The notes below the pieces were generated by a model. That model had not been told where the DNA came from, did not search any database, and worked only from the letters and a program-made list of their open reading frames with translations. Below are positions 1-64,000 of a DNA stretch of 64,000 nucleotides, piece after piece. The translations under genes were made by a program, and so were the position numbers. How positions within the stretch are numbered: position 1 is the first letter of the stretch; every line of letters starts with the position of its first letter. Source of the stretch: Escherichia coli. GTDB lineage: Bacteria; Pseudomonadota; Gammaproteobacteria; Enterobacterales; Enterobacteriaceae. The stretch lies in NCBI RefSeq assembly GCF_003334255.1, contig NZ_QOWU01000003.1. The stretch is one strand, 5' to 3'.

Positions 1-752
1 TTCTGGGGATTGATTTTTGGCTGGAAGCCTTATTTTTATTCCGCCCGATAATCGTTTGTACCCTAACTGGCGCTATTCTCGGTGATATTCAGACTGGCTT
101 AATTACCGGTGGTCTGACAGAGTTGGCTTTCGCCGGATTAACCCCTGCAGGTGGTGTTCAGCCGCCCAACCCGATTATGGCGGGTCTGATGACCACCGTC
201 ATTGCATGGTCTACGGGCGTTGATGCCAAAACAGCAATTGGTCTTGGCCTGCCGTTTAGTTTGTTAATGCAGTACGTCATTCTGTTCTTCTATTCCGCTT
301 TCTCATTATTTATGACCAAAGCCGATAAATGCGCGAAAGAGGCGGATACGGCAGCGTTTTCCCGGCTTAACTGGACAACGATGCTCATCGTCGCTTCAGC
401 GTATGCGGTGATTGCTTTCCTCTGTACTTACCTGGCACAGGGGGCGATGCAGGCGCTGGTGAAAGCGATGCCCGCCTAGCTGACCCACGGCTTTGAAGTG
501 GCTGGCGGTATTCTGCCTGCCGTTGGTTTTGGCTTGCTGCTGCGCGTAATGTTCAAAGCGCAATATATCCCTTACCTGATCGCCGGTTTCCTGTTTGTTT
601 GCTACATCCAGGTCAGCAACCTGTTGCCGGTTGCCGTACTGGGCGCAGGCTTTGCGGTGTATGAGTTTTTCAATGCGAAATCCCGGCAGCAAGCGCAACC
701 GCAGCCCGTTGCCAGTAAAAATGAAGAAGAGGACTACAGCAATGGGATCTGA
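1..752 (+). pseudogene. agaC: PTS N-acetylgalactosamine/galactosamine IIC component; 5' end outside window; reading frame interrupted by in-frame TAG at 477-479
   Basis: ORFs 123..479 and 498..752 are in the same frame and together read as one mannose-family IIC membrane protein (...QALVKAMPA*LTHGFEVAGGILPAVGFG...); 3' end overlaps agaD start by 11 nt. Confidence 0.8.
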
Positions 753-1533
753 AATCAGTAAAAAAGATATCACCCGTCTGGGCTTTCGTTCGTCGCTGCT
801 GCAAGCGAGCTTTAACTACGAAAGGATGCAGGCGGGCGGTTTTACCTGGGCGATGTTGCCGATCCTGAAAAAGATTTATAAGGACGACAAACCGGGCTTA
901 AGCGCGGCGATGAAAGATAACCTCGAATTTATTAATACCCACCCGAATCTGGTCGGATTCCTGATGGGGTTATTAATTTCGATGGAAGAAAAAGGAGAAA
1001 ACCGCGACACCATTAAAGGCCTCAAAGTGGCACTGTTTGGCCCAATCGCCGGGATTGGCGATGCGATTTTCTGGTTTACTTTGTTGCCGATTATGGCGGG
1101 AATTTGCTCATCATTTGCCAGCCAGGGAAACCTGCTGGGGCCGATTCTATTTTTCGCCGTTTACCTGCTTATCTTTTTCCTGCGCGTCGGCTGGACCCAC
1201 GTCGGTTATTCAGTCGGCGTGAAGGCGATCGATAAAGTGCGAGAGAACTCGCAGATGATTGCCCGTTCGGCAACCATCCTCGGGATCACGGTAATCGGCG
1301 GGCTGATCGCTTCGTATGTGCATATTAACGTGGTGACATCGTTTGCCATCGACAATACCCACAGCGTTGCGCTGCAGCAGGATTTCTTCGATAAAGTCTT
1401 CCCGAACATTTTACCGATGGCCTACACCCTGCTGATGTATTACTTCCTGCGGGTGAAAAAAGCGCATCCGGTGCTGTTAATCGGCGTGACTTTTGTGCTC
1501 TCTATTGTTTGTTCCGCATTCGGCATTTTGTAA
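742..1533 (+). CDS. agaD: PTS N-acetylgalactosamine/galactosamine IID component
   Basis: Internal ATG at 742 gives 263 aa starting MGSEISKKDITRLGF; IID-family membrane protein; longest ORF (595) is an upstream extension. Confidence 0.9.
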   Translation: MGSEISKKDITRLGFRSSLLQASFNYERMQAGGFTWAMLPILKKIYKDDKPGLSAAMKDNLEFINTHPNLVGFLMGLLISMEEKGENRDTIKGLKVALFGPIAGIGDAIFWFTLLPIMAGICSSFASQGNLLGPILFFAVYLLIFFLRVGWTHVGYSVGVKAIDKVRENSQMIARSATILGITVIGGLIASYVHINVVTSFAIDNTHSVALQQDFFDKVFPNILPMAYTLLMYYFLRVKKAHPVLLIGVTFVLSIVCSAFGIL

Positions 1534-2289
1534 ATGGAACGAGGCACTGCGTCTGGTGGTGCCTCTTTACTTAAGGAATTTCATCCTGTGCAAACCCTTC
1601 AGCAAGTTGAAAACTATACGGCGTTAAGTGAACGTGCCAGCGAATATTTATTGGCCGTGATCCGTAGCAAACCGAATGCCGTGATTTGCCTGGCGACCGG
1701 AGCCACGCCATTACTGACGTATCATTATCTGGTAGAAAAAATCCACCAGCAGCAGGTTGATGTCAGCCAGCTCACCTTCGTGAAGCTCGACGAATGGGTG
1801 GATCTGCCATTAACGATGCCAGGCACCTGCGAAACTTTCCTGCAACAGCATATCGTGCAGCCGCTGGGGCTACGTGAAGACCAGCTCATCAGCTTTCGCT
1901 CCGAAGAGATAAATGAGACAGAGTGCGAACGGGTAACGAACCTGATTGCGCGCAAAGGCGGTCTGGATTTATGCGTTCTCGGATTGGGGAAAAACGGTCA
2001 TCTTGGGCTGAACGAACCGGGAGAAAGCCTGCAACCGGCCTGCCATATCAGTCAACTTGATGCCAGAACACAGCAACATGAGATGTTAAAAACCGCGGGT
2101 CGCCCCGTGACTCGTGGGATCACCTTAGGCCTGAAGGATATTCTCAATGCCCGCGAAGTTTTGTTACTGGTGACTGGCGAAGGAAAGCAGGATGCGACAG
2201 ATCGTTTTCTCACGGCTAAAGTCTCTACCGCTATCCCGGCTTCATTTTTATGGCTGCACAGTAACTTTATTTGTTTAATTAACACCTAA
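1534..2289 (+). CDS. agaI: Galactosamine-6-phosphate deaminase/isomerase (NagB-like)
   Basis: 251 aa ORF, ATG immediately after agaD stop; NagB/6-phosphogluconolactonase fold. Confidence 0.9.
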   Translation: MERGTASGGASLLKEFHPVQTLQQVENYTALSERASEYLLAVIRSKPNAVICLATGATPLLTYHYLVEKIHQQQVDVSQLTFVKLDEWVDLPLTMPGTCETFLQQHIVQPLGLREDQLISFRSEEINETECERVTNLIARKGGLDLCVLGLGKNGHLGLNEPGESLQPACHISQLDARTQQHEMLKTAGRPVTRGITLGLKDILNAREVLLLVTGEGKQDATDRFLTAKVSTAIPASFLWLHSNFICLINT

Positions 2290-2689
2290 CCAGATGAAAA
2301 ATTTGCTCAAAATGTTTAAATTAACTTATGTAACAGTCACGCATTATATTAAATAACATTTGACTGGGTTGAACATAACGCCGATAGCAAAAGGAGTTAT
2401 GTTCAACAATTTAATTTTAGATATACATATAACTTGTTCTATTAATAAATCACCTCGTATTCTGACTCGCCCCCTGGCGCAGCAAAGTCAGGCATTTATA
2501 CTCTTTTGAATACATAGAAAATTGATATCAATATAATGAAAATATCAAATATTTGCATATAAATATAATCTTAAAGCTCAGTCTATTTAATGTTCAATGA
2601 AATATTTCTGCCTGTATAATCTTTAAAGATGTTGAACATATATTCACATTAAATATGATTATGTACTTGTTACAAGGATAAGGTTATAT
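2290..2689 (+). promoter_or_regulatory. AT-rich 400-bp intergenic/promoter region upstream of yraH fimbrial operon
   Basis: Very AT-rich with A/T tracts and no ORF; lies directly 5' of the fimbrial major-subunit gene. Confidence 0.5.
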
Positions 2690-3274
2690 ATGAATAAAGT
2701 TACAAAAACAGCTATTGCGGGCTTACTTGCGCTTTTCGCAGGTAATGCCGCTGCAACCGATGGTGAAATAGTTTTTGATGGCGAGATTTTAAAATCCGCT
2801 TGTGAAATCAATGACTCTGATAAGAAAATTGAAGTTGCTCTTGGTCACTATAATGCCGAACAGTTTCGTAATATTGGCGAGCGTAGCCCAAAAATTCCAT
2901 TCACTATTCCTTTAGTTAACTGCCCAATGACTGGGTGGGAGCACGATAACGGCAACGTTGAAGCGTCTTTCCGTCTATGGCTGGAAACGCGAGATAATGG
3001 CACCGTCCCTAACTTCCCTAATCTGGCAAAAGTAGGCTCTTTTGCTGGCATAGCGGCAACAGGTGTGGGTATCCGTATTGACGATGCGGAAAGCGGAAAC
3101 ATTATGCCACTGAATGCTATGGGCAATGATAACACGGTTTATCAGATCCCGGCGGAATCCAATGGTATTGTCAATGTTGACCTCATCGCTTACTACGTAT
3201 CAACCGTAGTTCCATCAGAAATCACCCCAGGGGAAGCAGACGCTATCGTTAACGTAACGCTGGATTACCGTTAA
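2690..3274 (+). CDS. yraH: Fimbrial major subunit-like protein
   Basis: 194 aa; N-terminal signal peptide (MNKVTKTAIAGLLALFAGNAAA); fimbrial subunit-like. Confidence 0.9.
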   Translation: MNKVTKTAIAGLLALFAGNAAATDGEIVFDGEILKSACEINDSDKKIEVALGHYNAEQFRNIGERSPKIPFTIPLVNCPMTGWEHDNGNVEASFRLWLETRDNGTVPNFPNLAKVGSFAGIAATGVGIRIDDAESGNIMPLNAMGNDNTVYQIPAESNGIVNVDLIAYYVSTVVPSEITPGEADAIVNVTLDYR

Positions 3275-3282
3275 TACGTTAG

Positions 3283-3317
3283 GGCGTTATCTGACCTGTC
3301 AGATAACGCCCTTTTCC
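3283..3317 (+). terminator. Intrinsic terminator/attenuator after fimbrial subunit gene
   Basis: Perfect inverted repeat GGCGTTATCTGAC-CT-GTCAGATAACGCC followed by CTTTTCC. Confidence 0.7.
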
Positions 3318-3353
3318 TTCCTCTTTCTCGTTGTATCAGGTTGAAAAATAACT

Positions 3354-4049
3354 ATGTCAAAACGAACATTCGCGGTGATATTAACCTTGTTGTGTAGCTT
3401 CTGTATTGGCCAGGCGCTTGCAGGAGGAATCGTTTTACAGCGAACGCGAGTGATCTATGATGCCAGCCGCAAAGAGGCTGCGTTACCTGTCGCAAACAAA
3501 GGCGCAGAAACGCCTTATTTACTGCAATCATGGGTAGATAATATAGATGGTAAAAGCCGTGCCCCATTTATTATAACCCCACCGCTATTTCGTCTTGAGG
3601 CTGGCGATGACTCATCACTGCGAATTATTAAAACAGCTGATAACCTGCCTGAAAATAAAGAGTCGCTGTTCTACATTAATGTTCGTGCCATTCCAGCAAA
3701 GAAAAAATCAGATGATGTTAATGCTAACGAGTTGACGCTGGTATTTAAAACACGGATCAAAATGTTTTATCGCCCCGCACACCTGAAGGGACGGGTAAAC
3801 GATGCGTGGAAATCACTGGAATTTAAACGTAGTGACCATTCACTCAATATATATAACCCAACTGAATATTACGTCGTATTTGCCGGACTGGCAGTCGATA
3901 AAACCGATCTCACAAGCAAAATTGAATATATCGCGCCCGGAGAACATAAACAGTTACCACTTCCTGCATCTGGCGGAAAGAACGTGAAATGGGCTGCGAT
4001 CAATGATTATGGCGGCAGTTCCGGGACAGAAACTCGTCCACTGCAATAA
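3354..4049 (+). CDS. yraI: Periplasmic fimbrial chaperone (PapD-like)
   Basis: 231 aa with signal peptide; PapD-family chaperone features. Confidence 0.9.
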
Positions 4050-4077
4050 AAAATATAAAAACACAGGTCATCAGGGA

Positions 4078-6594
4078 ATGCCACAACGACACCACCAGGG
4101 ACATAAACGCACACCGAAACAGTTGGCGCTCATCATCAAACGTTGTTTGCCGATGGTGCTCACTGGCAGCGGCATGCTTTGCACTACCGCTAACGCCGAA
4201 GAGTATTATTTCGACCCCATTATGCTGGAAACCACAAAAAGTGGTATGCAAACAACCGATCTGTCGCGTTTTTCAAAAAAATATGCACAACTACCAGGAA
4301 CTTATCAGGTTGATATCTGGCTGAATAAAAAGAAGGTTTCACAGAAAAAAATTACATTTACCGCCAATGCAGAGCAACTTCTGCAGCCACAGTTTACGGT
4401 AGAACAACTACGTGAGCTGGGTATTAAGGTGGATGAAATCCCGGCGCTGGCTGAAAAAGATGACGATAGCGTGATCAACTCGCTTGAACAAATCATTCCC
4501 GGTACAGCTGCTGAATTTGATTTCAATCATCAGCAACTTAATTTGAGCATTCCCCAAATTGCACTGTACCGTGATGCAAGAGGTTACGTCTCCCCTTCTC
4601 GTTGGGACGATGGTATACCAACGCTGTTTACCAACTACTCGTTTACAGGTTCTGATAACCGTTACCGCCAGGGCAATCGTAGCCAACGACAGTACCTGAA
4701 TATGCAAAATGGTGCTAATTTTGGCCCCTGGCGATTACGCAACTATTCCACATGGACACGCAACGATCAGACATCAAGCTGGAATACCATCAGTAGTTAT
4801 TTACAACGTGATATCAAGGCGTTGAAGTCTCAGTTGCTTCTGGGAGAAAGCGCCACCAGCGGCAGTATTTTTTCCAGCTACACCTTTACTGGCGTGCAAC
4901 TCGCTTCCGACGATAATATGTTGCCAAACAGCCAGCGCGGATTTGCCCCAACGGTACGCGGTATCGCAAACAGTAGTGCAATCGTGACTATCAGGCAAAA
5001 TGGTTATGTGATCTATCAAAGCAACGTGTCAGCGGGTGCCTTTGAAATTAACGATCTCTACCCCTCTTCCAACAGCGGCGATTTAGAAGTCACGATTGAA
5101 GAAAGTGACGGTACACAACGTCGCTTTATCCAGCCTTATTCTTCATTACCCATGATGCAGCGACCTGGGCATCTAAAGTATAGCGCGACCGCTGGACGCT
5201 ATCGCGCTGATGCAAACAGTGATAGCAAGGAACCCGAATTTGCTGAAGCCACGGCAATATATGGTTTGAATAATACTTTTACGCTGTATGGCGGCCTGCT
5301 CGGTTCTGAAGATTATTATGCGCTGGGGATCGGTATCGGCGGCACACTTGGCGCACTGGGCGCGTTGTCGATGGATATCAACAGAGCTGACACCCAATTC
5401 GATAACCAGCACTCTTTTCATGGCTATCAATGGCGTACGCAGTACATCAAAGATATCCCGGAAACCAACACCAATATCGCTGTCAGCTACTATCGCTATA
5501 CCAACGATGGCTATTTTAGTTTTAATGAAGCCAATACCCGCAATTGGGACTATAACAGTCGCCAAAAAAGTGAAATTCAATTCAACATCAGCCAGACAAT
5601 ATTTGATGGGGTAAGTCTGTATGCCTCCGGTTCGCAGCAAGACTATTGGGGCAATAACGATAAAAACAGGAATATCTCTGTTGGGGTTTCCGGCCAGCAA
5701 TGGGGAGTTGGTTACAGCCTGAATTATCAATACAGCCGCTACACTGATCAAAATAATGACCGCGCACTCTCTTTGAATCTCAGTATTCCGTTAGAACGCT
5801 GGTTACCGCGTAGCCGGGTTTCCTATCAGATGACCAGCCAGAAAGATCGCCCAACCCAACATGAAATGCGTCTTGATGGCTCACTGCTGGATGATGGTCG
5901 CCTGAGCTATAGCCTGGAACAAAGTCTGGATGACGATAACAACCATAACAGTAGCCTGAACGCCAGTTACCGTTCACCTTATGGCACCTTCAGTGCCGGA
6001 TACAGCTACGGTAATGACAGCAGCCAATACAATTACGGCGTTACCGGCGGCGTGGTTATCCATCCTCATGGCGTGACGCTCTCGCAATATCTGGGCAACG
6101 CTTTTGCGCTTATCGATGCTAACGGAGCATCTGGCGTGAGGATACAAAACTATCCGGGGATTGCTACCGATCCTTTTGGCTATGCAGTGGTTCCTTATCT
6201 CACAACTTATCAGGAAAACCGTCTCTCGGTAGATACTACGCAGCTGCCCGATAACGTCGATCTTGAACAAACAACACAGTTTGTGGTGCCCAACAGAGGT
6301 GCAATGGTAGCGGCGCGTTTCAACGCCAATATCGGTTATCGCGTACTTGTTACAGTCAGCGATCGCAACGGTAAACCGTTGCCCTTTGGCGCTCTTGCCA
6401 GCAACGATGATACGGGGCAACAAAGTATCGTCGATGAGGGCGGCATACTATATCTCTCTGGGATATCGAGTAAATCACAAAGCTGGACTGTACGCTGGGG
6501 AAATCAGGCAGATCAACAATGTCAGTTTGCTTTCAGTACACCGGATTCAGAACCTACAACCTCTGTATTACAAGGCACAGCGCAGTGCCATTAA
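4078..6594 (+). CDS. yraJ: Outer-membrane fimbrial usher
   Basis: 838 aa from ATG 4078 (MPQRHHQGHKRTPKQLALIIKR...); usher-family beta-barrel protein; longest ORF begins 25 codons upstream. Confidence 0.9.
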   Translation: MPQRHHQGHKRTPKQLALIIKRCLPMVLTGSGMLCTTANAEEYYFDPIMLETTKSGMQTTDLSRFSKKYAQLPGTYQVDIWLNKKKVSQKKITFTANAEQLLQPQFTVEQLRELGIKVDEIPALAEKDDDSVINSLEQIIPGTAAEFDFNHQQLNLSIPQIALYRDARGYVSPSRWDDGIPTLFTNYSFTGSDNRYRQGNRSQRQYLNMQNGANFGPWRLRNYSTWTRNDQTSSWNTISSYLQRDIKALKSQLLLGESATSGSIFSSYTFTGVQLASDDNMLPNSQRGFAPTVRGIANSSAIVTIRQNGYVIYQSNVSAGAFEINDLYPSSNSGDLEVTIEESDGTQRRFIQPYSSLPMMQRPGHLKYSATAGRYRADANSDSKEPEFAEATAIYGLNNTFTLYGGLLGSEDYYALGIGIGGTLGALGALSMDINRADTQFDNQHSFHGYQWRTQYIKDIPETNTNIAVSYYRYTNDGYFSFNEANTRNWDYNSRQKSEIQFNISQTIFDGVSLYASGSQQDYWGNNDKNRNISVGVSGQQWGVGYSLNYQYSRYTDQNNDRALSLNLSIPLERWLPRSRVSYQMTSQKDRPTQHEMRLDGSLLDDGRLSYSLEQSLDDDNNHNSSLNASYRSPYGTFSAGYSYGNDSSQYNYGVTGGVVIHPHGVTLSQYLGNAFALIDANGASGVRIQNYPGIATDPFGYAVVPYLTTYQENRLSVDTTQLPDNVDLEQTTQFVVPNRGAMVAARFNANIGYRVLVTVSDRNGKPLPFGALASNDDTGQQSIVDEGGILYLSGISSKSQSWTVRWGNQADQQCQFAFSTPDSEPTTSVLQGTAQCH

Positions 6595-6604
6595 GGATAA
6601 AAAA

Positions 6605-7696
6605 ATGAAAAGAGCGCCTCTTATAACAGGTCTTTTGTTGATATCCACATCCTGCACTTATGCCTCCTCAGGAGGGTGTGGAGCCGACAGCACTAGCGGT
6701 GCGACAAATTACAGCAGTGTGGTTGATGATGTTACGGTGAACCAGACAGATAACGTGACAGGACGGGAGTTTACCTCTGCAACGCTAAGTAGCACTAACT
6801 GGCAATACGCCTGTTCCTGCTCTGCGGGTAAGGCAGTTAAACTTGTCTATATGGTCAGCCCCGTACTTACCACCACTGGACATCAGACAGGATATTACAA
6901 ACTCAATGACAGCCTGGATATTAAAACCACATTACAGGCAAACGACATTCCAGGACTCACAACCGACCAGGTTGTCTCTGTTAACACCCGATTCACACAG
7001 ATAAAAAACAACACGGTATATTCTGCTGCAACCCAAACGGGTGTTTGCCAGGGTGATACGTCTCGTTATGGACCCGTTAATATTGGTGCGAACACCACCT
7101 TTACCCTGTATGTCACCAAGCCATTTCTCGGCTCGATGACCATTCCGAAAACGGATATTGCCGTCATTAAAGGCGCGTGGGTCGATGGAATGGGAAGCCC
7201 GTCTACAGGTGACTTCCATGATTTAGTCAAGTTATCGATTCAGGGAAATCTCACCGCCCCACAGTCGTGCAAAATTAATCAGGGCGATGTTATTAAGGTT
7301 AATTTTGGATTCATCAATGGTCAGAAGTTTACCACCCGCAATGCCATGCCAGACGGTTTTACTCCAGTAGACTTTGATATCACTTATGACTGTGGTGATA
7401 CTTCAAAGATTAAAAACTCGTTGCAAATGCGCATCGACGGTACAACTGGGGTAGTAGACCAGTACAACCTGGTCGCCAGGCGAAGAAGTTCAGACAATGT
7501 GCCCGATGTCGGTATTCGTATTGAAAATCTCGGCGGCGGAGTTGCAAATATTCCTTTTCAGAACGGTATCCTTCCCGTTGATCCTTCCGGGCATGGCACC
7601 GTCAATATGCGCGCCTGGCCAGTTAATCTGGTCGGTGGTGAGCTGGAAACAGGAAAATTTCAGGGCACAGCCACCATTACCGTCATCGTGCGGTAA
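6605..7696 (+). CDS. yraK: Fimbrial adhesin-like (tip) protein
   Basis: 363 aa from ATG 6605 ([22 protein letters not shown]...); signal peptide; last gene of the chaperone-usher operon. Confidence 0.85.
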
Positions 7697-8600
7697 AAGA
7701 AGACGTTGCGTTTTGATTAACGCAACGCTTCGGCACTGTTACCCCTGCTGCTCCAGCGCATAACTTATACAGCGCATTTTTCTTCACGCCGTGAATTTCT
7801 GCGGCCAGCGCCGCCGCTTTTTTCAGCGGCAGTTCTGCCTGTAGCAGCGCCAGCGTGCGCAGGGCATCGGCGGGTAAGTCTTCTTCCTGTGCTTTATGAC
7901 CTTCGACAATCAGCACCATTTCGCCTTTGCGACGGTTTTCATCTTCCTTTACCCACGCCAGCAGCTCGCCAACGGGCGCGCCGTGAATGGTTTCCCAGGT
8001 TTTGGTCAGCTCACGCGCCAGAACCACGTAGCGGGATTCGCCTAATACCGCAACGATATCTTCCAGGCTATCTAACAGACGGTGGGTAGATTCATAAAAA
8101 ATCAGCGTGCGCGGCTCCGCTTCAATGGCTTTTAGCGCATCACGGCGGCCTTTTGATTTGGCAGGTAAAAAGCCTTCGTAACAGAAACGGTCAGAGGGTA
8201 AACCCGCTGCGCTTAACGCAGTGATAGCAGCACACGGCCCGGGTAGCGGCACCACGCGGATCCCCGCTTCACGGCAGGTACGCACCAGATGGTAGCCAGG
8301 ATCGTTAATTAGCGGCGTTCCGGCATCGGAAACCAGCGCAATGTTTTGCCCCTCTTGCAGCTTCGCCAGCAGCGTTTCAGCTTTTTGTTGTTCGTTATGG
8401 TCGTGCAGCGCAAACAACCGGGCATTAATCCCAAAATGTTGCAGCAATAAACCGGTGTGACGAGTATCCTCGGCGGCAATCAGATCAACGGCCTGTAATA
8501 CCTCTAACGCACGCTGGGTGATATCCGCCAGATTGCCGATTGGCGTCGGTACAATGTAAAGCTGGCCCTGAGAATTATCCGCCGATTGGTGTTGTTTCAT
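7683..8600 (-). CDS. rsmI: 16S rRNA 2'-O-ribose C1402 methyltransferase; 3' end reads in a shifted frame in this window (305 codons instead of the expected 286)
   Basis: N-terminus [24 protein letters not shown]; tetrapyrrole-methylase-type SAM MTase; the +1 frame between about 7760 and 7783 leads to ...YALEQQG-TAA at 7739-7741, i.e. a 286-aa product. Confidence 0.85.
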
Positions 8601-8664
8601 TGTGTCGTCCGTATTGCCGATTTAATATTGAGCATTGCGTAAAAAAAATATCACTGGATACATT

Positions 8665-10701
8665 ATGGTACCCTCAACATTTTCTCGTTTGAAAGCCGCG
8701 CGTTGTCTGCCTGTTGTTCTGGCAGCCCTGATTTTCGCCGGTTGTGGCACCCATACTCCCGATCAGTCCACTGCTTATATGCAGGGCACGGCGCAGGCTG
8801 ATTCTGCCTTTTATCTTCAGCAGATGCAGCAAAGCTCTGATGATACCAGGATCAACTGGCAATTACTCGCCATTCGTGCACTGGTGAAAGAAGGTAAAAC
8901 CGGGCAGGCGGTTGAGTTGTTTAACCAACTACCGCAAGAACTGAACGATGCTCAGCGTCGCGAGAAAACACTGCTGGCGGTAGAGATTAAACTGGCGCAG
9001 AAAGATTTTGCTGGCGCGCAAAACTTGCTGGCGAAAATCACACCTGCCGATTTAGAACAAAACCAGCAAGCGCGTTACTGGCAGGCAAAAATCGATGCCA
9101 GCCAGGGGCGTCCTTCCATTGATTTACTGCGCGCGTTAATTGCTCAGGAACCGCTGCTTGGCGCGAAAGAAAAACAGCAGAATATTGATGCCACCTGGCA
9201 GGCGCTCTCCTCCATGACTCAGGAACAGGCGAATACGCTGGTGATCAACGCCGACGAAAATATTCTGCAAGGCTGGCTGGATCTGCAGCGCGTCTGGTTT
9301 GATAACCGTAACGATCCCGACATGATGAAAGCCGGGATCGCCGACTGGCAGAAACGTTATCCGAACAATCCGGGCGCGAAAATGCTGCCAACGCAGTTGG
9401 TTAACGTAAAAGCGTTTAAACCAGCCTCGACCAACAAAATCGCCCTGCTGTTGCCACTGAATGGCCAGGCAGCGGTATTTGGTCGCACTATTCAGCAAGG
9501 CTTTGAAGCGGCGAAAAATATCGGCACTCAGCCAGTGGCAGCTCAGGTAGCTGCCGCACCTGCCGCAGACGTAGCTGAACAACCTCAGCCGCAAACCGTG
9601 GATGGCGTTGCCAGCCCGGCACAAGCCTCGGTTAGCGATCTGACCGGTGAACAGCCTGCAGCCCAGCCGGTGCCTGTAAGCGCCCCGGCGACAAGCACCG
9701 CAGCGGTAAGCGCACCCGCAAATCCATCCGCAGAGCTGAAAATCTACGATACCTCATCACAACCACTTAGCCAGATCTTAAGCCAGGTTCAGCAGGATGG
9801 CGCGAGTATTGTGGTCGGTCCGTTGCTGAAAAATAACGTTGAAGAGTTGCTGAAGAGCAACACTCCGCTGAACGTACTGGCACTGAACCAGCCGGAGAAT
9901 ATCGAAAATCGCGTCAATATTTGTTACTTCGCGCTTTCACCGGAAGACGAAGCGCGCGATGCAGCGCGTCATATTCGTGACCAGGGTAAACAAGCGCCGC
10001 TGGTGCTGATCCCACGCAGTTCATTGGGCGATCGCGTAGCCAATGCGTTTGCGCAAGAGTGGCAGAAACTGGGCGGCGGCACCGTTCTGCAACAAAAATT
10101 TGGTTCCACCAGCGAATTACGCGCGGGTGTTAACGGCGGTTCTGGTATTGCTTTAACGGGTAGCCCGATTACTCTCAGAGCGACAACCGACTCCGGCATG
10201 ACGACCAACAATCCAACGCTGCAAACCACGCCAACCGATGACCAGTTCACCAATAATGGCGGTCGTGTCGATGCGGTGTACATTGTGGCAACGCCGGGTG
10301 AAATCGCTTTTATCAAACCGATGATCGCCATGCGTAACGGTAGCCAGAGCGGTGCAACGCTGTACGCCAGCTCCCGCAGTGCGCAAGGGACCGCTGGCCC
10401 GGATTTCCGACTGGAGATGGAAGGCTTGCAGTACAGCGAAATCCCGATGCTGGCAGGCGGTAATCTACCGTTAATGCAGCAGGCACTCAGCGCGGTGAAT
10501 AACGATTATTCACTGGCTCGCATGTATGCGATGGGCGTCGATGCCTGGTCGCTGGCAAATCATTTCTCACAAATGCGCCAGGTTCAGGGTTTTGAAATCA
10601 ACGGTAATACCGGAAGCCTGACGGCTAACCCGGATTGCGTGATTAACAGGAACTTATCATGGCTACAGTACCAACAAGGTCAGGTAGTCCCCGTCAGTTA
10701 A
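8665..10701 (+). CDS. lpoA: Outer-membrane lipoprotein activator of PBP1A
   Basis: 678 aa from ATG 8665 ([28 protein letters not shown] lipobox); TPR-like N-domain, Ala/Pro-rich linker. Confidence 0.9.
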
Positions 10702-23304: not shown

Positions 23305-24189
23305 CTATTGCTGGTCCGATTCTGCCAGGTCATCTTGGTCCTGGCCCAGGAGCGATAATTCCAACAATGCGTATCGGTGCTCAACAAAGTTATGAACGTT
23401 GTTGGCAACCGCCAGTTTGAACAGTGCCGTGGCGCTGTCCAAATCCCCCAGACTTAGGTAGTACTTACCTAAATAGAAGTTGGTTTCACTGAGATGCTCA
23501 GCGAGCGAGGTGTTATCCGTTGCGTCCGCCTTGAGCCTTTCCATTAACGTTTGTTCGCTAATGTTGCCCAGGTAGAACTCGACAATGTTCCATCCCCACT
23601 GTTCCTTATCCGATTTTTCGAAGTGCTGTTTCAACACTTCTTTAGCCTGCTTCTCATCGAGCTTCTGCTCGGCGAGATAAAGCCACAGACTACGGAAAGG
23701 ATCATTGGGATCGTCTTGATAAAACGCCAGCAGATCATCTTGCGCTAACTTGTCACGACCGCCGTAATATAATGCGATCCCGCGATTCAAGTGCGCGTAG
23801 TTGTAAGTTGGATCAAGCTCAAGTACAGAATCAAACGCTTCATAGGCAGCATCAAAATTGCCTGCCTGCGTTAAATATATGCCTAAGTAATTGAATACTT
23901 CAGGCATATCCGGTCGGATTGCCAGCGCTTGCGAAAAATCGTTACGCGCTAATGCCCTCAGACCGAGACTATCATACAACACTCCGCGCTCATATAAAAG
24001 CTGTGCGCGTTCGTCATCGGTTAAAGCCCGACTGGCAAGGATTTGTTCCATACGTGCCAGAATCACTTCCTGCTGTAAAGTCGGTTGCAATGGTACCGCG
24101 AGGACTTCACTTTTACGCCAGGAAGTATTACTGCATCCTGCAAGCGTAAGTGCTGTCGCAACGAAACACCAGCGCAAAAAAGGCTTCAT
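23305..24189 (-). CDS. nlpI: TPR-repeat outer-membrane lipoprotein
   Basis: 294 aa; lipobox LTLAGCS; TPR repeats. Confidence 0.95.
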
Positions 24190-24297
24190 TTCCCACTCCC
24201 GAAGACCACGGTTGAATGAACGTCCTGTTCCCGGTTGCTAACAAGGCGTCCTGCCCGGTTAAAAGCCCCCCGCCGCAGCGGAGGGCAAATGGCAACC

Positions 24298-26433
24298 TTA
24301 CTCGCCCTGTTCAGCAGCCGGAGCTTCCGGTGCTGCAGCAGGTTGAGACTGCTCAGTCGCTTCTTTAATGCTCAGACGGATACGGCCCTGGCGATCAACT
24401 TCCAGAACTTTCACCGGTACTTCCTGACCCATCTGCAGGTAATCGGTCACTTTCTCAACGCGTTTGTCAGCGATTTGAGAGATGTGGACCAGACCTTCTT
24501 TACCGCCGCCGATGGCAACAAATGCGCCAAAGTCAACGATACGGGTCACTTTACCAGTGTAGACGCGGCCCACTTCGATTTCTGCAGTGATCTCTTCGAT
24601 ACGACGAATAGCATGTTTCGCTTTCTCGCCGTCGGTCGCTGCAATCTTCACAGTACCGTCATCTTCGATTTCGATGGTGGTGCCAGTTTCTTCGGTCAGA
24701 GCACGGATTACAGAACCGCCTTTACCGATAACATCTTTGATCTTGTCCGGGTTGATCTTGATGGTATGGATACGCGGTGCGAACTCAGAGATATCGCCAC
24801 GCGGCGCGTTGATCGCCTGTTCCATTACGCCCAGGATATGCAGACGCGCACCTTTAGCCTGGTTCAGCGCAACCTGCATGATCTCTTTGGTGATACCTTC
24901 AATTTTGATATCCATCTGCAGTGCAGAGATACCGTCGCGGGAACCTGCAACTTTGAAGTCCATATCGCCCAGGTGATCTTCGTCGCCCAAAATGTCAGAC
25001 AGTACAACGTAGTTGTCGCCTTCTTTCACCAGACCCATTGCGATACCCGCAACGGCAGCTTTGATCGGCACACCTGCGTCCATCAGCGCCAGAGACGCGC
25101 CGCACACGGAAGCCATAGAAGAGGAACCGTTGGATTCAGTGATTTCAGACACAACACGTACGGTGTACGGGAATTTGTCCATATCCGGCATGACTGCCAG
25201 CACGCCGCGCTTCGCCAGACGACCGTGACCAATTTCACGACGCTTCGGAGAACCGACCATGCCGGTTTCGCCTACGGAGTACGGAGGGAAGTTGTAGTGG
25301 AACAGGAAGGTATCGGTACGTTCGCCCATCAGTTCATCAAGAACCTGCGCGTCACGAGCAGTACCCAGCGTTGCGGTAACCAGCGCCTGCGTTTCACCAC
25401 GGGTGAACAGCGCAGAACCGTGAGTACGCGGCAGCACGCCAGTACGCACATCCAGACCACGGATCATATCTTTTTCACGACCGTCGATACGCGGTTCGCC
25501 TGCCAGTACGCGGCTACGAACAACGTTTTTCTCGATCGCGTGCAGAATTTCACCCAGTTCGTTTTCGTCCAGGGTTTCGTCTTCAGCAAGCAGCGTCGCG
25601 ATGGTTTCAGATTTGATGACATCAACCTGCGCATAACGCTCTTGTTTGTCGGTGATGCGGTAAGCATCGCTCAGGCGAGCTTCAGCCAGTGCAGCAACGC
25701 GCGCGTTTAGCGCTTCGTTTACCGGCTCCGGCTGCCAGTCCCAACGCGGTTTACCGGCTTCTTTCACCAGTTCATTGATGTTCTGAATAACAACCTGCTG
25801 TTGTTCATGACCGAACACTACTGCGCCCAGCATCTGGTCTTCGCTCAGCAGTTGAGCTTCAGATTCAACCATCAGTACAGCGGCTTCAGTACCGGCAACA
25901 ACCAGATCCAGTTTGCTCTCTTTCAGCTCGTCCTGAGTCGGGTTCAGTACGTACTGGTCATTGATGTAACCTACGCGGGCAGCACCAATCGGGCCATTGA
26001 ACGGAATACCAGACAGAGACAGCGCTGCGGAAGCACCAATCATCGCGACGATATCCGGGTTAACTTGCGGGTTAACAGAAACCACGGTGGCGATAACCTG
26101 AACTTCGTTGACGAAGCCTTCCGGGAACAGCGGGCGAATCGGGCGGTCAATCAGACGCGCGATCAGGGTTTCGCCTTCGCTTGGGCGGCCTTCACGACGG
26201 AAGAAGCTACCCGGGATACGACCAGCAGCGTAGGTACGCTCCTGATAGTTAACGGTCAGTGGGAAGAAGTCCTGACCTGGTTTGGCTTTTTTCTGGCCAA
26301 CAACGGTAACGAATACCGCGGTGTCATCCATGCTAACCATAACAGCGGCAGTAGCCTGACGAGCCATCATGCCGGTTTCCAGAGTCACGGTGTGTTGGCC
26401 GTACTGGAATTTACGAACGATCGGATTAAGCAA
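24298..26433 (-). CDS. pnp: Polynucleotide phosphorylase
   Basis: 711 aa from TTG at 26431-26433 ([21 protein letters not shown]…); PNPase family with C-terminal KH and S1 regions. Confidence 0.95.
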
Positions 26434-26634
26434 TGTAATATCCTTTCTCTTTCTTAGACAGTACCTTACGGCACTGGTGTTAATACCCGATCTTCTGCGC
26501 ATCCTCGCGACTAATGACAACCCTAACCCAGCTCTATGTGGGTAAAGCCTCTCATTAGCCGCGCGAACCTCTGCAACGGAAGATCATTCATAGCAACAAT
26601 ACATTAGTTTCCAGTGAATTGCTGCCGTCAGCTT

Positions 26635-26660
26635 GAAAAAAGGGGCCACTCAGGCCCCCT
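26635..26660 (-). terminator. rpsO intrinsic terminator (bidirectional hairpin)
   Basis: GGGGCC-ACTCA-GGCCCC flanked by A-run and T-run. Confidence 0.75.
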
Positions 26661-26679
26661 TTTCTGAAACTCGCAAGAA

Positions 26680-27045
<366 letters not shown>

Positions 27046-27097
27046 TTAAGCGGCAGTATTCTACTCGTAGCGACCTGTTATCGCAAGACGGTTAACA

Positions 27098-28042
27098 TTA
27101 CGCCGGGTATTCAACCACCAGGCGACGAGGCGCAACGCGGCCTTCATCGTCAATTTCGCCCATACCGATAAATTTGCCGTTCTCACCTTCCGTGACGCGA
27201 ACCAGTCCTTCCAGTGGCGCACCAGATGTACGAACCGGGTTACCATTTTTGAAGTAAACAGAAGACGTTAACGGAAGATTCACCACCGGATAGTCCGAAG
27301 CTGGACTGTCCATTGGCATCAGTAATGGATCAAGTAACTCCGCGGCTGGAATATCCTGCTGTTCAGCTTGCTCAACAAGTTCACGCAGGTGCTCCAGGGT
27401 CACCATCCGTTCAACCGGATATTTACTTACCGCCAGACGGCGCAGGTAAATAACATGCGCGCCACAGCCGAGTTTTTCACCCAGGTCATCAATGATGGTG
27501 CGGATATAAGTGCCTTTTGAGCAGTGAATTTCCAGCTCCAGCTCATTGCCTTCATGGCGAATAAACAGCAATTCATAAACGGTAATCGGACGCGCTTCAC
27601 GCGGAACTTCAATGCCCTGACGCGCATATTCGTACAGTTTTTTGCCCTGATATTTCAGTGCTGAATACATCGAAGGGATCTGTTCGATATCGCCACGGAA
27701 AGTATCCAGTGCCGCTGCCAGCTGCTCTGCGCTAAAGGTTACCGGACGTTCTTCAACGATCTGTCCGTCGGCATCAGAAGTATCGGTACGCTGTCCAAGA
27801 CGCGCAATGACCCGATAGCGTTTGTCGGAGTCCAGCAGATACTGGGAAAACTTCGTCGCTTCCCCGAGGCAAATCGGCAACATGCCGGTCGCCAGCGGGT
27901 CCAGCGCACCGGTATGCCCGGCACGGTTGGCGTTATATATACGTTTCACTTTTTGCAGCGCATCGTTGCTGGACATACCCTGAGGTTTATCCAGCAACAA
28001 AACGCCGTTAATGTCGCGACCGCGACGACGAGGACGACTCAT
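27098..28042 (-). CDS. truB: tRNA pseudouridine-55 synthase
   Basis: 314 aa; TruB family (pseudouridine synthase catalytic Asp motif region). Confidence 0.95.
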
Positions 28043-28443
28043 TAGTCCTCCTTGCTGTCGTCCGGGTTAACACGACGTTCTTCGTCATGTTTGACCACGC
28101 TGGTCACCAGGTTTGACATGCGCATCCCTTCAACCAGAGAGTTGTCGTAGAAGAAGGTCAGTTCCGGCACGATACGCAGGCGCATCGCTTTCCCCAGCAG
28201 GCTGCGGATGAAACCAGAAGCTTCTTGCAACGCTTTGATGCCCGCTTTAACCGCGTCTTCATCTTTGTCGTTGAGGAACGTCACATATACTTTGGCATAC
28301 GCCAGGTCGCGAGACATTTCGACACCGGAAACGGTGGTCATCATGCCCAGGCGAGGATCTTTAATTTCACGCTGCAGGATGAGAGCGATCTCTTTTTGCA
28401 TTTCCTGCGCTACGCGCTGCGGGCGACCAAATTCTTTCGCCAT
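28042..28443 (-). CDS. rbfA: Ribosome-binding factor A
   Basis: 133 aa from ATG 28443 ([20 protein letters not shown]…). Confidence 0.93.
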
Positions 28444-28460
28444 AATAAATTCTCCTGACA

Positions 28461-28485
28461 AAAAAGGGGCTGTTAGCCCCTTTTT
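28461..28485 (-). terminator. Hairpin/attenuator between infB and rbfA
   Basis: AAAAA-GGGGCT-GTT-AGCCCC-TTTTT, a symmetric hairpin with flanking A/T runs. Confidence 0.5.
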
Positions 28486-28520
28486 AAAATTAATTTCAGG
28501 TGGAAGGGCTGTTCACGTTG

Positions 28521-28593
28521 ACCTGATAAGACGCGCCAGCGTCACATCAGGCAATCCATGCCGGATGCAGCGTAAACGCCTTATCCCGCATGG
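28521..28593. repeat. REP elements in infB-rbfA intergenic region
   Basis: GACCTGATAAGACGCGCCAGCGTCACATCAGGC and GCCGGATGCAGCGTAAACGCCTTATCCCGCATGG. Confidence 0.75.
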
Positions 28594-28606
28594 AACCCTA
28601 AAAACC

Positions 28607-31279
28607 TTAAGCAATGGTACGTTGGATCTCGATGATTTCGAATACTTCGATCACATCGCCAGTGCGGACGTCGTTGTAGTTCTTAACGCCGATACCACAT
28701 TCCATACCGTTACGGACTTCGTTAACGTCATCTTTGAAGCGGCGCAGGGACTCCAGCTCGCCTTCGTAGATAACCACGTTGTCACGCAGAACGCGGATCG
28801 GGTTGTGACGTTTAACCACACCTTCGGTAACCATACAGCCTGCGATGGCACCAAATTTCGGCGATTTGAACACGTCACGAACTTCCGCCAGACCGATAAT
28901 CTGCTGTTTCAGTTCCGGAGACAGCATACCGCTCATCGCCGCTTTCACTTCGTCAATCAGGTTATAGATGACGGAGTAGTAACGCAGATCCAGGCTTTCC
29001 GCTTCAATCACTTTACGTGCAGAGGCATCAGCACGTACGTTAAAGCCAACCAGGATGGCGTTGGACGCCGCAGCCAGGGTGGCGTCGGTTTCGGTGATAC
29101 CACCTACGCCAGAACCGATGATCTTCACTTTAACTTCGTCAGTAGACAGTTTCAGCAAGGAGTCGGAGATCGCTTCGACAGAACCCTGTACGTCTGCCTT
29201 CAGGACGATATTCACTTCGTGAACTTCGCCTTCGGTCATGTTGGCGAACATGTTCTCGAGTTTAGATTTCTGCTGACGCGCCAGTTTAACTTCGCGGAAT
29301 TTACCCTGACGATAGAGTGCAACTTCACGCGCTTTCTTCTCGTCACGTACAACGGTAACTTCATCACCCGCAGCCGGTACGCCGGACAGGCCGAGGATTT
29401 CCACCGGAATGGACGGACCCGCTTCCAGCACTTCCTGACCCAGTTCGTTACGCATCGCACGAACACGACCGTATTCGAAGCCACACAGAACGATATCGCC
29501 CTTGTGCAGAGTACCTTCACGTACCAGAACGGTAGCAACCGGACCACGACCTTTATCGAGGAAGGATTCGATAACCGCACCGCTCGCCATACCTTTACGT
29601 ACCGCTTTCAGCTCCAGAACTTCCGCCTGCAGCAGGATAGCGTCCAGCAGTTCATCGATACCGGTACCCGCTTTCGCAGATACGTGTACGAACTGGCTTT
29701 CACCGCCCCACTCTTCCGGCAGGATGCCGTACTGGGAGAGTTCGTTCTTAACGCGATCCGGATCAGCTTCTGGTTTATCGATCTTGTTCACTGCAACCAC
29801 CACCGGTACCTGCGCCGCTTTCGCGTGCTGGATTGCTTCGATGGTCTGCGGCATCACACCGTCGTCGGCAGCAACAACCAGGACTACGATGTCCGTTGCC
29901 TGCGCACCACGAGCACGCATTGAAGTAAACGCGGCGTGCCCCGGGGTGTCCAGGAAGGTGATCATGCCGTTTTCAGTTTCAACGTGGTATGCACCAATGT
30001 GCTGGGTAATGCCGCCCGCTTCGCCAGAGGCCACTTTCGTTGAACGAATGTAGTCCAGCAGAGAGGTTTTACCGTGGTCAACGTGACCCATGATGGTCAC
30101 AACCGGCGCGCGCGGTTCAGCCGCAGCACCCGTGTCACGGTCGCTCATTACCGCCTCTTCCAGCTCGTTTTCACGACGCAGGATAACTTTATGGCCCATC
30201 TCTTCAGCAACCAGCTGTGCGGTTTCCTGATCGATAACCTGGTTGATGGTTGCCATTGCGCCCAGTTTCATCATCGCTTTGATGACCTGAGAGCCTTTAA
30301 CCGCCATCTTGTTCGCCAGTTCGCCAACGGTGATAGTTTCGCCGATCACAACGTCACGGTTAACGGCCTGAGCAGGCTTCTGGAAGCCTTGCTGCAGCGA
30401 AGAACCTTTACGTTTTCCGCCTTTACCGCCACGTACTGCTGCGCGTGCTTCTTCACGATCAGCTTTTGATTCAGCGTGTTTGTTGCCTTTCTTCGGACGC
30501 GCTGCTTTCGCGTTACGACCACGGCCACGGCCGCCTTCGACTTCACGATCGCTTTCGTCTTCTGCCTGGCGAGCATGTTGAGAAGTAGTGACGTGATAAT
30601 CGCTGGAATCTTCAGTCGGTTCCGCGTTATCAGTCCATTTGTTTTCTTCCGCCATACGACGTGCTTCTTCAGCAACGCGACGTGCTTCTTCTTCGAGTTT
30701 ACGACGCGCTTCTTCTTCAGCTTTACGCTTGAGCTCTGCAGCTTCCTGCTCACGGCGGGCTTTTTCAGCCTGGGCGTTTTTAGTCATATCGTCTTGTTGA
30801 TTGCTCACTTTGTCTTTTTCCGCAGCTTCACGTTTCGCTTGTTCAGCAGCTTCACGCTTAGCTTGTTCTGCGGCCTCACGTTCAGCTTTTTGTTGCGCCT
30901 CGCGTTTAGCCGATTCTTCTGCCTCACGACGGGCTTGCTCTTCCGCTTCACGCTGCGCTTGCTCTTCCGCTGCAAGGCGTTCAGCCTCTTGCGGATCGCG
31001 TTTCACAAAGGTGCGTTTCTTGCGGACTTCGATTTGTACCGATTTGCTTTTTCCACCGGTACCAGGAATGTTAAGGGTGCTGCGTGTTTTACGTTGCAGC
31101 GTCAATTTGTCCGGGCCTGAATTTTTCTGATTCAGGTGGTCAATCAAAGTCTGTTTCTCTTGTGCAGACACAGAGTCGTCAGCAGACTTCCGGATACCTG
31201 CATCAGCAAATTGCTGTACCAGGCGTTCCACGGAGGTCTGTCGCTCTGCGGCCAGCGTTTTAATCGTTACATCTGTCAT
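28607..31279 (-). CDS. infB: Translation initiation factor IF-2
   Basis: 890 aa; GTP-binding domain ([16 protein letters not shown]); N-terminal E/A/K/R-rich repeats. Confidence 0.97.
30785..30808 (-). other. infB: Internal in-frame start codons for IF2-beta (GTG, codon 158) and IF2-gamma (ATG, codon 165)
   Basis: Counting the translated ORF puts V158 (GTG at 30806-30808) and M165 (ATG at 30785-30787) at the reported isoform starts. Confidence 0.6.
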
Positions 31280-31303
31280 GCTGTTCCTTCCTGCTACAGT
31301 TTA

Positions 31304-32791
<1,488 letters not shown>

Positions 32792-32818
32792 CGCGGGCTT
32801 TTCACCTCATCCAGACTA

Positions 32819-33271
32819 TTAAAAGTGGGGAACCAGGTTCGCCTTCTGGATATTACTCAGCGCGAACACTTCATCTTTACCTTCGACGGTAACTGTGATC
32901 ATTTCACCGTCTACCGCTTTGATAACGCCCTGCCATTTACGACGGTTTTGTACCGCCATACGGAGAACCAGAGTCACCTCTTCTCCGACAAAACGGGCGT
33001 AGTGTTCAGCCGTGAACAGTGGGCGATCGAGACCCGGTGAGGAGACTTCCAGGTTATAAGCAACGGTGATGGGATCTTCAACATCCAGCACAGCACTTAC
33101 CTGGTGGCTCACATCAGCACAATCATCAACATTGATGCCATCTTCACTATCAATATAGATGCGCAGTGTGGATGTGCGACCGCGAATAAATTCGATGCCA
33201 ACCAGTTCAAAACCCAGGGCCTCAACTGGCGCAGTAATCATCTCTGTTAATTTTTGCTCTAATGTGGACAA
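32819..33271 (-). CDS. rimP: Ribosome maturation factor RimP
   Basis: 150 aa from TTG ([28 protein letters not shown]…). Confidence 0.9.
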
Positions 33272-33330
33272 GCCCACCCCCAAGACATAAAAAAAGGGCC
33301 TAAAGCCCAGTTATTCTGTAGTCAGATAAC

Positions 33331-33356
33331 AAAAAACCCCGATAAATCGGGGCTTT
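33331..33356 (-). terminator. Hairpin terminator/attenuator downstream of metY tRNA
   Basis: Minus strand AGCCCCGAT-TTAT-CGGGGTTTTTT between metY and rimP. Confidence 0.65.
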
Positions 33357-33477
33357 ATATAACTGAACCCTATAACCGCAACTGCGGTCTGGAGCACTTT
33401 CCAGAAGGATTTTTTCAAATCCCACTACGAAGGCCGAAGTCTTCACAGTATATTTGAAAAAGGACTCTAAGGGAAAG

Positions 33478-33554
<77 letters not shown>

Positions 33555-33813
33555 CCTGAAACGTGGCAAATTCTACTCGTTTTGGGTAAAAAATGCAAAT
33601 ACTGCTGGGATTTGGTGTACCGAGACGGGACGTAAAATCTGCAGGCATTATAGTGATCCACGCCACATTTTGTCAACGTTTATTGCTAATCATGTGAATG
33701 AATATCCAGTTCACTTTCATTTGTTGAATACTTTTGCCTTCTCCTGCTCTCCCTTAAGCGCATTATTTTACAAAAAACACACTAAACTCTTCCTGTCTCC
33801 GATAAAAGATGAT

Positions 33814-33851
33814 TAAATGAAAACTCATTTATTTTGCATAAAAATTCAGTG
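33814..33851 (+). promoter_or_regulatory. Candidate ArgR operator (tandem ARG boxes) upstream of argG
   Basis: AATGAAAACTCATTTATTTTGCATAAAAATTCAGT contains two TGnAT…ATTCA-like 18-mers, 50-90 nt upstream of the argG ATG. Confidence 0.5.
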
Positions 33852-33886
33852 AGAGCGGAAATCCAGGCTCATCATCAGTTAATTAA

Positions 33887-35245
<1,359 letters not shown>

Positions 35246-35252
35246 TTCGACA

Positions 35253-36878
35253 TCAACCCTGCCCTTCAGGGGTGGGGTTACCTTGCTTATCCTCTGTAAA
35301 CTCCTTTCTGAGCATCACATAATCGAAAACATCATGGTTTGCATCCACAACCCGTGAGTCTCCTTTATAGTGTGCAATCACTTCCTCAAGCGTTTGCGGC
35401 TGTTCCGGCTTTGTTACCCCCATCCACGCATTAATAAGGTAATTATTGTAAGCTGTCGAAAAGATGTTGTTTTCCGTTGTGCGATCCACGCCATCCCCAA
35501 GAACGGGGCTATACCAGATAAACATCGGGACATGATATGCCTGCTGGCTAGCCTCCCTGCCTCCATGAAAATAGACGTTCTTCTTCGTAGGGTCACGTTC
35601 CAGGCCGTGGTCGGCAAAATACATGACCGAGGCGCGGCGATCTTTTAATAATTCAAAAACCTGACCTAGCAAACTATCTGTGTAATGAATGGAGTTGTCA
35701 TAGCAGGCATCCTGATCGTCCTGCGGTTGAAACACGGCGCTGGATTGCGGATAGGCGCTACAAGCCGGTTCATGGCTTCCATTTAAATGAAGAACAATCA
35801 GTTTCTTTTGCTGCGTATTTTGCTGTAATGCTTGCGATAAATGCGGCAACAACAATTCATCAAATCCTCTGACATAAACTGTTTCCATGGCGCGCATGGC
35901 GATACTGGTAACTGCTGTACCATTCTGCCGAAAAGCGGATTGCGAGCTTAGCCAGAAAGTCTGAAATCCTGCTTGATTAGCCATATTAATAATGTTGTCG
36001 GGGTAATTATGAATGTCATGACTCAAAACAGAATCAGCAGTTAAAGAAAGGGGAACCGACAGCGCAGTGTAAGGTGCGCCGCTTATTGCTTGATTAAACA
36101 GTTTGATCTGTTTTCTTTGTGCTTCAACTTGCGGTGTCGTAGAGCGTGTATATCCATACAAAGACATATTGTCGACACGTACAGACTCCCCCACAATCAA
36201 CACGTAGGTATCAATACCTGTATCCCTGACTGATAATTGAAAATACGGCACCGTGTTTGCAATTGAGAGTAATCTTTGATGCTCTTTCGCTGCTAAAGCA
36301 AAATAGTTGAGATTGAAAAACGGCGTATAGGTAGCAAATCGCGACGCTAGTATATATGGACTGAACGCTTTTTTATTTTTTGCATCTTTATAAGCAAATT
36401 GACAAGCGGAAAATAAACTGCCCGAAATGACAATCAGCAATAATATTCCTGTCACTTTTTTTGTCGGCAAGGAAACATCATATTTTATTATTACTGCCAA
36501 AAAAAGAAGGGATAAAAAAGCAAAGGCACATAGATAAGGGATATACATCCCCAGCATTTTGACAACTTCATCCGGATCACTCTGGAGCACACTAATCGCA
36601 AATCCATCATTGAAAGTTGTACCAAAGGTACACCATGAATAGAGGCTAATACTCATGTCTGCCGCAGTCAGTAACACAAATGGTGCGGCAACAAGCAGGC
36701 GAAGCGGAAGGGATGATATACGTTTTACAACCAGGATGGTCAGAACGAAGAACAGCAAGCGCTGAACCATATGCGCTCCGGAAGAAGCGACTAAGTTCGT
36801 AATACCAAAAACAATAACACAAAGATACAACAACCAATGAGATTTAAAAGTTCTAGCAAATTTGTTGAATACTGTCAT
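35253..36878 (-). CDS. yhbX: Putative phosphoethanolamine transferase (sulfatase/EptA-like inner membrane protein)
   Basis: 541 aa from ATG 36878; N-terminal TM helices and C-terminal sulfatase-like domain; visibly AT-rich. Confidence 0.85.
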   Translation of the reverse strand: MTVFNKFARTFKSHWLLYLCVIVFGITNLVASSGAHMVQRLLFFVLTILVVKRISSLPLRLLVAAPFVLLTAADMSISLYSWCTFGTTFNDGFAISVLQSDPDEVVKMLGMYIPYLCAFAFLSLLFLAVIIKYDVSLPTKKVTGILLLIVISGSLFSACQFAYKDAKNKKAFSPYILASRFATYTPFFNLNYFALAAKEHQRLLSIANTVPYFQLSVRDTGIDTYVLIVGESVRVDNMSLYGYTRSTTPQVEAQRKQIKLFNQAISGAPYTALSVPLSLTADSVLSHDIHNYPDNIINMANQAGFQTFWLSSQSAFRQNGTAVTSIAMRAMETVYVRGFDELLLPHLSQALQQNTQQKKLIVLHLNGSHEPACSAYPQSSAVFQPQDDQDACYDNSIHYTDSLLGQVFELLKDRRASVMYFADHGLERDPTKKNVYFHGGREASQQAYHVPMFIWYSPVLGDGVDRTTENNIFSTAYNNYLINAWMGVTKPEQPQTLEEVIAHYKGDSRVVDANHDVFDYVMLRKEFTEDKQGNPTPEGQG

Positions 36879-37299
36879 CCAGAAATCCAAGTTCACAACC
36901 AATATAAACAATTATCAACAATGTTTAATTTTATATCAGACATGTTTTTCAACTCTGATCCATATCAGAACGAAACACTGTTAGTTTTTTCTTTTTAAAT
37001 GATGCGGCCATTGCGTTCTCAGTAATTAAATAACATTATCAATGCGTCTCTAAACATTACGCAGAACGTAGCCATCAGTCGTTATACTGACAGGAGCAGG
37101 ATGGTTTATCGAGAAGTAAACATATCCGTATTCGTACCGGAACTGGAGTTGACACAATAAAGTGCCAATTATGTCAGTAGAAGGGAAAAATTTATAACTA
37201 AGGCGTACCGGCACCATCGTTTCAAGGTACCAGCTACGAGTAAAGCAACTGGACGAGATACAGATACCTGACAACCATTCCTCAGACCTGGACCAAAAC

Positions 37300-37323
37300 G
37301 AAAAAAGACGCTTTTCAGCGTCT
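37300..37323 (-). terminator. Intrinsic terminator after leuU (secG-leuU transcript)
   Basis: Minus strand GACGCT-GAAA-AGCGTC followed by TTTTTT. Confidence 0.75.
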
Positions 37324-37336
37324 CTTTTCTGGAATT

Positions 37337-37423
37337 TGGTACCGAGGACGGGACTTGAACCCGTAAGCCCTATTGGGCACTACCACCTCAAGGTAGCGTG
37401 TCTACCAATTCCACCACCTCGGC
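37337..37423 (-). tRNA. leuU: tRNA-Leu (GAG anticodon)
   Basis: Minus strand reads GCCGAGGTGGTGGAATTGGTAGACACGCTACCTTGAGGTGGTAGTGCCCAATAGGGCTTACGGGTTCAAGTCCCGTCCTCGGTACCA (87 nt, long variable arm). Confidence 0.95.
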
Positions 37424-37437
37424 ACGGATACTACTTT

Positions 37438-37770
37438 TTAGTTCGGGATATCGCTGGTCGGCTTAGCCGGAGCAGCTGGCTGAGTTTGTTCGGTTTTCGC
37501 CGGTGCACTCAGATTTTCCCATTCGCTACCTTTATTGGTTTTGTTGCTATTGATGTTACCCAGCACCAGACTGATGATGAAGAATAACGTTGCCAGCAGC
37601 GCCGTCATGCGGGTCATGAAGTTACCAGAACCACTTGAACCAAACAGCGTAGCGGAAGCGCCTGCTCCGAAGGAGGCTCCCATATCAGCGCCTTTACCTT
37701 GCTGCAGCATGATCAGACCAACAAGGCCAATTGCCACAATAAGGAAAACTACTAAAAGAGCTTCATACAT
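37438..37770 (-). CDS. secG: Protein translocase subunit SecG
   Basis: 110 aa from ATG 37770 (MYEALLVVFLIVAIGLVGLIMLQQGKGADMGASFGAGA…). Confidence 0.95.
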   Translation of the reverse strand: MYEALLVVFLIVAIGLVGLIMLQQGKGADMGASFGAGASATLFGSSGSGNFMTRMTALLATLFFIISLVLGNINSNKTNKGSEWENLSAPAKTEQTQPAAPAKPTSDIPN

Positions 37771-37997
37771 AATCAACCTGTTCCTTGCGGAGTTGCCGCG
37801 TACCAATGCTTCAACCAATAAAGCGGGAGTTTTTAATCTTTCCCACTGAAGCGGGTGTGAATACTAACCAAAGCGAATGACCTTCGCAAGGGCAATTTTA
37901 TCGCATTGTATCAACTGCGGAAAAAAACAGCAAAACCGATGTGTTCGCTGAGAAAAAAGGCGACAATCGCCGCCTTTTTAGCCAGTTATCTAACGCT

Positions 37998-39335
37998 TTA
38001 AACGGCTTTTACTGCATCGGCGATGCGGTGTGCAAATTCAGTCACCTGCGCTTCGTCTTCGCCTTCCACCATCACGCGAATTAACGGTTCGGTGCCGGAT
38101 TTACGCAGCAACACGCGTCCACGGTTGCCCAGCGCAGCTTCAACCTCTGCGGTCACGGCTTTAACTGACTCATGCTCAAGTGGATCGCCGCTACCTGCGG
38201 TGTAACGTACGTTAACCAGAATCTGCGGGAACATTTTCATGCCGCTGCAAAGGTCGTGCAGGCTCATATGGTTACGTGCCATCGCCGCCAGCACCTGCAA
38301 GCCAGCAACGATGCCGTCACCGGTAGTAGTTTTATCCAGCAGGATCACATGACCGGAATTCTCTGCACCGATACGCCAGCCTTTCTCCTGCATTTTTTCC
38401 AGTACGTAGCGGTCACCCACTTTCGCGCGCGCAAATGGAATTCCTAACTGTTTCAGCGCCAGTTCAAGCCCCATGTTGCTCATCAATGTACCCACAGCGC
38501 CACCACGCAGCTGGCCCTGACGAAGACCTTCACGCGCGATGATATACATGATCTGATCGCCATCGACTTTATTGCCTTCATGGTCAACCATAATCACGCG
38601 ATCGCCATCGCCGTCGAAGGCAATACCGAGATCCGCTTTTTCAGCCAGCACACGAGCCTGGAGCGCGCGAACGTCGGTAGCCCCCACTTCGGCATTGATG
38701 TTTACACCGTTTGGCTCACAACCGATAGCGATAACGTTCGCCCCCAGTTCGCGCAGCACGTTCGGCGCGATGTGATAAGTCGCACCGTTTGCACAATCCA
38801 CCACAATCTTCAGTTCACTGAGGCTAAGTTCGTTCGGGAACGTGGCTTTGCAAAACTCGATATAGCGACCCGCGGCATCAACGATACGGCTGGCTTTACC
38901 CAGTTCTGCCGAATCAACGCAGCTGATCTCCTTTTCCATTTCCGCTTCGATGGCCTCTTCTACCGCATCCGGCAGTTTGGTGCCGTCGATAGAGAAGAAT
39001 TTAATGCCATTATCGTAGAACGGGTTATGCGATGCAGATATCACAATTCCGGCCTCTGCGCGGAAGGTACGCGTCAGATAAGCCACGGCCGGTGTTGGCA
39101 TCGGGCCAGTGAAGAGTGCGGAAAGGCCCGCTGCCGCCAGACCCGCTTCCAGTGCTGACTCCAGCATATAGCCAGAAATACGCGTGTCTTTACCAATAAT
39201 AATCTTACGGGAGCCGTGGCGCGCCAGCACTTTACCCGCGGCCCAACCCAGCTTAAGCACAAAATCAGGTGTGATCGGCGCATCCCCTACACGACCACGA
39301 ATCCCATCGGTACCGAAATATTTACGATTACTCAT
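37998..39335 (-). CDS. glmM: Phosphoglucosamine mutase
   Basis: 445 aa; phosphohexomutase active-site motif (SASHNP). Confidence 0.97.
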
Positions 39336-40176
39336 AGCGTTTGTTTTCCTTTGCAGACAGAGTGGCTTCCACCACCCGCATCGCTTCTACGGTTTCTTTG
39401 ACGTCATGAACACGAATGATGTGCGCGCCTTGCATTGCGGCAATGACCGCACAGGCCAGACTACCGCTCAGGCGCTCGGACGGCCCCACGTTCAGCAGCT
39501 GCCCAATCATCGATTTTCGTGACATACCCACCAACAGCGGCAGGTTGAAATGGTGAAATTCAGCCAGGCGCGCCAGTAATGAATAGTTATGGGAGAGATT
39601 TTTACCGAAACCGAATCCGGGGTCGAGCAACAATTTCTCTTTTGCGATACCCGCCTGCTCGCAACGTGCTATTTGCTCAATAAAGTAGCGATTCACTTCT
39701 GCAAAGACATCGTCATACTTCGGAGCTTCCTGCATGGTTTTTGGATTTCCCTGCATATGCATCAGACAAACCGGTAAACCGGTTTCTGCAGCCGCCTCCA
39801 GAGCGCCAGGTTCGGAAAGGGAGCGGATATCATTAATAATGTGAGCGCCAACTTTCGCTGACTCACGGATGACTTCTGGTTTGGATGTATCGACTGAGAT
39901 CCAGACTTCGAAGCGTTGAGCAATTGCCTCAACCACAGGAATAACACGTTGCAACTCTTCTTCAACGCTAACTTCCGCCGCCCCTGGGCGCGTGGACTCG
40001 CCACCAACGTCAATGATCGTCGCGCCAGCGTTGATCATCAGATTCGCATGTTTCACCGCATCTATCAGCGAGTTATGCGTGCCACCATCCGAAAAGGAAT
40101 CAGGCGTGACGTTGAGGATCCCCATTACGTGAGGATGGCTAAGGTCCAGTGAAGTACCCTGGGCAAAGAGTTTCAT
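39328..40176 (-). CDS. folP: Dihydropteroate synthase
   Basis: 282 aa from ATG 40176 ([32 protein letters not shown]). Confidence 0.95.
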
Positions 40177-40265
40177 GATGTTATCCCTGGTATGAATTGA
40201 TAAGAAAAAACCCCGGAGCACGCCCCGGGGTTTTCGGTACAAATACAGTCATCTGATGCGGGAAC

Positions 40266-42200
40266 TTACTTGTCGCCTAACTGCTCTGACATGGTGTTAC
40301 CCGGGTTCGGCGTACGCGGTTCATCAACCGGACGAGGAGCCTTTGGACTACCATTGTCGCCAGAATTGTTAGAAGCGCCTGGTTCTTCCCAGCCCGCTGG
40401 CGGACGTACATCGCGACGTGCCATCAGGTCATCAATCTGCGGTGCGTCGATAGTCTCATATTTCATGAGAGCATCTTTCATCGCATGCAGAATATCCATA
40501 TTGTCGGTCAGAAGCTGACGCGCACGATTATAGTTACGCTCAATCAGTGCTTTCACTTCCTGGTCGATGATACGTGCAGTTTCATCGGACATATGTTTCG
40601 CTTTCGCTACGCTACGGCCGAGGAACACTTCACCTTCTTCTTCCGCGTACAGCAGTGGACCCAATTTCTCAGAGAAGCCCCACTGAGTCACCATGTTACG
40701 TGCCAGGTTGGTCGCAACTTTAATATCGTTGGACGCACCGGTAGATACATGTTCCGGCCCGTAGATGATCTCTTCTGCCAGACGACCACCGTACAGCGTA
40801 GAAATCTGGCTTTCCAGTTTCTGACGGCTGGCGCTGATTGCGTCGCCCTCAGGCAAGAAGAAAGTCACACCCAGCGCACGACCGCGTGGGATAATCGTCA
40901 CTTTGTGCACCGGATCGTGTTCCGGCACCAGGCGACCGATAATCGCATGACCCGCTTCGTGGTAAGCCGTCGATTCTTTCTGCGCTTCCGTCATCACCAT
41001 GGAGCGACGTTCCGCACCCATCATGATTTTGTCTTTCGCTTTCTCGAACTCAACCATCGACACAACGCGTTTGTTGCCACGAGCAGCGAACAGTGCCGCT
41101 TCGTTCACCAGGTTCGCCAGGTCAGCACCGGAGAAACCAGGAGTACCACGGGCAATGATTGCCGCGTCGATATCGGGTGCCAATGGTACGCGACGCATGT
41201 GAACTTTCAGGATCTGCTCACGACCGCGAACATCTGGCAAGCCGACCACAACCTGACGGTCGAAACGGCCAGGACGCAGCAGGGCCGGGTCGAGAACGTC
41301 CGGACGGTTAGTCGCGGCGATAACGATGATACCTTCGTTACCTTCGAAGCCATCCATCTCAACCAGCATCTGGTTCAGAGTCTGTTCACGTTCATCGTGA
41401 CCACCGCCCAGACCAGCGCCACGCTGGCGGCCTACGGCGTCGATTTCATCGATAAAGATGATGCACGGTGCCGCTTTCTTCGCCTGTTCGAACATGTCAC
41501 GAACACGGGATGCACCCACACCGACGAACATTTCTACGAAGTCAGAACCGGAGATAGTAAAGAACGGAACTTTCGCTTCGCCTGCAATCGCTTTCGCCAG
41601 CAGCGTTTTACCGGTACCCGGAGGACCGACCATCAAGACGCCTTTCGGGATCTTACCGCCGAGTTTCTGGAAGCGGCTCGGCTCGCGCAGATACTCAACC
41701 AGTTCAGCAACTTCTTCTTTTGCTTCGTCGCAGCCCGCAACGTCAGCAAAGGTCGTTTTGATCTGATCTTCCGTCAGCATGCGCGCTTTGCTCTTACCAA
41801 ACGACATGGCACCTTTGCCACCGCCGCCCTGCATTTGACGCATGAAGAAGATCCAGACACCAATCAGCAACAGCATCGGGAACCAGGAGATGAAGATAGA
41901 AGCCAGCAGGCTTGGTTCTTCAGGCGGTTCACCGACAACCTTGACGTTCTTGGTCAACAGGTTATCCAGTAATTTCGGATCCTGAACCGGAATGTAAGTG
42001 GTATAACGGTTACTATCTTTCTTGGTAACGTTGATTTCACGTCCGTTGATACGCGCTTCACGAACCTGGTCGTTATTGACCTCTTGTAGGAAGGTAGAGT
42101 AATCCACCTTACGGCCATTAGACTCGCTGGGCCCAAAGCTCTGGAATACTGACATCAGCACAACGGCAATGACCAGCCAGAGTATTAGGTTTTTCGCCAT
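40266..42200 (-). CDS. ftsH: ATP-dependent zinc metalloprotease FtsH (AAA+)
   Basis: 644 aa from ATG 42200; Walker A (GPPGTGKT), second region of homology, HEAGH zinc motif. Confidence 0.97.
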
Positions 42201-42299
42201 GTCACTCAAGGGATTAACCTCTTATTACAACTGTGTTAAAAACAGCGTCAGGATACTCTATATCCAGCATCTTTCAAACTTTCGTCTGAAATCTCCCGG

Positions 42300-42929
42300 T
42301 TAGGGTTTACGCCCGGTCGCTACAATATACACTTCCCGCGAACGTGCACGAGAAGAGTCCGGCTTACGAACTTTGACCTTCGTAAACAGGGAGCGAATTT
42401 CCCTTAGATACTCATCGAAACCTTCGCCCTGGAACACCTTCACTACAAAACTGCCACCTGGCGCTAATACATCACGACACATTTCTAGCGCCAGTTCCAC
42501 CAGATACATGGCACGGGGGATATCCACCGCCGGTGTTCCGCTCATGTTTGGTGCCATATCGGACATGACAACCTGGACTTTGCTGTCGCCAACGCGCTCC
42601 AGCAGTGCTTTCATCACCAGTTCATCACGAAAATCGCCCTGAAGAAAGTCCACACCAACGATAGGATCCATAGGTAAAAGATCGCAAGCGATGATGCGGC
42701 CTTTGCCGCCAATTTGGGTGACCACATATTGTGACCAACCACCCGGAGCAGCACCAAGGTCGACAACCGTCATTCCCGGTTTAAAGAGTTTGTCACTTTG
42801 CTGTATTTCATCAAGTTTAAACCAGGCACGGGAACGTAACCCCTTTTTCTGTGCCTGTTGAACATATTTATCGCTAAAGTGTTCCTGAAGCCAGCGGCTG
42901 GAGCTGGCAGAACGCTTCTTACCTGTCAT
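42300..42929 (-). CDS. rlmE: 23S rRNA U2552 2'-O-methyltransferase
   Basis: 209 aa; FtsJ/RrmJ-type SAM methyltransferase. Confidence 0.95.
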
Positions 42930-42994
42930 TTAACTTTCCCATGGGGATAACTCATCGTAACCAATTGCATAAATTTTTACGCGCCTATTTGGTG

Positions 42995-43032
42995 ATATAT
43001 GGGAGATGGCGGTAGAATGACCCGTTTTCAAT
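42995..43032 (-). promoter_or_regulatory. Candidate sigma32 heat-shock promoter of rlmE-ftsH
   Basis: Minus strand ATTGAAAA (-35-like) then a 17-nt spacer then TCCCATATAT (-10-like, CCCCATnT class), about 60 nt upstream of rlmE. Confidence 0.5.
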
Positions 43033-43054
43033 CCCAACGTAAGCAAAAAATACG

Positions 43055-43348
43055 ATGAATCTGAGTACTAAACAAAAACAGCACCTGAAAGGTCTGGCAC
43101 ATCCGCTCAAGCCAGTTGTTCTGCTTGGCAGTAATGGTTTGACCGAAGGGGTGCTGGCCGAGATTGAACAAGCGTTAGAGCACCATGAACTCATCAAGGT
43201 GAAAATCGCCACCGAAGATCGCGAAACTAAAACCTTGATCGTGGAAGCTATCGTGCGCGAAACCGGCGCCTGTAATGTACAGGTCATCGGTAAAACGCTG
43301 GTGCTTTATCGCCCAACTAAAGAACGTAAAATCTCGCTGCCACGCTAA
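43055..43348 (+). CDS. yhbY: CRM-domain RNA-binding protein
   Basis: 97 aa (MNLSTKQKQHLKGLAHPLKPVVLLGSNGLTEGV…). Confidence 0.93.
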   Translation: MNLSTKQKQHLKGLAHPLKPVVLLGSNGLTEGVLAEIEQALEHHELIKVKIATEDRETKTLIVEAIVRETGACNVQVIGKTLVLYRPTKERKISLPR

Positions 43349-43436
43349 GATTATCCTAAAGTTACACACATTTGCTGTGTAAAACGAGGGGTTTTCCGCA
43401 GGCAGGAGAGCAAAATGCCACGCTCTGTTCGTTGAT

Positions 43437-43462
43437 AAAAGGCCGCATAGCGGCCTTTTTCC
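43437..43462. terminator. Bidirectional intrinsic terminator between yhbY and greA
   Basis: AAAA-GGCCGC-ATA-GCGGCC-TTTTT. Confidence 0.75.
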
Positions 43463-43503
43463 TTTCTTTACAATACATCAACATCTTGAGTATTGGGTAA
43501 TTC

Positions 43504-43980
<477 letters not shown>

Positions 43981-44227
43981 TTGTTATACCTCTTGAATAT
44001 TCCTGATGGGGCAAGTCTTCACCCACCCCGGCTGTTCGGCCTGCCCGGCATAACTCCTCACCGGGACCAGAAGCAAAAAAATACCGACCCGGGTACAAGT
44101 CCCAGGTCAGCTACAATTCACATTTTGATAGTCATTTTACCCTGAAGTTCCCGAAGGGTCATCGTTTACTTTATAGGGCGTTGCGCCGTAGTATGACGGC
44201 TCGATTCCAGGTTGTTAGCGCGAGATT

Positions 44228-45661
44228 ATGCGATTTTCCAGATTTATCATCGGATTGACCAGCTGTATAGCGTTCAGTGTTCAGGCCGCAAATGTTGATG
44301 AGTACATTACTCAACTCCCCGCTGGTGCCAACCTTGCCCTGATGGTGCAAAAAGTCGGCGCGTCGGCCCCCGCTATTGATTACCACAGTCAGCAGATGGC
44401 GCTGCCTGCCAGTACCCAGAAAGTGATTACTGCGCTGGCGGCGTTGATTCAACTCGGCCCCGATTTTCGTTTTACCACGACGCTTGAAACCAAAGGCAAT
44501 GTGGAAAACGGCGTACTTAAGGGTGACTTAGTGGCGCGATTTGGTGCCGATCCGACGTTAAAACGTCAGGATATTCGCAATATGGTCGCGACTTTGAAAA
44601 AATCTGGCGTCAACCAAATCGATGGCAATGTGTTGATAGATACCTCCATTTTCGCCAGCCACGATAAAGCCCCCGGCTGGCCATGGAATGACATGACACA
44701 ATGCTTTAGCGCTCCGCCTGCCGCCGCCATAGTTGACCGCAACTGTTTCTCCGTCTCGCTCTACAGTGCCCCAAAGCCTGGTGATATGGCTTTTATACGC
44801 GTGGCATCTTATTACCCCGTTACGATGTTCAGCCAGGTACGCACCCTCCCCCGTGGTTCTGCCGAAGCGCAATACTGCGAACTGGATGTGGTGCCAGGCG
44901 ACCTGAACCGCTTTACGCTGACGGGATGCCTGCCACAACGTTCTGAGCCGCTCCCGTTGGCTTTTGCCGTGCAGGATGGAGCCAGCTATGCCGGTGCAAT
45001 TCTGAAAGATGAGTTAAAACAGGCGGGTATCACCTGGAGCGGAACACTGCTGCGCCAGACTCAGGTTAACGAACCTGGAACGGTAGTTGCCAGTAAACAG
45101 TCGGCCCCGCTGCACGATCTGCTTAAGATTATGCTGAAAAAGTCGGACAACATGATCGCCGATACGGTTTTCCGCATGATAGGCCATGCGCGCTTCAATG
45201 TGCCTGGAACATGGCGGGCCGGGTCGGACGCCGTGCGTCAGATCCTGCGCCAGCAAGCCGGTGTCGATATTGGAAACACCATTATTGCCGATGGTTCAGG
45301 GCTTTCGCGGCATAACCTGATTGCCCCCGCCACCATGATGCAGGTGCTGCAATACATTGCCCAACACGACAATGAACTTAACTTTATCTCCATGCTGCCG
45401 CTGGCGGGCTATGACGGCTCTTTGCAGTACCGTGCAGGTCTGCATCAGGCGGGCGTGGATGGAAAAGTCTCAGCGAAAACCGGTTCGTTGCAGGGGGTAT
45501 ATAACCTGGCGGGATTCATTACCACAGCGAGCGGGCAACGAATGGCGTTTGTGCAATATCTTTCTGGCTATGCAGTAGAACCTGCGGATCAGCGTAATCG
45601 CCGTATTCCGTTAGTGCGTTTTGAAAGCCGTTTGTATAAAGATATTTATCAGAACAATTAG
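44228..45661 (+). CDS. dacB: D-alanyl-D-alanine carboxypeptidase/endopeptidase PBP4
   Basis: 477 aa; signal peptide; class-C PBP motifs (STQK, SDN, KTG). Confidence 0.95.
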   Translation: MRFSRFIIGLTSCIAFSVQAANVDEYITQLPAGANLALMVQKVGASAPAIDYHSQQMALPASTQKVITALAALIQLGPDFRFTTTLETKGNVENGVLKGDLVARFGADPTLKRQDIRNMVATLKKSGVNQIDGNVLIDTSIFASHDKAPGWPWNDMTQCFSAPPAAAIVDRNCFSVSLYSAPKPGDMAFIRVASYYPVTMFSQVRTLPRGSAEAQYCELDVVPGDLNRFTLTGCLPQRSEPLPLAFAVQDGASYAGAILKDELKQAGITWSGTLLRQTQVNEPGTVVASKQSAPLHDLLKIMLKKSDNMIADTVFRMIGHARFNVPGTWRAGSDAVRQILRQQAGVDIGNTIIADGSGLSRHNLIAPATMMQVLQYIAQHDNELNFISMLPLAGYDGSLQYRAGLHQAGVDGKVSAKTGSLQGVYNLAGFITTASGQRMAFVQYLSGYAVEPADQRNRRIPLVRFESRLYKDIYQNN

Positions 45662-45669
45662 TCAAAAAG

Positions 45670-45700
45670 AAACCCCGGCACATGGCCGGGGCTTCAGATT
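45670..45700 (+). terminator. Hairpin terminator after dacB
   Basis: AAACCCCGGC-CACATG-GCCGGGGCTTCAG. Confidence 0.6.
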
Positions 45701-45724
45701 ATTGACAAAGTGCGCTTTGTTTAT

Positions 45725-45822
<98 letters not shown>

Positions 45823-45846
45823 TGATTTGGCGTTTATCATCAGTGA

Positions 45847-47034
<1,188 letters not shown>

Positions 47035-48000
47035 TCATTCGCCTGCGCGGGGTTGCGATACCACCGTTGTATGCTTACGTAATCCGCCCCAAATACGATG
47101 ACCAATGGCGGAATACATCGCGCCCGCAACCACGACAAACGCACCGAGATAACCTAAAAGGTTTAACATCGGTCTGGCGAAGAAATCGGGCCAGGCCAGT
47201 GATAAAAGATCTGAAAAAAACAGCGTAAACAGTGGGGTGAGCGTGATGATCGCGCTCACCTGCGCTGCCTGCCAGCGAGCCATCGCTTCCGCCAGGGCGC
47301 CATATCCTACCAATGTATTCAGTCCGCAAAAAATTAAACATGCGAGCTGCCAGTGGCTAAGCTGCGCTATCACTCCAGGCTTTGCCAGAGGGAAGAGCGC
47401 AATTGTACATAAAGTGTACAGTAAAAACAGGATCTGCGGTGAGGCCAGCCGACGCAATAAAACCTTTTGCGCCACGCCATAACTCACCCAAACCGTCGCA
47501 GCACCGACCCCAAAGATAACTCCCCAGGTGTAATCGGTGAGCTTTGTAAATATCTCGACCAGACTGGTGTTAAAAAACATCACCAGGCCGCTCAGGAGCA
47601 TCAATGCCCCTACAACCTGAGTGCTGCGCATTTTCTCTTTCAGGATAAATACGCTGGCAACCATCATGCCAACTGGCGAGAGTTGCCCAATCACCTGCGA
47701 AGCGGTCGGACTCAGGTATTGCAAGGATGAGCTGAACAGGATGAAGTTCCCAAACAGCCCGGCGGTCGCCACTGCCAACAAAATCAACCAGCGTGGCTTA
47801 CGAAACACGCGTAATGGCGGCAACCTCTTCTTCACCGCAAGAATGGCACCCAGGCCAATACTCGCCATCAAGAAACGGTAAAACACGATTGTCGGAGGTT
47901 CCATCACCTCCAGCACCTGCTTCATTGCGATTGGCAACGCCCCCCAGCAAATTGCTGTGGTGAGCGCCAAAAGAATGCCAATGCCTGCCTGCTGCTTCAT
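47035..48000 (-). CDS. yhbE: EamA/DMT family inner membrane transporter
   Basis: 321 aa, 10-TM-like hydrophobic profile. Confidence 0.85.
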   Translation of the reverse strand: MKQQAGIGILLALTTAICWGALPIAMKQVLEVMEPPTIVFYRFLMASIGLGAILAVKKRLPPLRVFRKPRWLILLAVATAGLFGNFILFSSSLQYLSPTASQVIGQLSPVGMMVASVFILKEKMRSTQVVGALMLLSGLVMFFNTSLVEIFTKLTDYTWGVIFGVGAATVWVSYGVAQKVLLRRLASPQILFLLYTLCTIALFPLAKPGVIAQLSHWQLACLIFCGLNTLVGYGALAEAMARWQAAQVSAIITLTPLFTLFFSDLLSLAWPDFFARPMLNLLGYLGAFVVVAGAMYSAIGHRIWGGLRKHTTVVSQPRAGE

Positions 48001-48070
48001 ACCGTATTCCCTGCAAAGCGCATTTGCGGATTAACGTCGCACCATGCGCATTTTTACCGGTTATCGAATG

Positions 48071-48100
48071 TAAAAAGCCCCGCAACGTGTTGCGGGGCTT
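48071..48100 (-). terminator. Intrinsic terminator of rplU-rpmA operon
   Basis: Minus strand AGCCCCGCAAC-ACG-TTGCGGGGCT followed by TTTTTA. Confidence 0.8.
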
Positions 48101-48126
48101 TCATCCGTTACCGGGACGCGAAAAAC

Positions 48127-48752
<626 letters not shown>

Positions 48753-48974
48753 TCAGAGTGCGCTATAAATATTCACAATAGGGCGCGAATATTACGCAAA
48801 ACGCACGCCTTTGACAAGTGCTACAGTCAATACACGAAGAAAAAAAACACAACTTGTACGGTAACGTTTATCTGTGCCATTTTTTCAGTACAATCACCCT
48901 ATATTCCTAACCATAAACCCTAAGTTGCCTTTGTTCACAGTAAGGTAATCGGGGCGAAAAGCCCGGCTTTTGCG

Positions 48975-49946
48975 ATGAATTTAGAAAAAATCAATGAGTT
49001 AACCGCGCAAGATATGGCGGGTGTTAATGCGGCAATCCTTGAGCAGCTTAATTCCGACGTCCAACTGATCAATCAGTTAGGCTATTACATCGTCAGCGGC
49101 GGCGGTAAACGTATTCGTCCGATGATTGCTGTACTGGCTGCACGAGCTGTTGGCTATGAGGGAAATGCGCATGTCACCATTGCTGCCCTGATCGAGTTTA
49201 TCCACACGGCGACTCTGCTGCACGACGACGTTGTGGATGAATCAGATATGCGCAGGGGTAAAGCTACCGCCAACGCCGCATTTGGCAATGCCGCCAGCGT
49301 GCTGGTAGGCGATTTTATTTATACCCGCGCTTTCCAGATGATGACCAGCCTCGGTTCACTCAAAGTGCTGGAAGTCATGTCAGAAGCCGTAAACGTCATC
49401 GCAGAAGGTGAAGTTCTGCAACTGATGAATGTTAACGATCCGGACATCACTGAAGAAAACTACATGCGCGTTATCTATAGCAAAACCGCGCGTCTGTTTG
49501 AGGCTGCCGCGCAGTGTTCCGGAATTCTGGCTGGCTGTACGCCGGAGGAGGAGAAAGGCCTGCAGGATTATGGGCGCTATCTCGGCACTGCTTTCCAGTT
49601 GATCGACGATTTACTCGATTACAATGCCGATGGCGAACAGTTAGGTAAAAACGTCGGCGACGATCTGAACGAAGGTAAACCGACGCTGCCGCTGCTGCAT
49701 GCGATGCATCATGGCACACCAGAACAGGCACAGATGATCCGTACCGCCATCGAACAGGGTAACGGTCGCCATCTTCTGGAACCGGTTCTGGAAGCAATGA
49801 ACGCTTGTGGATCTCTTGAATGGACGCGTCAGCGCGCCGAGGAAGAAGCAGACAAAGCCATCGCAGCGTTACAGGTGCTCCCGGACACCCCTTGGCGAGA
49901 AGCACTCATCGGCCTCGCGCACATCGCTGTTCAACGCGATCGTTAA
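48975..49946 (+). CDS. ispB: Octaprenyl diphosphate synthase
   Basis: 323 aa; trans-prenyltransferase DDxxD motifs (LLHDDVVDESD, DDLLD). Confidence 0.97.
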   Translation: MNLEKINELTAQDMAGVNAAILEQLNSDVQLINQLGYYIVSGGGKRIRPMIAVLAARAVGYEGNAHVTIAALIEFIHTATLLHDDVVDESDMRRGKATANAAFGNAASVLVGDFIYTRAFQMMTSLGSLKVLEVMSEAVNVIAEGEVLQLMNVNDPDITEENYMRVIYSKTARLFEAAAQCSGILAGCTPEEEKGLQDYGRYLGTAFQLIDDLLDYNADGEQLGKNVGDDLNEGKPTLPLLHAMHHGTPEQAQMIRTAIEQGNGRHLLEPVLEAMNACGSLEWTRQRAEEEADKAIAALQVLPDTPWREALIGLAHIAVQRDR

Positions 49947-50174
49947 TCCCCTCCCCTCATCCCGCGCAGTGCGCGGGATGATTCCAGTAAACTCCATAAG
50001 AATACTTATTCAGCGTAATAATGCACTGAAAAACCAGTGTATACATCTTTATATATTCTGAATATTCACACTCTTTACAGGAACTTTTTAGAGCAATCGG
50101 CCATCAGGAGTATAGTGATGCTCGACAGAAGAAGTGTTCTGAATGAAAGCGACTAACTTAAGGAGTGAGGAAAG

Positions 50175-50453
50175 ATGGAAAGTAATTTCATTGACTGGCA
50201 TCCCGCTGACATCATTGCGGGTTTGCGCAAGAAGGGAACGTCAATGGCGGCGGAATCTCGCAGAAATGGTTTGAGTTCCTCAACGCTGGCGAATGCATTA
50301 TCGCGCCCATGGCCGAAAGGAGAGATGATTATTGCGAAGGCCCTGGGAACTGACCCCTGGGTTATCTGGCCATCACGCTACCATGATCCGCAGACCCATG
50401 AGTTTATCGACAGAACGCAGTTGATGCGTAGCTACACTAAACCGAAAAAATGA
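50175..50453 (+). CDS. sfsB: Ner-like DNA-binding transcriptional regulator
   Basis: 92 aa; HTH Ner-family. Confidence 0.9.
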   Translation: MESNFIDWHPADIIAGLRKKGTSMAAESRRNGLSSSTLANALSRPWPKGEMIIAKALGTDPWVIWPSRYHDPQTHEFIDRTQLMRSYTKPKK

Positions 50454-50500
50454 GTGGTCTGGCGGTAGCCCCGCGTACGGGGCTGCCAGCTTTCAGACGA

Positions 50501-51760
<1,260 letters not shown>

Positions 51761-51814
51761 TTAGTTTGTTCTCAGTTAACAATTCATATCCGCTACCGGC
51801 GAATCGCCCATAGC

Positions 51815-52069
51815 TCAAAAGCCGTTCAGTTTGCGATCGCGCGCCCACTCCGCAGGGGTATACGCTTTAATCGACACAGCATGAATGCGGTTATCCGCAA
51901 TATATTCCATCAGCGGGCCATAGACCGTCTGCTGTTTTTTAACCCGACTCATGCCGTCAAACAACTCACCCACGGCAATAACCTGAAAGTGGCTGCCATC
52001 GCCGGAAACGTGGACTTCCTGGAGGGAGAGAGCGTTCATCAACACGCTCTGAATTTCATTATTTTCCAT
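51815..52069 (-). CDS. ibaG: BolA-family acid-stress protein
   Basis: 84 aa from ATG 52069 ([30 protein letters not shown]…). Confidence 0.9.
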
Positions 52070-52188
52070 GGGATCTTCAATCATCAGTTAATAAACCAGC
52101 GAAACATCTTAGAGCAAAGTTGCGCTGGCATAAATAAGCAAAAAGCCTCGCTGATAAATCAGACAAGGCTCGACTTGCAGGCAGGTTT

Positions 52189-52219
52189 GCCGGACAGGCG
52201 GTTAACGCCATATCCGGCC
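52189..52219. repeat. REP-like palindromic element downstream of mlaB
   Basis: GCCGGACAGGCGGTTAACGCCATATCCGGCC followed by an A-run. Confidence 0.6.
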
Positions 52220-52228
52220 TGAAAAAAT

Positions 52229-52521
52229 TTAACGAGGCAGAACATCAGCAGGCAAATTATACAATTTCGCCAGGGTATACACTTTGTCATTTACCCCCTG
52301 AAGCGTCACATTGTTGCCCTGCTTTTTCGCCAGATCGATAAGATGGAGCAGCAGTGCCAGTCCCCCCGTATCCACGCGGGAGACACGGCTAAGATCGATG
52401 CAGGTAATCCCCTTCACCGCTTCCTCACGCATTTCCCAAAGCGGTAGCAAAACGTCCTGATCCAGCTCTCCGGATAACGCCAGCGTGTCACCCGTCTGCA
52501 TCCAGCTCAGTGACTCGCTCA

Positions 52522-52522
<1 letters not shown>
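52229..52522 (-). CDS. mlaB: Phospholipid ABC transporter STAS-domain subunit
   Basis: 97 aa from ATG 52522 (MSESLSWMQTGDTLALSGELDQD…); start overlaps mlaC stop by 1 nt. Confidence 0.9.
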
Positions 52523-53175
<653 letters not shown>

Positions 53176-53727
53176 TTATTTCGTTGTACCCACAGGTTCA
53201 GTGGTTTCATTATTACCTGGCGCAGCAGCTGGCGCATCGCCACTATTCTTATTGTCATCGCCTTTACTACCGTAAAGGAACTGACCAATGAGATCTTCCA
53301 GCACCATCGCAGACTTAGTGTCCTGAATTGTATCGCCATCCTTCAGGATAGCAGTCCCCAGTTCCGGGTCTTCAAAACCGACGTTTAATGCCAGATATTG
53401 TTCCCCCAGCAGGCCGGAAGTACGAATGCTCAGCGAACTGGTATCTGGAATGTGGTTATAACGTTGTTCAATTTCCAGCGTTACGCGCGGCAGATAGGTT
53501 TTCGGGTCCAGCGTAATATCCGCCACCCGACCCACAACAACGCCACCAATACTGACCGGAGAGCGCGCTTTCAGGCCGCCAATGTTATCGAACGTCGCAT
53601 AAAGCGTGTAGGTCGGTTCAGTACGTATGGACGTCACGTTCGCCGCCTTCAGGCAAACAAACAGCGCCGCCAGCAGTGCTGCTAATAAAAAGATACCCAC
53701 CCAAATTTCATTTTTTTTCGTTTGCAT
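53176..53727 (-). CDS. mlaD: MCE-domain phospholipid transport substrate-binding protein
   Basis: 183 aa from ATG 53727 (MQTKKNEIWVGIFLLAALLAALFV…). Confidence 0.93.
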   Translation of the reverse strand: MQTKKNEIWVGIFLLAALLAALFVCLKAANVTSIRTEPTYTLYATFDNIGGLKARSPVSIGGVVVGRVADITLDPKTYLPRVTLEIEQRYNHIPDTSSLSIRTSGLLGEQYLALNVGFEDPELGTAILKDGDTIQDTKSAMVLEDLIGQFLYGSKGDDNKNSGDAPAAAPGNNETTEPVGTTK

Positions 53728-53731
53728 GAAC

Positions 53732-55331
<1,600 letters not shown>

Positions 55332-55540
55332 AATTCACCCTTCGTCTTGCGTTGATTTTCTAAGCATGGCGCTCAATTTAACCTTGAACCCAACATATTT
55401 ACAGAATATTACCCGCCGTGGTTAGCGAAAGCTGGCATTTGTTTTACTTTTTAGCCGCATAAAGTCAAAATTAAGCATCCGTTACGGCTTTCTGAAAATC
55501 TTCAGCGGACCGGCGAGTATACCTGAAGAAAGGACGTTAG

Positions 55541-56518
55541 ATGCTTTTAGCTACGGCACTGTTAATTGTTGGTTTACTTTTGGTCGTTTACAGTGCCGAC
55601 CGCCTGGTTTTTGCCGCGTCTATTCTTTGCCGAACCTTTGGCATCCCGCCGCTGATCATCGGCATGACGGTGGTCAGTATTGGTACATCGTTACCAGAAG
55701 TCATCGTCTCGCTTGCCGCGTCTCTGCACGAACAACGCGATTTAGCCGTTGGTACAGCCCTCGGCTCAAACATTATCAATATATTGCTGATCCTCGGTCT
55801 GGCTGCGCTGGTTCGTCCTTTTACCGTCCATTCTGATGTTCTACGCCGTGAATTACCCTTAATGTTGTTGGTCAGCGTGGTGGCCGGTTCCGTACTCTAT
55901 GACGGACAACTTAGTCGCAGCGATGGTATCTTTCTCCTCTTTCTGGCTGTGCTATGGCTGCTGTTCATTGTTAAACTTGCACGTCAGGCTGAACGTCAGG
56001 GGACTGACAGCCTGACCAGAGAGCAGCTTGCAGAGCTGCCGCGTGACGGCGGATTGCCCGTCGCGTTTTTATGGCTCGGCATTGCGCTTATCATCATGCC
56101 AGTGGCCACGCGGATGGTGGTTGATAACGCCACGGTGCTGGCGAATTACTTTGCCATCAGCGAGTTGACGATGGGTCTGACGGCAATTGCTATCGGAACC
56201 AGCCTGCCGGAACTGGCAACCGCAATAGCGGGGGTTCGCAAAGGTGAAAACGACATTGCTGTCGGAAATATCATTGGCGCAAACATTTTTAATATTGTCA
56301 TCGTGTTGGGTTTACCCGCGCTGATAACGCCAGGAGAGATTGATCCACTGGCGTACAGTCGTGACTACAGCGTGATGTTGCTGGTGAGCATTATTTTTGC
56401 GTTGCTGTGCTGGCGGCGCTCCCCGCAACCGGGCCGTGGTGTAGGGGGATTATTAACTGGCGGATTTATCGTATGGCTGGCGATGTTGTACTGGTTATCG
56501 CCAATACTCGTTGAATAA
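55541..56518 (+). CDS. yrbG: Na+/Ca2+ exchanger (CaCA) family inner membrane protein
   Basis: 325 aa; duplicated alpha-repeat motifs (GTSLPE). Confidence 0.9.
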   Translation: MLLATALLIVGLLLVVYSADRLVFAASILCRTFGIPPLIIGMTVVSIGTSLPEVIVSLAASLHEQRDLAVGTALGSNIINILLILGLAALVRPFTVHSDVLRRELPLMLLVSVVAGSVLYDGQLSRSDGIFLLFLAVLWLLFIVKLARQAERQGTDSLTREQLAELPRDGGLPVAFLWLGIALIIMPVATRMVVDNATVLANYFAISELTMGLTAIAIGTSLPELATAIAGVRKGENDIAVGNIIGANIFNIVIVLGLPALITPGEIDPLAYSRDYSVMLLVSIIFALLCWRRSPQPGRGVGGLLTGGFIVWLAMLYWLSPILVE

Positions 56519-56531
56519 CTGGAAACGCATT

Positions 56532-57518
56532 ATGTCGCACGTAGAGTTACAACCGGGTTTTGACTTTCAGCAAGCAGGTAAAGAAGTCCTGGCGATTGAA
56601 CGTGAATGCCTGGCGGAGCTTGATCAATACATCAATCAGAATTTCACGCTTGCCTGTGAAAAGATGTTCTGGTGTAAAGGGAAAGTTGTCGTCATGGGGA
56701 TGGGAAAATCGGGGCATATTGGGCGAAAAATGGCGGCAACGTTTGCCAGCACCGGTACACCTTCATTTTTCGTCCATCCTGGTGAAGCCGCGCATGGTGA
56801 TTTAGGCATGGTTACCCCACAGGATGTGGTGATTGCTATCTCTAACTCTGGTGAATCCAGCGAAATCACGGCCTTAATTCCAGTGCTTAAGCGTCTTCAC
56901 GTACCGTTAATCTGCATCACCGGTCGCCCGGAGAGCAGCATGGCGCGCGCCGCAGATGTGCATCTGTGTGTTAAAGTAGCGAAAGAAGCCTGTCCGTTAG
57001 GGCTGGCACCGACCAGCAGCACCACCGCCACGCTGGTTATGGGCGATGCCCTCGCTGTCGCGCTGTTAAAAGCACGCGGCTTTACTGCTGAAGATTTTGC
57101 GCTCTCACACCCAGGCGGCGCACTGGGTCGTAAACTTCTGCTGCGCGTAAACGATATTATGCATACGGGCGATGAGATCCCGCATGTTAAGAAAACGGCC
57201 AGTCTGCGTGACGCGTTGCTGGAAGTTACCCGCAAAAATCTTGGTATGACTGTCATTTGCGATGACAATATGATGATTGAAGGCATCTTTACCGACGGTG
57301 ATTTACGCCGTGTCTTCGATATGGGCGTGGATGTTCGTCAGTTAAGTATTGCCGATGTGATGACGCCGGGGGGAATACGTGTGCGCCCTGGCATTCTGGC
57401 CGTTGAGGCACTGAACTTAATGCAGTCCCGCCATATCACCTCCGTGATGGTTGCCGATGGCGACCATTTACTCGGTGTGTTACATATGCATGATTTACTG
57501 CGTGCAGGCGTAGTGTAA
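56532..57518 (+). CDS. kdsD: D-arabinose 5-phosphate isomerase (SIS + CBS domains)
   Basis: 328 aa from ATG 56532 (MSHVELQPGFDFQQAGKEVLAIE…). Confidence 0.95.
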   Translation: MSHVELQPGFDFQQAGKEVLAIERECLAELDQYINQNFTLACEKMFWCKGKVVVMGMGKSGHIGRKMAATFASTGTPSFFVHPGEAAHGDLGMVTPQDVVIAISNSGESSEITALIPVLKRLHVPLICITGRPESSMARAADVHLCVKVAKEACPLGLAPTSSTTATLVMGDALAVALLKARGFTAEDFALSHPGGALGRKLLLRVNDIMHTGDEIPHVKKTASLRDALLEVTRKNLGMTVICDDNMMIEGIFTDGDLRRVFDMGVDVRQLSIADVMTPGGIRVRPGILAVEALNLMQSRHITSVMVADGDHLLGVLHMHDLLRAGVV

Positions 57519-57538
57519 AGATTCAAGGATAAACAACA

Positions 57539-58105
57539 ATGAGCAAAGCAGGTGCGTCGCTTGCGACCTGTTACGGCCCTGTCAGCGCCGACGTTATAGC
57601 AAAAGCAGAGAACATTCGTCTGCTGATCCTCGATGTCGATGGCGTACTGTCAGATGGCCTGATTTATATGGGCAATAATGGCGAAGAGCTGAAAGCGTTC
57701 AATGTTCGTGACGGTTATGGCATTCGTTGTGCGCTCACCTCTGATATTGAAGTCGCTATCATTACCGGGCGAAAGGCTAAACTGGTAGAAGATCGTTGTG
57801 CCACATTGGGGATCACTCACTTGTATCAGGGGCAGTCAAACAAACTGATCGCCTTTAGCGATCTGCTGGAAAAACTGGCGATTGCCCCGGAAAATGTGGC
57901 TTATGTCGGCGATGATCTCATCGACTGGCCGGTAATGGAAAAAGTGGGTTTAAGCGTCGCCGTGGCCGATGCGCATCCACTGTTGATCCCGCGCGCCGAT
58001 TACGTGACGCGCATTGCTGGCGGTCGTGGCGCAGTGCGCGAAGTTTGCGACTTATTACTCCTGGCGCAGGGCAAACTGGATGAAGCCAAAGGGCAATCGA
58101 TATGA
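57539..58105 (+). CDS. kdsC: KDO 8-phosphate phosphatase (HAD family)
   Basis: 188 aa; HAD motif LLILDVDGVLSDG. Confidence 0.95.
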   Translation: MSKAGASLATCYGPVSADVIAKAENIRLLILDVDGVLSDGLIYMGNNGEELKAFNVRDGYGIRCALTSDIEVAIITGRKAKLVEDRCATLGITHLYQGQSNKLIAFSDLLEKLAIAPENVAYVGDDLIDWPVMEKVGLSVAVADAHPLLIPRADYVTRIAGGRGAVREVCDLLLLAQGKLDEAKGQSI

Positions 58106-58677
58106 GTAAAGCCAGACGTTGGGTTATCATTGTGCTATCACTGGCGGTTCTGGTGATGATCGGCATTAATATGGCCGAAAAAGACGATACCGCCCAGGTG
58201 GTCGTCAACAACAATGATCCCACCTATAAAAGCGAGCATACGGACACGCTCGTCTATAACCCAGAAGGGGCACTAAGCTATCGATTGATTGCTCAACACG
58301 TTGAATATTATTCCGATCAGGCCGTTTCGTGGTTTACGCAGCCGGTACTTACCACGTTTGATAAGGATAAAATCCCGACATGGTCCGTAAAAGCAGATAA
58401 AGCCAAGCTGACCAATGACCGGATGCTCTATTTATATGGACACGTTGAAGTCAACGCACTTGTGCCAGACTCTCAACTTCGCAGAATCACGACGGATAAC
58501 GCGCAGATCAATCTGGTGACGCAGGATGTTACCTCTGAAGACCTCGTCACGTTATACGGAACAACATTTAACTCCAGCGGTCTGAAAATGCGCGGCAACT
58601 TACGCAGCAAGAACGCCGAGCTGATTGAAAAGGTTAGAACATCCTATGAAATTCAAAACAAACAAACTCAGCCTTAA
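58102..58677 (+). CDS. lptC: LPS export inner-membrane anchored protein LptC
   Basis: 191 aa; ATGA overlap with kdsC stop. Confidence 0.95.
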   Translation: MSKARRWVIIVLSLAVLVMIGINMAEKDDTAQVVVNNNDPTYKSEHTDTLVYNPEGALSYRLIAQHVEYYSDQAVSWFTQPVLTTFDKDKIPTWSVKADKAKLTNDRMLYLYGHVEVNALVPDSQLRRITTDNAQINLVTQDVTSEDLVTLYGTTFNSSGLKMRGNLRSKNAELIEKVRTSYEIQNKQTQP

Positions 58678-59203
58678 TCTTGTGCTTGCCAGCTCACTTC
58701 TGGCCGCCAGCATTCCGGCATTTGCCGTAACCGGAGACACTGATCAGCCGATCCACATTGAATCGGACCAGCAATCTCTTGATATGCAAGGCAACGTGGT
58801 TACCTTTACCGGTAATGTCATCGTCACCCAGGGCACCATCAAAATTAATGCCGACAAAGTGGTCGTTACCCGTCCGGGCGGCGAACAAGGTAAAGAAGTG
58901 ATTGACGGCTACGGTAAACCGGCAACGTTCTACCAGATGCAGGACAACGGTAAACCCGTTGAAGGTCACGCTTCCCAGATGCACTACGAACTGGCAAAAG
59001 ATTTTGTCGTTCTGACGGGTAATGCTTATCTGCAGCAGGTCGATAGCAACATTAAGGGCGATAAGATCACTTACCTGGTGAAAGAGCAGAAAATGCAGGC
59101 TTTCAGCGACAAAGGCAAGCGCGTAACAACCGTTCTGGTGCCGTCGCAGCTGCAGGACAAAAACAACAAAGGCCAGACCCCGGCACAGAAGAAGGGTAAT
59201 TAA
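58646..59203 (+). CDS. lptA: Periplasmic LPS-binding protein LptA
   Basis: 185 aa from ATG 58646 (MKFKTNKLSLNLVLASSLLAASIPAFA); overlaps lptC by 32 nt. Confidence 0.95.
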   Translation: MKFKTNKLSLNLVLASSLLAASIPAFAVTGDTDQPIHIESDQQSLDMQGNVVTFTGNVIVTQGTIKINADKVVVTRPGGEQGKEVIDGYGKPATFYQMQDNGKPVEGHASQMHYELAKDFVVLTGNAYLQQVDSNIKGDKITYLVKEQKMQAFSDKGKRVTTVLVPSQLQDKNNKGQTPAQKKGN

Positions 59204-59209
59204 TTCGTT

Positions 59210-59935
59210 ATGGCAACATTAACTGCAAAGAACCTTGCAAAAGCCTATAAAGGCCGTCGCGTGGTAGAAGACGTCAGCCTGACCGTCAACTCCGGGGAAA
59301 TTGTCGGTCTGCTGGGGCCAAACGGTGCCGGTAAGACCACCACTTTCTACATGGTTGTAGGCATTGTGCCGCGCGATGCGGGCAACATCATTATTGATGA
59401 TGACGATATCAGTCTGCTGCCTCTGCATGCACGCGCGCGCCGCGGTATCGGCTATCTGCCACAGGAAGCCTCCATTTTCCGTCGCCTCAGCGTTTACGAT
59501 AACCTGATGGCGGTACTGCAAATTCGTGACGACTTGTCTGCTGAACAACGTGAAGACCGCGCGAACGAGCTGATGGAAGAGTTTCACATTGAGCACCTGC
59601 GTGACAGCATGGGGCAGTCACTCTCCGGGGGTGAACGTCGCCGTGTAGAAATTGCCCGCGCACTGGCTGCGAATCCGAAATTTATTCTGCTCGACGAACC
59701 GTTTGCCGGGGTTGACCCGATCTCGGTTATCGACATTAAACGCATCATTGAGCACCTGCGCGACAGCGGCCTGGGCGTGCTGATCACTGACCACAACGTG
59801 CGTGAAACACTGGCGGTTTGTGAACGCGCTTATATCGTCAGTCAGGGGCATTTGATCGCCCACGGCACGCCTACAGAAATCTTACAAGACGAACACGTTA
59901 AGCGTGTATACCTTGGGGAAGACTTCAGACTCTGA
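59210..59935 (+). CDS. lptB: LPS export ABC transporter ATPase LptB
   Basis: 241 aa; Walker A (GPNGAGKTT), signature LSGGERRR. Confidence 0.97.
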
Positions 59936-59982
59936 TAGGGTAGAAGTTTGCGACGTTTTAGCAGGAGAGTACGATTCTGAAC

Positions 59983-61416
59983 ATGAAGCAAGGTTTGCAA
60001 CTCAGGCTTAGCCAACAACTGGCGATGACGCCACAGCTCCAACAGGCAATTCGTCTGTTGCAGTTGTCGACGCTGGAACTTCAGCAGGAGCTACAGCAGG
60101 CGCTGGAGAGTAATCCGCTGCTTGAGCAAATCGACACTCATGAAGAAATCGACACCCGCGAAACGCAAGACAGTGAAACGCTGGACACCGCCGACGCGCT
60201 CGAACAAAAAGAGATGCCGGAAGAGCTGCCGCTCGATGCCAGTTGGGACACCATTTACACCGCTGGTACACCATCCGGCACCAGCGGTGACTACATTGAC
60301 GACGAGCTGCCGGTCTACCAGGGCGAAACGACGCAGACCTTGCAGGATTACCTGATGTGGCAGGTTGAGCTGACACCGTTTTCCGACACTGACCGCGCTA
60401 TTGCTACCTCTATCGTCGATGCCGTTGATGAAACCGGTTATCTGACTGTCCCGCTGGAAGATATTCTCGAAAGTATAGGCGATGAAGAGATCGACATCGA
60501 CGAAGTTGAAGCCGTCCTTAAGCGGATCCAACGGTTTGATCCGGTCGGTGTGGCGGCAAAAGATCTGCGTGACTGTCTGCTGATCCAACTCTCCCAATTC
60601 GATAAGACCACGCCGTGGCTGGAAGAGGCCAGACTGATCATTAGCGATCATCTCGATCTGTTAGCCAATCACGACTTCCGCACTTTAATGCGCGTCACGC
60701 GTCTGAAAGAAGATGTGCTGAAAGAAGCCGTCAATCTGATCCAGTCGCTCGATCCGCGCCCCGGGCAGTCGATCCAGACTGGCGAACCTGAGTATGTCAT
60801 TCCAGATGTGCTGGTGCGTAAGCATAACGGTCACTGGACGGTAGAACTCAACAGTGACAGCATTCCGCGTCTGCAAATCAACCAGCACTACGCCTCGATG
60901 TGCAATAACGCGCGCAACGATGGTGACAGCCAGTTTATCCGCAGCAATCTGCAGGATGCCAAATGGTTGATCAAGAGTCTGGAAAGCCGTAACGATACGC
61001 TACTGCGCGTGAGTCGCTGTATCGTTGAACAGCAGCAAGCCTTCTTTGAGCAAGGTGAAGAATATATGAAACCGATGGTACTGGCCGATATCGCCCAGGC
61101 TGTCGAAATGCATGAATCGACGATATCTCGCGTGACCACGCAAAAATACCTGCATAGTCCACGAGGCATTTTTGAACTGAAGTATTTCTTTTCCAGTCAC
61201 GTCAATACCGAGGGCGGCGGCGAAGCTTCCTCCACGGCGATTCGTGCGCTGGTGAAGAAATTAATCGCGGCGGAAAACCCAGCGAAACCGTTGAGCGACA
61301 GCAAGTTAACCTCTTTGCTGTCGGAACAAGGTATCATGGTGGCACGCCGCACTGTTGCGAAGTACCGAGAGTCTTTATCCATTCCGCCGTCAAACCAGCG
61401 TAAACAACTCGTTTGA
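59983..61416 (+). CDS. rpoN: RNA polymerase sigma-54 factor
   Basis: 477 aa; Gln-rich N-terminus and RpoN box ([10 protein letters not shown]). Confidence 0.97.
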
Positions 61417-61438
61417 CCCAACCGATAAGGAAGACACT

Positions 61439-61726
61439 ATGCAGCTCAACATTACCGGAAATAACGTCGAGATCACCGAGGCACTGCGCGAATTTGTTAC
61501 AGCCAAATTTGCCAAACTTGAGCAATATTTTGACCGAATCAACCAGGTCTATGTTGTTCTGAAAGTGGAGAAAGTCACCCACACCTCAGATGCAACACTG
61601 CATGTAAACGGTGGTGAAATTCATGCCAGCGCGGAAGGTCAGGACATGTACGCTGCCATTGATGGCTTAATTGATAAGCTGGCACGCCAGTTGACCAAAC
61701 ATAAAGATAAACTGAAACAACACTAA
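61439..61726 (+). CDS. hpf: Ribosome hibernation promoting factor
   Basis: 95 aa from ATG 61439 (MQLNITGNNVEITEALREFVTAKFAKLEQYF…). Confidence 0.95.
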   Translation: MQLNITGNNVEITEALREFVTAKFAKLEQYFDRINQVYVVLKVEKVTHTSDATLHVNGGEIHASAEGQDMYAAIDGLIDKLARQLTKHKDKLKQH

Positions 61727-61843
61727 TTGTCCGGGCAATTAGCATGTGCATGGCGGCCTGTTGTGCGGCACAACGGGCCATTTGTACGGTTAATGCTCCG
61801 AGCCTGTTCCACTGTTTGAGTGGGCAGGTTCTTAGGTGAAATT

Positions 61844-62335
61844 ATGACAAATAATGATACAACTCTACAGCTTAGCAGTGTTCTTAACAGGGAATGTACG
61901 CGAAGCCGCGTCCACTGTCAGAGCAAAAAACGCGCCCTGGAAATCATCAGCGAGCTGGCGGCGAAACAACTTAGCCTGCCGCCTCAGGTGGTTTTTGAAG
62001 CTATCCTGACGCGGGAAAAAATGGGCAGTACCGGTATCGGCAATGGTATTGCCATTCCGCATGGCAAACTGGAAGAAGATACTCTGCGCGCCGTTGGCGT
62101 TTTCGTTCAGCTCGAAACGCCTATAGCTTTCGATGCCATCGACAACCAACCGGTGGACTTACTTTTTGCCCTGCTGGTGCCGGCAGACCAAACTAAAACG
62201 CACCTGCATACTCTGTCGCTGGTGGCGAAACGTCTGGCGGACAAAACCATCTGCCGCCGTTTACGCGCAGCCCAGAGCGATGAAGAGCTGTATCAAATCA
62301 TTACGGATACCGAAGGTACTCCGGATGAAGCGTAG
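61844..62335 (+). CDS. ptsN: Nitrogen-related PTS EIIA(Ntr)
   Basis: 163 aa from ATG 61844 (MTNNDTTLQLSSVLN…GIAIPHG active-site His). Confidence 0.95.
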   Translation: MTNNDTTLQLSSVLNRECTRSRVHCQSKKRALEIISELAAKQLSLPPQVVFEAILTREKMGSTGIGNGIAIPHGKLEEDTLRAVGVFVQLETPIAFDAIDNQPVDLLFALLVPADQTKTHLHTLSLVAKRLADKTICRRLRAAQSDEELYQIITDTEGTPDEA

Positions 62336-62380
62336 TTATTCGGTAATGTCTCTTTTAGACGTTGTGAGGAGAAACAGTAC

Positions 62381-63235
62381 ATGGTACTGATGATCGTCAG
62401 CGGACGTTCAGGTTCAGGTAAATCTGTCGCCCTGCGTGCGCTGGAAGATATGGGTTTTTACTGCGTGGATAACCTTCCCGTAGTGTTGTTACCCGATCTG
62501 GCTCGAACCCTGGCCGATCGCGAGATTTCTGCCGCCGTCAGCATTGATGTTCGTAATATGCCGGAGTCACCAGAAATATTCGAACAGGCGATGAGTAACC
62601 TGCCTGACGCTTTCTCACCGCAACTCCTGTTCCTGGATGCCGACCGTAATACCTTAATTCGTCGTTACAGTGACACGCGCCGACTGCATCCGCTTTCCAG
62701 CAAAAACCTGTCGCTGGAAAGTGCTATCGACAAAGAAAGCGATTTGCTGGAGCCTCTGCGTTCGCGAGCGGATCTGATTGTCGATACCTCAGAAATGTCC
62801 GTTCACGAGCTGGCTGAAATGCTGCGTACCCGTCTGCTGGGTAAACGTGAACGCGAACTGACCATGGTCTTTGAGTCTTTCGGCTTCAAACACGGTATCC
62901 CTATCGATGCAGATTACGTCTTTGACGTGCGCTTCTTGCCGAACCCGCACTGGGATCCGAAACTGCGTCCAATGACAGGTCTTGATAAACCTGTCGCCGC
63001 GTTCCTCGACCGCCACACAGAAGTACACAATTTTATCTACCAGACGCGAAGCTATCTTGAGCTATGGTTACCTATGCTGGAAACCAACAACCGTAGCTAC
63101 TTGACGGTCGCCATTGGTTGTACCGGCGGGAAGCACCGTTCGGTGTATATTGCAGAGCAACTGGCAGACTACTTCCGCTCGCGCGGTAAAAACGTCCAGT
63201 CACGCCATCGTACGCTGGAAAAACGTAAACCATGA
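62381..63235 (+). CDS. rapZ: RNase adapter protein RapZ (P-loop NTPase)
   Basis: 284 aa; Walker A (GRSGSGKS). Confidence 0.95.
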
Positions 63236-63504
63236 CCGTCAAGCAAACTGTTGAAATCACAAACAAGCTGGGCATGCATGCCCGGCCTGCAATGAAGCTG
63301 TTTGAATTAATGCAGGGTTTTGACGCTGAAGTGCTCTTACGTAATGACGAAGGCACCGAGGCTGAAGCCAACAGCGTTATTGCGCTGCTGATGTTGGATT
63401 CTGCCAAAGGACGGCAGATTGAAGTTGAAGCGACCGGTCCACAGGAAGAGGAAGCACTGGCCGCCGTTATCGCCCTCTTTAATTCTGGTTTTGATGAAGA
63501 TTAA
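63232..63504 (+). CDS. npr: Nitrogen-related phosphocarrier protein NPr (HPr-like)
   Basis: 90 aa; HPr fold with active-site His (GMHARPA); ATGA overlap with rapZ. Confidence 0.95.
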
Positions 63505-63650
63505 TCTTCATCACTTTGACATACAACTCCCTTCAAACTCCCCCCGACAATAAGAAAATCACGTACTGAAATCGTTCTCAATCAACGTCATTTGTACATT
63601 TTGTGCGCTTTTCACTTTCAGAAGAACCTTAAGAAAACCTTAAGAGGCAT

Positions 63651-63667
63651 TGTTTAGGTTTTGTTTA
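63651..63667 (+). promoter_or_regulatory. PhoP box (direct repeat TGTTTA-N5-TGTTTA) in yrbL promoter
   Basis: Exact TGTTTAggtttTGTTTA about 50 nt upstream of the yrbL ATG. Confidence 0.75.
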
Positions 63668-63717
63668 AGTTAATCGACCATACTGGAGATCGTCAGAAAA
63701 TATTTCCAGGAGATGGC

Positions 63718-64000
63718 ATGATTCGCTTATCTGAACAAAGTCCCCTGGGCACCGGAAGACATCGGAAATGTTATGCGCATCCGGAAGATGCCCAACGCTG
63801 TATCAAGATTGTCTACCATCGTGGCGATGGTGGCGATAAAGAGATCCGCCGTGAGTTAAAGTACTACGCGCATCTTGGTCGCCGGTTAAAAGACTGGAGT
63901 GGAATACCGCGCTATCACGGTACCGTTGAGACGGATTGCGGAACCGGTTATGTCTACGATGTGATTGCAGATTTTGACGGCAAGCCTTCCATTACGCTGA
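63718..64000 (+). CDS. yrbL: PhoP-regulated protein YrbL (5' part only; continues past window end)
   Basis: ATG at 63718 reads MIRLSEQSPLGTGRHRKCYAHPEDAQRCIKIVYHRGDGGDKEIRRELKYY… open to the window edge. Confidence 0.85.
   Translation, partial: MIRLSEQSPLGTGRHRKCYAHPEDAQRCIKIVYHRGDGGDKEIRRELKYYAHLGRRLKDWSGIPRYHGTVETDCGTGYVYDVIADFDGKPSITL

Follow-up and report, generated by a model that had tools for sequence, protein, structure and literature searches.

A natural amber allele of agaC in Escherichia coli and its probable origin at a Dcm methylation site

The agaC reading frame and its interruption

When a single stop codon divides a gene in one assembly, it has to be asked whether the organism really carries that stop and, if so, how the mutation arose and what it takes away from the cell. 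This question is raised by agaC at the beginning of the window, by which we mean the whole stretch of 64,000 nucleotides of Escherichia coli DNA analysed here. An in-frame TAG is present at 477-479, between the open reading frames 123..479 and 498..752, and the translation of 3..752 gave a single mannose-family IIC sequence with one sole break (...QALVKAMPA*LTHGFEVAGG...). As judged from G1/2, a nearly identical genome, the gene begins 51 nt ahead of the window and ends with the TGA at 750-752, and the premature stop is therefore codon 177 of 267. The coordinates, the frame, the length of 267 aa and the start about 50 nt before the window had all been given correctly in the initial annotation. 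The features referred to below are as follows.

1..476, plus strand: 5' part of agaC, codons 18-176, encoding the N-terminal 176-aa fragment of the galactosamine PTS IIC
475..479, no strand: mutated Dcm site, now CCTAG (bottom strand CTAGG), ancestrally CCTGG
477..479, plus strand: premature amber TAG, W177*, with A478 mutated and G ancestral (MG1655 comparison, PGAP)
480..752, plus strand: 3' remnant of agaC, codons 178-267 and the TGA at 750-752, in frame with the 5' part
608..612, no strand: second Dcm site CCAGG, intact here, its inner C (609) being the first base of the Gln221 codon CAG
729..733, plus strand: Shine-Dalgarno-like GAGGA of agaD, 8 nt before the ATG at 742, as read from the sequence
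742..1533, plus strand: agaD (IID subunit), intact, its first 11 nt shared with agaC, same protein sequence as in K-12
1534..2289, plus strand: agaI, intact and coding for 251 aa, with no protein difference from K-12

Profile comparison indicated that the two open reading frames are parts of one gene. The 176-aa half scored 287.3 bits against NCBIfam NF007289 (the AgaC equivalog), covering positions 1-173 of 241, and the 84-aa half, which is the open reading frame 498-752 with a GTG start, scored 88.8 bits, covering positions 181-241 of 241. The fragments thus match adjacent parts of the profile, in support of the split-gene reading proposed at the outset. Because each half alone falls below the cut-off of 300 bits, neither alone would get the name AgaC. 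The best-scoring equivalog was AgaC for both halves, with TIGR00822 scoring higher on the 84-aa half; precomputed PF03609 matches were recorded for both halves, and the 84-aa piece is listed by gene callers as a separate EII-Sor open reading frame. The downstream agaD scored 456.9 bits against NF007359 (cut-off, 400 bits). The gene order agaB-agaC-agaD-agaI was also found to be kept, agaD and agaI being in the window and agaB being directly upstream in G1/2 and in the assembly L010. An uninterrupted frame of 267 codons was not found for agaC, with TAG standing at codon 177, and, judged from its sequence, the agaC of the window is a pseudogene without a working reading frame.

Carriers of the allele and their haplotypes

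A comparison with the reference indicated G at window position 478 (TGG, Trp) in MG1655 (NC_000913.3 position 3285214) and in a K-12 derivative, and G478A was the only difference from MG1655 across window positions 1-1533. This agrees with the one-base change from TGG to TAG that the initial annotation had suggested and also with the truncation of the IIC subunit claimed there, since the stop at codon 177 of 267 leaves a 176-aa product. Among the 5,255 complete RefSeq E. coli genomes in which this region exists, 5 had the TAG allele by the exact 61-mer centred on 478, a count that is a lower bound, as are all carrier counts by exact 61-mers, because 2,125 genomes have another SNP inside the W177 61-mer. 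Three of these carriers, G1/2, G6/7 and G8, came from the faeces of healthy people in Germany, and the other two complete genomes are Z1323HEC0300 (Korea) and JNEC-KY173 (Japan). G1/2, G6/7 and G8 are presumably components of the probiotic Symbioflor 2. The agaC gene is labelled by PGAP as pseudo with an internal stop in all five complete carrier genomes. GCA_001299315.1 and read-derived Logan assemblies with the same rsmI frameshift as the window (described below) also had A478. In a collection of 15 billion proteins, the exact 176-aa product was present on 667 contigs in its Val18 form and on 273 contigs in its Phe18 form; these look-ups are blind to TAG versus TGA at codon 177 and may include contig-end truncations, and the numbers reflect clonal expansion and sampling rather than independent events.

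The exact TGG 61-mer was carried by 3,140 genomes against 5 with TAG, the latter on two unrelated haplotypes, and TAG is therefore derived. An ancestrally split gene, which had been named as the finding that would overturn the nonsense reading, is thus not what the comparison indicates, although stops at the same codon do exist elsewhere. The exact W177* allele is already known in the sense that it is flagged in RefSeq annotation, and a literature search found no paper describing W177* or the decay of agaC in general.

The carriers fall on two haplotypes. The K-12-like one is represented by the window, G1/2, G6/7, G8, L010 and L011, and the B2-type one by Z1323HEC0300, JNEC-KY173 and L015, the last combining B2-type DNA with Val18. 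The two carrier haplotypes differ at 40-42 sites of the first 1,533 positions, and the haplotype markers at 440 and 521 flank position 478 closely, being 38 nt upstream and 43 nt downstream of it. The B2-type agaC with TGG is common, the gene of E. coli 536 and of many other strains being one mismatch from that of Z1323HEC0300 and JNEC-KY173. The presence of W177* on two haplotypes with such close flanking markers indicates at least two origins; by this comparison of alleles, W177* arose at least twice, possibly more often.

No complete genome was identical to the window. Aligned over 64 kb with MG1655, the window showed 68 differing columns; over 50 kb, 4 mismatches and a single inserted base pair set it apart from G1/2. 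A recoded or mutator strain of K-12, which was considered in view of a 25-kb search that ranked K-12 first, was rejected, since the 68 differences represent ordinary natural polymorphism and the window is nearly G1/2 with a recombination-like patch at 43.7-52.3 kb. This patch (43771-52289, greA to mlaB, 8.5 kb) holds 56 of the 68 differences from MG1655, including an indel-rich part at 49970-50043 between ispB and sfsB; its coding changes are almost all synonymous, with ObgE T275A and D375N as the exceptions, and it has the appearance of a tract imported by recombination into surroundings that are otherwise K-12-like. Amino-acid differences from K-12 were also observed in YraK (A18T, window 6656), which is common to G1/2, and in YrbG (V303G, window 56448), which lies outside the stretch compared with G1/2. 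The metY tRNA-fMet gene (33478-33554, minus strand) has C at 33508, where MG1655 has T, that is, G versus A in the tRNA; we take K-12 metY to be the minor initiator tRNA variant with A46 and most other strains to have G46, in which case the window has the common form. Elements expected from K-12 were found by Rfam, namely the SraG sRNA (26492-26663), the S15 leader (26893-27007), naRNA4 (28520-28590), the rimP leader (33289-33389) and the greA leader (44076-44197).

A one-base insertion was observed at 7762 in rsmI (minus strand, ORF 7683-8600), changing GCGCATACTT to GCGCATAACTT 23 nt before the stop codon, and this +1 frameshift alters the last codons and lengthens the product from 286 to 305 aa. 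The insertion was not found in MG1655, G1/2, G6/7 or G8 and was found in GCA_001299315.1 and several read-derived assemblies. As it recurs in independent assemblies and was in every case accompanied by the split agaC, it can be regarded as a real lineage marker. In the B2-type carriers, the yraHIJK fimbrial operon is absent and agaI is followed directly by rsmI; the annotated agaI is 768 nt long in Z1323HEC0300 and JNEC-KY173 and is a 237-aa call in L015, compared with 756 nt in K-12, and Z1323HEC0300 has a copy of IS1397 between dolP and yraQ.

Predicted effects on the permease, the operon and sugar use

AgaC was found to be homologous to ManY (the mannose PTS IIC; PDB 6K1H, 7DYR), which has a different sugar specificity, with residues 3-258 aligned to 6K1H at E = 9e-25. 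Because this homology is nearly full-length, the conserved membrane domain extends over the 91 residues that are missing after codon 176. By inspection, they include three hydrophobic segments and a conserved GG motif, the loss of which makes it very unlikely that the 176-aa product could form a working permease. The residue affected was called a conserved Trp in the initial annotation, and this is correct for the intact E. coli AgaC alleles compared but not family-wide, because Trp177 aligns with Val in ManY. We thus consider it very likely that the 176-aa product without its last third leaves the galactosamine enzyme II (AgaB, AgaC and AgaD with AgaF) dead, with no galactosamine uptake.

A precedent is available in O157:H7 (EDL933 and Sakai), in which the Gam- phenotype is accounted for by an amber codon in agaC, Q8*; EDL933 becomes Gam+ when given the agaBCD genes of E. 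coli C on a plasmid, and agaI is dispensable (Hu, Patel and Mukherjee 2013, PMC3668189). Because the O157:H7 agaC amber is Gam-, strains with W177* should, by analogy, be Gam- as well. The two alleles are alike in being single transitions to TAG in agaC with a predicted loss of the galactosamine IIC, and hence a Gam- state, with use of N-acetylgalactosamine (GalNAc) retained; they differ in codon (8 versus 177), in the codon mutated (CAG versus TGG) and in lineage, and the Gam- phenotype is one shown for Q8*. A Dcm-site origin was considered for Q8* too and rejected, the context of codon 8 in K-12 being TTCAGG; the CAG at codon 72 of agaI was likewise read in its context, which is not CCAGG.

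The genes agaV, agaW, agaE, agaF and agaA were found to be intact in G1/2, G6/7, G8, Z1323HEC0300, JNEC-KY173 and L015. With agaVWEF and agaA intact in these carriers, GalNAc use should survive, and its uptake via AgaVWEF is probably spared in the carriers examined. The situation in K-12 is the reverse at the same locus: its cryptic aga/gam cluster, also a natural loss of amino-sugar PTS function, has lost 2.3 kb between agaW and agaA (pseudogenes b3134 and b3135) and lacks agaE and agaF, with agaW and agaA truncated, but has agaC intact, whereas the W177* carriers keep agaVWEF and agaA and have lost agaC. The window begins inside agaC, and agaWEF of its own strain lies outside it; upstream of the window, the L010 flank reaches into agaS, and these 2.3 kb are identical to both G1/2 and K-12. 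If the strain of the window had the K-12 deletion, the stop would add no further phenotype.

Regarding the downstream genes, 262 nt (480-741) are left untranslated from the TAG to the agaD ATG at 742. This stretch is not C-rich overall (C/G ratio, 0.94), its best 78-nt segment, starting at 552, having 29% C and 19% G. In addition, agaD has a ribosome-binding site of its own, the GAGGA at 729..733. The polar effect on agaD and agaI that the initial annotation proposed is possible; Hu et al. (PMC3668189) have inferred polarity within the aga operon in the case of an agaS deletion. The intactness of agaD and agaI indicates that the agaC lesion is evolutionarily recent on the K-12-like background. 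Elsewhere, agaD is marked by PGAP as frameshifted in 19AR1321 and 19AR0253, which carry another agaC amber, Q221* (see below), and the decay of the aga operon has gone on beyond the loss of agaC in these two strains. Other lesions of the locus were observed in Y5 and AREA_R504, in which the match to the agaC-agaI stretch is in two pieces with an IS1 transposase between them, and in MB57, in which no more than 48 nt of the query remain because of a deletion.

A Dcm-methylated cytosine as the probable source of the mutation

Dcm methylates the inner C of CCWGG on both strands, and dcm, which like vsr lies outside the window, is, to our knowledge, near-universal in E. coli. Coulondre, Miller and colleagues reportedly found, in 1978, amber hotspots at Dcm CCAGG sites in lacI. 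The ancestral CCTGG at 475-479 of the window is such a CCWGG site, in which the base opposite G478 is the inner, methylated C of the bottom strand, and that strand now reads CTAGG. CCWGG is an established hotspot for G:C-to-A:T changes, for which both the chemistry and very-short-patch repair have been described (PMC3527292, PMC2715241, PMC13250602). W177* resembles the CCWGG hotspots of lacI in having an ancestral CCWGG, a mutation at the partner of the methylated inner C, TAG as the result and independent recurrence. The lacI hotspots arise in CAG via the top strand, whereas W177* arises in TGG via the bottom-strand cytosine, and the evidence for W177* is comparative, drawn from natural isolates rather than from measured rates of mutation.

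On this basis, the 5-methylcytosine opposite G478 would deaminate spontaneously to T, and the resulting T:G mismatch could escape Vsr very-short-patch repair, which is only partly efficient, and become fixed as CCTAG. Such deamination of a methylated C would explain the repeated mutation of the same base. In agaC, there are four CCWGG sites with eight methylated positions, and a single mutation yields a stop at only two of these positions, as W177* and as Q221*. The latter is an amber produced by C609T within the CCAGG at 608-612, and it is carried by other strains, among them EC2 and SW071611 on a K-12-like haplotype and 19AR1321 and 19AR0253 on a B2-like one. The occurrence of these two alleles and of five stop alleles outside Dcm positions was compared in 5,426 complete genomes, again by exact matching, as listed below.

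W177* TAG, at a Dcm position: 5 carriers in 5,426 complete genomes, two haplotypes
Q221* TAG, at a Dcm position: 6 carriers in 5,426 complete genomes, two haplotypes
W177 TGA (identical truncated protein), not at a Dcm position: 0 carriers in 5,426
Q48*, not at a Dcm position: 0 carriers in 5,426
W87* TAG, not at a Dcm position: 0 carriers in 5,426
Q108*, not at a Dcm position: 0 carriers in 5,426
Q247*, not at a Dcm position: 0 carriers in 5,426

None of the five non-Dcm stop alleles was thus carried by any of the 5,426 complete genomes, and the presence of both Dcm alleles and of none of the five others gave a one-sided Fisher probability of 1/21 = 0.048, a value that comes from the small comparison of two sites with five. 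Among eleven truncation lengths looked up in the protein collection, W177* was the commonest and Q221* the third, both on the two backgrounds, a ranking that is confounded by clonality; Q164*, which is not at a Dcm position, ranked second on the V18 background with 308 contigs. Public data contained nearly all of the transition-type stop alleles examined, many of them on the two protein backgrounds alike. The presence of so many stop alleles indicates that relaxed selection on agaC by itself yields many of them, and we regard this relaxation as the permissive background of the Dcm hotspot, not as its competitor. Taken together, G478A probably came from spontaneous deamination of 5-methylcytosine at the Dcm site.

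Several other explanations have to be weighed against this one. A sequencing or assembly error, with G as the true base at 478 and agaC intact, was suggested by a private insertion of one base at 7762 (rsmI), which first resembled an assembly error; however, that insertion too recurs in independent assemblies, and five complete genomes, sampled in Germany, Korea and Japan, carry A478, as do draft and read-derived assemblies of independent origin, with the 176-aa product on hundreds of contigs, so that we assign an error practically no probability. The initial annotation had left the choice between a sequencing error and a strain-specific allele; the first of these drops out, and the second stands in the form of an allele that is lineage-specific and yet recurrent. 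It is also extremely improbable, though slightly less so, that the gene still works, by amber suppression, by read-through or as a split permease of 176 aa and 84 aa. The frames of both halves are free of further lesions, agaD and agaI are intact, and suppression and split-protein ideas were proposed by Hu et al. for an amber in agaI of O157:H7; the lack of secondary decay is nevertheless fitted equally well by a recent origin, and the agaC amber of O157:H7 does give a Gam- phenotype. A search of the 64-kb window for a suppressor tRNA with a CUA anticodon found only tRNA-fMet (CAT) and tRNA-Leu (GAG), and no recoding element was found by Rfam within the window. No Shine-Dalgarno-like sequence precedes the GTG at 498, and a restart there would drop residues 177-183.

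With respect to the origin of the allele, a single mutation followed by homologous recombination between lineages would make a hotspot unneeded, and it is in keeping with the fact that E. coli recombines, as the patch at 43.7-52.3 kb in the window suggests, and with the identity of agaC in Z1323HEC0300 and JNEC-KY173 despite flanks that are about 1% different. The markers at 440 and 521, however, remain with the recipient background, and an imported tract would therefore need to be shorter than 81 bp; moreover, the two-haplotype pattern is repeated at the second Dcm site by Q221*, and TGA at codon 177 and the four other stop alleles are absent. We therefore consider a single origin very unlikely. 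Somewhat less unlikely, but still improbable, is that selection for the loss of AgaBCD, or relaxed selection against it, accounts for the allele, in which case any null allele would serve and W177* would be common by clonal chance. It is true that agaC has been lost in many ways, including Q8* in O157:H7, the IS1 insertions in Y5 and AREA_R504, the deletion in MB57 and truncations at almost all transition-stop codons, that agaD has secondary frameshifts in Q221* strains and that the system of K-12 was already cryptic. But TAG and TGA at codon 177 give an identical product, and selection on the protein cannot tell them apart, yet five complete genomes, on two haplotypes, carry TAG and not one carries TGA; furthermore, both stop-capable Dcm positions recur, compared with none of the four other stop sites in complete genomes. 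Relaxed selection is in any case compatible with the hotspot, the former concerning the persistence of null alleles and the latter which alleles arise. As a whole, G478A is very likely a real inherited natural allele that makes agaC a pseudogene, recurrent, probably of Dcm-site origin and predicted to cause the loss of the permease.

A more far-reaching idea is that the two Dcm sites able to give a stop serve as a crude switch by mutation, with loss of the AgaCD permease bringing a recurrent advantage in certain gut or urinary niches. If this were true, a benefit of the loss could lie, for example, in the removal of a IIC/IID receptor for phages or bacteriocins or in the avoidance of galactosamine-6-phosphate toxicity, and CCWGG would raise the supply of null alleles. 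The present data bear on recurrence, not on benefit, and we think this idea highly unlikely to be correct.

W177* is an ordinary nonsense pseudogene of a dispensable sugar transporter at a locus known for natural inactivation. Its carriers are expected to be galactosamine-negative, with the use of N-acetylgalactosamine probably kept, and the practical value of this prediction is small. For annotators, it is a warning neither to repair the stop nor to name two separate IIC genes. More generally, the segregating agaC stops in wild E. coli fall on Dcm-methylated cytosines and provide a natural example of a textbook mechanism, and the case of agaC illustrates how methylation may shape which pseudogenes arise.

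Follow-up and report, generated by a model that had tools for sequence, protein, structure and literature searches.

A conserved hairpin behind the subunit gene of the yraHIJK chaperone-usher operon of Escherichia coli

The described systems closest to yraHIJK are lpfABCDE of Salmonella and E. coli, fimAICDFGH, pap and CFA/I, and the elf/ycb, yad, sfm and yeh operons. The lpf operon shares with yra, a gamma-1 chaperone-usher system (PMC3032704), both the gamma-1 type and the gene order subunit, chaperone, usher, adhesin, and fim belongs to the same clade with the same protein families. In pap and CFA/I, as in yra, a stable stem-loop lies past the major pilin gene and the downstream assembly genes need longer transcripts (PMC4423207). 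The elf/ycb, yad, sfm and yeh operons resemble yra in their AT-rich, H-NS-bound upstream 'promoter islands' (PMC3661553) and, according to a passage of PMC5797941, in being poorly expressed in the laboratory and functional from a constitutive promoter. The same passage describes the yra operon as cryptic in laboratory conditions and, citing Korea et al. 2010, as cryptic but functional; a passage of PMC12711010 cites the finding that yra 'facilitates adhesion to bladder cells'. The operon is silent in standard data sets. It can be induced: over-production of BolA raised yraH expression (PMC4337573), and phylogroup A/B1 UPEC isolates had yraH, yraJ and yraK among their detected genes (PMC4128348).

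Analysis of a 64-kb window (the whole 64,000-nucleotide stretch of E. coli DNA studied here) confirmed that positions 2290-7696 are the catalogued, normally silent yraHIJK chaperone-usher operon of K-12-type E. coli. The interval is 100% identical to that of E. coli G1/2, where yraH, yraI, yraJ and yraK are annotated, and four differences from K-12 MG1655 were found in the 9265 nt compared, two of them (substitutions) inside 2290-7696. The yraHIJK cluster was already known, and both the H-NS-bound, AT-rich DNA upstream of it and the post-yraH hairpin are real and ordinary in such operons. Taken as a whole, the locus is very probably best explained as the chromosomal yraHIJK of K-12-like (phylogroup A type) E. 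coli, a gamma-1 system, including the hairpin mechanism proposed below.

Open reading frames, Pfam and annotation agreed with the original prediction of four co-directional genes for a subunit, a chaperone, an usher and an adhesin-like protein, and annotation, Pfam and NCBIfam bore out its gene identities and operon name. All four genes lie on the plus strand. yraH (2690-3274) encodes a fimbrial (major) subunit of 194 aa with a Sec-type signal peptide readable in its sequence and a Pfam Fimbrial domain (PF00419, residues 27-193, E 9e-28). yraI (3354-4049) encodes a PapD-like periplasmic chaperone of 231 aa (PapD_N, E 5e-41; PapD_C, E 1e-11) whose top NCBIfam match was LpfB (E 1e-57, under the cut-off), and yraJ (annotated start 4078, longest open reading frame from 4003; end 6594) encodes an outer-membrane usher of 838 aa matching PapC_N, Usher (E 7e-216) and PapC_C. 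By these assignments, YraH is the pilin that polymerises, YraI serves as its PapD-like chaperone and YraJ forms the usher in the outer membrane. In the 363-aa product of yraK (6605-7696), PF00419 matched only residues 211-362, the pilin domain, and the N-terminal 210 residues had no Pfam domain; a receptor-binding domain is predicted at about residues 21-205. Structure prediction, proposed earlier as a check, returned a two-domain adhesin fold: the AlphaFold2 model (pLDDT 82.8) found LpfD as its top Foldseek match (3e-21), followed by FimH, CsuE, CupB6 and PapG, and LpfD (5AFO) was also the sole match of YraK among PDB sequences (E 1e-11). Identity to homologues was 38.5% in the N-domain versus 59.9% in the pilin domain. 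The model indicates that YraK is a tip adhesin with the two-domain architecture of LpfD and FimH.

The spacer between yraH and yraI carries on the plus strand a perfect 14-bp hairpin with a CCTG loop (3281-3312; 3281-3294 paired with 3299-3312), a candidate partial intrinsic terminator and/or 3' stabiliser. The spacer folded with a minimum free energy of -25.3 kcal/mol (z = -5.4), which none of 200 shuffles equalled, and the hairpin was the top terminator-like site in a scan of 1400-9000 and the longest perfect hairpin of the 64 kb, with one other 12-bp hairpin in the window and none in 20 shuffles. A 13-bp stem followed by a T-run had been placed at 3283-3317; the hairpin proved real and perfect, but the stem has 14 bp and the T-run is merely TTTT. 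Since the first T is paired and the run is followed by CCTTCCTCTTTCTC, the U-tract is weak to moderate. The TTTT leads into a pyrimidine-rich tail (TTTTCCTTCCTCTTTCTC; TTTT and tail together 3312-3329, plus strand) that is kept between E. coli and E. whittamii, and the T-rich tail occurs on the sense strand only. The full 14-bp stem is a property of the K-12-type allele. G3282C, present in each of the four variant E. coli alleles sampled, disrupts one basal pair, and in three of these alleles it is joined by G3298T in the loop; a 12-bp core stayed the same across the five E. coli alleles compared. The scan detected no promoter-like site in the stretch separating the hairpin from the start of yraI, and yraIJK must therefore depend on transcription through the hairpin.

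Comparison of seven orthologous loci, those of E. coli and of six other Enterobacteriaceae beside rsmI-lpoA, revealed a strong hairpin past the yraH stop codon in every yraH-yraI spacer (z from -2.5 to -6.3). The stem sequences were mostly unrelated, representing at least four unrelated types, and in E. whittamii pairing was retained via a G-U pair. A T-rich tail directly followed the stem in five of the seven, two of them canonical (TTTTTTC and TTTTATTTT), and was missing from the other two. Among the sister K-12 operons, a strong post-subunit hairpin was found in three of five (elf, yad and sfm); the yehD-yehC spacer had none and that of fimA-fimI a weak one only, which makes such a hairpin common, not universal. 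The retention of the hairpin in seven of seven loci with mostly unrelated stems is the new observation of this work and supports an element acting at the RNA level, putatively as a partial terminator or 3' stabiliser. The attenuator proposed in the original prediction thus draws its backing from comparison, across both the seven orthologues and elf, yad and sfm, rather than from experiment.

The same data bear on whether the perfect 14-bp palindrome might instead be a DNA-level element, either an operator for a dimeric transcription factor or a dispersed repeat of the REP/MITE kind, rather than an RNA structure. We give this reading hardly any credence: the sequence is single-copy per genome across 3281 E. 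coli genomes, with no second copy within the window, its T-rich tail is strand-specific, and orthologues carry palindromes of unrelated sequence at the same place, suggesting selection on pairing and not on protein recognition. Nor does the site look much like the source of a stable trans-acting sRNA, although its position equals that of FimR2, annotated between fimA and fimI in MG1655 and reported to be an RNase E-dependent sRNA that derives from a 3' UTR (PMC9723502), and although the hairpin is very stable. There was no Rfam match and no RNA is annotated at this site in MG1655, the varying stem leaves no conserved seed, the loop lacks the GGA motif, unlike that of the CsrA-binding FimR2, and the operon is normally silent; an sRNA at this site is therefore very unlikely.

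We propose that the 14-bp hairpin with its short U-tract would terminate part of the transcripts past the yraH stop codon and may also shield the yraH mRNA at its 3' end, with yraIJK supplied by read-through; subunit mRNA would then exceed that of the chaperone, usher or adhesin. By analogy, we infer the logic of differential mRNA decay, or selective RNA processing and stabilisation, as in pap and CFA/I, where differential decay has its precedent (PMC4423207). Against termination stands the short U-tract, UUUU followed by CC. The two orthologous hairpins lacking a T-rich tail mean that the conserved activity may not be termination, and a compilation that gives the transcription unit as 'yraHI' (PMC3946193) would be unexpected for a strong terminator at this site. 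The hairpin might then be no terminator but a barrier to 3' exonucleases, stabilising a yraH segment once RNase E has cut the full-length yraHIJK transcript endonucleolytically. The conserved AU/pyrimidine-rich spacer 3' of the hairpin, the reliance of pap and CFA/I on processing and differential decay, and RNase E processing of the fimA-fimI spacer (PMC9723502) are consistent with such a barrier; the T-rich tails right after five of seven stems, including the canonical pair, and the passing of the terminator-like scan argue for termination. We consider an exclusive barrier possible but rather doubtful, the two mechanisms not being exclusive of each other.

Upstream of yraH, the agaI-yraH intergenic region (2290-2689) is a promoter region and an H-NS-bound 'promoter island'. 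As predicted, its 400 bp are strikingly AT-rich with A/T tracts: GC content was 0.275 versus 0.512 for the whole 64 kb, as low as in only 0.08% of 400-nt windows and marking the most AT-rich stretch of all, and seven A/T tracts of at least 4 nt were present versus a mean of 3.7 per 400 nt. Orthologous upstream regions were equally AT-rich (GC 0.22-0.29 over 200 nt). The proposed H-NS link found support in published binding data, the spacer being one of 78 promoter islands (3285165_325) bound by H-NS in the ChIP data of Kahramanoglou and Oshima (PMC3661553) and flagged HNS by genomic SELEX (PMC3946193); the passage of PMC5797941 that states H-NS repression names elf, sfm, yad and yeh, not yra. 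The region had also been called a leader, but the greater part of these 400 nt lies outside any transcribed leader, and its 5' part holds a likely agaI terminator. This is a plus-strand hairpin with a T-rich tail about 80 nt past the agaI stop (2368-2407; inverted repeat I4, 15 nt, 93% complementary), partly kept in E. whittamii and lying where 2290-2430 folded with z = -3.5; it is probably the aga operon terminator, outside any yraH leader.

Further downstream on the plus strand, a candidate sigma-70 promoter listed among constitutive promoters by Shimada et al. 2014 (TTGATA-17-TCAAAT, 2523-2551; PMC3946193) had no conserved counterpart in E. whittamii. A conserved box lies roughly 130 nt 5' of the yraH ATG, ATATAAATA (2557-2565, plus strand, then ..ATC..AAA), which recurred as an exact 9-mer 129-133 nt before the ATG in four of seven orthologous loci, synonymous-saturated alleles included, and with one mismatch at the same place in a fifth. 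Alignment of orthologues pointed to TTCAAT-16-TATAAT (2593-2620, plus strand), whose -10 hexamer (2615-2620) was conserved, as a candidate promoter. Transcription of yra would be expected to start within the last ~70-170 nt of the spacer. Phase variation is common in fimbrial operons. The AT-rich region could be a switch, with a fimS-like invertible promoter or pap-like Dam/Lrp GATC sites, in place of simple H-NS silencing, and an 11-bp perfect inverted repeat (2398-2408/2630-2640) does flank 221 nt that hold the candidate promoters. An invertible or Dam-type switch was not found at yra: the inverted junction occurred in 0 of 3358 E. coli genomes, the repeat was not conserved in E. whittamii and some 0.4 such repeats are estimated to arise by chance in DNA so AT-rich, no recombinase gene is annotated next to it, and 2290-2689 contains no GATC. 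A switch is thus extremely improbable. At the other end of the operon, yraK and rsmI converge on a hairpin (7703-7728) that folded with z = -4.1 (plus strand) and z = -3.7 (minus strand). Its terminator-like T-rich tail is on the minus strand, so that it serves chiefly to terminate rsmI and possibly also ends the yra transcript.

The operon was present in 3523 of 5426 complete E. coli genomes and absent from ~35%, in which agaI and rsmI lie 49 bp apart; one other strain carries a RelE/ParE pair at the yra site. This patchy distribution, together with H-NS binding, a low GC content (0.467 for the operon versus 0.54 for the flank) and prediction as foreign by four methods (PMC3661553), would suit a foreign island recently gained in the E/B1/A lineage of E. 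coli, and the locus had been called horizontally acquired. That claim is doubtful, since yra-type operons adjoin rsmI-lpoA in E. whittamii, another Escherichia species, two Citrobacter species, Franconibacter pulveris and an Enterobacteriaceae MAG, with agaI on the opposite side in three of these six, and so conserved a position argues against recent acquisition. Moreover, identities at four-fold degenerate sites between E. coli and E. whittamii (0.55-0.57 for yra, 0.67-0.74 for the flanks) are not far apart, and haplotypes with and without yra end agaI in diverged but homologous AgaI C-termini, not in a clean insertion scar. Recent gain is accordingly unlikely, and an old locus that has undergone loss or allele replacement fits better; the data point to a site that is old and syntenic across Enterobacteriaceae, where alleles are very divergent and about one in three E. 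coli has lost the operon.

Three of the yra proteins point to lpf, NCBIfam giving LpfD as best for YraK as it gives LpfB for YraI, and LpfC just behind a generic usher model for YraJ, and LpfD leads for YraK in both sequence and fold. However, yra scores fall far under the curated equivalog cut-offs (for LpfD, 74.8 bits versus 412), YraK and LpfD share 21% identity in structural alignment, and yra has no fifth gene (lpfE) and occupies a different chromosomal locus. With fim it shares a structured RNA element directly after the major-subunit gene (FimR2 in fim) and an adhesin fold close to FimH; it differs in lacking FimB/FimE recombinases, an invertible fimS and FimF/FimG adaptor genes, and its spacer has no sequence similarity to that of fim, whose hairpin is weak (z = +0.2) where that of yra is strong. 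Differential decay is experimental for pap and CFA/I and inferred for yra, and the PapB/PapI regulators and Dam/Lrp switch of pap have no counterpart in yra. Set against elf/ycb, yad, sfm and yeh, yra stands apart in having just four genes and in its absence from many E. coli genomes, and it shares its post-subunit hairpin with elf, yad and sfm, though not with yeh.

The window opens in the aga (N-acetylgalactosamine/galactosamine) cluster, where agaI (1534−2289) is followed by a 400-nt spacer and then by the four co-directional genes yraH (2690−3274), yraI (3354−4049), yraJ (4078−6594) and yraK (6605−7696), with the convergent rsmI and then lpoA located 3′ of yraK. These genes form yraHIJK, one of the 12 chaperone-usher operons catalogued in E. 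coli K-12; the operon, the functions of its genes and its silencing context were already known from the literature and genome annotation. The 2290−7696 interval was 100% identical to E. coli G1/2, in which the genes are annotated yraH, yraI, yraJ and yraK, and K-12 MG1655 differed from the window at four positions over 9265 nt, two of them within this interval. Pfam domains, together with the G1/2 annotation, confirmed the predicted assignment of the four genes to a pilin, a chaperone, an usher and an adhesin. YraH has a signal peptide readable in its sequence and a Fimbrial domain (PF00419) at residues 27−193; YraI contains the two Ig-like domains of a PapD-like periplasmic chaperone (PapD_N, E = 5e-41; PapD_C, E = 1e-11); and YraJ combines the N-terminal, pore and C-terminal domains of an usher (PapC_N, Usher with E = 7e-216, PapC_C). 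The published classification assigns Yra to the gamma-1 usher clade (PMC3032704). The closest curated NCBIfam families for the Yra proteins were LpfB, LpfC and LpfD, with scores far under the equivalog cut-offs (194.8 against 360, 739.6 against 1271, and 74.8 against 412, respectively), indicating that Yra is a relative of the long polar fimbriae and not a member of that group.

Two genes near the operon showed sequence differences. A at position 478, where MG1655 has G, converts TGG (Trp) to an internal TAG stop codon in agaC (477−479; ...KAMPA*LTHGF...), making agaC a pseudogene in the window and, by annotation, in G1/2, while it is intact in MG1655. An extra A at 7762 in rsmI (minus strand, 7739−8600), reading GCATAACTTATAC compared to GCATACTTATAC in G1/2, MG1655 and the yra-less strains, causes a frameshift near the 3′ end that replaces the last seven residues, YALEQQG, with a 26-residue tail and carries the ORF on to 7683, into the end of yraK. 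Either the strain has mutated at this position or the extra A is a sequencing error.

A two-domain adhesin fold had been proposed for YraK, and structure prediction bore this out. The Pfam Fimbrial domain was limited to residues 211−362, and LpfD (5AFO) was the single solved protein that matched YraK by sequence (E = 1e-11), with both domains covered. The AlphaFold2 model, built on 53 homologues, had a mean pLDDT of 82.8, and its best fold matches in the PDB were full-length two-domain tip adhesins, LpfD (E = 3e-21) followed by FimH, CsuE, CupB6, PapG, FocH and CfaE, while its N-terminal half matched the lectin domains of F17-G and GafD. Mean identity to the homologues was 38.5% for the N-terminal domain compared to 59.9% for the pilin domain, the N-terminal value being the lower one in 52/52 homologues, a pattern that would be expected for a receptor-binding domain. 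YraK has the architecture of a two-domain tip adhesin, with an N-terminal receptor-binding domain (residues ~21−205) and a C-terminal pilin domain.

The predicted AT-rich region upstream of yraH was evident at 2290−2689, where the GC content of 0.275 was the lowest for any 400-nt stretch within the 64 kb (0.08th percentile) and the density of A/T tracts was twice the window average. Putative silencing of this region by H-NS, also part of the original prediction, drew on the computed AT-richness and on published binding data: the 78 “promoter islands” described for K-12 include the agaI/yraH spacer, which is H-NS-bound in the Kahramanoglou and Oshima ChIP sets (PMC3661553), and a constitutive σ70 promoter with an HNS flag (TTGATA-17-TCAAAT, window 2523−2551) is listed from genomic SELEX (PMC3946193). 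Occupancy of the yra spacer by H-NS is thus a matter of published record, from the ChIP compilation and SELEX. In PMC5797941, repression by H-NS is stated for elf, sfm, yad and yeh. The term “leader” for the whole 400 nt proved loose, since a hairpin trailed by a T-rich stretch (2368−2407) lies within the first third of the spacer and is most simply read as a putative terminator of the aga operon. Folding of 2620−2700 gave no more structure in the 5′ UTR than shuffled sequences (z = +0.16), and the small ORFs in the spacer were limited to 20−49 aa, none of them supported.

A single YraI scan of species-representative genomes identified orthologous operons in E. whittamii (YraI 90% identical), Citrobacter sp. 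MGH106 (68%), C. amalonaticus (68%), an Enterobacteriaceae MAG (67%), Escherichia sp. MOD1-EC7003 (65%) and Franconibacter (Enterobacter) pulveris (58%). All orthologous operons had the order yraH-I-J-K followed directly by rsmI and lpoA, agaI preceded the operon in three of them, and the upstream regions were equally AT-rich at every locus. In the MAG (UBA5654; L007 7350−7930), the yraH homologue was split over two reading frames, reflecting either a frameshift pseudogene or an error of MAG assembly. A 2233-nt contig assigned to Xenorhabdus szentirmaii (NZ_NIBV01000010.1; L009) carried yraH-yraI 98−100% identical to E. coli, with ~1.3 kb of DNA interrupting yraI; this is probably E. coli DNA contaminating the assembly.

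Comparison of the upstream regions revealed two conserved elements. The 9-nt ATATAAATA box (window 2557−2565) was present 129−133 nt before the ATG at four of the seven orthologous loci, including the window, with a one-mismatch copy at a fifth; its distance from yraH was equal in the comparison loci L005, L006, L008 and L011, and it was maintained across genera even where the very divergent yra alleles were saturated at synonymous sites. A TATAAT hexamer at 2615−2620, ~75 nt before the yraH start, was likewise conserved across genera. Possible readings of the box are an UP-like element, a nucleation site for H-NS and the target of an activator, and, as a modest addition, it offers a possible guide in the search for the signal that induces Yra fimbriae. 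Two known types of fimbrial promoter switch were considered for the same region. An 11-bp inverted repeat (2398−2408 and 2630−2640) brackets the promoter region in the manner of an invertible fimS-type element. However, a search of 5426 complete E. coli genomes for the junction predicted after inversion found the inverted form in 0/3358 genomes, the repeat was not conserved and there was no recombinase nearby, arguing against this type of switch. A pap-type Dam/Lrp switch, which needs two GATC sites, was excluded by the lack of any GATC in 2290−2689.

We then consider the origin of the operon, which was predicted to be horizontally acquired. In favor of this view, 3523 of the 5426 complete E. 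coli genomes carry yra (3264 have 80% or more of the interval), a published reconstruction has it acquired by the E/B1/A lineage (PMC6896753), and the agaI/yraH promoter island has been tied to genes predicted as foreign by four methods (PMC3661553). Several of the yra-carrying genomes have IS insertions, and O157 strains (E. coli O157:H7) have a shortened yraK region, their yra lacking ~360 nt or split by IS1203 and their yraK annotated as fragments; variants of yraK were among the predictors of O157 clinical outcome in a 2025 machine-learning study (PMC12711010). Genomes without yra have 49 bp between agaI and rsmI. In E. coli ECNB21-M121 (L004 1105−1877), the yraHIJK site holds a gene pair for a RelE/ParE toxin and an HTH antitoxin instead, showing that the agaI-rsmI junction takes differing cargo by strain. 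On its left side, the presence/absence polymorphism ends within the last ~30 nt of agaI, whose last ~10 codons read ...LHSNFICLINT* in yra carriers (window 2259−2289) compared to ...LHNYFTCMIDEMCRR* in the yra-less loci (L003, and L004 1027−1068). These alternative AgaI C-termini are diverged homologues and not a clean insertion scar, so that the junction is mute on the direction of the event.

The comparison across genera pointed the other way. The fixed rsmI-lpoA neighborhood in other Escherichia, Citrobacter and Franconibacter argues that a Yra-type operon has long occupied this site, contrary to the published reconstruction. At four-fold degenerate sites, the E. coli and E. whittamii sequences had an identity of 0.55−0.57 in yra against 0.67−0.74 in the flanks, and in the allele of Escherichia sp. 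MOD1 these sites were saturated (0.28−0.42) beside well-conserved flanks (0.63−0.85). The two agaD entries of this comparison, taken out of frame, are disregarded. The proteins of the MOD1-EC7003 operon (L008 7324−12336) were only 55−65% identical to those of the E. coli allele, and its YraH, YraI and YraJ were less like E. coli than those of Citrobacter sp. MGH106, whereas its flanks were typical for the genus (RsmI, 96%; LpoA, 94%). Such a divergent operon beside typical flanks points to replacement of the allele while the locus stayed in place, which we regard as the probable event. Thus, recent acquisition appears improbable: the locus is probably old, with strongly diverged alleles and with losses, rather than a recent foreign island. 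The evidence that yra has long been settled beside rsmI across the Enterobacteriaceae, as opposed to being a recent gain by part of E. coli, is a modest addition to the known picture.

A hairpin with a 13-bp stem and a T-run had been predicted at 3283−3317, between yraH and yraI. The hairpin is real and perfect, but its stem is 14 bp (3281−3294 paired with 3299−3312; 7/14 pairs G-C), with the 4-nt loop CCTG, and its U-tract is short, the tail consisting of TTTT, with the first U paired, and then CCTTCC. It starts 7 nt past the yraH stop codon, ends 41 nt short of the yraI start, and folds far better than shuffled sequences (z = −5.4). It has the G+C-rich stem and short loop of an intrinsic terminator, while its tail, which reaches the scan threshold of at least five T in eight, is short. 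The hairpin was the strongest terminator-like site in 1400−9000 and the longest perfect hairpin of the window. The same scan found no promoter-like site between the hairpin and yraI. Among five E. coli alleles compared, the 12-bp core of the stem was identical; the substitution G3282C, present in four of the four variant alleles sampled, opens one basal pair, and G3298T in three of the four alters the loop. Because the hairpin is single-copy per genome, it is not a dispersed repeat or REP element; its arms occurred nowhere else in the window, apart from one chance match with two mismatches at 17449.

A strong hairpin was found right after the yraH stop codon in all seven yraH-yraI spacers (z from −2.5 to −6.3), followed in five by T-rich tails, two of them canonical. 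Although E. whittamii kept the E. coli stem via a G-U pair, the stems comprised at least four unrelated sequence types. A hairpin maintained at a fixed place with unrelated stems indicates selection on pairing rather than on the DNA sequence, which supports a role at the RNA level and disfavors an operator or repeat. This comparative evidence is a further modest addition. As to that role, according to PMC5797941 the study of Korea et al. 2010 drove the cryptic operons from a constitutive promoter, and PMC12711010 cites it for adhesion conferred by Yra. Such reported adhesion, with no promoter-like site before yraI, means that read-through must occur, and the hairpin can therefore be at most a partial terminator. 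Of the post-subunit attenuator originally envisaged, a role in RNA is supported by the seven orthologous hairpins, and any termination would be partial. A small RNA derived from the yraH 3′ UTR, similar to FimR2, found no support by family or conservation: Rfam contained nothing relevant, an E-value scan of 1500−8800 for known RNA families returning only a chance match inside yraI (BLV_package, E = 0.34), and the orthologous stems are unrelated in sequence. We consider it very improbable that yra harbors undescribed control elements of the kind in which the ATATAAATA box is an activator or anti-silencer site timing Yra fimbriae and the post-yraH hairpin gives rise to a FimR2-like trans-acting small RNA.

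Taken together, the post-yraH hairpin is probably functional, though ordinary for this class of operon. Among the K-12 fimbrial operons, the yehD-yehC spacer of yeh has no hairpin, unlike yra, and the fimA-fimI spacer of fim contains only a weak one, annotated as the sRNA FimR2, in contrast to the strong yra hairpin. Post-subunit hairpins like that of yra are present in the elfA-elfD (elf, z = −4.1), yadN-yadV (yad, z = −3.4) and sfmA-sfmC (sfm, z = −2.0) spacers, and PMC4423207 reports differential mRNA decay, or selective RNA processing and stabilization, in the fimbrial operons pap and CFA/I.

What the first reader, a model, noticed from the sequence alone, without database searches (positions are those of the whole stretch)
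7683..7800. rsmI 3' end is frameshifted and extended 19 codons into yraK
The rsmI frame stays open for 305 codons and ends at 7683, so it overlaps the convergent yraK 3' end (7696) by 14 nt. Shifting one base anywhere between about 7760 and 7783 (which includes a T5 run at 7777-7781 on the plus strand) gives …YALEQQG-stop at 7739-7741 and exactly 286 aa, the length I recall for RsmI. That fits a single-base insertion near the 3' end, which would replace the last few to about 15 residues and add a 19-aa tail. The homopolymer makes a sequencing artefact plausible.
Basis: partly seen in the sequence, partly recalled or inferred. Interest (0 to 1): 0.5.

Follow-up and report, generated by a model that had tools for sequence, protein, structure and literature searches.

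The report
Real one-base frameshift in rsmI tail
A natural E. coli lineage carries a genuine one-base insertion seven codons before the end of the ribosomal RNA methyltransferase gene rsmI. It rewrites the tip of the enzyme's ribosome-binding helix and pushes the stop codon past the gene's terminator, which is an ordinary strain-specific mutation rather than a sequencing error or a new system.

Summary
The rsmI ORF (8600..7683, minus strand) is 305 codons and overlaps the yraK stop (7694-7696) by 14 nt. One base fewer would restore ...YKYALEQQG-stop at 7741-7739, giving 286 aa.

The cause is a single extra A at 7762/7763 (AA where K-12 has A). The last 7 residues are replaced by 26 new ones.

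It is not a sequencing artefact:
- The exact 305-aa protein has two GenBank accessions. It is encoded on contigs from one NCBI assembly and at least four Logan read-set assemblies, one of them seen in 16 samples. All are 100% identical to the window.
- Against its nearest complete relative (strain G1/2, intact rsmI), the 64-kb window shows no other indel.
- None of 5,426 complete RefSeq E. coli genomes carries the insertion, so it is a recent, derived, lineage-private mutation.

Published cryo-EM and mutagenesis work places residues 274-286 in the helix that docks RsmI on 16S rRNA helix 23b. K274, N275 and Y278 survive; Q285 is lost.

The new stop codon lies 10 nt beyond the predicted intrinsic terminator. 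Terminated transcripts may therefore lack a stop codon. This is inferred, not shown.

Likely outcome: a weakened, tolerated rsmI allele. Low interest.

The parts
7683..8600 (-). rsmI, frameshifted allele: 305 codons plus TGA stop at 7685-7683. Residues 1-279 are identical to K-12 RsmI (WP_000809262.1).
   Evidence: ORF list. Translation of K-12 rsmI. Pfam TP_methylase 14-213 and RsmI_C 240-280. PDB 9pzg_V and 5hw4_A match at 100% over the shared residues.
7762..7763 (.). Site of the one-base insertion: AA here, a single A in K-12 MG1655 and in strain G1/2. It falls in codon 280 of rsmI (7763..7761, UUA).
   Evidence: Pairwise alignment. Whole-window comparisons. A 34-mer spanning the site is absent from 5,426 complete genomes. 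The control 33-mer without the insertion is in 4,771.
7686..7763 (-). The 26 novel codons (L280...R305: [26 protein letters not shown]) that replace YALEQQG.
   Evidence: Translations.
7739..7741 (-). Ancestral rsmI stop codon (TAA), now out of frame.
   Evidence: Alternative-frame translation. K-12 annotation and translation.
7693..7728 (-). Predicted intrinsic terminator of rsmI: a 10-bp stem (GCGTTGCGTT / AACGCAACGT), a 6-nt loop, then CTTCTTTTAC. It lies inside the extended ORF and upstream of the new stop codon.
   Evidence: Terminator scan. RNA fold -23.1 kcal/mol, z = -3.2. Sequence.
6605..7696 (+). yraK (fimbrial protein, 363 aa), the convergent neighbour. Its last 14 nt (7683-7696) are overlapped by the extended rsmI ORF. 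Its own sequence is unaffected by the insertion.
   Evidence: K-12 and G1/2 annotation. Translation. Gene calls in L005.

Best explanation
This is a genuine, recent, lineage-specific +1 bp insertion in codon 280 of rsmI, the gene for the 16S rRNA C1402 2'-O-methyltransferase. The host is a commensal-type phylogroup-A E. coli very close to K-12 and to strains G1/2, G6/7 and G8. Shown: the insertion shifts the frame seven codons before the normal stop. The last seven residues of the C-terminal helix CTD-alpha3 are replaced by 26 unrelated residues. The ORF runs through the gene's predicted terminator hairpin into the 3' end of yraK. Inferred: the catalytic core, the dimer interface and three of the four helix-23b contact residues (K274, N275, Y278) are intact. 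Any full-length protein that is made is therefore probably a hypomorph rather than dead. Because the new stop codon lies about 10 nt past the terminator's U-tract, a fraction of transcripts may end without a stop codon. Their products would then be tagged by tmRNA and degraded, which would lower RsmI levels further. Loss of rsmI alone causes no obvious growth defect in E. coli, so such an allele can persist by drift.
For: It is derived and rare: 0 of 5,426 complete genomes carry it, while 4,771 carry the uninserted 33-mer, and orthologues in Salmonella, Citrobacter, Enterobacter and Leclercia are 286-287 aa. It is real and not a one-off error. The exact 305-aa sequence has two GenBank accessions (CUJ87562.1, CAM2929053.1) and Logan entries. 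It lies on contigs from GCA_001299315.1, ERR271233 (same contig in 16 samples), ERR14335419, SRR8529169 and ERR1948968. All are 100% identical to the window over 2.2-18.6 kb. It is recent: strains G1/2, G6/7 and G8 share the window's rare agaC amber and yraK A18T variants but have intact rsmI. The window differs from G1/2 by only 6 substitutions and this one indel in 64 kb. On function: the Pfam RsmI_C match shrinks from model positions 1-46 (64.7 bits) to 1-41 (58.7 bits). CTD-alpha3 is residues 274-286 and binds h23b through K274, N275, Y278 and Q285; deleting alpha3 abolishes methylation and Y278A costs about 40% (bioRxiv 10.1101/2025.08.28.672957). Q285 is the least conserved of the four contacts. 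The tolerance of rsmI loss is taken from Kimura and Suzuki 2010 as cited in PMC10117853.
Against: I could not inspect raw reads. The independence of the Logan samples is inferred from their unrelated accession series, not from metadata. All contigs are identical over the compared stretch, so they could be repeated sequencing of one widely distributed strain; the insertion would still be real in that strain. No data here measure Cm1402, RsmI protein level or the rsmI mRNA 3' end. The terminator is a consensus prediction with a short U-tract (UUUU). Ribosomes translating through it might suppress termination instead of producing non-stop RNA.
Confidence: 0.85

Rival explanations
1. Sequencing or assembly artefact: a spurious extra base in this one assembly, with the true gene being the normal 286-aa rsmI.
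For: No complete RefSeq genome has the insertion. Single-base indels are the commonest assembly error. A T5 run is nearby.
Against: The extra base is in an AA dinucleotide, not in the T5 run. The same allele, with identical flanks, was assembled independently from at least five sources, one of them seen in 16 samples. No other indel separates the window from strain G1/2 in 64 kb.
Confidence: 0.04
2. The insertion is real and the allele is effectively null. Transcripts end at the intrinsic terminator (about 7692-7697), before the new stop codon (7685-7683). Ribosomes then run off a non-stop mRNA and tmRNA tags the product for proteolysis, so the lineage lacks 2'-O-methylation of C1402.
For: There is a hairpin plus U-rich tail on the rsmI strand at 7728-7693, with stable folding. 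No in-frame stop codon occurs until 10 nt after the last U. Placing a terminator ahead of any stop codon is the classical way to make tmRNA substrates (established knowledge: Keiler, Waller and Sauer 1996). The CTD-alpha3 helix that is partly rewritten is essential as a whole.
Against: The terminator is only predicted. No rsmI 3' end was found in the Term-seq supplements held here. The U-tract is short, and translation through the hairpin may cause read-through to the stop codon. Three of the four h23b contact residues are kept.
Confidence: 0.25
3. Programmed recoding or phase variation: the frame is restored by +1 ribosomal frameshifting or transcriptional slippage, or it switches reversibly, so that normal RsmI is still made.
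For: None beyond the fact that one skipped base would restore the wild-type end.
Against: The site (CUG UAU AAG UUA UGC) has no known +1 slippery motif and no upstream Shine-Dalgarno-like stimulator. The nearest homopolymer is only 5 nt, too short for transcriptional slippage. An AA/A difference is not a simple-sequence repeat tract. The allele is absent from all other genomes, so there is no conservation to suggest a programmed function.
Confidence: 0.01

Closest known systems
E. coli K-12 RsmI (YraL, b3146; WP_000809262.1; PDB 5HW4 and 9PZG)
   Same: Residues 1-279 are identical. The TP_methylase catalytic domain is the same, as are the first 41 of 46 positions of the RsmI_C HTH domain. The gene sits in the same place, between lpoA and yraK.
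   Different: Residues 280-286 (YALEQQG, the end of CTD-alpha3 including the h23b contact Q285) are replaced by a 26-residue tail. The stop codon moves 56 nt downstream, past the terminator hairpin and into yraK.
Engineered RsmI-deltaCTD-alpha3 truncation (bioRxiv 10.1101/2025.08.28.672957)
   Same: Both alter the C-terminal helix that docks the auxiliary protomer on 16S rRNA helix 23b.
   Different: The engineered variant removes the whole helix (from about residue 274) and is almost inactive. The natural allele keeps K274, N275, Y278 and K279 and alters only the second half of the helix, so a milder defect is expected.
Non-stop mRNAs rescued by tmRNA (terminator placed before any in-frame stop codon)
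   Same: In the mutant frame no stop codon precedes the predicted intrinsic terminator.
   Different: Use of the terminator, the position of the mRNA 3' end and tmRNA tagging are all untested here. The stop codon is only about 10 nt beyond the U-tract, so read-through transcripts would terminate translation normally.

Membership tests
RsmI (16S rRNA cytidine-1402 2'-O-methyltransferase) | Class III (tetrapyrrole-methylase fold) SAM-dependent methyltransferase domain | tested here: met
   PF00590 covers residues 14-213 with E = 1.3e-33, the same as wild type. The sequence is identical to the PDB 5HW4 chain over 12-258.
RsmI (16S rRNA cytidine-1402 2'-O-methyltransferase) | Complete C-terminal three-helix (HTH) domain, including CTD-alpha3 residues 274-286 | tested here: not met
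   PF23016 matches model positions 1-41 of 46 (58.7 bits), against 1-46 (64.7 bits) in K-12. Residues 280-286 are replaced.
RsmI (16S rRNA cytidine-1402 2'-O-methyltransferase) | Orthology by position: divergent from lpoA and convergent with yraK in E. coli | tested here: met
   The window is collinear with K-12 and G1/2 over 64 kb.
RsmI (16S rRNA cytidine-1402 2'-O-methylation activity) | Methylates the C1402 ribose in 30S subunits | not testable with these tools
   This needs nucleoside LC-MS, primer extension or an in vitro assay with the 305-aa protein.
Non-stop mRNA / tmRNA substrate | No in-frame stop codon upstream of the transcript 3' end | tested here: inconclusive
   At sequence level, the first in-frame stop (7685-7683) lies 10 nt beyond the predicted terminator U-tract (7698-7695). 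The real 3' end is unknown, and no data were found.
Programmed +1 ribosomal frameshift | Conserved slippery or hungry codon with a stimulatory element, retained across relatives | tested here: not met
   There is no such motif at UAU AAG UUA UGC. The allele is absent from 5,426 complete genomes.
Homopolymer sequencing error | Indel within a homopolymer run, not reproducible between independent data sets | tested here: not met
   The insertion is in an AA dinucleotide and not in the T5 run. It is reproduced in several independent assemblies.

The most novel reading that the evidence does not exclude
A natural E. coli lineage in which one inserted base moves the rsmI stop codon just beyond the gene's own intrinsic terminator. 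Most rsmI mRNA would then be non-stop, and RsmI would be destroyed through tmRNA tagging. That would give a wild commensal clone whose ribosomes lack the only 2'-O-methyl group of the 30S subunit (Cm1402), with slightly altered start-codon and reading-frame fidelity and altered aminoglycoside fitness.
Probability: 0.25. Interest if true: 0.35.

Novelty: already known. Interest (0 to 1): 0.15.

Why it matters
The practical value is in annotation. The 305-aa 'RsmI' deposited under two GenBank accessions is a frameshift allele, not a longer isoform, and it should not be corrected away as a sequencing error. Biologically, it is a naturally occurring alteration of the RsmI C-terminal helix that was recently shown to be essential for 30S recognition. 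Isolates of this lineage, compared with their near-isogenic relatives G1/2, G6/7 and G8, could serve as a natural test of how much of that helix is needed in vivo. They could also show whether loss or reduction of Cm1402 is tolerated in the gut. Beyond that, it is an ordinary strain-private mutation in a non-essential gene.

Tried and rejected
- **Insertion in the T5 run (7777-7781).** Rejected. The alignment with K-12 places the extra base at 7762/7763.
- **The 305-aa form as ancestral or widespread.** Rejected. No complete genome has it and 4,771 have the uninserted 33-mer. Related genera have 286-287 aa.
- **An indel-error-prone assembly.** Rejected. Against K-12 the only other gaps lie in a divergent intergenic patch at 50,022-50,040. 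Against G1/2 there are none at all.
- **The window as K-12 with planted or mutagenised changes.** Rejected. The 62 substitutions against K-12 include a dense natural recombination patch, and natural strains match it almost exactly.
- **Experimental 3'-end data for rsmI.** I searched the supplements of four transcript-end studies (PMC7815308, PMC9023263, PMC12259150, PMC8848933). The first has no rsmI or yraK entry in its held files, and the other three have no supplementary text held. The terminator therefore remains a prediction.
- **Searches not run.** I did not scan the metagenome or GTDB contig collections, and I did not predict a structure for the tail. Neither result could change the verdict: independent read-set assemblies already show the allele is real, and a frameshift tail with no homologues would fold with low confidence.

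Full report
**What is in the sequence.**
- The minus-strand ORF 8600..7683 encodes 305 residues. It begins [24 protein letters not shown]... and ends ...[36 protein letters not shown].
- The convergent yraK gene (6605..7696, plus strand) ends with TAA at 7694-7696, so the two reading frames overlap by 14 nt.
- The neighbouring frame on the rsmI strand reads ...SYALEQQG-stop with TAA at 7741-7739. It is closed upstream by TGA at 7786-7784.

**Where the window comes from.**
- The window is E. coli chromosome covering agaC through yrbL, collinear with K-12 MG1655.
- It is not K-12. A full alignment shows 62 substitutions and 5 gap openings (99.89% identity), most of them in a dense patch at 43.8-52.3 kb.
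- The closest complete genomes are strains G1/2, G6/7 and G8, from faeces of a healthy person in Germany. These names are those of genotypes in the probiotic Symbioflor E. coli (PMC5138452).
- Over the whole 64 kb the window differs from G1/2 by six substitutions and one indel, and that indel is the one under study.

**The mutation.**
- Alignment with K-12 shows a single extra A at 7762/7763: CATAACTT here, CATACTT in K-12.
- On the sense strand, AAG-TAT-GCG-CTG-GAG-CAG-CAG-GGG-TAA becomes AAG-TTA-TGC-GCT-GGA-GCA-GCA-GGG-GTA-A...
- K-12 RsmI is 286 aa and ends ...NALYKYALEQQG.
- Residues 1-279 are therefore unchanged. Seven residues (YALEQQG) are replaced by 26, a net gain of 19.
- The T5 run at 7777-7781 is not involved.

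**Real or artefact?**
- A 34-mer centred on the insertion, designed so that every 28-nt seed word spans the site, finds nothing in 5,426 complete RefSeq E. coli genomes. The corresponding 33-mer without the extra base is found in 4,771 of them. The allele is therefore rare and derived.
- An exact-sequence look-up finds the 305-aa protein in public collections under two GenBank accessions (CUJ87562.1, CAM2929053.1) and in Logan assemblies.
- The protein is encoded on contigs from assembly GCA_001299315.1 and from read sets ERR271233 (the same contig in 16 samples), ERR14335419, SRR8529169 and ERR1948968.
- All of these contigs are 100% identical to the window over 2.2 to 18.6 kb.
- The same non-homopolymer insertion would not recur by error in assemblies built independently from unrelated accession series.
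- The window also shows no other indel against its nearest relative. I therefore treat the insertion as a real mutation.
- Strains G1/2, G6/7 and G8 share the window's rare agaC amber codon and yraK A18T change but have an intact rsmI identical to K-12's. The insertion therefore arose recently, within this clonal group.

**Consequences for the protein.**
- Pfam finds the catalytic TP_methylase domain unchanged at residues 14-213.
- The RsmI_C HTH domain match is cut from model positions 1-46 (64.7 bits, residues 240-285) to 1-41 (58.7 bits, residues 240-280).
- The crystal structure 5HW4 covers only G12-P258. The full-length protein is in the 30S complex entry 9PZG.
- The paper describing that complex (bioRxiv 10.1101/2025.08.28.672957) reports several relevant facts:
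  - The last 42 residues form three helices.
  - CTD-alpha3 (residues 274-286) of the auxiliary protomer binds 16S helix 23b through K274, N275, Y278 and Q285.
  - Deleting alpha3 nearly abolishes methylation, and Y278A costs about 40%.
  - Q285 is the least conserved of the four contacts (Q in 33% of the 43 gammaproteobacterial sequences analysed).
- The natural allele keeps K274, N275 and Y278. It loses Q285 and rewrites the second half of the helix (LCAGAAG in place of YALEQQG) before adding a basic 19-residue extension.
- My inference is a partial, not a complete, loss of 30S recognition for any full-length protein that is made.

**Consequences for the transcript.**
- A terminator-like element lies on the rsmI strand at 7728-7703: a 10-bp stem and a 6-nt loop, followed by CTTCTTTTAC. 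It folds at -23.1 kcal/mol, z = -3.2.
- In the wild type the stop codon (7741-7739) lies 11 nt upstream of this hairpin.
- In the mutant frame translation runs through the hairpin. The first stop (TGA, 7685-7683) lies 10 nt beyond the last U of the tract.
- If transcription ends at this terminator, the mRNA has no in-frame stop codon. By established knowledge of trans-translation, the product would then be tagged by tmRNA and degraded.
- If ribosomes following the polymerase prevent the hairpin from forming, transcription would instead read through, antisense to yraK.
- Which outcome dominates is unknown. I found no rsmI 3'-end entry in the transcript-end supplements available. This step is inference.

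[quoted passage not shown] In Vibrio cholerae, rsmI inactivation lowers fitness under sub-MIC tobramycin. A weakened rsmI is therefore plausibly near-neutral in a commensal and can be fixed in a clone by drift.

**Rivals.**
- Sequencing artefact: about 4%, for the reasons given above.
- Effectively null allele through non-stop decay: about 25%. This is a stronger version of the main reading, not a contradiction of it.
- Programmed recoding or phase variation: about 1%. There is no slippery motif, no repeat tract and no conservation.

**Verdict.** The exact site and the number of replaced residues are corrected, and the artefact suggestion is rejected. What remains is an ordinary, lineage-private frameshift near the end of a well-known, non-essential gene. 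It has a mildly interesting twist, because it hits a helix recently shown to be functionally critical and moves the stop codon past the terminator. Interest is low (0.15). The gene and system are already known.

Noticed in passing
window 477-479 (+ strand, agaC): There is a TGG to TAG amber codon in agaC (G>A at 478), which splits the PTS galactosamine IIC subunit into fragments of 176 and 84 aa. Only 5 of 5,426 complete genomes share it (G1/2, G6/7, G8, Z1323HEC0300, JNEC-KY173). In G1/2 it is annotated as a pseudogene with an 'internal stop'.
   Followed up: partly
window 6656 (+ strand, yraK codon 18): A G>A change gives Ala18Thr in the YraK signal-peptide region. Only strains G1/2, G6/7 and G8 among the complete genomes share it, which makes it a useful marker of the clonal group.
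   Followed up: partly
window 33478-33554 (- strand, tRNA-Met CAT; SNP at 33508): The tRNA-Met gene upstream of rimP-nusA (metY) differs from K-12 at one base, about position 46-47 of the tRNA: G here, A in K-12. From memory, this is the known K-12-specific tRNA-fMet2 (A46) versus tRNA-fMet1 (G46) polymorphism.
   Followed up: partly
window 43771-52289, with an indel cluster at 50015-50043: Most of the differences from K-12 fall in this patch (greA through the mlaB-ibaG gap). It includes a short rearranged stretch in the ispB-sfsB intergenic region. G1/2 and other natural strains match it almost exactly, so it looks like a recombination tract relative to K-12.
   Followed up: partly
window 37289 and 56448: Two substitutions are private to the window against both K-12 and G1/2. 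One is A>T at 37289, about 48 nt downstream of the tRNA-Leu(GAG) gene (37337-37423, minus strand). The other is T>G at 56448, inside yrbG. Their effects were not examined.
   Followed up: no
window 7801-7817 (+ strand, inside the rsmI coding region): A GC-rich hairpin (GCGGC...GCCGC) followed by TTTTTT lies on the yraK strand, about 105 nt downstream of the yraK stop. It is a terminator-like match that could end yraK transcripts inside antisense rsmI.
   Followed up: no

What the first reader, a model, noticed from the sequence alone, without database searches (positions are those of the whole stretch)
9530..9730. Ala/Pro/Gln-rich low-complexity linker inside LpoA
Residues around …[68 protein letters not shown]… form a disordered spacer between the N-terminal TPR-like domain and the C-terminal domain. 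The DNA is GC-rich and repetitive (gcagc/gcacc units), so it is a likely indel hotspot.
Basis: partly seen in the sequence, partly recalled or inferred. Interest (0 to 1): 0.2.

Follow-up and report, generated by a model that had tools for sequence, protein, structure and literature searches.

The report
Known disordered loop inside LpoA
The flagged stretch is the already published, floppy "Region 1" loop of the E. coli cell-wall-synthesis activator LpoA; it sits inside the C-terminal domain rather than between the two domains, and its only new feature is a small conserved motif of unknown function.

Summary
Window 9530-9730 encodes LpoA residues ~290-355. Its DNA is 66% GC against 54% for the gene.

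This is "Region 1" (N285-P351), shown by NMR to be flexible in Jean et al. 2014. Both AlphaFold2 runs give pLDDT below 50 across roughly residues 294-350.

The loop is inserted between helix 270-286 and strand 357-362 of the C-terminal, periplasmic-binding-protein-like domain. The true N/C linker is K249-K258 and is rigid.

The DNA is not repetitive. TRF finds nothing, and GCAGC/GCACC counts match codon-shuffled expectation.

The "indel hotspot" idea holds only partly:
- All 5,425 E. coli genomes carry the segment, and 99 of 100 sampled copies have identical length.
- Rare slippage variants exist: a +30-nt duplication, and deletions of 120 and 231 nt at 9-nt repeats.
- Across Enterobacteriaceae the loop is 58-117 aa, and most homologues have 3-9 aa.

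Selection is relaxed (dN/dS 0.23 against 0.03-0.04), except in a conserved island, D313-E329. That island is specific to Enterobacteriaceae and is not mentioned in the one paper on this region that I checked.

The finding is ordinary and already known. Interest is low.

The parts
8665..10701 (+). lpoA (yraM) coding sequence, 678 aa plus stop; outer-membrane lipoprotein activator of PBP1A
   Evidence: ORF listed (ORF listing starts at an upstream TTG, 8635). RefSeq annotates the equivalent ATG in 9 of the 11 genomes fetched as a 2037-nt CDS; the other two have length variants. Pfam PF04348 LppC at 2.3e-85 and 3.9e-49. PDB 2mhk and 6dr3 are 100% identical over the N domain. Foldseek top hits are full-length H. 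influenzae LpoA, 5kcn and 5vat.
9409..9438 (+). True N/C interdomain linker, K249-K258 (rigid)
   Evidence: Defined in Jean et al. 2014, with NMR evidence of correlated tumbling and IUPred below 0.38. AF2 pLDDT is 92-97 here in the first run.
9436..9522 (+). First strand (258-263) and first helix (270-286) of the C-terminal domain, upstream of the insert
   Evidence: DSSP on both AF2 models. Aligns to H. influenzae LpoA residues up to 259.
9517..9717 (+). Region 1 (N285-P351): the disordered Ala/Pro/Val/Gln-rich, acidic loop insertion.
   Evidence: Absent from H. influenzae LpoA. NMR-flexible in Jean 2014. pLDDT below 50. Composition and entropy. dN/dS 0.227 against 0.025-0.042.
9601..9651 (+). 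Conserved island D313-E329 ([17 protein letters not shown]) inside Region 1; candidate short linear motif
   Evidence: In 50 Enterobacteriaceae sequences: V315 0.98, S317 0.98, P318 1.0, A321 1.0, D325 0.92, L326 1.0, T327 0.86. The regex hits 227 of 238 full-length Enterobacteriaceae cluster representatives, 1 of 105 wider-family representatives and 1 of 20,000 shuffles. There are 0 nonsynonymous differences among 10 E. coli alleles.
9676..9716 (+). 30-nt unit ([10 protein letters not shown], 9676-9705) followed by a partial second copy; flanked by the direct repeat GTAAGCGCMCC at 9676 and 9706. This is the slippage site duplicated in strain AST85.
   Evidence: The pattern has 2 matches against 0.06 expected. 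AST85 lpoA is 688 aa with a perfect extra 30-nt copy.
9469..9477 (+). Left copy of the exact 9-nt direct repeat GCAGCGGTA (right copy at 9700-9708; spacing 231 nt = 77 codons)
   Evidence: family D9. The rare 601-aa allele P0012 is deleted exactly between the two copies.
9700..9708 (+). Right copy of the 9-nt direct repeat GCAGCGGTA
9538..9546 (+). GCAGCTCAG, the left copy of an 8/9 direct repeat with GCAGCCCAG at 9658-9666 (spacing 120 nt)
   Evidence: The rare 638-aa allele P0008 has a 120-nt deletion with its junction at these repeats.
9733..9750 (+). Strand 357-362 (ELKIYD), where the conserved C-terminal-domain fold resumes
   Evidence: DSSP. Alignment to H. influenzae LpoA resumes at E. 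coli residue 351.
10141..10257 (+). Region 2 (S493-N531), the second flexible insert of the same domain. It carries the only length polymorphism seen in more than one complete E. coli genome (48-nt deletion, 10186-10233).
   Evidence: Jean 2014. pLDDT dips at 515-521 and 506-532. 33 of 5,423 genomes fall below 80% coverage, and the fetched or listed examples carry a 48-nt deletion.

Best explanation
The segment encodes 'Region 1' (N285-P351) of the outer-membrane lipoprotein LpoA. It is an intrinsically disordered, acidic, Ala/Pro/Val/Gln-rich loop.

Shown:
- The loop is inserted between the first helix (270-286) and the second strand (357-362) of the N-lobe of the C-terminal, type-I periplasmic-binding-protein-like domain. 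It is not between the two domains.
- It is a lineage-specific addition. Most LpoA/LppC homologues have only 3-9 residues at this position, whereas Enterobacteriaceae have 58-117.
- It evolves about 5-9 times faster at nonsynonymous sites than the folded domains, yet remains under purifying selection.
- The GC-richness is a by-product of GCN (Ala) and CCN (Pro) codons.
- There is no tandem array in E. coli. Short 9-11-nt direct repeats sit at the junctions of rare in-frame duplications and deletions.

Inferred:
- The loop is not part of the core activator fold.
- The rare length changes arise by replication slippage. In Enterobacter and Cronobacter, real oligopeptide repeats make the orthologous loop length-polymorphic.
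- The low-complexity flanks act as flexible tethers that display a conserved 17-residue island, D313-E329 (core V-x-S-P-x-x-A-x-V-x-D-L-T). This island most likely works as a short linear motif that binds a partner in trans, either PBP1A or another periplasmic cell-wall factor. The partner is unknown.
For: Identity and position:
- ORF and annotation, Pfam LppC, and PDB sequence alignment showing the gap in H. influenzae LpoA.
- Foldseek hits to 5kcn, 3ckm and LivJ-type binding proteins.
- AF2 secondary structure and pLDDT in two independent alignments.
- Jean et al. 2014: NMR assignments of flexible residues in N285-P351, a rigid linker at K249-K258, and function stated as unknown. The 2015 review repeats 'unknown function'.

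Lineage specificity:
- Among 105 full-length representatives of 50%-identity clusters, long inserts (14-98 aa) occur only in closer relatives. The rest have 1-10 aa, mostly 3-9.
- In 50 Enterobacteriaceae sequences the insert is 58-117 aa.

Selection:
- dN/dS is 0.227 in Region 1, against 0.042 in the N domain and 0.025 in the C core.
- 30 of 89 amino-acid differences in nine alleles fall in this 10% of the protein.
- 17% of genomes are below 95% identical over 261 nt here, against 0.35% and 1.6% for equal-length controls in the N and C domains.

Slippage:
- AST85 carries a 30-nt tandem duplication at the GTAAGCGCMCC repeats.
- P0008 has a 120-nt deletion and P0012 a 231-nt deletion, both at 9-nt direct repeats.
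- Enterobacter cloacae alleles of 715/719/723/727 aa, and Cronobacter sakazakii alleles from 682 to 698 aa, differ by PAPA, QPAA or PA copy number in this loop.

Motif:
- Searches show the conservation. There is no nonsynonymous change in 313-328 among 10 alleles.
- The local sequence entropy is normal at 314-326, while both flanks are low-complexity.
Against: - No experiment or computation here shows that the motif binds anything.
- AF2 gives the motif the lowest confidence of the protein (pLDDT 27-35) and no secondary structure, even with 50 motif-bearing sequences in the alignment.
- H. influenzae LpoA and most homologues lack the loop, so it cannot be needed for the basic LpoA fold. That those homologues still activate PBP1A is prior knowledge, not tested here.
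- Rare natural alleles delete the motif (P0006, P0008), though their fitness is unknown and they are singletons.
- The dN/dS figures rest on 10 alleles. The motif is only 16 codons, so zero nonsynonymous changes is weak on its own.
- Length-variant frequency in E. coli comes from 100 sampled rows plus coverage counts, not from a full census. Small indels could be missed.
Confidence: 0.85

Rival explanations
1. The loop is functionless filler. It is a surface-loop expansion that is simply tolerated, and the apparent conserved island reflects shared ancestry and too little time to diverge, not function.
For: - The loop is absent or only 3-9 aa in most homologues.
- Sequence and length vary strongly between genera.
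- AF2 sees no structure.
- The literature states the function is unknown.
- Natural in-frame deletions that remove it exist.
Against: - dN/dS is 0.23, not about 1.
- Length is nearly fixed in 5,425 E. coli genomes.
- Within the same loop the flanks have diverged beyond recognition between Escherichia, Enterobacter, Cronobacter and Mangrovibacter, while V315, S317, P318, A321 and L326 stay at 98-100%. Shared ancestry alone does not explain that contrast.
Confidence: 0.3
2. One reading: the segment is a flexible spacer connecting the N-terminal TPR-like domain to the C-terminal domain, setting the distance or orientation between them.
For: It is disordered and lies roughly in the middle of the protein.
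Against: - It begins about 30 residues after the C-terminal domain starts and is flanked on both sides by elements of that domain: strand 258-263 and helix 270-286 before it, strand 357-362 after it.
- H. influenzae LpoA has both domains joined without it.
- NMR, SAXS and AUC show a rigid N/C connection at K249-K258.
Confidence: 0.02
3. The segment is a contingency-type hypermutable repeat tract, whose frequent indels generate functional length or phase variants of LpoA within E. coli.
For: - The segment is GC-rich and low in complexity.
- Rare duplications and deletions occur at short direct repeats.
- Orthologous loops in Enterobacter and Cronobacter show copy-number variation of 2-4-aa units.
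Against: - There is no tandem array in E. coli.
- k-mer counts are explained by codon composition.
- All 5,425 genomes with a match reach at least 80% coverage, and 99 of 100 sampled copies have identical length.
- All variants seen are in frame and are singletons.
- Region 2, not Region 1, carries the only deletion seen in more than one complete genome (33 of 5,423).
Confidence: 0.04
4. The conserved island docks back in cis onto LpoA itself, for example into the inter-lobe cleft of the binding-protein-like domain, as an autoregulatory plug.
For: - The C domain has a type-I periplasmic-binding-protein fold with a cleft.
- Jean et al. speculate that the regions may fold under some conditions.
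Against: - Two AF2 runs, including one enriched for motif-bearing sequences, leave residues 294-350 as coil with pLDDT 27-36.
- NMR shows sharp, flexible-type resonances for 30 residues assigned within N285-P351 in the free protein.
Confidence: 0.07

Closest known systems
E. coli LpoA 'Region 1' (N285-P351), Jean et al. 2014, Structure 22:1047 (PMC4111904)
   Same: It is the same object: identical sequence and boundaries, disordered by NMR and IUPred, absent from H. influenzae LpoA, function unknown.
   Different: Nothing differs in the feature itself. Added here: population and family-wide variation, dN/dS, slippage junctions, and the conserved island D313-E329, which that paper does not mention.
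H. influenzae LpoA (PDB 5kcn, 5vat, 3ckm)
   Same: Same two-domain architecture: a TPR-like N domain and a type-I periplasmic-binding-protein-like C domain. Foldseek E = 7e-43.
   Different: It has only a short turn where E. coli has 67 residues, and it also lacks most of Region 2.
Orthologous loop in Enterobacter cloacae complex and Cronobacter sakazakii LpoA
   Same: Same insertion point, same conserved island, and same Ala/Pro/Gln-rich composition.
   Different: It is longer (70-117 aa) and contains genuine oligopeptide repeats (PAPA, QPAA, PA, and an 8-aa duplication). These give within-species length alleles of 715/719/723/727 aa and 682-698 aa. E. coli has no such array.
LpoB N-terminal proline-rich disordered region
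   Same: It is also a disordered segment in an outer-membrane activator of a class A PBP (as described in the review read).
   Different: In LpoB the disordered region is the N-terminal tether, up to ~145 A long, that lets the globular domain reach PBP1B. LpoA reaches PBP1A through a rigid elongated two-domain body, and its disordered regions are internal loops that do not contribute to reach.

Membership tests
LpoA / LppC (Pfam PF04348), outer-membrane activator of PBP1A | Sequence match to the LppC family profile | tested here: met
   PF04348 matches in two pieces, residues 42-338 (3.9e-49) and 350-672 (2.3e-85). The match is split at the insert. NCBIfam returned no family, which is unexplained but does not contradict the Pfam result.
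LpoA / LppC (Pfam PF04348), outer-membrane activator of PBP1A | Lipoprotein signal peptide with a lipobox cysteine | tested here: met
   Read directly from the sequence...[11 protein letters not shown]27-G. C27 is invariant in 112 and in 100 aligned homologues. No dedicated lipoprotein predictor was run.
LpoA / LppC (Pfam PF04348), outer-membrane activator of PBP1A | N-terminal all-helical TPR-like domain plus C-terminal type-I periplasmic-binding-protein-like domain | tested here: met
   PDB 2mhk and 6dr3 are identical over residues 27-256. 3ckm and 5kcn cover the C domain. Foldseek finds 5kcn at 7e-43, 3ckm at 5e-26, and then LivJ-type binding proteins.
LpoA / LppC (Pfam PF04348), outer-membrane activator of PBP1A | Binds and stimulates PBP1A through the ODD domain | not testable with these tools
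   Taken from the literature only.
LpoA 'Region 1' flexible insert (Jean et al. 2014) | Residues N285-P351, present in E. coli and absent in H. influenzae LpoA | tested here: met
   phmmer alignment: E. coli 37-291 matches Hi 4-259, and E. coli 351-472 matches Hi 252-376.
LpoA 'Region 1' flexible insert (Jean et al. 2014) | Disordered or flexible | tested here: met
   AF2 pLDDT is below 50 for 295-344 and 294-350, all coil. The composition is depleted of hydrophobic residues, and the mean TOP-IDP score is 0.246 against 0.08 in the folded domains.
   Strand 258-263 and helix 270-286 of the C domain precede it. The published linker is K249-K258.
Tandem-repeat / microsatellite indel hotspot | Head-to-tail repeated DNA units | tested here: not met
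   TRF finds 0 arrays at minimum score 30. GCAGC and GCACC counts equal the codon-shuffle expectation. The only repeat-like structure is 1.4 copies of a 30-nt unit.
Tandem-repeat / microsatellite indel hotspot | Frequent length polymorphism within the species | tested here: not met
   All 5,425 genomes with a match reach at least 80% coverage, and 99 of 100 evenly sampled copies have equal length. One complete genome has +30 nt. A few singleton draft alleles carry deletions. This is sampling, not a census.
Short linear motif in a disordered region | A conserved island flanked by rapidly diverging disordered sequence | tested here: met
   Searches show the conservation. There are no nonsynonymous changes in 313-328, against dN/dS 0.26 in the rest of the loop.
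Short linear motif in a disordered region | Binds a defined partner | not testable with these tools
   No complex prediction was possible, and no published partner turned up in four literature searches.

The most novel reading that the evidence does not exclude
The 17-residue island D313-E329 (core V-x-S-P-x-x-A-x-V-x-D-L-T) is conserved across the Enterobacteriaceae genera sampled, while the surrounding loop is scrambled. On this reading it is an unrecognised, family-specific short linear motif. Through it LpoA would recruit or be regulated by a periplasmic partner: a second contact with PBP1A, a hydrolase or another cell-wall enzyme, or peptidoglycan itself. That would give the 'function unknown' flexible Region 1 a specific role.
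Probability: 0.35. Interest if true: 0.45.

Novelty: already known. Interest (0 to 1): 0.15.

Why it matters
As stated, the finding matters little, because the disordered Region 1 of E. coli LpoA was described experimentally in 2014. This check contributes four things:
- A correction of the topology: the segment is an internal loop of the C-terminal domain, not an interdomain spacer.
- A negative result on DNA repetitiveness.
- A quantified picture of how the loop evolves: relaxed selection, near-fixed length in E. coli, and expansion and contraction between genera.
- A conserved motif inside the loop. This gives a concrete, cheap experiment for a region whose function the 2014 paper and a 2015 review both call unknown.

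If the motif binds a partner, it would add a lineage-specific layer to the regulation of the class A PBP, PBP1A, in enteric bacteria.

Tried and rejected
- Tandem repeats: TRF and the repeat finder on 9300-9960 found no arrays.
- RNA element: an Rfam gathering scan of 8400-10900 on both strands gave 0 hits. The antisense ORF 9136-9624 (162 aa) has no supporting evidence, and I treat it as a by-product of GC-rich coding sequence.
- NCBIfam scan of LpoA returned nothing. I relied on Pfam and PDB instead.
- Literature: four searches for functional work on Region 1 or for an LpoA-PBP1A complex structure found only Jean 2014 and a 2015 review. The SanA paper was read and is irrelevant. The PDB copy holds no E. 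coli LpoA C-domain or complex structure.
- Cis-docking of the motif: a second AF2 run with an Enterobacteriaceae-enriched alignment left it unstructured.
- Co-folding LpoA-C with PBP1A: considered and not attempted. mrcA is not in the window, a paired alignment would have needed another whole-database search, and the tool reports no inter-chain contacts or PAE, so the result would not have been interpretable.
- Naming the distant cluster representatives gave few taxon names: Sodalis has a 90-aa insert without the motif, and Limnobaculum has 4 aa. The exact phylogenetic origin of the insert therefore remains approximate.
- A complete census of Region 1 lengths in the 5,425 genomes was not possible, because at most 60 rows are listed per search. 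I used two evenly spread samples and the coverage counts instead.
Full report
**What is there**

The window is E. coli chromosome with the gene order yraK, rsmI (minus strand), lpoA, yraN, diaA, dolP. RefSeq annotation of the same locus in other strains agrees.

lpoA runs from the ATG at 8665 to the stop ending at 10701 and encodes 678 aa. The ORF listing reports an upstream TTG at 8635, but every RefSeq record fetched uses the ATG.

The flagged range 9530-9730 lies in frame with codons starting at 9532 and covers residues ~290-355. Frame 1 of 9530 is out of frame.

**Checking the observation**

The composition claims mostly hold.
- For N285-P351: Ala 27%, Pro 15%, Val 13%, Gln 12%. There is no Lys or Arg, and there are five acidic residues.
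- Only 2 of 67 residues are large hydrophobic or aromatic, against 24.6% elsewhere in the protein.
- The lowest 25-residue sequence entropy of the protein is centred at residue 344.
- Gln is not really enriched (10% elsewhere), whereas Val is.
- GC is 0.657 in the range, against 0.541 for the gene and 0.512 for the window.

The DNA is not repetitive.
- Tandem Repeats Finder finds nothing at its lowest threshold.
- The GCAGC and GCACC 'units' occur three times each. That is what shuffling the order of the same codons produces (expected 2.8 and 1.6). They are adjacent Ala/Pro codons, not repeat units.
- What does exist is a handful of short dispersed direct repeats.

**What it is**

Pfam matches LppC in two pieces that break at the insert.

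A sequence search of the PDB gives the following:
- The E. coli LpoA N-domain structures 2mhk and 6dr3 are 100% identical over residues 27-256.
- Full-length H. influenzae LpoA (5kcn) aligns in three blocks: E. coli 37-291 to Hi 4-259, 351-472 to Hi 252-376, and 530-677 to Hi 395-541.
- E. coli therefore carries two insertions relative to the solved structure, at about 292-350 and 473-529.

AlphaFold2 with a 112-sequence alignment gives a confident model (mean pLDDT 86.8). Around the insert it predicts strand 258-263, helix 270-286, coil 287-356 and strand 357-362, with pLDDT below 50 for 295-344.

Foldseek places the model on H. influenzae LpoA (E = 7e-43). It places the C domain on 3ckm and on LivJ-type periplasmic binding proteins.

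This is precisely 'Region 1 (N285-P351)' of Jean et al. 2014 (PMC4111904).
- They assigned NMR resonances of flexible residues inside it and inside 'Region 2 (S493-N531)', and noted that both are absent from H. influenzae.
- They defined the true interdomain linker as K249-K258 and showed that it is rigid.
- They stated that the function of the two regions is unknown. A 2015 review repeats this.

Its topology, a spacer between the N and C domains, is wrong. The segment is a loop inserted about 30 residues into the C-terminal domain.

**Is it an indel hotspot?**

Within E. coli, hardly.
- A 401-nt query and a 261-nt query each match 5,425 of 5,426 complete genomes, all with at least 80% coverage.
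- Of 100 records sampled at even steps down the ranking, 99 have exactly the query length.
- The lowest-ranked record, strain AST85, has a 688-aa LpoA. It carries a perfect 30-nt tandem duplication of VSAPA(A/T)STAA. In the window this unit is bounded by the direct repeat GTAAGCGCMCC at 9676 and 9706.

The 5.8-billion-protein collection holds singleton E. coli alleles with in-frame deletions.
- P0008 lacks 40 aa, with its junction at GCAGCTCAG/GCAGCCCAG, which lie 120 nt apart.
- P0012 lacks 77 aa, deleted exactly between the two GCAGCGGTA copies at 9469 and 9700.
- P0006 lacks 34 aa, with no clear microhomology.
- Deletions elsewhere in the gene are about as common among these singletons.

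By contrast, the deletion seen in more than one complete genome lies in Region 2. There, 33 of 5,423 genomes fall below 80% coverage, and both examples examined carry a 48-nt, 16-aa deletion.

Between genera the picture reverses.
- Among 105 full-length representatives of 50%-identity clusters, most have 3-9 residues at this position. Long inserts of 14-98 aa occur only in the closer relatives.
- In 50 Enterobacteriaceae sequences the loop is 58-117 aa.
- Enterobacter cloacae alleles of 715, 719, 723 and 727 aa differ by PAPA and QPAA units in this loop.
- Cronobacter sakazakii alleles from 682 to 698 aa differ by PA dipeptides and an 8-aa duplication, also in this loop.

**Selection**

Among ten E. 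coli alleles:

| Region | dN/dS |
|---|---|
| N domain | 0.042 |
| C-domain core | 0.025 |
| Region 2 | 0.146 |
| Region 1 | 0.227 |

- Thirty of 89 amino-acid differences fall in this 10% of the protein.
- Over 261 nt, 17% of genomes are below 95% identical to the window here. Equal-length controls give 0.35% in the N domain and 1.6% in the C domain.
- Constraint is therefore relaxed but not absent.

**A conserved island**

Inside the loop, residues D313-E329 ([17 protein letters not shown], window 9601-9651) stand out.
- V315, S317, P318, A321 and L326 are conserved at 98-100% in 50 Enterobacteriaceae sequences. These span Escherichia, Citrobacter, Salmonella, Enterobacter, Lelliottia, Pseudescherichia, Mangrovibacter, Franconibacter, Cronobacter, Siccibacter and Atlantibacter. 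The flanks are unalignable in composition and length.
- A regex for the core hits 227 of 238 full-length Enterobacteriaceae cluster representatives. It hits 1 of 105 wider-family representatives (the Mangrovibacter one) and 1 of 20,000 shuffles of the loop.
- No nonsynonymous change occurs in 313-328 among the ten alleles, while the rest of the loop has dN/dS 0.26.
- The local sequence entropy is normal exactly here, between two low-complexity flanks.
- Jean et al. do not mention it.
- A second AF2 run, enriched for motif-bearing sequences, still leaves 294-350 as low-confidence coil. A cis-docked fold is therefore not supported.

My inference is a short linear motif displayed on flexible tethers that acts in trans on an unknown partner. 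This step is inferred, not shown.

**Verdict**

- The feature is real, and as a disordered region it is already known.
- The interdomain-spacer interpretation is refuted.
- The repetitive-DNA claim is not supported.
- The indel-hotspot claim is true across genera and in some sister species, but not appreciably in E. coli.
- The only new element is the conserved island, which makes the 'unknown function' of Region 1 directly testable.
- Interest is low.

Noticed in passing
window 7762-7763 (rsmI, minus strand; ORF 7683-8600): The window carries a 1-nt insertion near the 3' end of rsmI (coding strand AAGTTATGCG instead of AAGTATGCG). It frameshifts roughly the last 9 residues and extends the ORF to 305 aa, against the annotated 286/287 aa. 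No E. coli complete genome matches the 301-nt query exactly: the best hits are 99.7% identical and span 300 nt. It could be a sequencing error, a strain-specific mutation or an introduced change.
   Followed up: partly
window 10141-10257 (LpoA Region 2), deletion 10186-10233: 33 of 5,423 complete E. coli genomes have under 80% coverage of Region 2. The two examples examined, FDAARGOS_1059 (662-aa LpoA) and O103 WL1467, carry a 48-nt in-frame deletion that removes about T508-P523. It is flanked by a repeated Thr-Asp codon pair.
   Followed up: partly
locus L014 (E. coli AST85, NZ_AP043644.1), lpoA 269-2335: This is a divergent lpoA allele: 86.9% identity over the loop query, and 29 differing columns (10 of them gaps) in the protein alignment to the window's LpoA. 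It also carries the 30-nt tandem duplication, giving 688 aa.
   Followed up: yes
E. coli genome searches: One genome has two lpoA places, one of them on a plasmid. One of the 5,426 genomes has no lpoA match at all.
   Followed up: no
window 7560-7742 (3' end of yraK and the yraK-rsmI intergenic region): About 1,850 of the 5,370 matching genomes align only to the rsmI part of the query (positions 184-301). The yraK fimbrial-gene side is therefore missing or replaced in roughly a third of E. coli.
   Followed up: no
window 10659-10701: The yraN start codon lies 43 nt inside the 3' end of lpoA, an overlap that RefSeq also annotates. This suggests translational coupling.
   Followed up: no
proteins P0043 (748 aa) and P0069 (713 aa), from metagenome assemblies: These LpoA sequences look chimeric. 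P0043 has an N domain identical to E. coli but an Enterobacter-like, 135-aa Region 1. P0069 has an Enterobacter-like N-terminal part and a C terminus identical to E. coli. They are probably assembly chimeras rather than recombinants.
   Followed up: no
protein P0124 (598 aa, labelled Enterobacter kobei): This LpoA is only 59% identical to E. coli and has a 6-residue loop in place of Region 1. Other Enterobacter LpoA are about 70% identical with loops of 100-117 aa. It is possibly a mislabelled or contaminated assembly.
   Followed up: no
window 8635-8664: An in-frame TTG 30 nt upstream of the annotated lpoA ATG extends the mechanical ORF to 688 aa. RefSeq uses the ATG in every record fetched.
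   Followed up: partly

Follow-up and report, generated by a model that had tools for sequence, protein, structure and literature searches.

The 246-nt interval at positions 26434-26679, between the rpsO stop codon and the pnp start, is almost certainly the rpsO-pnp intercistronic control region of Escherichia coli K-12, working as published. The window (the whole stretch of DNA analyzed, 64,000 nucleotides) is identical to MG1655 over the part compared: positions 23765-27765 (4,001 bases) correspond to MG1655 3308500-3312500 with zero base differences, such that the window coordinate equals the MG1655 coordinate − 3284735. Since the DNA is the same as that of MG1655 over the 4 kb checked, annotated MG1655 positions could be transferred directly to the window. 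When 901 bases spanning the interval were compared with E. coli chromosomes, they were found at 100% identity, and they were present in 5,426 of 5,426 complete genomes. On the minus strand the gene order is truB (27098-28042), rpsO, pnp, and nlpI (23305-24189), and pnp, sraG, and rpsO are all present in the existing annotation of the region. The gene order, the TTG start, the hairpin, and the terminator all match the E. coli K-12 region described by Fontaine et al. (2016, RNA 22:1560; PMC5029454), which is the type example itself and from which no difference was found; that paper already reports the toe-print at the UUG, the sites cut by RNase III, SraG, and "the same bidirectional terminator." The whole feature was known in detail beforehand, and the observation made in the first-pass annotation of this DNA is correct but ordinary. 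Current understanding of the region is unchanged by our analysis, which adds modest refinements: an invariant UUG, a strand asymmetry in the leader hairpin, the conservation of the core of that hairpin, and a patchy SraG promoter. The features discussed below are collected in Table 1.

Among the enzymes that degrade RNA, PNPase is a major one, and the interval is a textbook example of autoregulation that acts in layers after transcription. RNAs begun at the rpsO promoter (P1) would either stop at the GC hairpin terminator T1 or read through into pnp, and P2, just downstream of T1, would produce a monocistronic pnp mRNA whose leader is ~155 nt long. Both pnp mRNAs would carry the near-perfect hairpin of ~97 nt, both arms of which would be cut by RNase III. 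PNPase would then degrade the short 5' strand still paired to the processed mRNA, and removal of this strand would expose the leader to RNase E and to CsrA, for which there would be two GGA sites, one of them on the Shine-Dalgarno sequence. With CsrA blocking translation and RNase E inactivating the message, PNPase would repress its own synthesis; without RNase III, PNPase would compete with S1 for the leader. Translation would begin at the UUG behind the AAGGA Shine-Dalgarno sequence. The 216-nt SraG RNA would start 15 nt upstream of the UUG on the plus strand, run antisense through the whole P2 leader, and end at the GC hairpin, and its pairing would prevent 30S binding and add RNase III sites, thereby fine-tuning the PNPase level.

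The steps that involve RNase III, PNPase, CsrA, RNase E, and S1, as well as the effects of SraG, are taken from PMC5029454 and from a review (PMC8708148), and SraG has been reported to block the UUG toe-print (PMC5029454). What we computed were the coordinates, the fold, the strand asymmetry, the conservation, the covariation, and the conserved UUG; these computations support the anatomy that the published mechanism requires, with the enzymology itself coming from the literature. Other RNase III-cleaved 5' leaders, such as that of rnc (rncO), likewise have a long imperfect 5' UTR hairpin whose cutting destabilizes the message (PMC8708148), whereas in pnp the cut is insufficient by itself: the short 5' strand has to be removed by PNPase, the product of the regulated gene, and additional control comes from CsrA and SraG (PMC5029454).

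Table 1. Features of the rpsO-pnp region in window coordinates
Feature	Position	Strand	Basis or remark
rpsO CDS (ribosomal protein S15; the operon's upstream gene)	26680..26949	-	ORF list and RefSeq annotation
Intrinsic terminator shared by rpsO (as T1) and SraG (as T)	26636..26664	both	Scan, folds, annotated SraG 3' end, PMC5029454
Hairpin GGCAGCAAU…AUUGUUGCU, 9 bp	26592..26626	-	Folds; spans the P2 promoter region, mirrored in SraG
pnp promoter P2	26588..26601	-	Likely −10 TATTGT at 26601-26596; derived start ~26588, 155-nt 5' UTR
RNase III-processed stem-loop R (97 nt, 37 pairs)	26489..26585	-	Fold, covariation, covariance model, literature cuts
GAGGAUG motif, 3' arm of R	26500..26506	-	Contains GGA and the in-frame ATG 26502-26500
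Short hairpin CAGUGCC-GUAA-GGUACUG, between R and the Shine-Dalgarno sequence	26459..26476	-	Folds; overlapped by the 5' 42 nt of SraG
SraG (primary transcript of 216 nt; antisense to the leader of pnp)	26448..26663	+	MG1655 b4449 at 3311183-3311398
pnp Shine-Dalgarno sequence AAGGA	26441..26445	-	Precedes the UUG by 7 nt; doubles as the second CsrA site per PMC5029454
SraG −10 box TAATAT (putative)	26436..26441	+	In the spacer between the Shine-Dalgarno sequence and UUG; 6 nt before the SraG start
pnp CDS (PNPase, 711 aa)	24298..26433	-	RefSeq; start codon TTG 26433..26431

For comparison, 80 loci from distinct Enterobacterales species were retrieved with the S15 protein as the query. At the rpsO end of the interval lies a GC hairpin in which GGGGCC and GGCCCC are separated by 5 nt (26642-26658). 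On the minus strand, where a UUUUUU run comes after the stem, it reads AAAAGGGGGCC-UGAGU-GGCCCCUUUUUU and is extended by A:U pairs (−22 kcal/mol). On the plus strand (AAAAAAGGGGCC…GGCCCCCUUUU), GGGGCC-ACUCA-GGCCCC is followed by C-UUUU-C (−15.7 kcal/mol, z = −2.0). T-runs had been proposed on both sides of this hairpin, and each strand does carry a U-run, although the one on the SraG side is short, at only 4 U. A scan of a 1-kb stretch returned five terminator-like sites relative to 0.9 expected. The GGGCC…GGCCCC stem is present in 77 of 78 distinct loci, preceded on the rpsO strand by a run rich in purines and followed by one rich in T, and the annotated 3' end of SraG (26663) is the last U of the plus-strand run. 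SraG and rpsO have been described as ending at the "same bidirectional terminator," with some read-through (PMC5029454). Since the SraG and rpsO transcripts both stop at the GC hairpin, termination would occur in both directions, and the first-pass description of the rpsO terminator as bidirectional is supported by the U-run on each strand, by the position of the SraG 3' end, and by the published wording (PMC5029454).

We consider it unlikely that the hairpin terminates rpsO only, with the SraG 3' ends at 26663 arising by trimming or processing of a longer antisense RNA, even though the plus-strand stem has the weaker fold and is followed merely by C-UUUU-C, and even though the purine run of many relatives is broken by a G (e.g., AGAAAGAGG), which makes the antisense U-run poorer still. 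A stable stem of six GC pairs followed by four U's is nevertheless within the range of functional intrinsic terminators. Some read-through and an RNase III site inside the SraG terminator have been reported, as processing of a longer RNA might lead one to expect, but most of the SraG 3' ends mapped by cRT-PCR fell at the terminator, in some cases with short untemplated A tails, and the authors themselves name it the same bidirectional terminator (PMC5029454).

The leader had been described as long and structured, and the interval indeed folds far better than shuffled sequence: positions 26420-26640 on the minus strand reached −76.5 kcal/mol, compared with −56.6 ± 4.4 kcal/mol for shuffles (z = −4.5), and 0 of 200 shuffles were as stable. 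The length of ~245 nt originally given for this leader agrees with the intergenic distance of 246 nt but not with the leader of the P2 transcript, which is only ~155 nt. The RNase III-processed autoregulatory stem-loop, which the first-pass annotation had assigned to the interval from the literature, could be placed as hairpin R (Table 1), an extended duplex with few interruptions that lies within the pnp 5' UTR, 3' of the derived P2 start. Folded alone, hairpin R reached −47.6 kcal/mol (z = −6.0).

Covariation across relatives agrees with this placement. In a plain MAFFT alignment of 71 distinct species, 92.1% of the cells in the columns of hairpin R were paired, relative to 37-46% in slid controls in which the partner was shifted by 1-3 columns. 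Changes on both sides were observed at 19 pairs (138 cells), which 0 of 500 shuffles matched, and the covariation score was 0.200 versus 0.04-0.07. A covariance model made from the MAFFT alignment had a single match in the 64-kb window (109.2 bits, minus strand) and also matched 76 of the 78 related loci searched; the alignment produced by the covariance-model search mixes both strands and was left out of the pair counts.

The compensatory changes are confined to the basal and apical parts of hairpin R, while its central part is invariant. The two arms of this core, 26549-26567 (UUCGCGCGGCUAAUGAGAG) and 26500-26520 (UUGUCAUUAGUCGCGAGGAUG) on the minus strand, comprise 40 nt in all and have a mean column identity of 0.98-0.99 among the 71 Enterobacterales species. 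The corresponding values for pnp and rpsO are 0.96-0.99 at codon positions 1 and 2 and 0.73-0.81 at third codon positions. Conservation of the core arms is therefore at the level of non-synonymous codon positions, which is far more than base pairing alone needs. Several relatives have insertions in the apical loop with the core arms intact, namely, Serratia sp. DD3 (~125 nt; L054:1547-1782), Dickeya oryzae (~50 nt; L031:1557-1716), and Budvicia (~25 nt; L059:1558-1691). The Serratia sp. DD3 insert (…GAGTGAGTCCCTAGGAGCATAGATAACTATGTGACTAGGGTGAACGAG…) may resemble an ERIC/IRU repeat.

The P2 start was derived from the in vitro pnp RNA, which has been described as extending from +1 to +234 and ending at a primer complementary to ORF nt 62-79 (PMC5029454). 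These figures give a 5' UTR of 155 nt and place the P2 +1 at ~26588 (±3 nt). The sequence TGTATTG (26603-26597) is near-invariant in the alignment of relatives, and the TATTGT that it overlaps is likely the −10 element of P2. When the RIII1 and RIII2 cuts, published as +39 and +77 relative to the P2 start (PMC5029454), were mapped via this derived start, they fell at ~26549/26550 and ~26511/26512 (±3 nt), both within the invariant core. An ideal 2-nt 3' overhang on the predicted helix, with a separation of 38 nt, would need cuts after 26553 and 26515 (fold index 36 and 74), ~3 nt from the published cuts, so that either the transcription start site or the cut coordinates are uncertain by ~3 nt. 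A scan of the region for consensus sigma-70 promoters detected neither P2 nor the SraG promoter, both of which are weak matches to the sigma-70 consensus, and a search by eye for the −35 of each yielded no convincing element.

SraG had likewise been expected within the interval, and its ends could be mapped (Table 1) using Rfam model RF00082 and the MG1655 annotation; it is flanked by rpsO and pnp, which are both on the other strand. RF00082 matched 26492-26663 on the plus strand with 164.3 bits, relative to a gathering score of 50, over model positions 1-177 of 177. The model represents the older 174-nt form that begins at 26492, and the 5' 42 nt (26448-26489), which have been found to be functionally essential (PMC5029454), fall outside it. 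The primary transcript has been re-mapped to 216 nt, with a transcription start site 42 nt upstream of the old 5' end, and cRT-PCR ends and a −10 mutant have been described for SraG as a transcript of its own (PMC5029454). The annotated extent agrees with this re-mapping. Given the SraG start 15 nt upstream of the UUG, pairing would stop 3 nt short of the Shine-Dalgarno sequence at 26445-26441, in agreement with PMC5029454.

The TAATAT hexamer in the spacer behind the Shine-Dalgarno sequence is likely the SraG −10 box, consistent with the published remark that the SraG −10 mutation is near the Shine-Dalgarno sequence without overlapping it (PMC5029454). This putative −10 hexamer is retained in only 25 of 78 loci. 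Of 20 diverse related loci, 19 exceeded the gathering score of RF00082, but because the model shares its DNA with the pnp leader, such matches cannot distinguish an sRNA gene from a leader.

Since hairpin R and SraG share the same DNA on opposite strands, we compared the folds of the two RNAs. The mirrored hairpin in SraG reached −34.9 kcal/mol (z = −5.0), and in every one of the 72 species compared, the pnp-sense fold exceeded the antisense fold in stability, by 5-30 kcal/mol (median, 17 kcal/mol). This asymmetry arises because near-invariant G·U pairs in hairpin R (G·U in 69/71 species, U·G in 66/71, and G·U in 55/71) turn into C·A mismatches on the plus strand. It is thus highly improbable that the long hairpin is primarily a structure of SraG, with the copy in the pnp leader as a by-product. 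The mirrored hairpin is itself well folded, the Rfam SraG model encodes it, and RNase III cleaves SraG at the mirror sites in vitro (PMC5029454); however, such a view is opposed not only by the greater stability of the pnp-sense hairpin in every species and by the conserved wobbles but also by the patchy retention of the SraG −10 hexamer alongside an invariant hairpin core. Moreover, the sense-strand covariance model scored 36.9 bits on the plus strand versus 109.2 on the minus strand, and compensatory changes specific to the plus strand (pnp A·C, i.e., SraG G·U) were absent from the conserved wobble positions. An origin of the hairpin as an SraG element was therefore rejected on the strand asymmetry. 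Given the stability difference in 72/72 species, the conserved G·U pairs, and an SraG −10 in only 25/78 loci, we conclude that the structure of hairpin R is selected on the pnp mRNA.

A broader proposal, which we put forward as possible but doubtful, is that the cis-acting pnp leader (the UUG, the 40-nt core, and the hairpin before the Shine-Dalgarno sequence) represents the ancient element under selection and that SraG is a later, lineage-restricted add-on. Conservation of the core across seven Enterobacterales families, optimization of the fold on the pnp strand only, and the presence of the −10 box in about one-third of the species would all point in this direction. If this proposal were true, the core would have an unrecognized sequence-specific reader, beyond the loose requirements of RNase III, and "SraG family" matches in many genera would be pnp leaders rather than sRNA genes. 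The comparative figures may guide the question of SraG function outside Escherichia, Salmonella, and Yersinia.

On either side of hairpin R, in the stretch from the terminator to R and in that from R to the Shine-Dalgarno sequence, RNAalifold returned no consensus structure; the MAFFT alignment is poor in both stretches. A pair count for the named structure was used instead in the former, and per-species folds were compared with shuffles in the latter. The hairpin at 26592-26626 received moderate support, with 82% of cells paired versus 28-69% in slid controls (65-69% at ±3). Since this hairpin spans P2, it would be present only in read-through transcripts from P1 (rpsO) and, mirrored, in SraG. 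For the region at 26459-26476, all 77 distinct loci gave a predicted hairpin, 69 of them with z < −1.64 (median z, −2.9); only the structure is conserved, the sequence not being alignable between genera.

Just two GGA motifs are found downstream of the RNase III cut, one in GAGGAUG (26506-26500) and the other in the Shine-Dalgarno sequence. This number agrees with the published description of CsrA binding at two sites after processing, the Shine-Dalgarno sequence carrying one of them (PMC5029454, citing Park 2015), and the GGA of GAGGAUG is a candidate for the upstream site. The first G of this GGA is a G in 66 of 71 species, and the columns of the ATG are conserved at 90% or higher.

At the pnp end of the interval, the minus strand reads …AAGGATATTACA TTG CTT AAT CCG ATC GTT CGT AAA TTC…, which encodes LNPIVRKF after the start, and this TTG is the RefSeq start of pnp in both the PGAP-annotated strain and MG1655. 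TTG is the codon that aligns with the first residue of PNPase in the 79 loci whose contig reaches pnp and in the window (80/80). The tblastn match starts at residue 1 in 80/80, and an AGG(A/G) core precedes the TTG in 80/80 loci with slight variation in spacing. The frame is closed by a stop just one codon before the TTG in 11 loci and 1-5 codons before it in many. Among 78 distinct loci, the open frame upstream of the TTG lacks an in-frame ATG in 64; in the remaining 14, such an ATG occurs at inconsistent distances (6-117 nt). PDB chains of the 711-aa PNPase (7OGK and 3GCM) begin at the TTG-encoded residue, whereas 3CDI and 3CDJ include six residues encoded 5' of the TTG (KRKDITL), a relic of a longer frame. 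In published work, a 30S toe-print was obtained 15 nt from the pnp UUG, and a TTG-to-TGA mutant served to abolish pnp translation initiation (PMC5029454). Taken together, the TTG in 80/80 loci, the upstream stops, the inconsistent ATGs, the 711-aa PDB chains, the toe-print, and the mutant confirm the prediction that pnp starts at UUG, and the alignments indicate that this UUG is invariant across the order.

The first-pass statement that the canonical PNPase N terminus is obtained only from this TTG is accordingly borne out. Its companion, that no upstream ATG gives the known protein, is literally true but passed over a candidate start, since an in-frame ATG exists 23 codons upstream (26502-26500); in E. 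coli the in-frame upstream ORF opens at TTG 26520, and the frame is open from there to the pnp TTG. Translation from this ATG, which would yield a 734-aa protein with the TTG as an internal leucine codon, is refuted for practical purposes: although the frame is open, the ATG sits in the highly conserved GAGGAUG motif, and some workers have used a longer frame (3CDI/3CDJ), the ATG is not conserved as a start, is preceded by no Shine-Dalgarno sequence, and is buried in a hairpin stem, and the nearby in-frame stops, the 7OGK and 3GCM chains, and the toe-print at the UUG (PMC5029454) all speak against it. The most distant locus, that of "Candidatus Schmidhempelia bombi" (Orbales; L050:1600-1723), keeps the TTG start and matches the hairpin model weakly, at 45 bits; the GGGGCC terminator is absent, and there is no SraG Rfam match. 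Given its TTG and weak hairpin match, the UUG and the hairpin may extend beyond the Enterobacterales.

The other cis-regulatory RNA of the operon, the ribosomal S15 leader (Rfam RF00114), was matched at 26893-27007 on the minus strand (117.6 bits); it controls rpsO translation via S15 binding and, unlike the pnp leader, lies outside the rpsO-pnp interval. The other Rfam families that exceeded their gathering score in this DNA, all on the minus strand, were naRNA4 (a REP-derived nucleoid-associated RNA; 28520-28590), the rimP leader (33289-33389), two tRNAs (33481-33554 and 37340-37423), and the greA leader (44076-44197). All of these matches, the S15 leader included, are what one would expect in this portion of the E. 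coli chromosome.

Two variations in the organization of the junction were seen among the relatives. In Affinibrenneria salicis, scaffold NZ_VYKJ01000001.1 carries two rpsO-pnp junctions in opposite orientations, at ~394-397 kb (L020) and ~678-681 kb (L021), with identical intergenic sequences, reflecting either a real duplication or an assembly artifact. In the Erwiniaceae (Erwinia, Pantoea, and Tatumella), the intergenic stretch between rpsO and pnp measures ~300-320 nt, and an additional long hairpin (e.g., GAATCTGATC…GATCAGATTT) lies between the rpsO stop codon and T1, ~65 nt past the stop (loci L023, L029, L042, L046, L053, L061-L063, L067-L070, L073, L077, L078, and L081).

Follow-up and report, generated by a model that had tools for sequence, protein, structure and literature searches.

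Internal in-frame translation starts of infB in an Escherichia coli genome: context, predicted mRNA accessibility and conservation within Enterobacterales

It has been demonstrated in Escherichia coli that infB yields three forms of the initiation factor IF2, namely IF2-1 (97.3 kDa), IF2-2 (79.7 kDa) and IF2-3 (78.8 kDa), and that the two shorter forms arise from internal in-frame starts (Madison et al. 2012; PMC3334882). The start-codon mutations g474c and t494c abolish IF2-2 and IF2-3, and the allele infB(del1), which lies within the nusA-infB operon and retains no more than 32 nt before the IF2-2 start, remains able to express the short forms (PMC3334882). The same study found the long and short forms to be near equimolar; the ratio is reported to shift in the cold, the short forms increasing in cold shock, and losing either class results in cold sensitivity and distinct DNA-damage phenotypes, affecting growth in the cold and recovery from DNA damage (PMC3334882). 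Specific peaks of retapamulin-arrested ribosomes (Ribo-RET) have been observed at the verified internal site of infB (Meydan et al.; bioRxiv 10.1101/520783). In addition, TRAINSPOTTER N-terminomics of K-12 infB detected the N-terminal peptides 158-175 and 165-175, and the former starts with methionine although the genome encodes valine at GTG158 (PMC13245402). For the tandem translation of IF2, the works cited in the literature are those of Plumbridge et al. 1985, Nyengaard et al. 1991 and Sacerdot et al. 1992.

These starts are also present in the reference annotation. The curated RefSeq record of E. coli K-12 MG1655 (NC_000913) gives three CDSs for b3168 (3313342..3316014, 3313342..3315543 and 3313342..3315522), the two shorter of which have their starts 471 and 492 nt downstream of the first ATG, corresponding to codons 158 and 165. 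The internal starts of infB are therefore textbook knowledge of several decades' standing, and reporting them in a further strain is correct and ordinary. Another E. coli genome with these codons adds nothing biologically, and the new content of our analysis is confined to quantitative figures on conservation and accessibility.

The window analyzed here is a stretch of 64,000 nucleotides of an E. coli genome (NCBI RefSeq assembly GCF_003334255.1, contig NZ_QOWU01000003.1), and its infB gene occupies 28607..31279 on the minus strand, starting with the ATG at 31279..31277 and encoding the full-length product of 890 aa (IF2-1, or IF2-alpha) in the ORF list. This CDS was identical to b3168 of MG1655 at 2673 of 2673 nucleotides. 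The NCBIfam IF-2 equivalog model TIGR00487 matched residues 306-889 of the product with 987.9 bits (cutoff 424.4), and the gene order rimP-nusA-infB-rbfA-truB-rpsO-pnp identifies it as the IF2 ortholog within the nusA-infB-rbfA operon. A segment of 2794 nt over infB was matched in all 5426 complete E. coli genomes, in many of them with 100% identity and with an annotated infB adjoining nusA. Taken together with the positions of the start codons described below, the locus is almost certainly E. coli infB carrying the two well-known in-frame starts inside the gene.

Across 50 kb, the window as a whole was 99.90% identical to MG1655, and it therefore comes from a close non-K-12 relative. Upstream of rimP-nusA-infB, the tRNA gene metY (33478..33554, minus strand) has a G at window position 33508 (linear position 47, standard position 46), where MG1655 has an A. 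Presumably, this is the known difference between tRNA-fMet1 and tRNA-fMet2, with A46 being peculiar to the metY gene of K-12, and the G46 confirms that the window is not from K-12. Two other differences from MG1655 were noted away from infB. In rsmI (ORF 7683..8600, minus strand), an extra A at window position 7762 (cataactt vs. catactt in MG1655) shifts the frame approximately 7 codons before the stop and gives an ORF of 305 aa vs. 286 aa; an exact 56-mer around this A occurred in none of the 5426 complete E. coli genomes, the best match being 98.2%, and the extra A reflects a sequencing error or else a frameshift private to this genome. The intergenic region between ispB and sfsB (49970..50043) shows approximately 20 substitutions and small indels within 75 nt, compared with only approximately 29 scattered differing positions in the rest of the 50 kb, and this cluster may be a variable repeat element. 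Among the Rfam matches in the window, naRNA4 (CssrE, a nucleoid-associated ncRNA; 28520..28590, minus strand, 68.1 bits) falls in the infB-rbfA spacer, just downstream of the infB stop codon, and the others were as expected: SraG, the S15 leader, the rimP leader, the greA leader and two tRNAs.

An earlier note on this DNA had proposed that infB encodes three proteins from one frame by means of internal starts within its repetitive N-terminal region. Counting from the ATG of the 890-codon ORF, we found the GTG of codon 158 at 30806..30808 and the ATG of codon 165 at 30785..30787, both on the minus strand and in frame, and the span 30785-30808 given in that note is bounded exactly by the G of GTG158 and that of ATG165. 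The resulting CDSs, 28607..30808 for IF2-2 (IF2-beta) and 28607..30787 for IF2-3 (IF2-beta'), begin at the codons published for the shorter IF2 forms, as the sequence is identical to b3168 and the starts coincide with those of the NC_000913 CDSs at 3315543 and 3315522. We take IF2-3 to be the form also called IF2-gamma. Two NTG codons alone would not be beyond chance, because the ORF contains 45 in-frame ATG, GTG or TTG codons; codons 158 and 165 become meaningful through the identity with the experimentally characterised K-12 gene, the codon-level conservation at position 158 and the extreme predicted accessibility of the mRNA.

The proposal of three proteins from one frame is supported by the published start-codon mutants, Ribo-RET and N-terminal peptides for the identical K-12 sequence. 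The initiation-site data by which the earlier note suggested checking it are already available for this exact sequence, as Ribo-RET peaks and as the Met-initiated peptide 158-175 together with the peptide 165-175 beginning at Met165, and nothing that we found contradicted the use of codons 158 and 165 as starts. By virtue of this identity, the strain of the window is expected to make the three products that N-terminomics and Ribo-RET have revealed in K-12. Ribosomes would start independently at AUG1, GUG158 and AUG165 on one mRNA, giving IF2-1 of 890 aa, IF2-2 of 733 aa and IF2-3 of 726 aa. These forms would have the whole conserved GTPase core in common and differ only by the N-terminal 157 or 164 residues; since the TIGR00487 match covers residues 306-889, the entire conserved core is kept in both short products. 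The further statement that a plain CDS call misses this situation applies to automatic annotation, as in the record of strain ER1709, which has a single infB CDS, but not to the curated NC_000913, which lists all three. This is of relevance for annotation, as automatic pipelines give infB one CDS though the gene makes three proteins.

To evaluate the context of these starts, Shine-Dalgarno (SD) pairing was calculated as the predicted duplex of the 16S 3' end with positions -20..-3. The predicted energies were -3.5 kcal/mol for GUG158, -1.9 kcal/mol for AUG165 and -6.5 kcal/mol for AUG1. An SD-like sequence 5' of 30808, for which the earlier note had suggested a search, does exist, as a GGA at 30821..30819 (-13..-11 from GTG158) within the GCGGAA of Ala153-Glu154 (30818..30823, minus strand), but with its -3.5 kcal/mol it is weak. 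Between the GGA and GTG158 lies the A-rich spacer AAAGACAAA (30809..30817, minus strand). SD-led canonical initiation was rejected as a description of this site: there is no strong pairing 5-10 nt upstream, and SD strength fails to single out codons 158 and 165, as several in-frame NTG codons that are not starts pair better than GUG158 (for example, -9.6 kcal/mol at codon 497 and -6.9 kcal/mol at codon 378). The upstream context that suffices according to infB(del1), at most 32 nt before GUG158, is intact in the window, being identical to K-12 with the conserved GCGGAA and the A-rich spacer present. A different arrangement was observed in two infB loci of Rosenbergiella, in which the replacement of Ala153 by Val (GTG GAA) creates GGUGGA upstream of the internal GTG, with a predicted SD energy of -9.8 vs. 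-3.5 kcal/mol.

The mRNA structure around the starts was predicted by folding every 63-nt segment (-30..+32) along the infB CDS and recording the minimum free energy (MFE). A structure-poor zone spans both internal starts (30758..30847, minus strand): all of the 25 least-structured segments of the CDS were centred on codons 155-164, and the MFE reached its maximum of -2.7 kcal/mol at codon 158.3, compared with a CDS mean of -15.2 kcal/mol. When the probability that positions -15..+9 are unpaired was calculated with a local partition function, AUG165 ranked first of 2640 positions (0.097 vs. a median of 8e-7), while GUG158 ranked 72nd and AUG1 285th; all of these values are thermodynamic predictions on naked mRNA that ignore translating ribosomes. 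The same pattern was predicted in other Enterobacterales, where, in 33 of 37 species, the least-structured segment either coincided with the codon-158 homolog or was only a few codons away from it, and the most accessible in-frame NTG codon was the homolog of codon 158 or 165 in 34 of 37. On these predictions, low mRNA structure is a stronger signature of the internal starts than the SD sequence. It has been reported that A-rich, weakly structured start sites are correctly used even without SD pairing and that A-rich upstream sequence promotes initiation (Saito et al. 2020, PMC7043885), and the low structure and A-richness of the infB site fit this.

Internal initiation would thus depend mainly on a conserved, A-rich and structure-free stretch of mRNA, which would let 30S subunits bind within an otherwise well-folded coding region, and only a weak GGA element, 10 nt upstream of GUG158, would assist. 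This mechanism is a predicted one, and sequence analysis is unable to tell apart what the weak GGA, the A-rich spacer and the low structure each contribute.

Conservation was first considered within the species. A core of 45 nt (30779..30823) that takes in the GGA and extends slightly beyond ATG165 was identical in 5303 of the 5426 complete E. coli genomes. Its one common polymorphism was a synonymous change of Ser159 from AGC to AGT (window position 30803), present in 118 genomes, and the remaining 5 genomes showed other differences of 1-2 nt; both start codons were kept in at least 5421 of the 5426.

For a comparison among species, 80 infB loci were obtained from a scan of species-representative genomes, and 61 full-length genes were aligned together with that of the window. 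The motif K-V-[ST]-N-Q could be aligned in 37 species of Enterobacterales, which formed the set for all codon counts and include Enterobacteriaceae, Erwinia/Pantoea, Pectobacterium/Dickeya/Brenneria, Serratia/Rahnella/Rouxiella, Edwardsiella, Photorhabdus and Providencia. Codon 158 was GTG in 35 species and TTG, encoding leucine, in the other two, such that it is start-capable in 37 of 37. Among 66 conserved valine columns, it was the sole column with 100% GTG, the mean GTG share being 0.34. At codon 165, 27 species had ATG, 2 had GTG and the other 8 had GTA, AAA or ACT, none of which is a start codon. The conservation of codon 165 among the closest relatives could be slightly inflated, as the loci were collected with six peptide patterns, of which one (NQQDDMTK) contains Met165. 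Because AUG165 has been replaced by a non-start codon in these 8 species, IF2-3 is not a universal requirement.

Synonymous variation around codon 158 was also reduced. The normalised synonymous entropy was zero at Ala153 (GCG in 35/35), Glu154 (GAA in 37/37), Lys157 (AAA in 35/35) and Val158, while nearby columns of the same residues vary, Lys149 being AAA in 18 species and AAG in 18, and Ala152 using four codons. The 7-codon window 152-158 had the 4th lowest synonymous entropy of 713, and the three windows that were lower all lie at codons 1-9, at the primary start. The possibility that codons 158 and 165 are chance codons without function was excluded by the codon-level conservation seen in the codon counts above.

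The K-V-[ST]-N-Q motif was absent from the infB genes of Aeromonas, Vibrionaceae, Alteromonadales and Orbaceae in the aligned set, which gave no consistent signal of an equivalent internal start outside Enterobacterales. Two observations were made on more divergent N-terminal regions. In two Arsenophonus endosymbionts, whose N-terminal region is shortened, no other in-frame start-capable codon came near GUG128 or UUG128 in accessibility (probability unpaired 0.12 and 0.046), and this codon may be homologous to GUG158, displaced and wrongly positioned in the protein alignment. Among the in-frame NTG codons of each of the five Aeromonas species, a UUG at codon 117 or 118 ranked first (four species) or second in accessibility; with low unpaired probabilities of 0.0002-0.0013 and closely related species, this signal is weak.

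The repetitive character of the N-terminal region, as described in the earlier note, was borne out by Tandem Repeats Finder, which reported arrays at 30814..30888, 30915..30971 and 30644..30727. The first of these (minus strand; period 24, 3.1 copies, 82% matches) encodes units of EAAEQAKR. Unit 1 (gag gcc gca gaa caa gct aag cgt) and unit 2 (gaa gct gct gaa caa gcg aaa cgt) encode this peptide exactly, and unit 3 (gaa gct gcg gaa aaa gac aaa gtg) is degenerate and encodes EAAEKDKV, with GTG158 as its last codon in place of the arginine codon CGT of the other units. The GGA is confined to this last unit, because its second alanine codon is GCG rather than GCA or GCT. The preceding unit provides a control within the gene: across species, the alanine of column 145 is encoded by GCT in 28 of 33, whereas that of column 153 is GCG in 35 of 35. 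This comparison suggests that the weak GGA and the A-rich spacer are maintained features rather than accidents of codon usage, and the arrangement of the array suggests that the internal start evolved from a repeat copy.

A broader scenario would combine these observations. The GUG158 site, with its start-capable codon, the GGA owed to a synonymous GCG, the A-only spacer and the structure-free zone, would be under purifying selection at the nucleotide level in at least six families of Enterobacterales and would have originated from the degenerate last 24-nt repeat (EAAEQAKR to EAAEKDKV); AUG165 would have been lost repeatedly, IF2-2 being the selected form and IF2-3 a dispensable by-product arising from the same landing zone, and the isoform system would be an innovation specific to Enterobacterales. 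In our judgment, the chances that this scenario holds are about even. For work with synonymous mutations on internal initiation with almost no SD sequence, the restriction of codon 158 to GTG or TTG, the zero synonymous variation just upstream and the accessibility maximum could serve as a guide.

Explanations of the short forms other than internal initiation were also weighed. They might be proteolytic products of full-length IF2, with the in-frame GTG and ATG being incidental, as NTG codons in frame are common (45 in the ORF) and the N-terminal region is of low complexity and probably a flexible linker. However, the N-terminal peptides carry methionine at position 158, where elongation would insert valine (PMC13245402), the short forms are lost upon point mutation of the two codons and persist when the IF2-1 start is deleted (PMC3334882). 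Moreover, Ribo-RET places initiating ribosomes at the site (bioRxiv 10.1101/520783), and codon 158 is start-capable in all 37 species, even in the two where leucine TTG was substituted. A proteolytic origin is ruled out by the Met-158 peptides and the start-codon mutants, and we leave it a negligible probability. A separate shorter transcript, produced by a promoter or by RNA processing inside infB, has slightly more in its favor but is still very improbable as the main source of the short forms, compared with ribosomes entering the full-length mRNA internally, although RNA processing may make some contribution. Numerous promoters and processing sites occur in the metY-nusA-infB operon (PMC6511841), and cells deficient in RNase E give better tandem expression of recombinant IF2, according to the title of Mortensen et al. 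1995. Nevertheless, what is conserved here (start-capable codon, GGA, A-rich spacer and low structure) is characteristic of a ribosome-binding region, and infB(del1), with 32 nt upstream of the IF2-2 start in the nusA-infB operon, makes the short forms (PMC3334882). An internal promoter was also searched for and rejected, as no sigma-70-like match was found on either strand within 30700..31400. Terminator-like hairpins at 30745..30772 and 30997..31015 on the plus strand, antisense to infB, were dismissed as chance occurrences, with 3 found vs. 1.3 expected from shuffled sequence.

If independent internal initiation is accepted, it may still be asked whether both starts matter. Codon 165 is a non-start in 8 of 37 species where codon 158 is start-capable in all, and the published phenotypes treat IF2-2 and IF2-3 jointly (PMC3334882), such that GUG158 might be the only biologically relevant start, with AUG165 as a leaky by-product or a back-up start in the same ribosome landing zone. 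Against this, N-terminal peptides of IF2-3 have been detected (PMC13245402), no other position of the E. coli CDS is predicted to be as accessible as AUG165, and 29 of the 37 species have ATG or GTG at codon 165. We consider a role for GUG158 alone to be a real possibility, albeit one with somewhat less than an even chance of being right.

Of the systems with which the locus can be compared, the closest is infB of E. coli K-12 with its starts AUG1, GUG158 and AUG165, which is the same gene with the same nucleotide sequence, codons and context, and there are no differences within infB. Tandem translation of IF2 has also been described in a distant bacterium, Bacillus subtilis, where infB gives alpha and beta forms according to the title of Hubert et al. 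1992. The N-terminal region of the B. subtilis gene is not alignable with that of E. coli, and the GUG158 motif is confined to Enterobacterales in the aligned set; therefore, any putative similarity to B. subtilis is either convergent or too diverged to trace. According to the literature, other genes of E. coli with verified in-frame internal starts are clpB, mrcB (also written mcrB; Meydan et al.), cheA and clpA. Like infB, each of them yields a full-length and an N-terminally truncated protein from one ORF by independent internal initiation, at sites detected by Ribo-RET. Unlike these genes, infB has two closely spaced internal starts and three products, with its long and short forms in near equimolar amounts (PMC3334882).

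Follow-up and report, generated by a model that had tools for sequence, protein, structure and literature searches.

Within infB, the Escherichia coli gene for translation initiation factor IF2, lies a stretch of imperfect tandem repeats, which raises the question of whether the repeat belongs to the DNA or to the protein, what structure the repeated peptide adopts, and how far the number of units varies among strains. The window analysed here comprises 64,000 nucleotides of E. coli DNA (contig NZ_QOWU01000003.1), and a sequence-only reading of it had described the repeats as encoding a low-complexity segment of IF2, prone to slippage and to length variation. The answer that we regard as probable is that these repeats encode an Ala-rich, highly charged and periodic segment of IF2, most likely a linker helix of the ER/K type. 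The gene, its isoforms and the repetitive N-terminal linker have long been known, and the natural length polymorphism described below is a minor addition to them.

The gene is infB, and its assignment to IF2 in the sequence-only reading was right. The open reading frame encodes 890 residues, the 801 bases tested are 100% identical to infB of K-12 MG1655, and 5,426 of 5,426 complete E. coli genomes carry the annotation translation initiation factor IF-2 at the matching locus. Pfam domains were found at residues 1-51 (IF2_N), 56-94 (IF2_assoc) and 314-364 (IF2_N), and the GTPase domains PF00009 and PF22042 are carried by IF2 homologs. The gene order is rimP leader, metY, rimP, nusA, infB, rbfA and truB; the ORFs of the window reproduce the operon context metY-rimP-nusA-infB-rbfA-truB, the rimP leader, a tRNA-Met and an S15 leader were detected in the window, and nusA is annotated beside infB in the other E. 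coli genome records inspected. Sequence identity, domains, operon and internal starts all agree with membership of bacterial IF2 (infB). The features considered are collected in Table 1.

Table 1. Position of the features of infB within the 64,000-nt window
Feature	Coordinates	Strand	Basis
infB CDS (IF2-alpha / IF2-1, 890 aa)	28607..31279	minus	ORF, K-12 identity, Pfam
N-terminal module: IF2_N (1-51) and IF2_assoc beta-hairpin (56-94), NusA-binding part of domain I	30998..31279	minus	Pfam, AlphaFold2, literature
Predicted single continuous alpha-helix, residues 96-157	30809..30994	minus	AlphaFold2, charge pattern
Array 1, seven imperfect 24-nt units, octapeptides A[KQRE]REA[AEQ][EQ][QKS], residues 100-155	30815..30982	minus	Codon layout, Tandem Repeats Finder, spacing-24 family
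Longest exact direct repeat, copy 1, AGCGGAAGAGCAAGC, 15 nt	30957..30971	minus	Direct reading; partner 24 nt downstream in coding direction
Longest exact direct repeat, copy 2, 15 nt	30933..30947	minus	Direct reading; lag 24
Three most alike units, residues 132-155	30815..30886	minus	Successive-unit identity 19/24 and 20/24 nt
32 nt upstream of GUG158 (last unit and GAC AAA), sufficient for internal initiation	30809..30840	minus	del1 allele
GTG codon 158, internal in-frame start of IF2-2 (IF2-beta)	30806..30808	minus	Codon position, literature
ATG codon 165, internal in-frame start of IF2-3 (IF2-gamma / beta2)	30785..30787	minus	Codon position, literature
Second predicted long charged helix, residues 165-216 (domain II start), holding array 2	30632..30787	minus	AlphaFold2, charge pattern
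Array 2, 21/24-nt units EEEARRKL / EEEARRVA / EEARRMA, residues about 188-211	30644..30727	minus	Tandem Repeats Finder, periods 21 and 24

The periodicity of array 1 is clear at both the nucleotide and the protein level. Neighbouring units share 13-20/24 nt, Tandem Repeats Finder returned two arrays of period 24 (30814-30888, 3.1 copies, 82% matches; 30915-30971, 2.4 copies, 84% matches), and a repeat search recovered a family spaced by 24 nt from 30794 to 30970. The nucleotide autocorrelation at lag 24 amounts to 0.65 over 30790-30960 and 0.79 over 30810-30890, no other lag except 48 comes near it, and none of 5000 codon shuffles reached the observed value (z = 7.0-8.0). These scores and arrays contradict an absence of periodicity, the outcome that had been named as speaking against the repeats. 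Moreover, the protein autocorrelation has its maxima at 8 and 16, not at 7, and 8 is the best period in every homolog compared. The two strings originally quoted are present on the plus strand (gcttcacgcttagcttgttc at 30849-30868 and gcctcacgttcagctttttg at 30873-30892), and the quoted peptide is encoded there, except that its first residue is E133 and not K. Tandem repeats do occur in the span first proposed, 30790-30960 (residues 107-164), but the true limits of the array are 30982..30815, that span omitting unit 1 and overrunning the array into the start codon of IF2-2. As for the longest exact direct repeat, its first copy starts at CDS index 308, and an E. coli protein (P0002) is without exactly the unit that separates the two copies (AQREAEEQ).

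The DNA periodicity is almost entirely set by the periodicity of the protein. When synonymous codons were permuted with the protein held fixed, the autocorrelation at lag 24 was 0.63-0.67, the real sequence scoring 0.65-0.71 (z 0.7-1.9); under the same permutation the longest exact in-register repeat was 12.8 ± 2.6 nt (15 nt observed), and exact repeats of at least 8 nt numbered 8.5 ± 2.3 (six observed). Identical residues in different units share their codon in 42/98 cases (0.43), within the 0.25-0.71 per residue that the codon usage of the array gives. DNA similarity beyond the needs of the protein, as would indicate recent duplication or homogenisation, was sought in array 1 by this synonymous permutation and was not found. 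Because synonymous permutation reproduces the lag-24 signal, the repeat resides at the protein level, with saturated synonymous sites between units, and the similarity of the array-1 units is a by-product of a periodic protein and not of recent DNA duplication.

Regarding the structure of this periodic protein, AlphaFold2, run on a 38-sequence alignment, gives a helix over residues 96-157 (block-mean pLDDT 79-90), followed by a break at 158-164 (pLDDT <50 at 160-163) and preceded, in the N-terminal module, by helices in 6-52 and strands at 58-72 and 78-92; the pTM of 0.29 conveys no information on tertiary arrangement, and there is no confident helix-helix packing. Of the residues in helix 96-157, 53% are charged, one is a large hydrophobic residue and one is Gly or Pro, the net charge of the array-1 segment being -5. 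Seventeen i,i+4 pairs are of opposite charge and none of the same charge, an arrangement matched by 0 of 5000 shuffles. Thus, the segment has the high E/K/R content, the opposite charges at i,i+4 and the lack of a hydrophobic seam that mark ER/K SAHs, and, in the AlphaFold2 prediction, also their long uninterrupted helix. In the homolog alignment A108, A112, A116, A124, A128, A132 and A136 are at least 90% conserved and E113 is invariant, Ala at unit positions 1 and 5 being nearly invariant among the aligned enterobacterial and related gammaproteobacterial homologs. Apart from two weak matches to designed helices, a PDB sequence search with the segment returned entries of full-length E. coli IF2 only, and a fold search of the AlphaFold2 model against the PDB gave no match at E <= 0.001, although an extended helix makes such a search uninformative. 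On the model and the charge pattern, the seven octapeptide units most probably form a single long alpha-helix of the ER/K type, 96-157, and the term 'low-complexity segment' understated what is predicted to be an ordered, charged single helix of 62 residues.

The shorter isoforms of IF2 start at positions 158 and 165 (PMC10486304). The GTG at 30808..30806 and the ATG at 30787..30785 agree with the inactivating mutation g474c, which affects the third base of codon 158, and with t494c, which likewise fits ATG165 (PMC3334882); both GUG158 and AUG165 were recorded as lying inside 30790-30960. Since these codons begin the shorter isoforms, the predicted helix exists only in IF2-alpha. NusA is bound by IF2-alpha residues 1-50 plus 57-90, and a 'long flexible linker' joins residues 1-90 to the rest of the factor (PMC12297416). 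Because the predicted helix stops where the shorter isoforms begin, we infer that array 1 is an IF2-alpha-specific linker behind the NusA-binding N-terminal module. Array 1 stops 7 nt short of GUG158, and the 26 nt adjoining this codon are identical in 12/12 fetched alleles; furthermore, IF2-2/3 are still expressed from the del1 allele, in which the deletion extends up to 32 nt upstream of the IF2-2 start (PMC3334882).

Beyond the break, the helix predicted at 165-216 (block-mean pLDDT about 79-84) contains 20 i,i+4 pairs of opposite charge and none of the same charge. Array 2, which it holds, has a 14-nt exact repeat at lag 21 and natural alleles of +21 and -21 nt among E. coli, CMZE046, AH21H025 and AR_0149 being natural variants of this array. 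This array lies outside the span covered by the sequence-only reading.

The predicted length variation of array 1 does exist among strains. In-frame, whole-unit alleles of -96, -48, -24, +24 and +48 nt were found in the 5,426 complete E. coli genomes, and the comparison of repeat number among infB alleles, which had been proposed as a check, yields a natural series of 3, 5, 6, 7, 8 and 9 units, 7 being typical. Coding tandem repeats were thus evident both as head-to-tail units above chance and as whole-unit strain alleles. Length alleles were counted in at least 18/5,426 genomes (about 0.33%), a minimum, as BLAST summaries reveal insertions poorly: 96-nt tile queries flag deletions, but insertions go unnoticed, a +24 allele giving a full-length alignment with just 2 mismatches. 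The use of real +24 and -24 alleles as queries provides a better census, yet alleles with other junctions are missed. All length alleles were taken from deposited assemblies, not reads, among them those of N68, N10, N25, OkiPb01695 and STEC2018-553. Several independent junctions are represented among the array-1 alleles and fall on the longest exact direct repeats (8-15 nt), and indel mapping places most of the natural +24, -24 and +48 events in the units of residues 132-155. The K-12 arrangement, to which the array of the window is identical, is kept in 5,420-5,424/5,426 genomes according to tile searches and in at least 99% of the evenly sampled records; in a sample evenly spaced across the ranking, 29/29 full-length records have exactly the K-12 length. 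Recurrence at the longest direct repeats supports slippage, but the rarity of the alleles makes 'prone' an overstatement. Ninety-four junction-specific probes, designed to cover every repeat-mediated deletion or duplication and joined in a single query, matched 2,368 genomes, which were treated only as candidates and then verified singly; these matches were rejected as a census, as SNP haplotypes of other lineages recreate the hybrid 28-mers. A literature search, largely restricted to papers outside subscription journals and thus to the exclusion of the 1990s infB population studies, found no earlier report of natural infB length polymorphism.

Other explanations of the array have to be weighed against a charged helix. 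It is rather unlikely that the array is an intrinsically disordered low-complexity region for multivalent, RNA-dependent cold condensation, with the repeats as stickers and spacers and with no rigid helix. In the presence of RNA the N-terminal region of IF2 favours phase separation, an effect that is stronger at 4 °C, and the IDR is shorter in thermophiles (PMC11838494); in the same work the whole N-terminus (about 320 aa) is treated as an IDR, with low AlphaFold3 confidence and helix in 'some regions' only, and the high proportion of charged residues in the array is compatible with such a role. However, the continuous AlphaFold2 helix with its pLDDT values and the i,i+4 charge register, far above chance, argue against disorder, near-invariant Ala at unit positions 1 and 5 is unexpected in a register-free spacer, and the loss of 1-158 in the condensation experiment takes the N1 and IF2_assoc modules with it and thus does not isolate the array. 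Both readings are not exclusive, a charged helix being a conceivable condensate module as well. A coiled coil that dimerises IF2 or pairs helices 96-157 and 165-216 is scarcely credible: two long helices split by a 7-residue break are present, and regular Ala spacing could pack in principle, but the period is 8 and not 7, there is one large hydrophobic residue in 62, and the Ala stripe shifts by 40° every four residues and winds round the helix with no seam. The low pTM, the lack of confident packing and a fold search with nothing significant point the same way, and heptad periodicity with hydrophobic a/d positions was sought in array 1 and not found.

At the nucleic acid level, it is improbable that the repeat acts mainly in the mRNA, as a purine-rich, weakly structured platform for internal initiation at GUG158 / AUG165. 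The closeness of the array end to GUG158 and the sufficiency of about 32 nt (the last unit) for IF2-2/3 (PMC3334882) would suit this role, as would a last-unit stretch unpaired in the minimum-free-energy fold and the constancy of the proximal 26 nt in every fetched length allele, but only the last unit is needed, leaving the seven units, the amino acid periodicity and the Ala and charge register unexplained. Folding is ordinary both over 251 nt (z = +0.45; 125/200 shuffles fold at least as well) and over 81 nt (z = +1.0; 172/200), and mRNA structure as the main role was rejected on these energies; an Rfam search gave no family match inside infB. Almost no weight can be given to a hypermutable repeat of the contingency type, in which selection would keep the DNA repetitive so that IF2 length switches often. 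Independent gains and losses of units are recurrent, yet nearly all genomes and evenly sampled records retain the K-12 arrangement, and with 24-nt units every change is in frame and allows no on/off switching. In addition, exact repeats are neither longer nor more numerous than synonymous permutation yields, and the saturated synonymous sites between units imply no homogenisation. Frequent, reversible length change that switches expression was sought in array 1, where all changes proved to be in frame and all 29 sampled records to be of K-12 length.

Array 1 is best regarded as encoding a charged helix of designed appearance that only IF2-alpha possesses and that stops at the internal starts, a view of interest for present studies of the coupling of IF2 to NusA and of IF2 condensates induced by cold. 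The 8-residue period would arise from Arg/Lys and Glu alternating four residues apart. The helix would measure about 9 nm if fully helical, each unit adding about 12 Å, and could act as a tether or semi-rigid spacer, fixing how far the N-terminal module on NusA can reach from the body of IF2 on the ribosome. In-register identities of 8-15 nt would permit occasional slipped-strand mispairing or short-homology recombination, adding or removing whole units in frame, by which unit-number alleles would originate repeatedly, yet stay rare. The segment is constant at 63 aa in core Enterobacteriaceae and spans 53-83 aa in the other homologs compared, which suggests purifying selection on length in the former. 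It is a long shot that the unit number is a molecular ruler for the reach from NusA on RNA polymerase to IF2 on the 30S, or that it tunes cold condensation; if so, the 3-9-unit alleles and the differences in length between genera would represent functional tuning and not neutral slippage noise. A related possibility is that the natural +/-7-aa alleles of array 2 alter sensitivity to lamotrigine-like IF2 binders. The allelic series and the ±7-aa variants of the next helix are ready natural reagents for linker-length tests, and the length alleles call for caution in infB-based typing and with drugs aimed at the IF2 N-terminus.

Several known systems resemble array 1. Resistance to lamotrigine arises when a charged, repetitive N-terminal stretch of IF2 spontaneously suffers an in-frame deletion, of which there are three classes, or a short duplication; examples are delta-8 and delta-17, the latter removing residues 176-192 (Stokes et al. 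2014, PMC4371806; PMC10486304). Like the array-1 alleles, these indels affect infB and are events of the same type, but they map to domain II (158-290), downstream of array 1 and near or in array 2, and array 1 is not known to have a drug phenotype. Contingency loci (phase-variable simple sequence repeats) share with array 1 the slipped-strand change of copy number in a coding tandem repeat; array 1 differs in its 24-nt imperfect units (13-20/24), in-frame changes, variants of about 0.3% and no switching of expression.

Closest of all is the domain I linker of E. coli IF2 described by Laursen et al. (2004, Protein Sci 13:230), which we take to be array 1 itself; linker residues ~98-157 are reportedly helical but mobile. 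This segment connects the IF2N subdomain with the conserved portion of IF2, in IF2-alpha only; the published description of a long flexible linker agrees with a helix predicted at 96-157 behind a structured module of residues 1-92, and there is no difference in kind from array 1. Finally, ER/K SAHs are known from (E4K4)n peptides and from myosin VI, myosin X and caldesmon. Array 1 contains more Ala and Gln than these, has a net charge of -5, and its stable monomeric helix is a prediction; the likeness to eukaryotic SAHs is drawn without any claim of sequence homology. Both, however, are rich in Glu, Arg and Lys, place opposite charges at i,i+4, lack a hydrophobic seam and form (in array 1, by prediction) a long isolated helix, the 8-residue period of array 1 corresponding to two i,i+4 steps.

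The repeated DNA belongs to infB, as the sequence-only reading had proposed in naming IF2: the 801 bases around the seven-unit array (array 1) show 100% identity with infB of E. coli K-12 MG1655, and the matched gene is annotated infB in 5,426 of the 5,426 complete E. coli genomes of the collection. The gene sits in its expected operon, with the rimP leader, metY tRNA-Met, rimP and nusA on the upstream side and rbfA, truB and the S15 leader downstream. A plus-strand ORF of 120 aa (33454-33816), overlapping the metY tRNA in antisense, is almost certainly spurious.

Features of infB and its surroundings in the window
Feature	Position	Strand	Remarks
infB ORF, translation initiation factor IF2	28607..31279	minus	890 codons
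Array 1	30982..30815	minus	seven octapeptide units, residues 100-155
Array 1, units 1-4		minus	ERLAAEEQ, AQREAEEQ, ARREAEES, AKREAQQK
Array 1, units 5-7		minus	AEREAAEQ, AKREAAEQ, AKREAAEK
Period-24 tandem array	30814-30888		Tandem Repeats Finder
Period-24 tandem array	30915-30971		Tandem Repeats Finder
GTG codon 158, IF2-2 start	30808..30806	minus	inside the coordinates of the sequence-only reading
ATG codon 165, IF2-3 start	30787..30785	minus	inside the coordinates of the sequence-only reading
Array 2	30644-30727	minus	21/24-nt units, residues about 188-211
Neighbourhood of lamotrigine-resistance mutations	about 30647-30766		residues about 172-211, domain II
naRNA4 (REP-derived nucleoid-associated RNA family)	28520-28590	minus	Rfam match, infB-rbfA intergenic region
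Ribosomal protein S15 leader	26893-27007	minus	expected between pnp/rpsO and truB
SraG sRNA	26492-26663	plus	expected between pnp/rpsO and truB
rimP leader	33289-33389		upstream of rimP
metY initiator tRNA-Met	33478-33554		upstream of rimP

Adjacent units of array 1 have 13-20 of 24 nucleotides in common, and a repeat search of the window traced the family at 24-nt spacing over 30794-30970. None of 5000 codon shuffles reached the observed lag-24 autocorrelation of 0.65-0.71 (z = 7-8), which shows that the periodicity is real and far above chance. The tandem repeats claimed earlier were thus borne out, also by the period of 24 given by Tandem Repeats Finder, and both nucleotide strings quoted occur in the window; the span proposed, 30790-30960, omits unit 1 and runs into the next feature, and the first residue of the quoted peptide is E133 instead of K.

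The repetition of the DNA is a by-product of the periodic protein. When synonymous codons were permuted and the protein kept, the lag-24 value was still 0.63-0.67 (observed against permuted, z 0.7-1.9); among 98 pairs of identical residues in two units, 42 share their codon (0.43), inside the range predicted from codon usage within the array; and no exact in-register repeat is longer than 15 nt, where permutation gives 12.8 ± 2.6 for the longest, while those of 8 nt or more number six, where permutation gives 8.5 ± 2.3. Selection has not made the units, which are old, more alike, nor has it kept repeats out.

The length variation between strains that had been predicted from slippage is found in nature, with alleles of -96, -48, -24, +24 and +48 nt in the deposited assemblies of at least 18 of 5,426 genomes (0.33%). 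All changes are in frame and comprise whole units; as lower bounds, there are at least eight variants of +24, two of +48 and six of -24 nt, with one each of -48 and -96 nt. In an even-step sample through the collection, each of the 29 full-length matches covers exactly 801 bases, and ranking with a 201-nt query sets a loose upper bound of about 3% on variant frequency. The two records ranked lowest with this query are DETEC-S565 (+24 nt, an extra AAEQAKRE unit) and N68 (-96 nt, a deletion between two copies of AGCGTGAAGC that removed four units); junction-specific probes recovered the former junction exactly in six genomes, with one near-match, and the latter in N68 only. A probe panel, whose candidates were verified by annotated CDS length and alignment, added 2824, E5 and bR_120_Kylling (-24), STEC2018-553 (-48), OkiPb01695 (+48) and 02B17CRGN002 (+24), while real alleles used as queries yielded N10, N25, 23CRST038, O157 Al Ain and WS4437A-1 (+24), CM185152 (+48), and APEC E19025, RMDEC364 and EC130 (-24).

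Alleles of equal length differ in junctions and flanking SNPs, so that gain and loss of units is recurrent. Two +24 types duplicate different units and encode one protein (WP_000133053.1), and the -24 alleles, with 96.7-100% mutual identity, represent at least four haplotypes. The sites of these events match the longest direct repeats of perfect identity, which measure 15 and 11 nt at lag 24, 10 nt at lag 96 and 8 nt at lag 48. P0002, a partial E. coli protein representing a cluster of 603 sequences, is without unit 2 (AQREAEEQ), precisely the one that the 15-nt repeat flanks; no such -8-aa allele was found among the complete genomes inspected. A further protein, P0033 (87% identical), has a segment of only 31 aa, resembling the -32-aa allele of N68. 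The latter strain, isolated from CSF, belongs with N10 and N25 to one human-isolate series with consecutive accessions (NZ_CM165878.1, NZ_CM165902.1 and NZ_CM165897.1), a clustering for which either their lineage or a common assembly pipeline might account. A literature search, largely outside subscription journals and early population studies of infB, found no description of the natural allelic series.

All homologs examined show the octapeptide pattern, and 8 is their best period. Between the VRKxRTF anchor and the K-V start motif, E. coli, Salmonella, Citrobacter and close relatives have a segment of 63 aa; its length is 53-83 aa elsewhere (71 in Atlantibacter, 83 in Proteus), the differences often being multiples of 8; unit number therefore shifts over evolutionary time, yet is constant within the core family.

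Pfam places IF2_N (1-51), IF2_assoc (56-94) and a further IF2_N (314-364) in the protein, and no Pfam domain in residues 96-216. AlphaFold2, run on 38 aligned sequences from enterobacteria and related bacteria (model pTM 0.29), predicts a small helical domain (6-52), a beta-hairpin (58-92), a single unbroken helix over 96-157 (block-mean pLDDT 79-90), a break at 158-164 (pLDDT below 50 at 160-163) and a second long helix (165-216). Of residues 96-157, 53% are charged, only one is large and hydrophobic, and one is Gly/Pro; the stretch contains 17 opposite-charge and no same-charge i,i+4 pairs, which 0 of 5000 shuffles reach. Among the aligned homologs, conservation is at least 90% for the alanines at unit positions 1 and 5 (A108, 112, 116, 124, 128, 132, 136) and complete for E113. 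The protein autocorrelation has its maxima at 8 and 16, the 8-residue period equalling two i,i+4 steps. The alanine stripe shifts by 40° every four residues and thus winds round the helix, forming no seam. The segment accordingly carries the signature of an ER/K-type single alpha-helix, the helix itself being a prediction, and a coiled coil was rejected on its defining tests, given the winding stripe and the period of 8. Fold and PDB searches added nothing.

The internal starts of IF2-2 and IF2-3 are published, and the inactivating changes g474c and t494c fall exactly in codons 158 and 165 (PMC3334882; PMC10486304). Both starts coincide with the sole break between the two long predicted helices. 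Since the predicted helix stops at 157 and IF2-2 begins at 158, no isoform but full-length IF2-alpha contains array 1. The module of domain I that binds NusA, at the C-terminal part of the latter, comprises residues 1-50 plus 57-90, and a long flexible linker connects it with the remainder of IF2 (PMC12297416); we infer that array 1 forms that linker.

The best supported explanation is that the periodic charged helix would act as a spacer, specific to IF2-alpha, that separates the module binding NusA from the body binding the ribosome, with rare repeat-mediated gain and loss of units held at low frequency. The main alternative, compatible with a spacer, is that array 1 belongs to a disordered region that drives condensation with RNA in the cold: phase separation is largely lost in the beta isoform, which is without residues 1-158 (PMC11838494), although that deletion takes away the folded N-terminal module as well. 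A role of the repeats at the mRNA level is plausible only for the last unit, since IF2-2/3 are still made after deletion up to 32 nt upstream of GUG158 (PMC3334882), which leaves at most that unit in the internal initiation region. The 26 nt preceding GUG158 are unchanged in all length alleles fetched; against such a role, mRNA folding is ordinary in comparison with shuffles (z = +0.45 over 251 nt, +1.0 over 81 nt) and an Rfam scan matched no family to array 1. A contingency locus was likewise rejected on the tests that define one.

Array 1 is the repetitive linker already known from domain I of E. coli IF2: the repeat was read correctly from the sequence, and it is an ordinary feature of a known gene. 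Array 2 also varies in nature, by +21 nt in CMZE046 and by -21 nt, on different SNP backgrounds, in AH21H025 and AR_0149; a 96-nt tile placed there falls below 80% coverage in 34 of 5,426 genomes, in one of them merely because the record begins inside infB. These ±7-aa variants lie in the neighbourhood of lamotrigine-resistance mutations and might alter drug sensitivity. Every published spontaneous resistance mutation is either an in-frame deletion or a short duplication within IF2 domain II, for example delta-8 and delta-17 (residues 176-192) (PMC4371806; PMC10486304).

Among known systems, array 1 is like ER/K single helices in composition and register, and its alleles are of the same mutational kind as those of the lamotrigine-resistant mutants, which, however, are located in the adjacent domain II.

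Follow-up and report, generated by a model that had tools for sequence, protein, structure and literature searches.

The E. coli chromosome contains integrase-free hotspots of gene gain and replacement, in which accessory genes occupy fixed positions between conserved core genes. A second well-described kind of variable locus is the tRNA island, such as those at leuX, pheV, selC and thrW; these are 10-200 kb in length, and integrase islands normally recombine within the 3' end of the tRNA gene. We compare both with a 2-kb AT-rich islet that carries yhbX and lies between argG and the tRNA gene leuU, in a window of 64,000 nt of E. coli DNA.

The yhbX islet resembles the integrase-free hotspots in its fixed position between core genes, its mutually exclusive and AT-rich cargos, its lack of mobility genes and its sharp breakpoints at conserved flanks. 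It differs from them in being very small, with a single gene, and in having one cargo nearly fixed (95% of genomes); its left breakpoint cuts into a core gene, at the final two codons of argG, and the slot is used in several other genera too. With the tRNA islands it has in common that it adjoins a tRNA gene, that its cargo is foreign and AT-rich, and that a relative of yhbX is borne by such islands elsewhere in E. coli. Unlike them, it is only 2 kb long, has neither an integrase nor a repeat of the tRNA 3' end, and is separated from the tRNA gene by a terminator. We put at roughly three in four the probability that positions ~35237-37294 are a small horizontally acquired islet, seated in the permissive junction of the converging argG and secG-leuU units.

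The protein itself has its closest described counterparts among the phosphoethanolamine (PEtN) transferases EptA/PmrC, EptB, EptC/CptA, OpgE and MCR (family alias YhbX/YhjW/YijP/YjdB), with which it shares predicted membrane and periplasmic sulfatase-fold domains.

Layout of the locus

The conserved left flank is argG (33902..35245, plus strand; argininosuccinate synthase, from ORF and annotation). The islet's AT-rich cargo gene yhbX (35253..36878, minus strand; 541 aa from the RefSeq ATG, likewise from ORF and annotation) converges on it, and in the sequence only 7 bp (35246..35252) separate the two stop codons. On the other side of yhbX a spacer of 458 bp without annotated genes (36879..37336) leads to leuU (37337..37423, minus strand), an intact tRNA-Leu(GAG) gene by annotation, ARAGORN and Rfam (tRNA, 52.8 bits), which together with secG (37438..37770) belongs to the conserved right flank. 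This is the arrangement given in the original prediction, which had yhbX converging on argG across 7 bp and the islet sitting beside the leuU tRNA gene; leuU does follow directly on the spacer.

Cargo of the argG-leuU slot

Among the matches listed, 16 other Enterobacteriaceae species, of at least nine genera, share the gene order metY-argG...leuU-secG-glmM, and in none of these 16 was a YhbX homologue found in the argG-leuU interval. The gap is empty and measures 114-304 bp in eight of the 16 species listed (two Citrobacter, Phytobacter, four Enterobacter and one MAG); both Citrobacter have retained a clean terminator of argG there. Elsewhere the interval holds cargo unrelated to yhbX: an RclR-like regulator and an AhpD-like protein in Kluyvera; an Agp phosphatase, an SDR and a PrpA-like phosphatase in 'Escherichia sp. 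ESNIH1'; IprA-like and OmpA-like proteins in strain RIT691; and unrelated cargo also in Pluralibacter. Among the ORFs listed for the slot cargo of five other genera, seven of which were scanned against NCBIfam, none is integrase-like. The comparison shows that in the ancestral Enterobacteriaceae state argG was followed by a terminator of its own and, 100-300 bp further on, by the leuU terminator and leuU. Because the cargo differs from lineage to lineage and neither an integrase nor an attachment repeat was seen, the gap acts as an integrase-free hotspot of gene gain and replacement, filled by unrelated cargo across lineages. The 16 species listed do not include Salmonella, Klebsiella, E. albertii or the cryptic Escherichia clades, so that they bracket the time of the yhbX capture only loosely; for Salmonella LT2 and C. 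rodentium, absence of YhbX is suggested by the proteins named in a figure legend (PMC4013655).

The slot also varies among genomes labelled E. coli. It holds yhbX in 5167 of 5426 complete genomes, an unrelated AT-rich gene for a 317-aa HTH protein in 237, and the E. fergusonii version in nine; 13 more fall in none of these three slot classes at ≥80% coverage. A look-up by exact SecG sequence returned yhbX-type contexts only, with no further cargo. The nine genomes with the E. fergusonii allele were considered as a third E. coli haplotype, an idea dropped after comparison of strain AST85, which differs from K-12 by 2-6% over 50 kb and matches E. fergusonii at 98.9% identity over 10.6 kb. These nine 'E. 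coli' genomes, of which AST85 is the one examined, may be mislabelled, and so possibly represent no polymorphism inside E. coli.

The original prediction had suggested an old horizontal acquisition and had proposed a synteny comparison across related genera. In that comparison yhbX is not universal at argG-leuU, and acquisition survives it: the slot lacks yhbX in 16 species among the matches listed, and of the 5426 genomes labelled E. coli 237 have other cargo there. The age of the acquisition is upheld as well. Identity to yhbX within the species is ≥99% in 2932 genomes and 95-99% in 2493; for the core neighbour glmM the corresponding numbers are 3073 and 2330. This likeness of the two diversity profiles indicates that yhbX was resident before E. 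coli diversified.

Boundaries of the islet

Comparison of the haplotypes places the breakpoints of the variable segment in the final two codons of argG on the left and at 37294/37295 on the right. The last two sense codons of argG (35237..35242, GGC CAG) thus fall in the variable segment: the gene ends ..AAA GGC CAG TAA in K-12, ..AAA GTT AAG TAA in the HTH haplotype, and ..AAA GCG AAA/AAG TAA in E. fergusonii, Citrobacter and Phytobacter. The HTH haplotype retains a Citrobacter-like argG terminator; its flanks are 99.3-99.7% identical to those of K-12, with the mismatches concentrated in the final 800 nt of argG.

The right edge is formed by the conserved 42-bp leuU terminator region (37295..37336, minus strand), in which a terminator-like hairpin (37329..37300) is followed by a T run. 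This region is near-identical between the K-12, HTH and E. fergusonii haplotypes of Escherichia, and genomes lacking yhbX match the query nowhere else. In Enterobacter sp. L017 a terminator stands at the same position, with a diverged sequence.

Near the left edge, a degenerate GC-rich hairpin, ACCCTGCCC..GGGGTGGGGT (35255..35279), lies inside the last 10 codons of K-12 yhbX; its fold of -17.1 kcal/mol on the plus strand (z = -1.2) is not significant alone. The E. fergusonii-type cassette has a clean intergenic 8-bp hairpin, with z = -3.2 and -4.3 on its two strands. K-12 YhbX is 10 aa longer at its C-terminus, ending ..DKQGNPTPEGQG as against ..DKQ in the E. fergusonii type, and from the 3'-end alignment the K-12 hairpin is probably the counterpart of the E. 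fergusonii-type one.

Upstream of yhbX, the variable region 36879..37294 (~38% GC, no annotated gene) presumably holds the promoter and regulatory region of the gene, particular to the K-12-type cassette. Beyond the leuU terminator the three YhbX-clade genes have upstream regions that do not align with one another, and hence no shared regulatory element can be claimed. In promoter and terminator scans of the spacer, promoter-like matches were as frequent as in shuffles and the leuU terminator alone stood out; an Rfam search of the spacer for an RNA element (E ≤ 1) had the tRNA as its sole match. One genomic SELEX study, where it deals with constitutive heat-shock sigma factor promoters, lists a weak peak of binding between yhbX and leuU (PMC5493296).

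Search for marks of a tRNA-integrated element

The islet might instead be the remains of a classical tRNA island, that is, of a tyrosine-integrase element that entered at leuU with yhbX aboard and whose integrase and repeats have since decayed. Such an origin would fit the abutment on a tRNA gene, and a related YhbX-clade gene does travel in this way: in 344 genomes, or ~6% of those of E. coli, integrase-bearing chromosomal islands carry a third version, ~65% identical, and a member of this third type is also found on a circular element of 62 kb that has an integrase. We nevertheless consider this origin unlikely for the islet at leuU.

First, nothing resembling the 3' end of leuU was detected above chance: when leuU or its 3' 45 nt was aligned with 35246..37336, the best local alignment was matched or bettered by 25-35% of composition-matched random sequences (p ~0.25-0.35). 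A 20-nt repeat (37210..37229 / 37376..37395, 75% identity) was tried as a leuU 3' remnant and rejected, since it is at chance level, as are the best Smith-Waterman matches.

Second, the spacer has neither an integrase nor an IS fragment and is unlike plasmid-borne mobile DNA. Its nucleotide search against a plasmid collection gave no plasmid-borne or IS match, only four E. coli chromosome-like records. No integrase is annotated in it, and its only ORFs of ≥60 aa are a 74-aa ORF with a TTG start and an 83-aa ORF that starts at its last base. The original prediction had likewise reported no integrase, direct repeat of the leuU 3' end or IS remnant, and this holds in the alignment, in the Rfam search and in the searches for mobile DNA.

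Third, the geometry is unlike that of integration into a tRNA 3' end. Variable DNA starts 42 bp past the 3' end of leuU, beyond a terminator conserved in all haplotypes, and therefore lies outside the tRNA gene; the left breakpoint is inside the coding sequence of argG. The slot cargo of the five other genera, without an integrase-like ORF among those listed (seven of them scanned against NCBIfam), also speaks against such an element. Nothing relevant on leuU as an integration site was found in the literature. Adjacency to leuU is not demonstrated, by 3'-repeat or breakpoint evidence, to be the cause of the insertion. The original prediction had pointed to the tRNA gene as a classic integration hotspot; the slot does behave as a hotspot, but a role for the tRNA is not shown, the insertion lying outside leuU and past its terminator.

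Diverged versions of yhbX

The K-12 and E. fergusonii versions of YhbX share 69.5% protein identity, with saturated synonymous sites (pS = 0.75) and dN = 0.215, whereas the genes flanking them share 99-100% protein identity, with dS of 0.04-0.33. Each of the three Escherichia versions differs from the others by 30-35%, although two of them share the argG-leuU slot in sister species and the third is the one on integrase islands. The gene that E. fergusonii has in the slot would appear to be a foreign-copy replacement or a separate capture, rather than the product of divergence since the species split. Outside Escherichia the nearest relatives (41-48% identity) are scattered in Buttiauxella, Mixta, Pectobacterium and Microvirgula, the last a betaproteobacterium. 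For two of them, in Buttiauxella noackiae and Mixta gaviniae, the surroundings were fetched, and both lie at loci other than argG-leuU. The search with YhbX among 1.84 billion representatives found only 121 clusters at E ≤ 1e-30. Distant relatives were visible by this representative search only, word-index searches being swamped by near-identical E. coli entries; word-index protein searches, run with YhbX as well as the E. fergusonii allele, found nothing at 70-99% identity to the latter.

These data bear on a further explanation, in which yhbX would be ancestral to the Enterobacteriaceae and often lost, its low GC and fast divergence following from weak selection on a membrane-protein gene that is seldom expressed. 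The gene is near-universal in E. coli, it has the same slot in E. fergusonii, and the K-12 and E. fergusonii cassettes may have a 3' hairpin in common, all of which agree with ancestry. Yet the slot is without yhbX in 16 of 16 other species among the matches listed, eight of them with a compact gap, and relatives in other genera are at most 48% identical, with unrelated loci for both whose surroundings were fetched. Relaxed selection, moreover, cannot yield saturated synonymous sites between E. coli and E. fergusonii beside flanks with so low a dS. It is further contradicted by a dN well under the saturated synonymous divergence and by invariant catalytic residues, which indicate that yhbX is under purifying selection. 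We regard ancestry with repeated loss as very improbable.

Base composition

The low GC of yhbX and its 458-bp upstream stretch, from which the original prediction had started, is readily confirmed: GC is 43.1% in yhbX (GC3 42.1%) and 38.2% in the spacer (36879..37336), against 51.2% in the window, 52.6% in argG (GC3 58.0%), 49.5% in secG and 54.4% in glmM. The windowed GC and codon-usage check that had been proposed also distinguishes yhbX from its neighbours. Its GC is the lowest among the window's 65 annotated genes (43.1% vs 51.9 ± 2.9%, z = -3.0), and in codon usage it stands apart from the average of the window (B = 0.42; 0.28 ± 0.06 for genes of ≥300 aa). Its GC3 ranks third lowest of the 65 (z = -2.1), lower values being found only in the fimbrial genes yraI and yraH.

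Low GC by itself is weak evidence of foreign origin, two fimbrial genes having a lower GC3. The least probable explanation of all is that the dip is meaningless, a product of membrane-protein amino acids and an ordinary AT-rich promoter that says nothing of origin: intergenic regions are normally AT-rich, the GC2 of yhbX (37.5%) is close to that of its neighbours, and a low GC3 is shared by others of the window's genes, rpmA, rplU and yraH/I among them, but the deficit lies at GC1 (49.6%, neighbours ~60-65%) and GC3 (42.1%, neighbours 54-58%) and not at GC2, and the synteny and replacement data contradict it. The case for a foreign origin of yhbX thus no longer depends on composition, because it is made by presence, absence and replacement across genomes.

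The YhbX protein

YhbX matches the Pfam Sulfatase domain (PF00884) at residues 224-467 with E = 3e-56, as well as the solved N. meningitidis structures of EptA (5fgn) and EptC (5zzu) with E ~1e-23; residues 41-459 align full-length with EptA 5fgn. Comparison of 11 YhbX-clade proteins shows six residues without any variation: E231, T271, H369, D423, H424 and H438. They align, in order, with E240, T280, H383, D452, H453 and H465 of N. meningitidis EptA. The placement in the EptA/sulfatase-like PEtN-transferase family that had been made from the sequence is therefore sound, resting now on PF00884, the EptA/EptC structure matches and the retained catalytic residues.

Like the EptA-type enzymes, YhbX keeps the Thr nucleophile and the metal-binding Glu/Asp/His residues. 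Unlike EptA, EptB, CptA and MCR, it lies far below the curated cut-off of every NCBIfam model for these enzymes, its best scores being 156 bits (cut-off 500) for P_eth_NH2_trans, 142 (404) for the CptA subfamily, 122 (561) for EptA and 105 (493) for EptB, and its catalytic domain is ~25-30% identical to those of EptA/EptB/CptA/OpgE/MCR.

From these matches we infer an inner-membrane enzyme of the PEtN-transferase family, built of an N-terminal membrane domain and a sulfatase fold in the periplasm. Thr271 would be the nucleophile and E231/D423/H424 the metal site, together with H369 and H438. In the predicted reaction phosphatidylethanolamine would donate PEtN to an acceptor in the envelope, for which our best guess is the LPS core or a periplasmic glycan. 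The literature found establishes no function of YhbX (PMC4013655). Because its DNA is AT-rich, we propose that yhbX is probably silenced by H-NS under laboratory conditions. It is a long shot that the YhbX clade consists of mobile, diversifying envelope-decorating enzymes with a novel PEtN acceptor, kept distinct through selection by phages or host antimicrobial peptides.

Discussion

A horizontally acquired islet in a permissive junction remains the best explanation of these observations, and the following course of events is proposed. An Escherichia lineage would have captured a gene from a rare, patchily distributed branch of the PEtN transferases, and the capture would have deleted the argG terminator and rewritten the final two argG codons. 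By the time E. coli diversified, yhbX would already have been present, and it would now be nearly core; in some E. coli lineages (237/5426) it would later have been replaced by the AT-rich HTH gene. The breakpoints and the clustered mismatches suggest that cargo may be swapped by homologous recombination in the highly conserved flanks.

As such, the yhbX islet is an ordinary kind of genome variation that will not surprise specialists. Its value is mainly one of annotation: yhbX is to be treated as an Escherichia-specific acquired gene, outside the conserved argG-secG neighbourhood. Engineered cassettes or linked markers have been placed at argG-yhbX or leuU-yhbX by two laboratories (PMC12421378; bioRxiv 10.1101/2023.02.03.527047), consistent with the argG-leuU gap being a naturally permissive insertion site. 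The locus also illustrates, cleanly and on a small scale, the reuse of one slot by several genera without an integrase. Finally, yhbX gives E. coli a fifth, uncharacterised PEtN transferase with an intact active site, and its two deeply diverged Escherichia relatives may help in the search for its substrate.

Composition and layout of the yhbX islet

The window is from a K-12-like E. coli (a 2091-bp query matched strain J53 at 100% identity). Here argG (33902..35245, + strand) and yhbX (35253..36878, − strand) converge with 7 bp between their stop codons, and the yhbX start is separated by a 458-bp spacer without any annotated feature (36879..37336) from the tRNA-Leu(GAG) gene leuU (37337..37423, − strand), which is followed by secG and glmM. 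The layout is thus as the original prediction described it, and so is the composition: GC is 43.1% in yhbX (GC3 42.1%) and 38.2% in the spacer, compared with 51.2% for the window, 52.6% for argG and 54.4% for glmM. Of 65 annotated genes in the window, none is lower in GC than yhbX (z = −3.0), which ranks third lowest in GC3 (z = −2.1); its codon-usage deviation is 0.42, against 0.28 ± 0.06 for window genes of at least 300 aa. The window minimum in GC3 belongs to yraI and yraH of the yraHIJK fimbrial operon (2690..7696, + strand; GC3 0.39–0.48); this operon, probably a further acquired islet, is missing from AST85, an E. fergusonii-like strain that has agaI directly next to rsmI.

Occupancy of the slot among E. 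coli genomes

We surveyed 5426 complete genomes labelled E. coli. K-12-type yhbX matched over at least 80% of the query in 5167, while in 237 the slot holds, on the opposite strand, a gene for an unrelated 317-aa protein; nine carry a 531-aa phosphoethanolamine (PEtN) transferase about 69% identical to YhbX, and 13 fall outside these classes. The identity profile of yhbX (2932 genomes at ≥99%, 2493 at 95–99%) mirrors that of glmM (3073 and 2330), and therefore yhbX was present before E. coli diversified. In some genomes yhbX is broken by an IS1 or IS3-family element, in another it is annotated in two pieces, and in one assembly it is not called as a gene (NZ_CP039298.1, NZ_CP077538.1, NZ_CM151393.1; comparison locus L096 4834..7022), so that occasional inactivation is tolerated.

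All haplotypes share only the 42 bp adjoining leuU (37295..37336), which contain the leuU terminator. On the left, homology breaks within the final two argG codons, which are GGC CAG in K-12, GTT AAG in the haplotype with the 317-aa gene, and GCG AAA or GCG AAG in E. fergusonii, Citrobacter and Phytobacter. An argG terminator closely resembling that of Citrobacter is kept in the haplotype with the 317-aa gene and missing from the yhbX haplotypes.

The 317-aa protein (WP_001012978.1; GC3 30%; comparison locus L003 5015..5968, + strand, counterpart of window 35237..37294) has as its sole recognizable feature an N-terminal XRE-type helix-turn-helix (HTH; Pfam HTH_19, residues 6–42), and its other 270 residues matched nothing in Pfam, NCBIfam, PADLOC or PHROGs. 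This HTH cassette has 37% GC and is at least 99% identical in 229 of the 237 genomes. Its flanks are 99.3–99.7% identical to K-12, and of the 33 left-flank mismatches 20 lie in the final 800 nt of argG, as would be expected had recombination brought in the cassette along with a piece of flank. Set against the glmM-like identity profile of yhbX, the near-uniform HTH cassette seems to have replaced yhbX later.

The same slot in other genera

An ArgG scan, taking one genome per species and with Salmonella, Klebsiella and other Escherichia species outside the sample, found the order metY-argG...leuU-secG-glmM at 16 or more Enterobacteriaceae loci among the matches listed. The argG stop and leuU lie 114–304 bp apart in Citrobacter youngae, C. 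werkmanii, Phytobacter massiliensis, four Enterobacter species and one MAG, 478–565 bp in Pseudocitrobacter and Superficieibacter, and 1.7–3.6 kb or more in Kluyvera, 'Escherichia sp. ESNIH1', strain RIT691 and two Pluralibacter. Unrelated cargo occupies the larger intervals: an RclR-like regulator with an AhpD-like protein; an Agp phosphatase with an SDR and a PrpA-like phosphatase; IprA-like and OmpA-like proteins; or a 1372-aa autotransporter-like ORF. By TBLASTN none of the 16 loci among the matches listed has a YhbX homolog in the interval, and no integrase-like ORF was noticed among the ORFs listed. For Salmonella LT2 and Citrobacter rodentium, a published figure legend names YbiP, CptA, EptA and EptB only (PMC4013655), which suggests, as far as that legend goes, that they are without YhbX. 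A second variable slot lies one gene away, with about 3.9 kb between secG and glmM in C. youngae and C. werkmanii (comparison loci L005 8962..12836 and L006 8969..12841), where E. coli has 227 bp (37771..37997).

Adjacency to leuU had raised the idea of a tRNA integration hotspot. The adjacency is real, but a role for the tRNA is not borne out: the islet holds no copy of the leuU 3' end, even partial, beyond chance, and the insert begins past the leuU terminator. Nor did ORFs, annotation or similarity to plasmid-borne DNA reveal an integrase or IS remnant in the islet, whose absence the original prediction had already noted. The slot is more aptly seen as the gap that remains where two transcription units converge and end, and inserts there interrupt nothing; that laboratories have placed synthetic operons and linked markers at this site (PMC12421378; bioRxiv 10.1101/2023.02.03.527047) fits this description. 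The argG-yhbX pair is also among listed convergent pairs with overlapping transcripts (PMC12288877).

Diverged versions of yhbX

The nine-genome allele belongs to a cluster mostly named E. fergusonii, and E. fergusonii has it in the same slot. A polymorphism within E. coli is improbable, since one of the nine, AST85 (NZ_AP043644.1), has 98.9% identity to E. fergusonii across 10.6 kb and differs from K-12 by 2–6% throughout the 50 kb compared; the nine records are therefore probably E. fergusonii-like lineages. In 23 genomes labelled E. coli, glmM is only 90–95% identical to that of K-12, and some records of the collection may be mislabelled or from divergent Escherichia lineages.

Between K-12 and E. 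fergusonii, the proteins of nusA, rimP, argG, secG, glmM and folP are 99–100% identical with dS of 0.04–0.33, whereas yhbX has 69.5% protein and 68.7% DNA identity, a synonymous-difference proportion of 0.75 (saturation) and dN of 0.215. The two copies, both low in GC (43% and 41%), therefore split long before the species did; from these comparisons, either one copy would have been replaced by a foreign relative or there would have been two separate captures. The 3' ends may still be homologous, on the modest evidence of a 10-nt identical arm. In the E. fergusonii type the two stop codons flank a clean 8-bp GC hairpin (z = −3.2 and −4.3); what is probably its degenerate K-12 counterpart (35255..35279) lies inside a 10-residue C-terminal extension of YhbX (GNPTPEGQG following ..DKQ; 35253..35285). 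K-12 YhbX appears to read through the intergenic terminator hairpin of the other cassette, which on the same modest evidence would account for the 7-bp gap.

Relatives of YhbX are few: a search of 1.84 billion cluster representatives gave only 121 at E ≤ 1e-30. The closest outside Escherichia (41–48% identity) are scattered among Buttiauxella, Mixta gaviniae, a Pectobacterium and the betaproteobacterium Microvirgula, the Buttiauxella and Mixta copies being at unrelated loci; a Providencia relative has 36% identity. A third Escherichia version (64.5% identical to K-12 YhbX, 67% to the E. fergusonii type) is carried by pRHB40-C01_2, a 62-kb circular non-mobilizable record (L100 438..2099). Besides F4-like fimbriae and IS elements, this record encodes a tyrosine recombinase and has antirestriction, RadC and YeeU/YeeV-type genes, a content resembling that of an excised integrative island. 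Of the 5426 genomes, 344 matched at least 80% of a 2.5-kb query covering this version; the single strain looked at has it in a chromosomal island that also carries an integrase (L102 14438..16111). YhbX-clade genes therefore move on mobile elements.

Function and significance

YhbX has a Sulfatase domain (Pfam; residues 224–467) and aligns over its whole length with Neisseria meningitidis EptA (5fgn) and by its catalytic domain with EptC (5zzu), at E about 1e-23. The EptA nucleophile and metal ligands correspond in the alignment to E231, T271, H369, D423, H424 and H438, and none of these residues varies among 11 YhbX-clade proteins whose identity to YhbX is otherwise 32–69%; dN between the K-12 and E. 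fergusonii copies also stays far under their saturated synonymous divergence. On these grounds YhbX is very probably active as a PEtN transferase. Its scores fall well short of the curated cut-offs for EptA, EptB, CptA and each of the MCR families, so homology cannot assign its acceptor, which may be the LPS core or a periplasmic glycan; silencing by H-NS is likewise a prediction. The literature found assigns YhbX no function (PMC4013655). A yhbX knockout was among the mutants picked up in one screen, most of which were set aside because the effect was put down to the envelope or to permeability; the paper does not give the reason that held for yhbX (PMC4551910).

The proposal of an old horizontal acquisition is upheld by composition, by absence from the other-genus loci among the matches listed, by replacement in 237 genomes and by the glmM-like age profile. 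Small, old and integrase-free, the islet was acquired at a slot that can be reused; its cargo, an uncharacterized PEtN transferase, is apparently functional. It is another example of a well-known type of genome variation, and its significance is modest.
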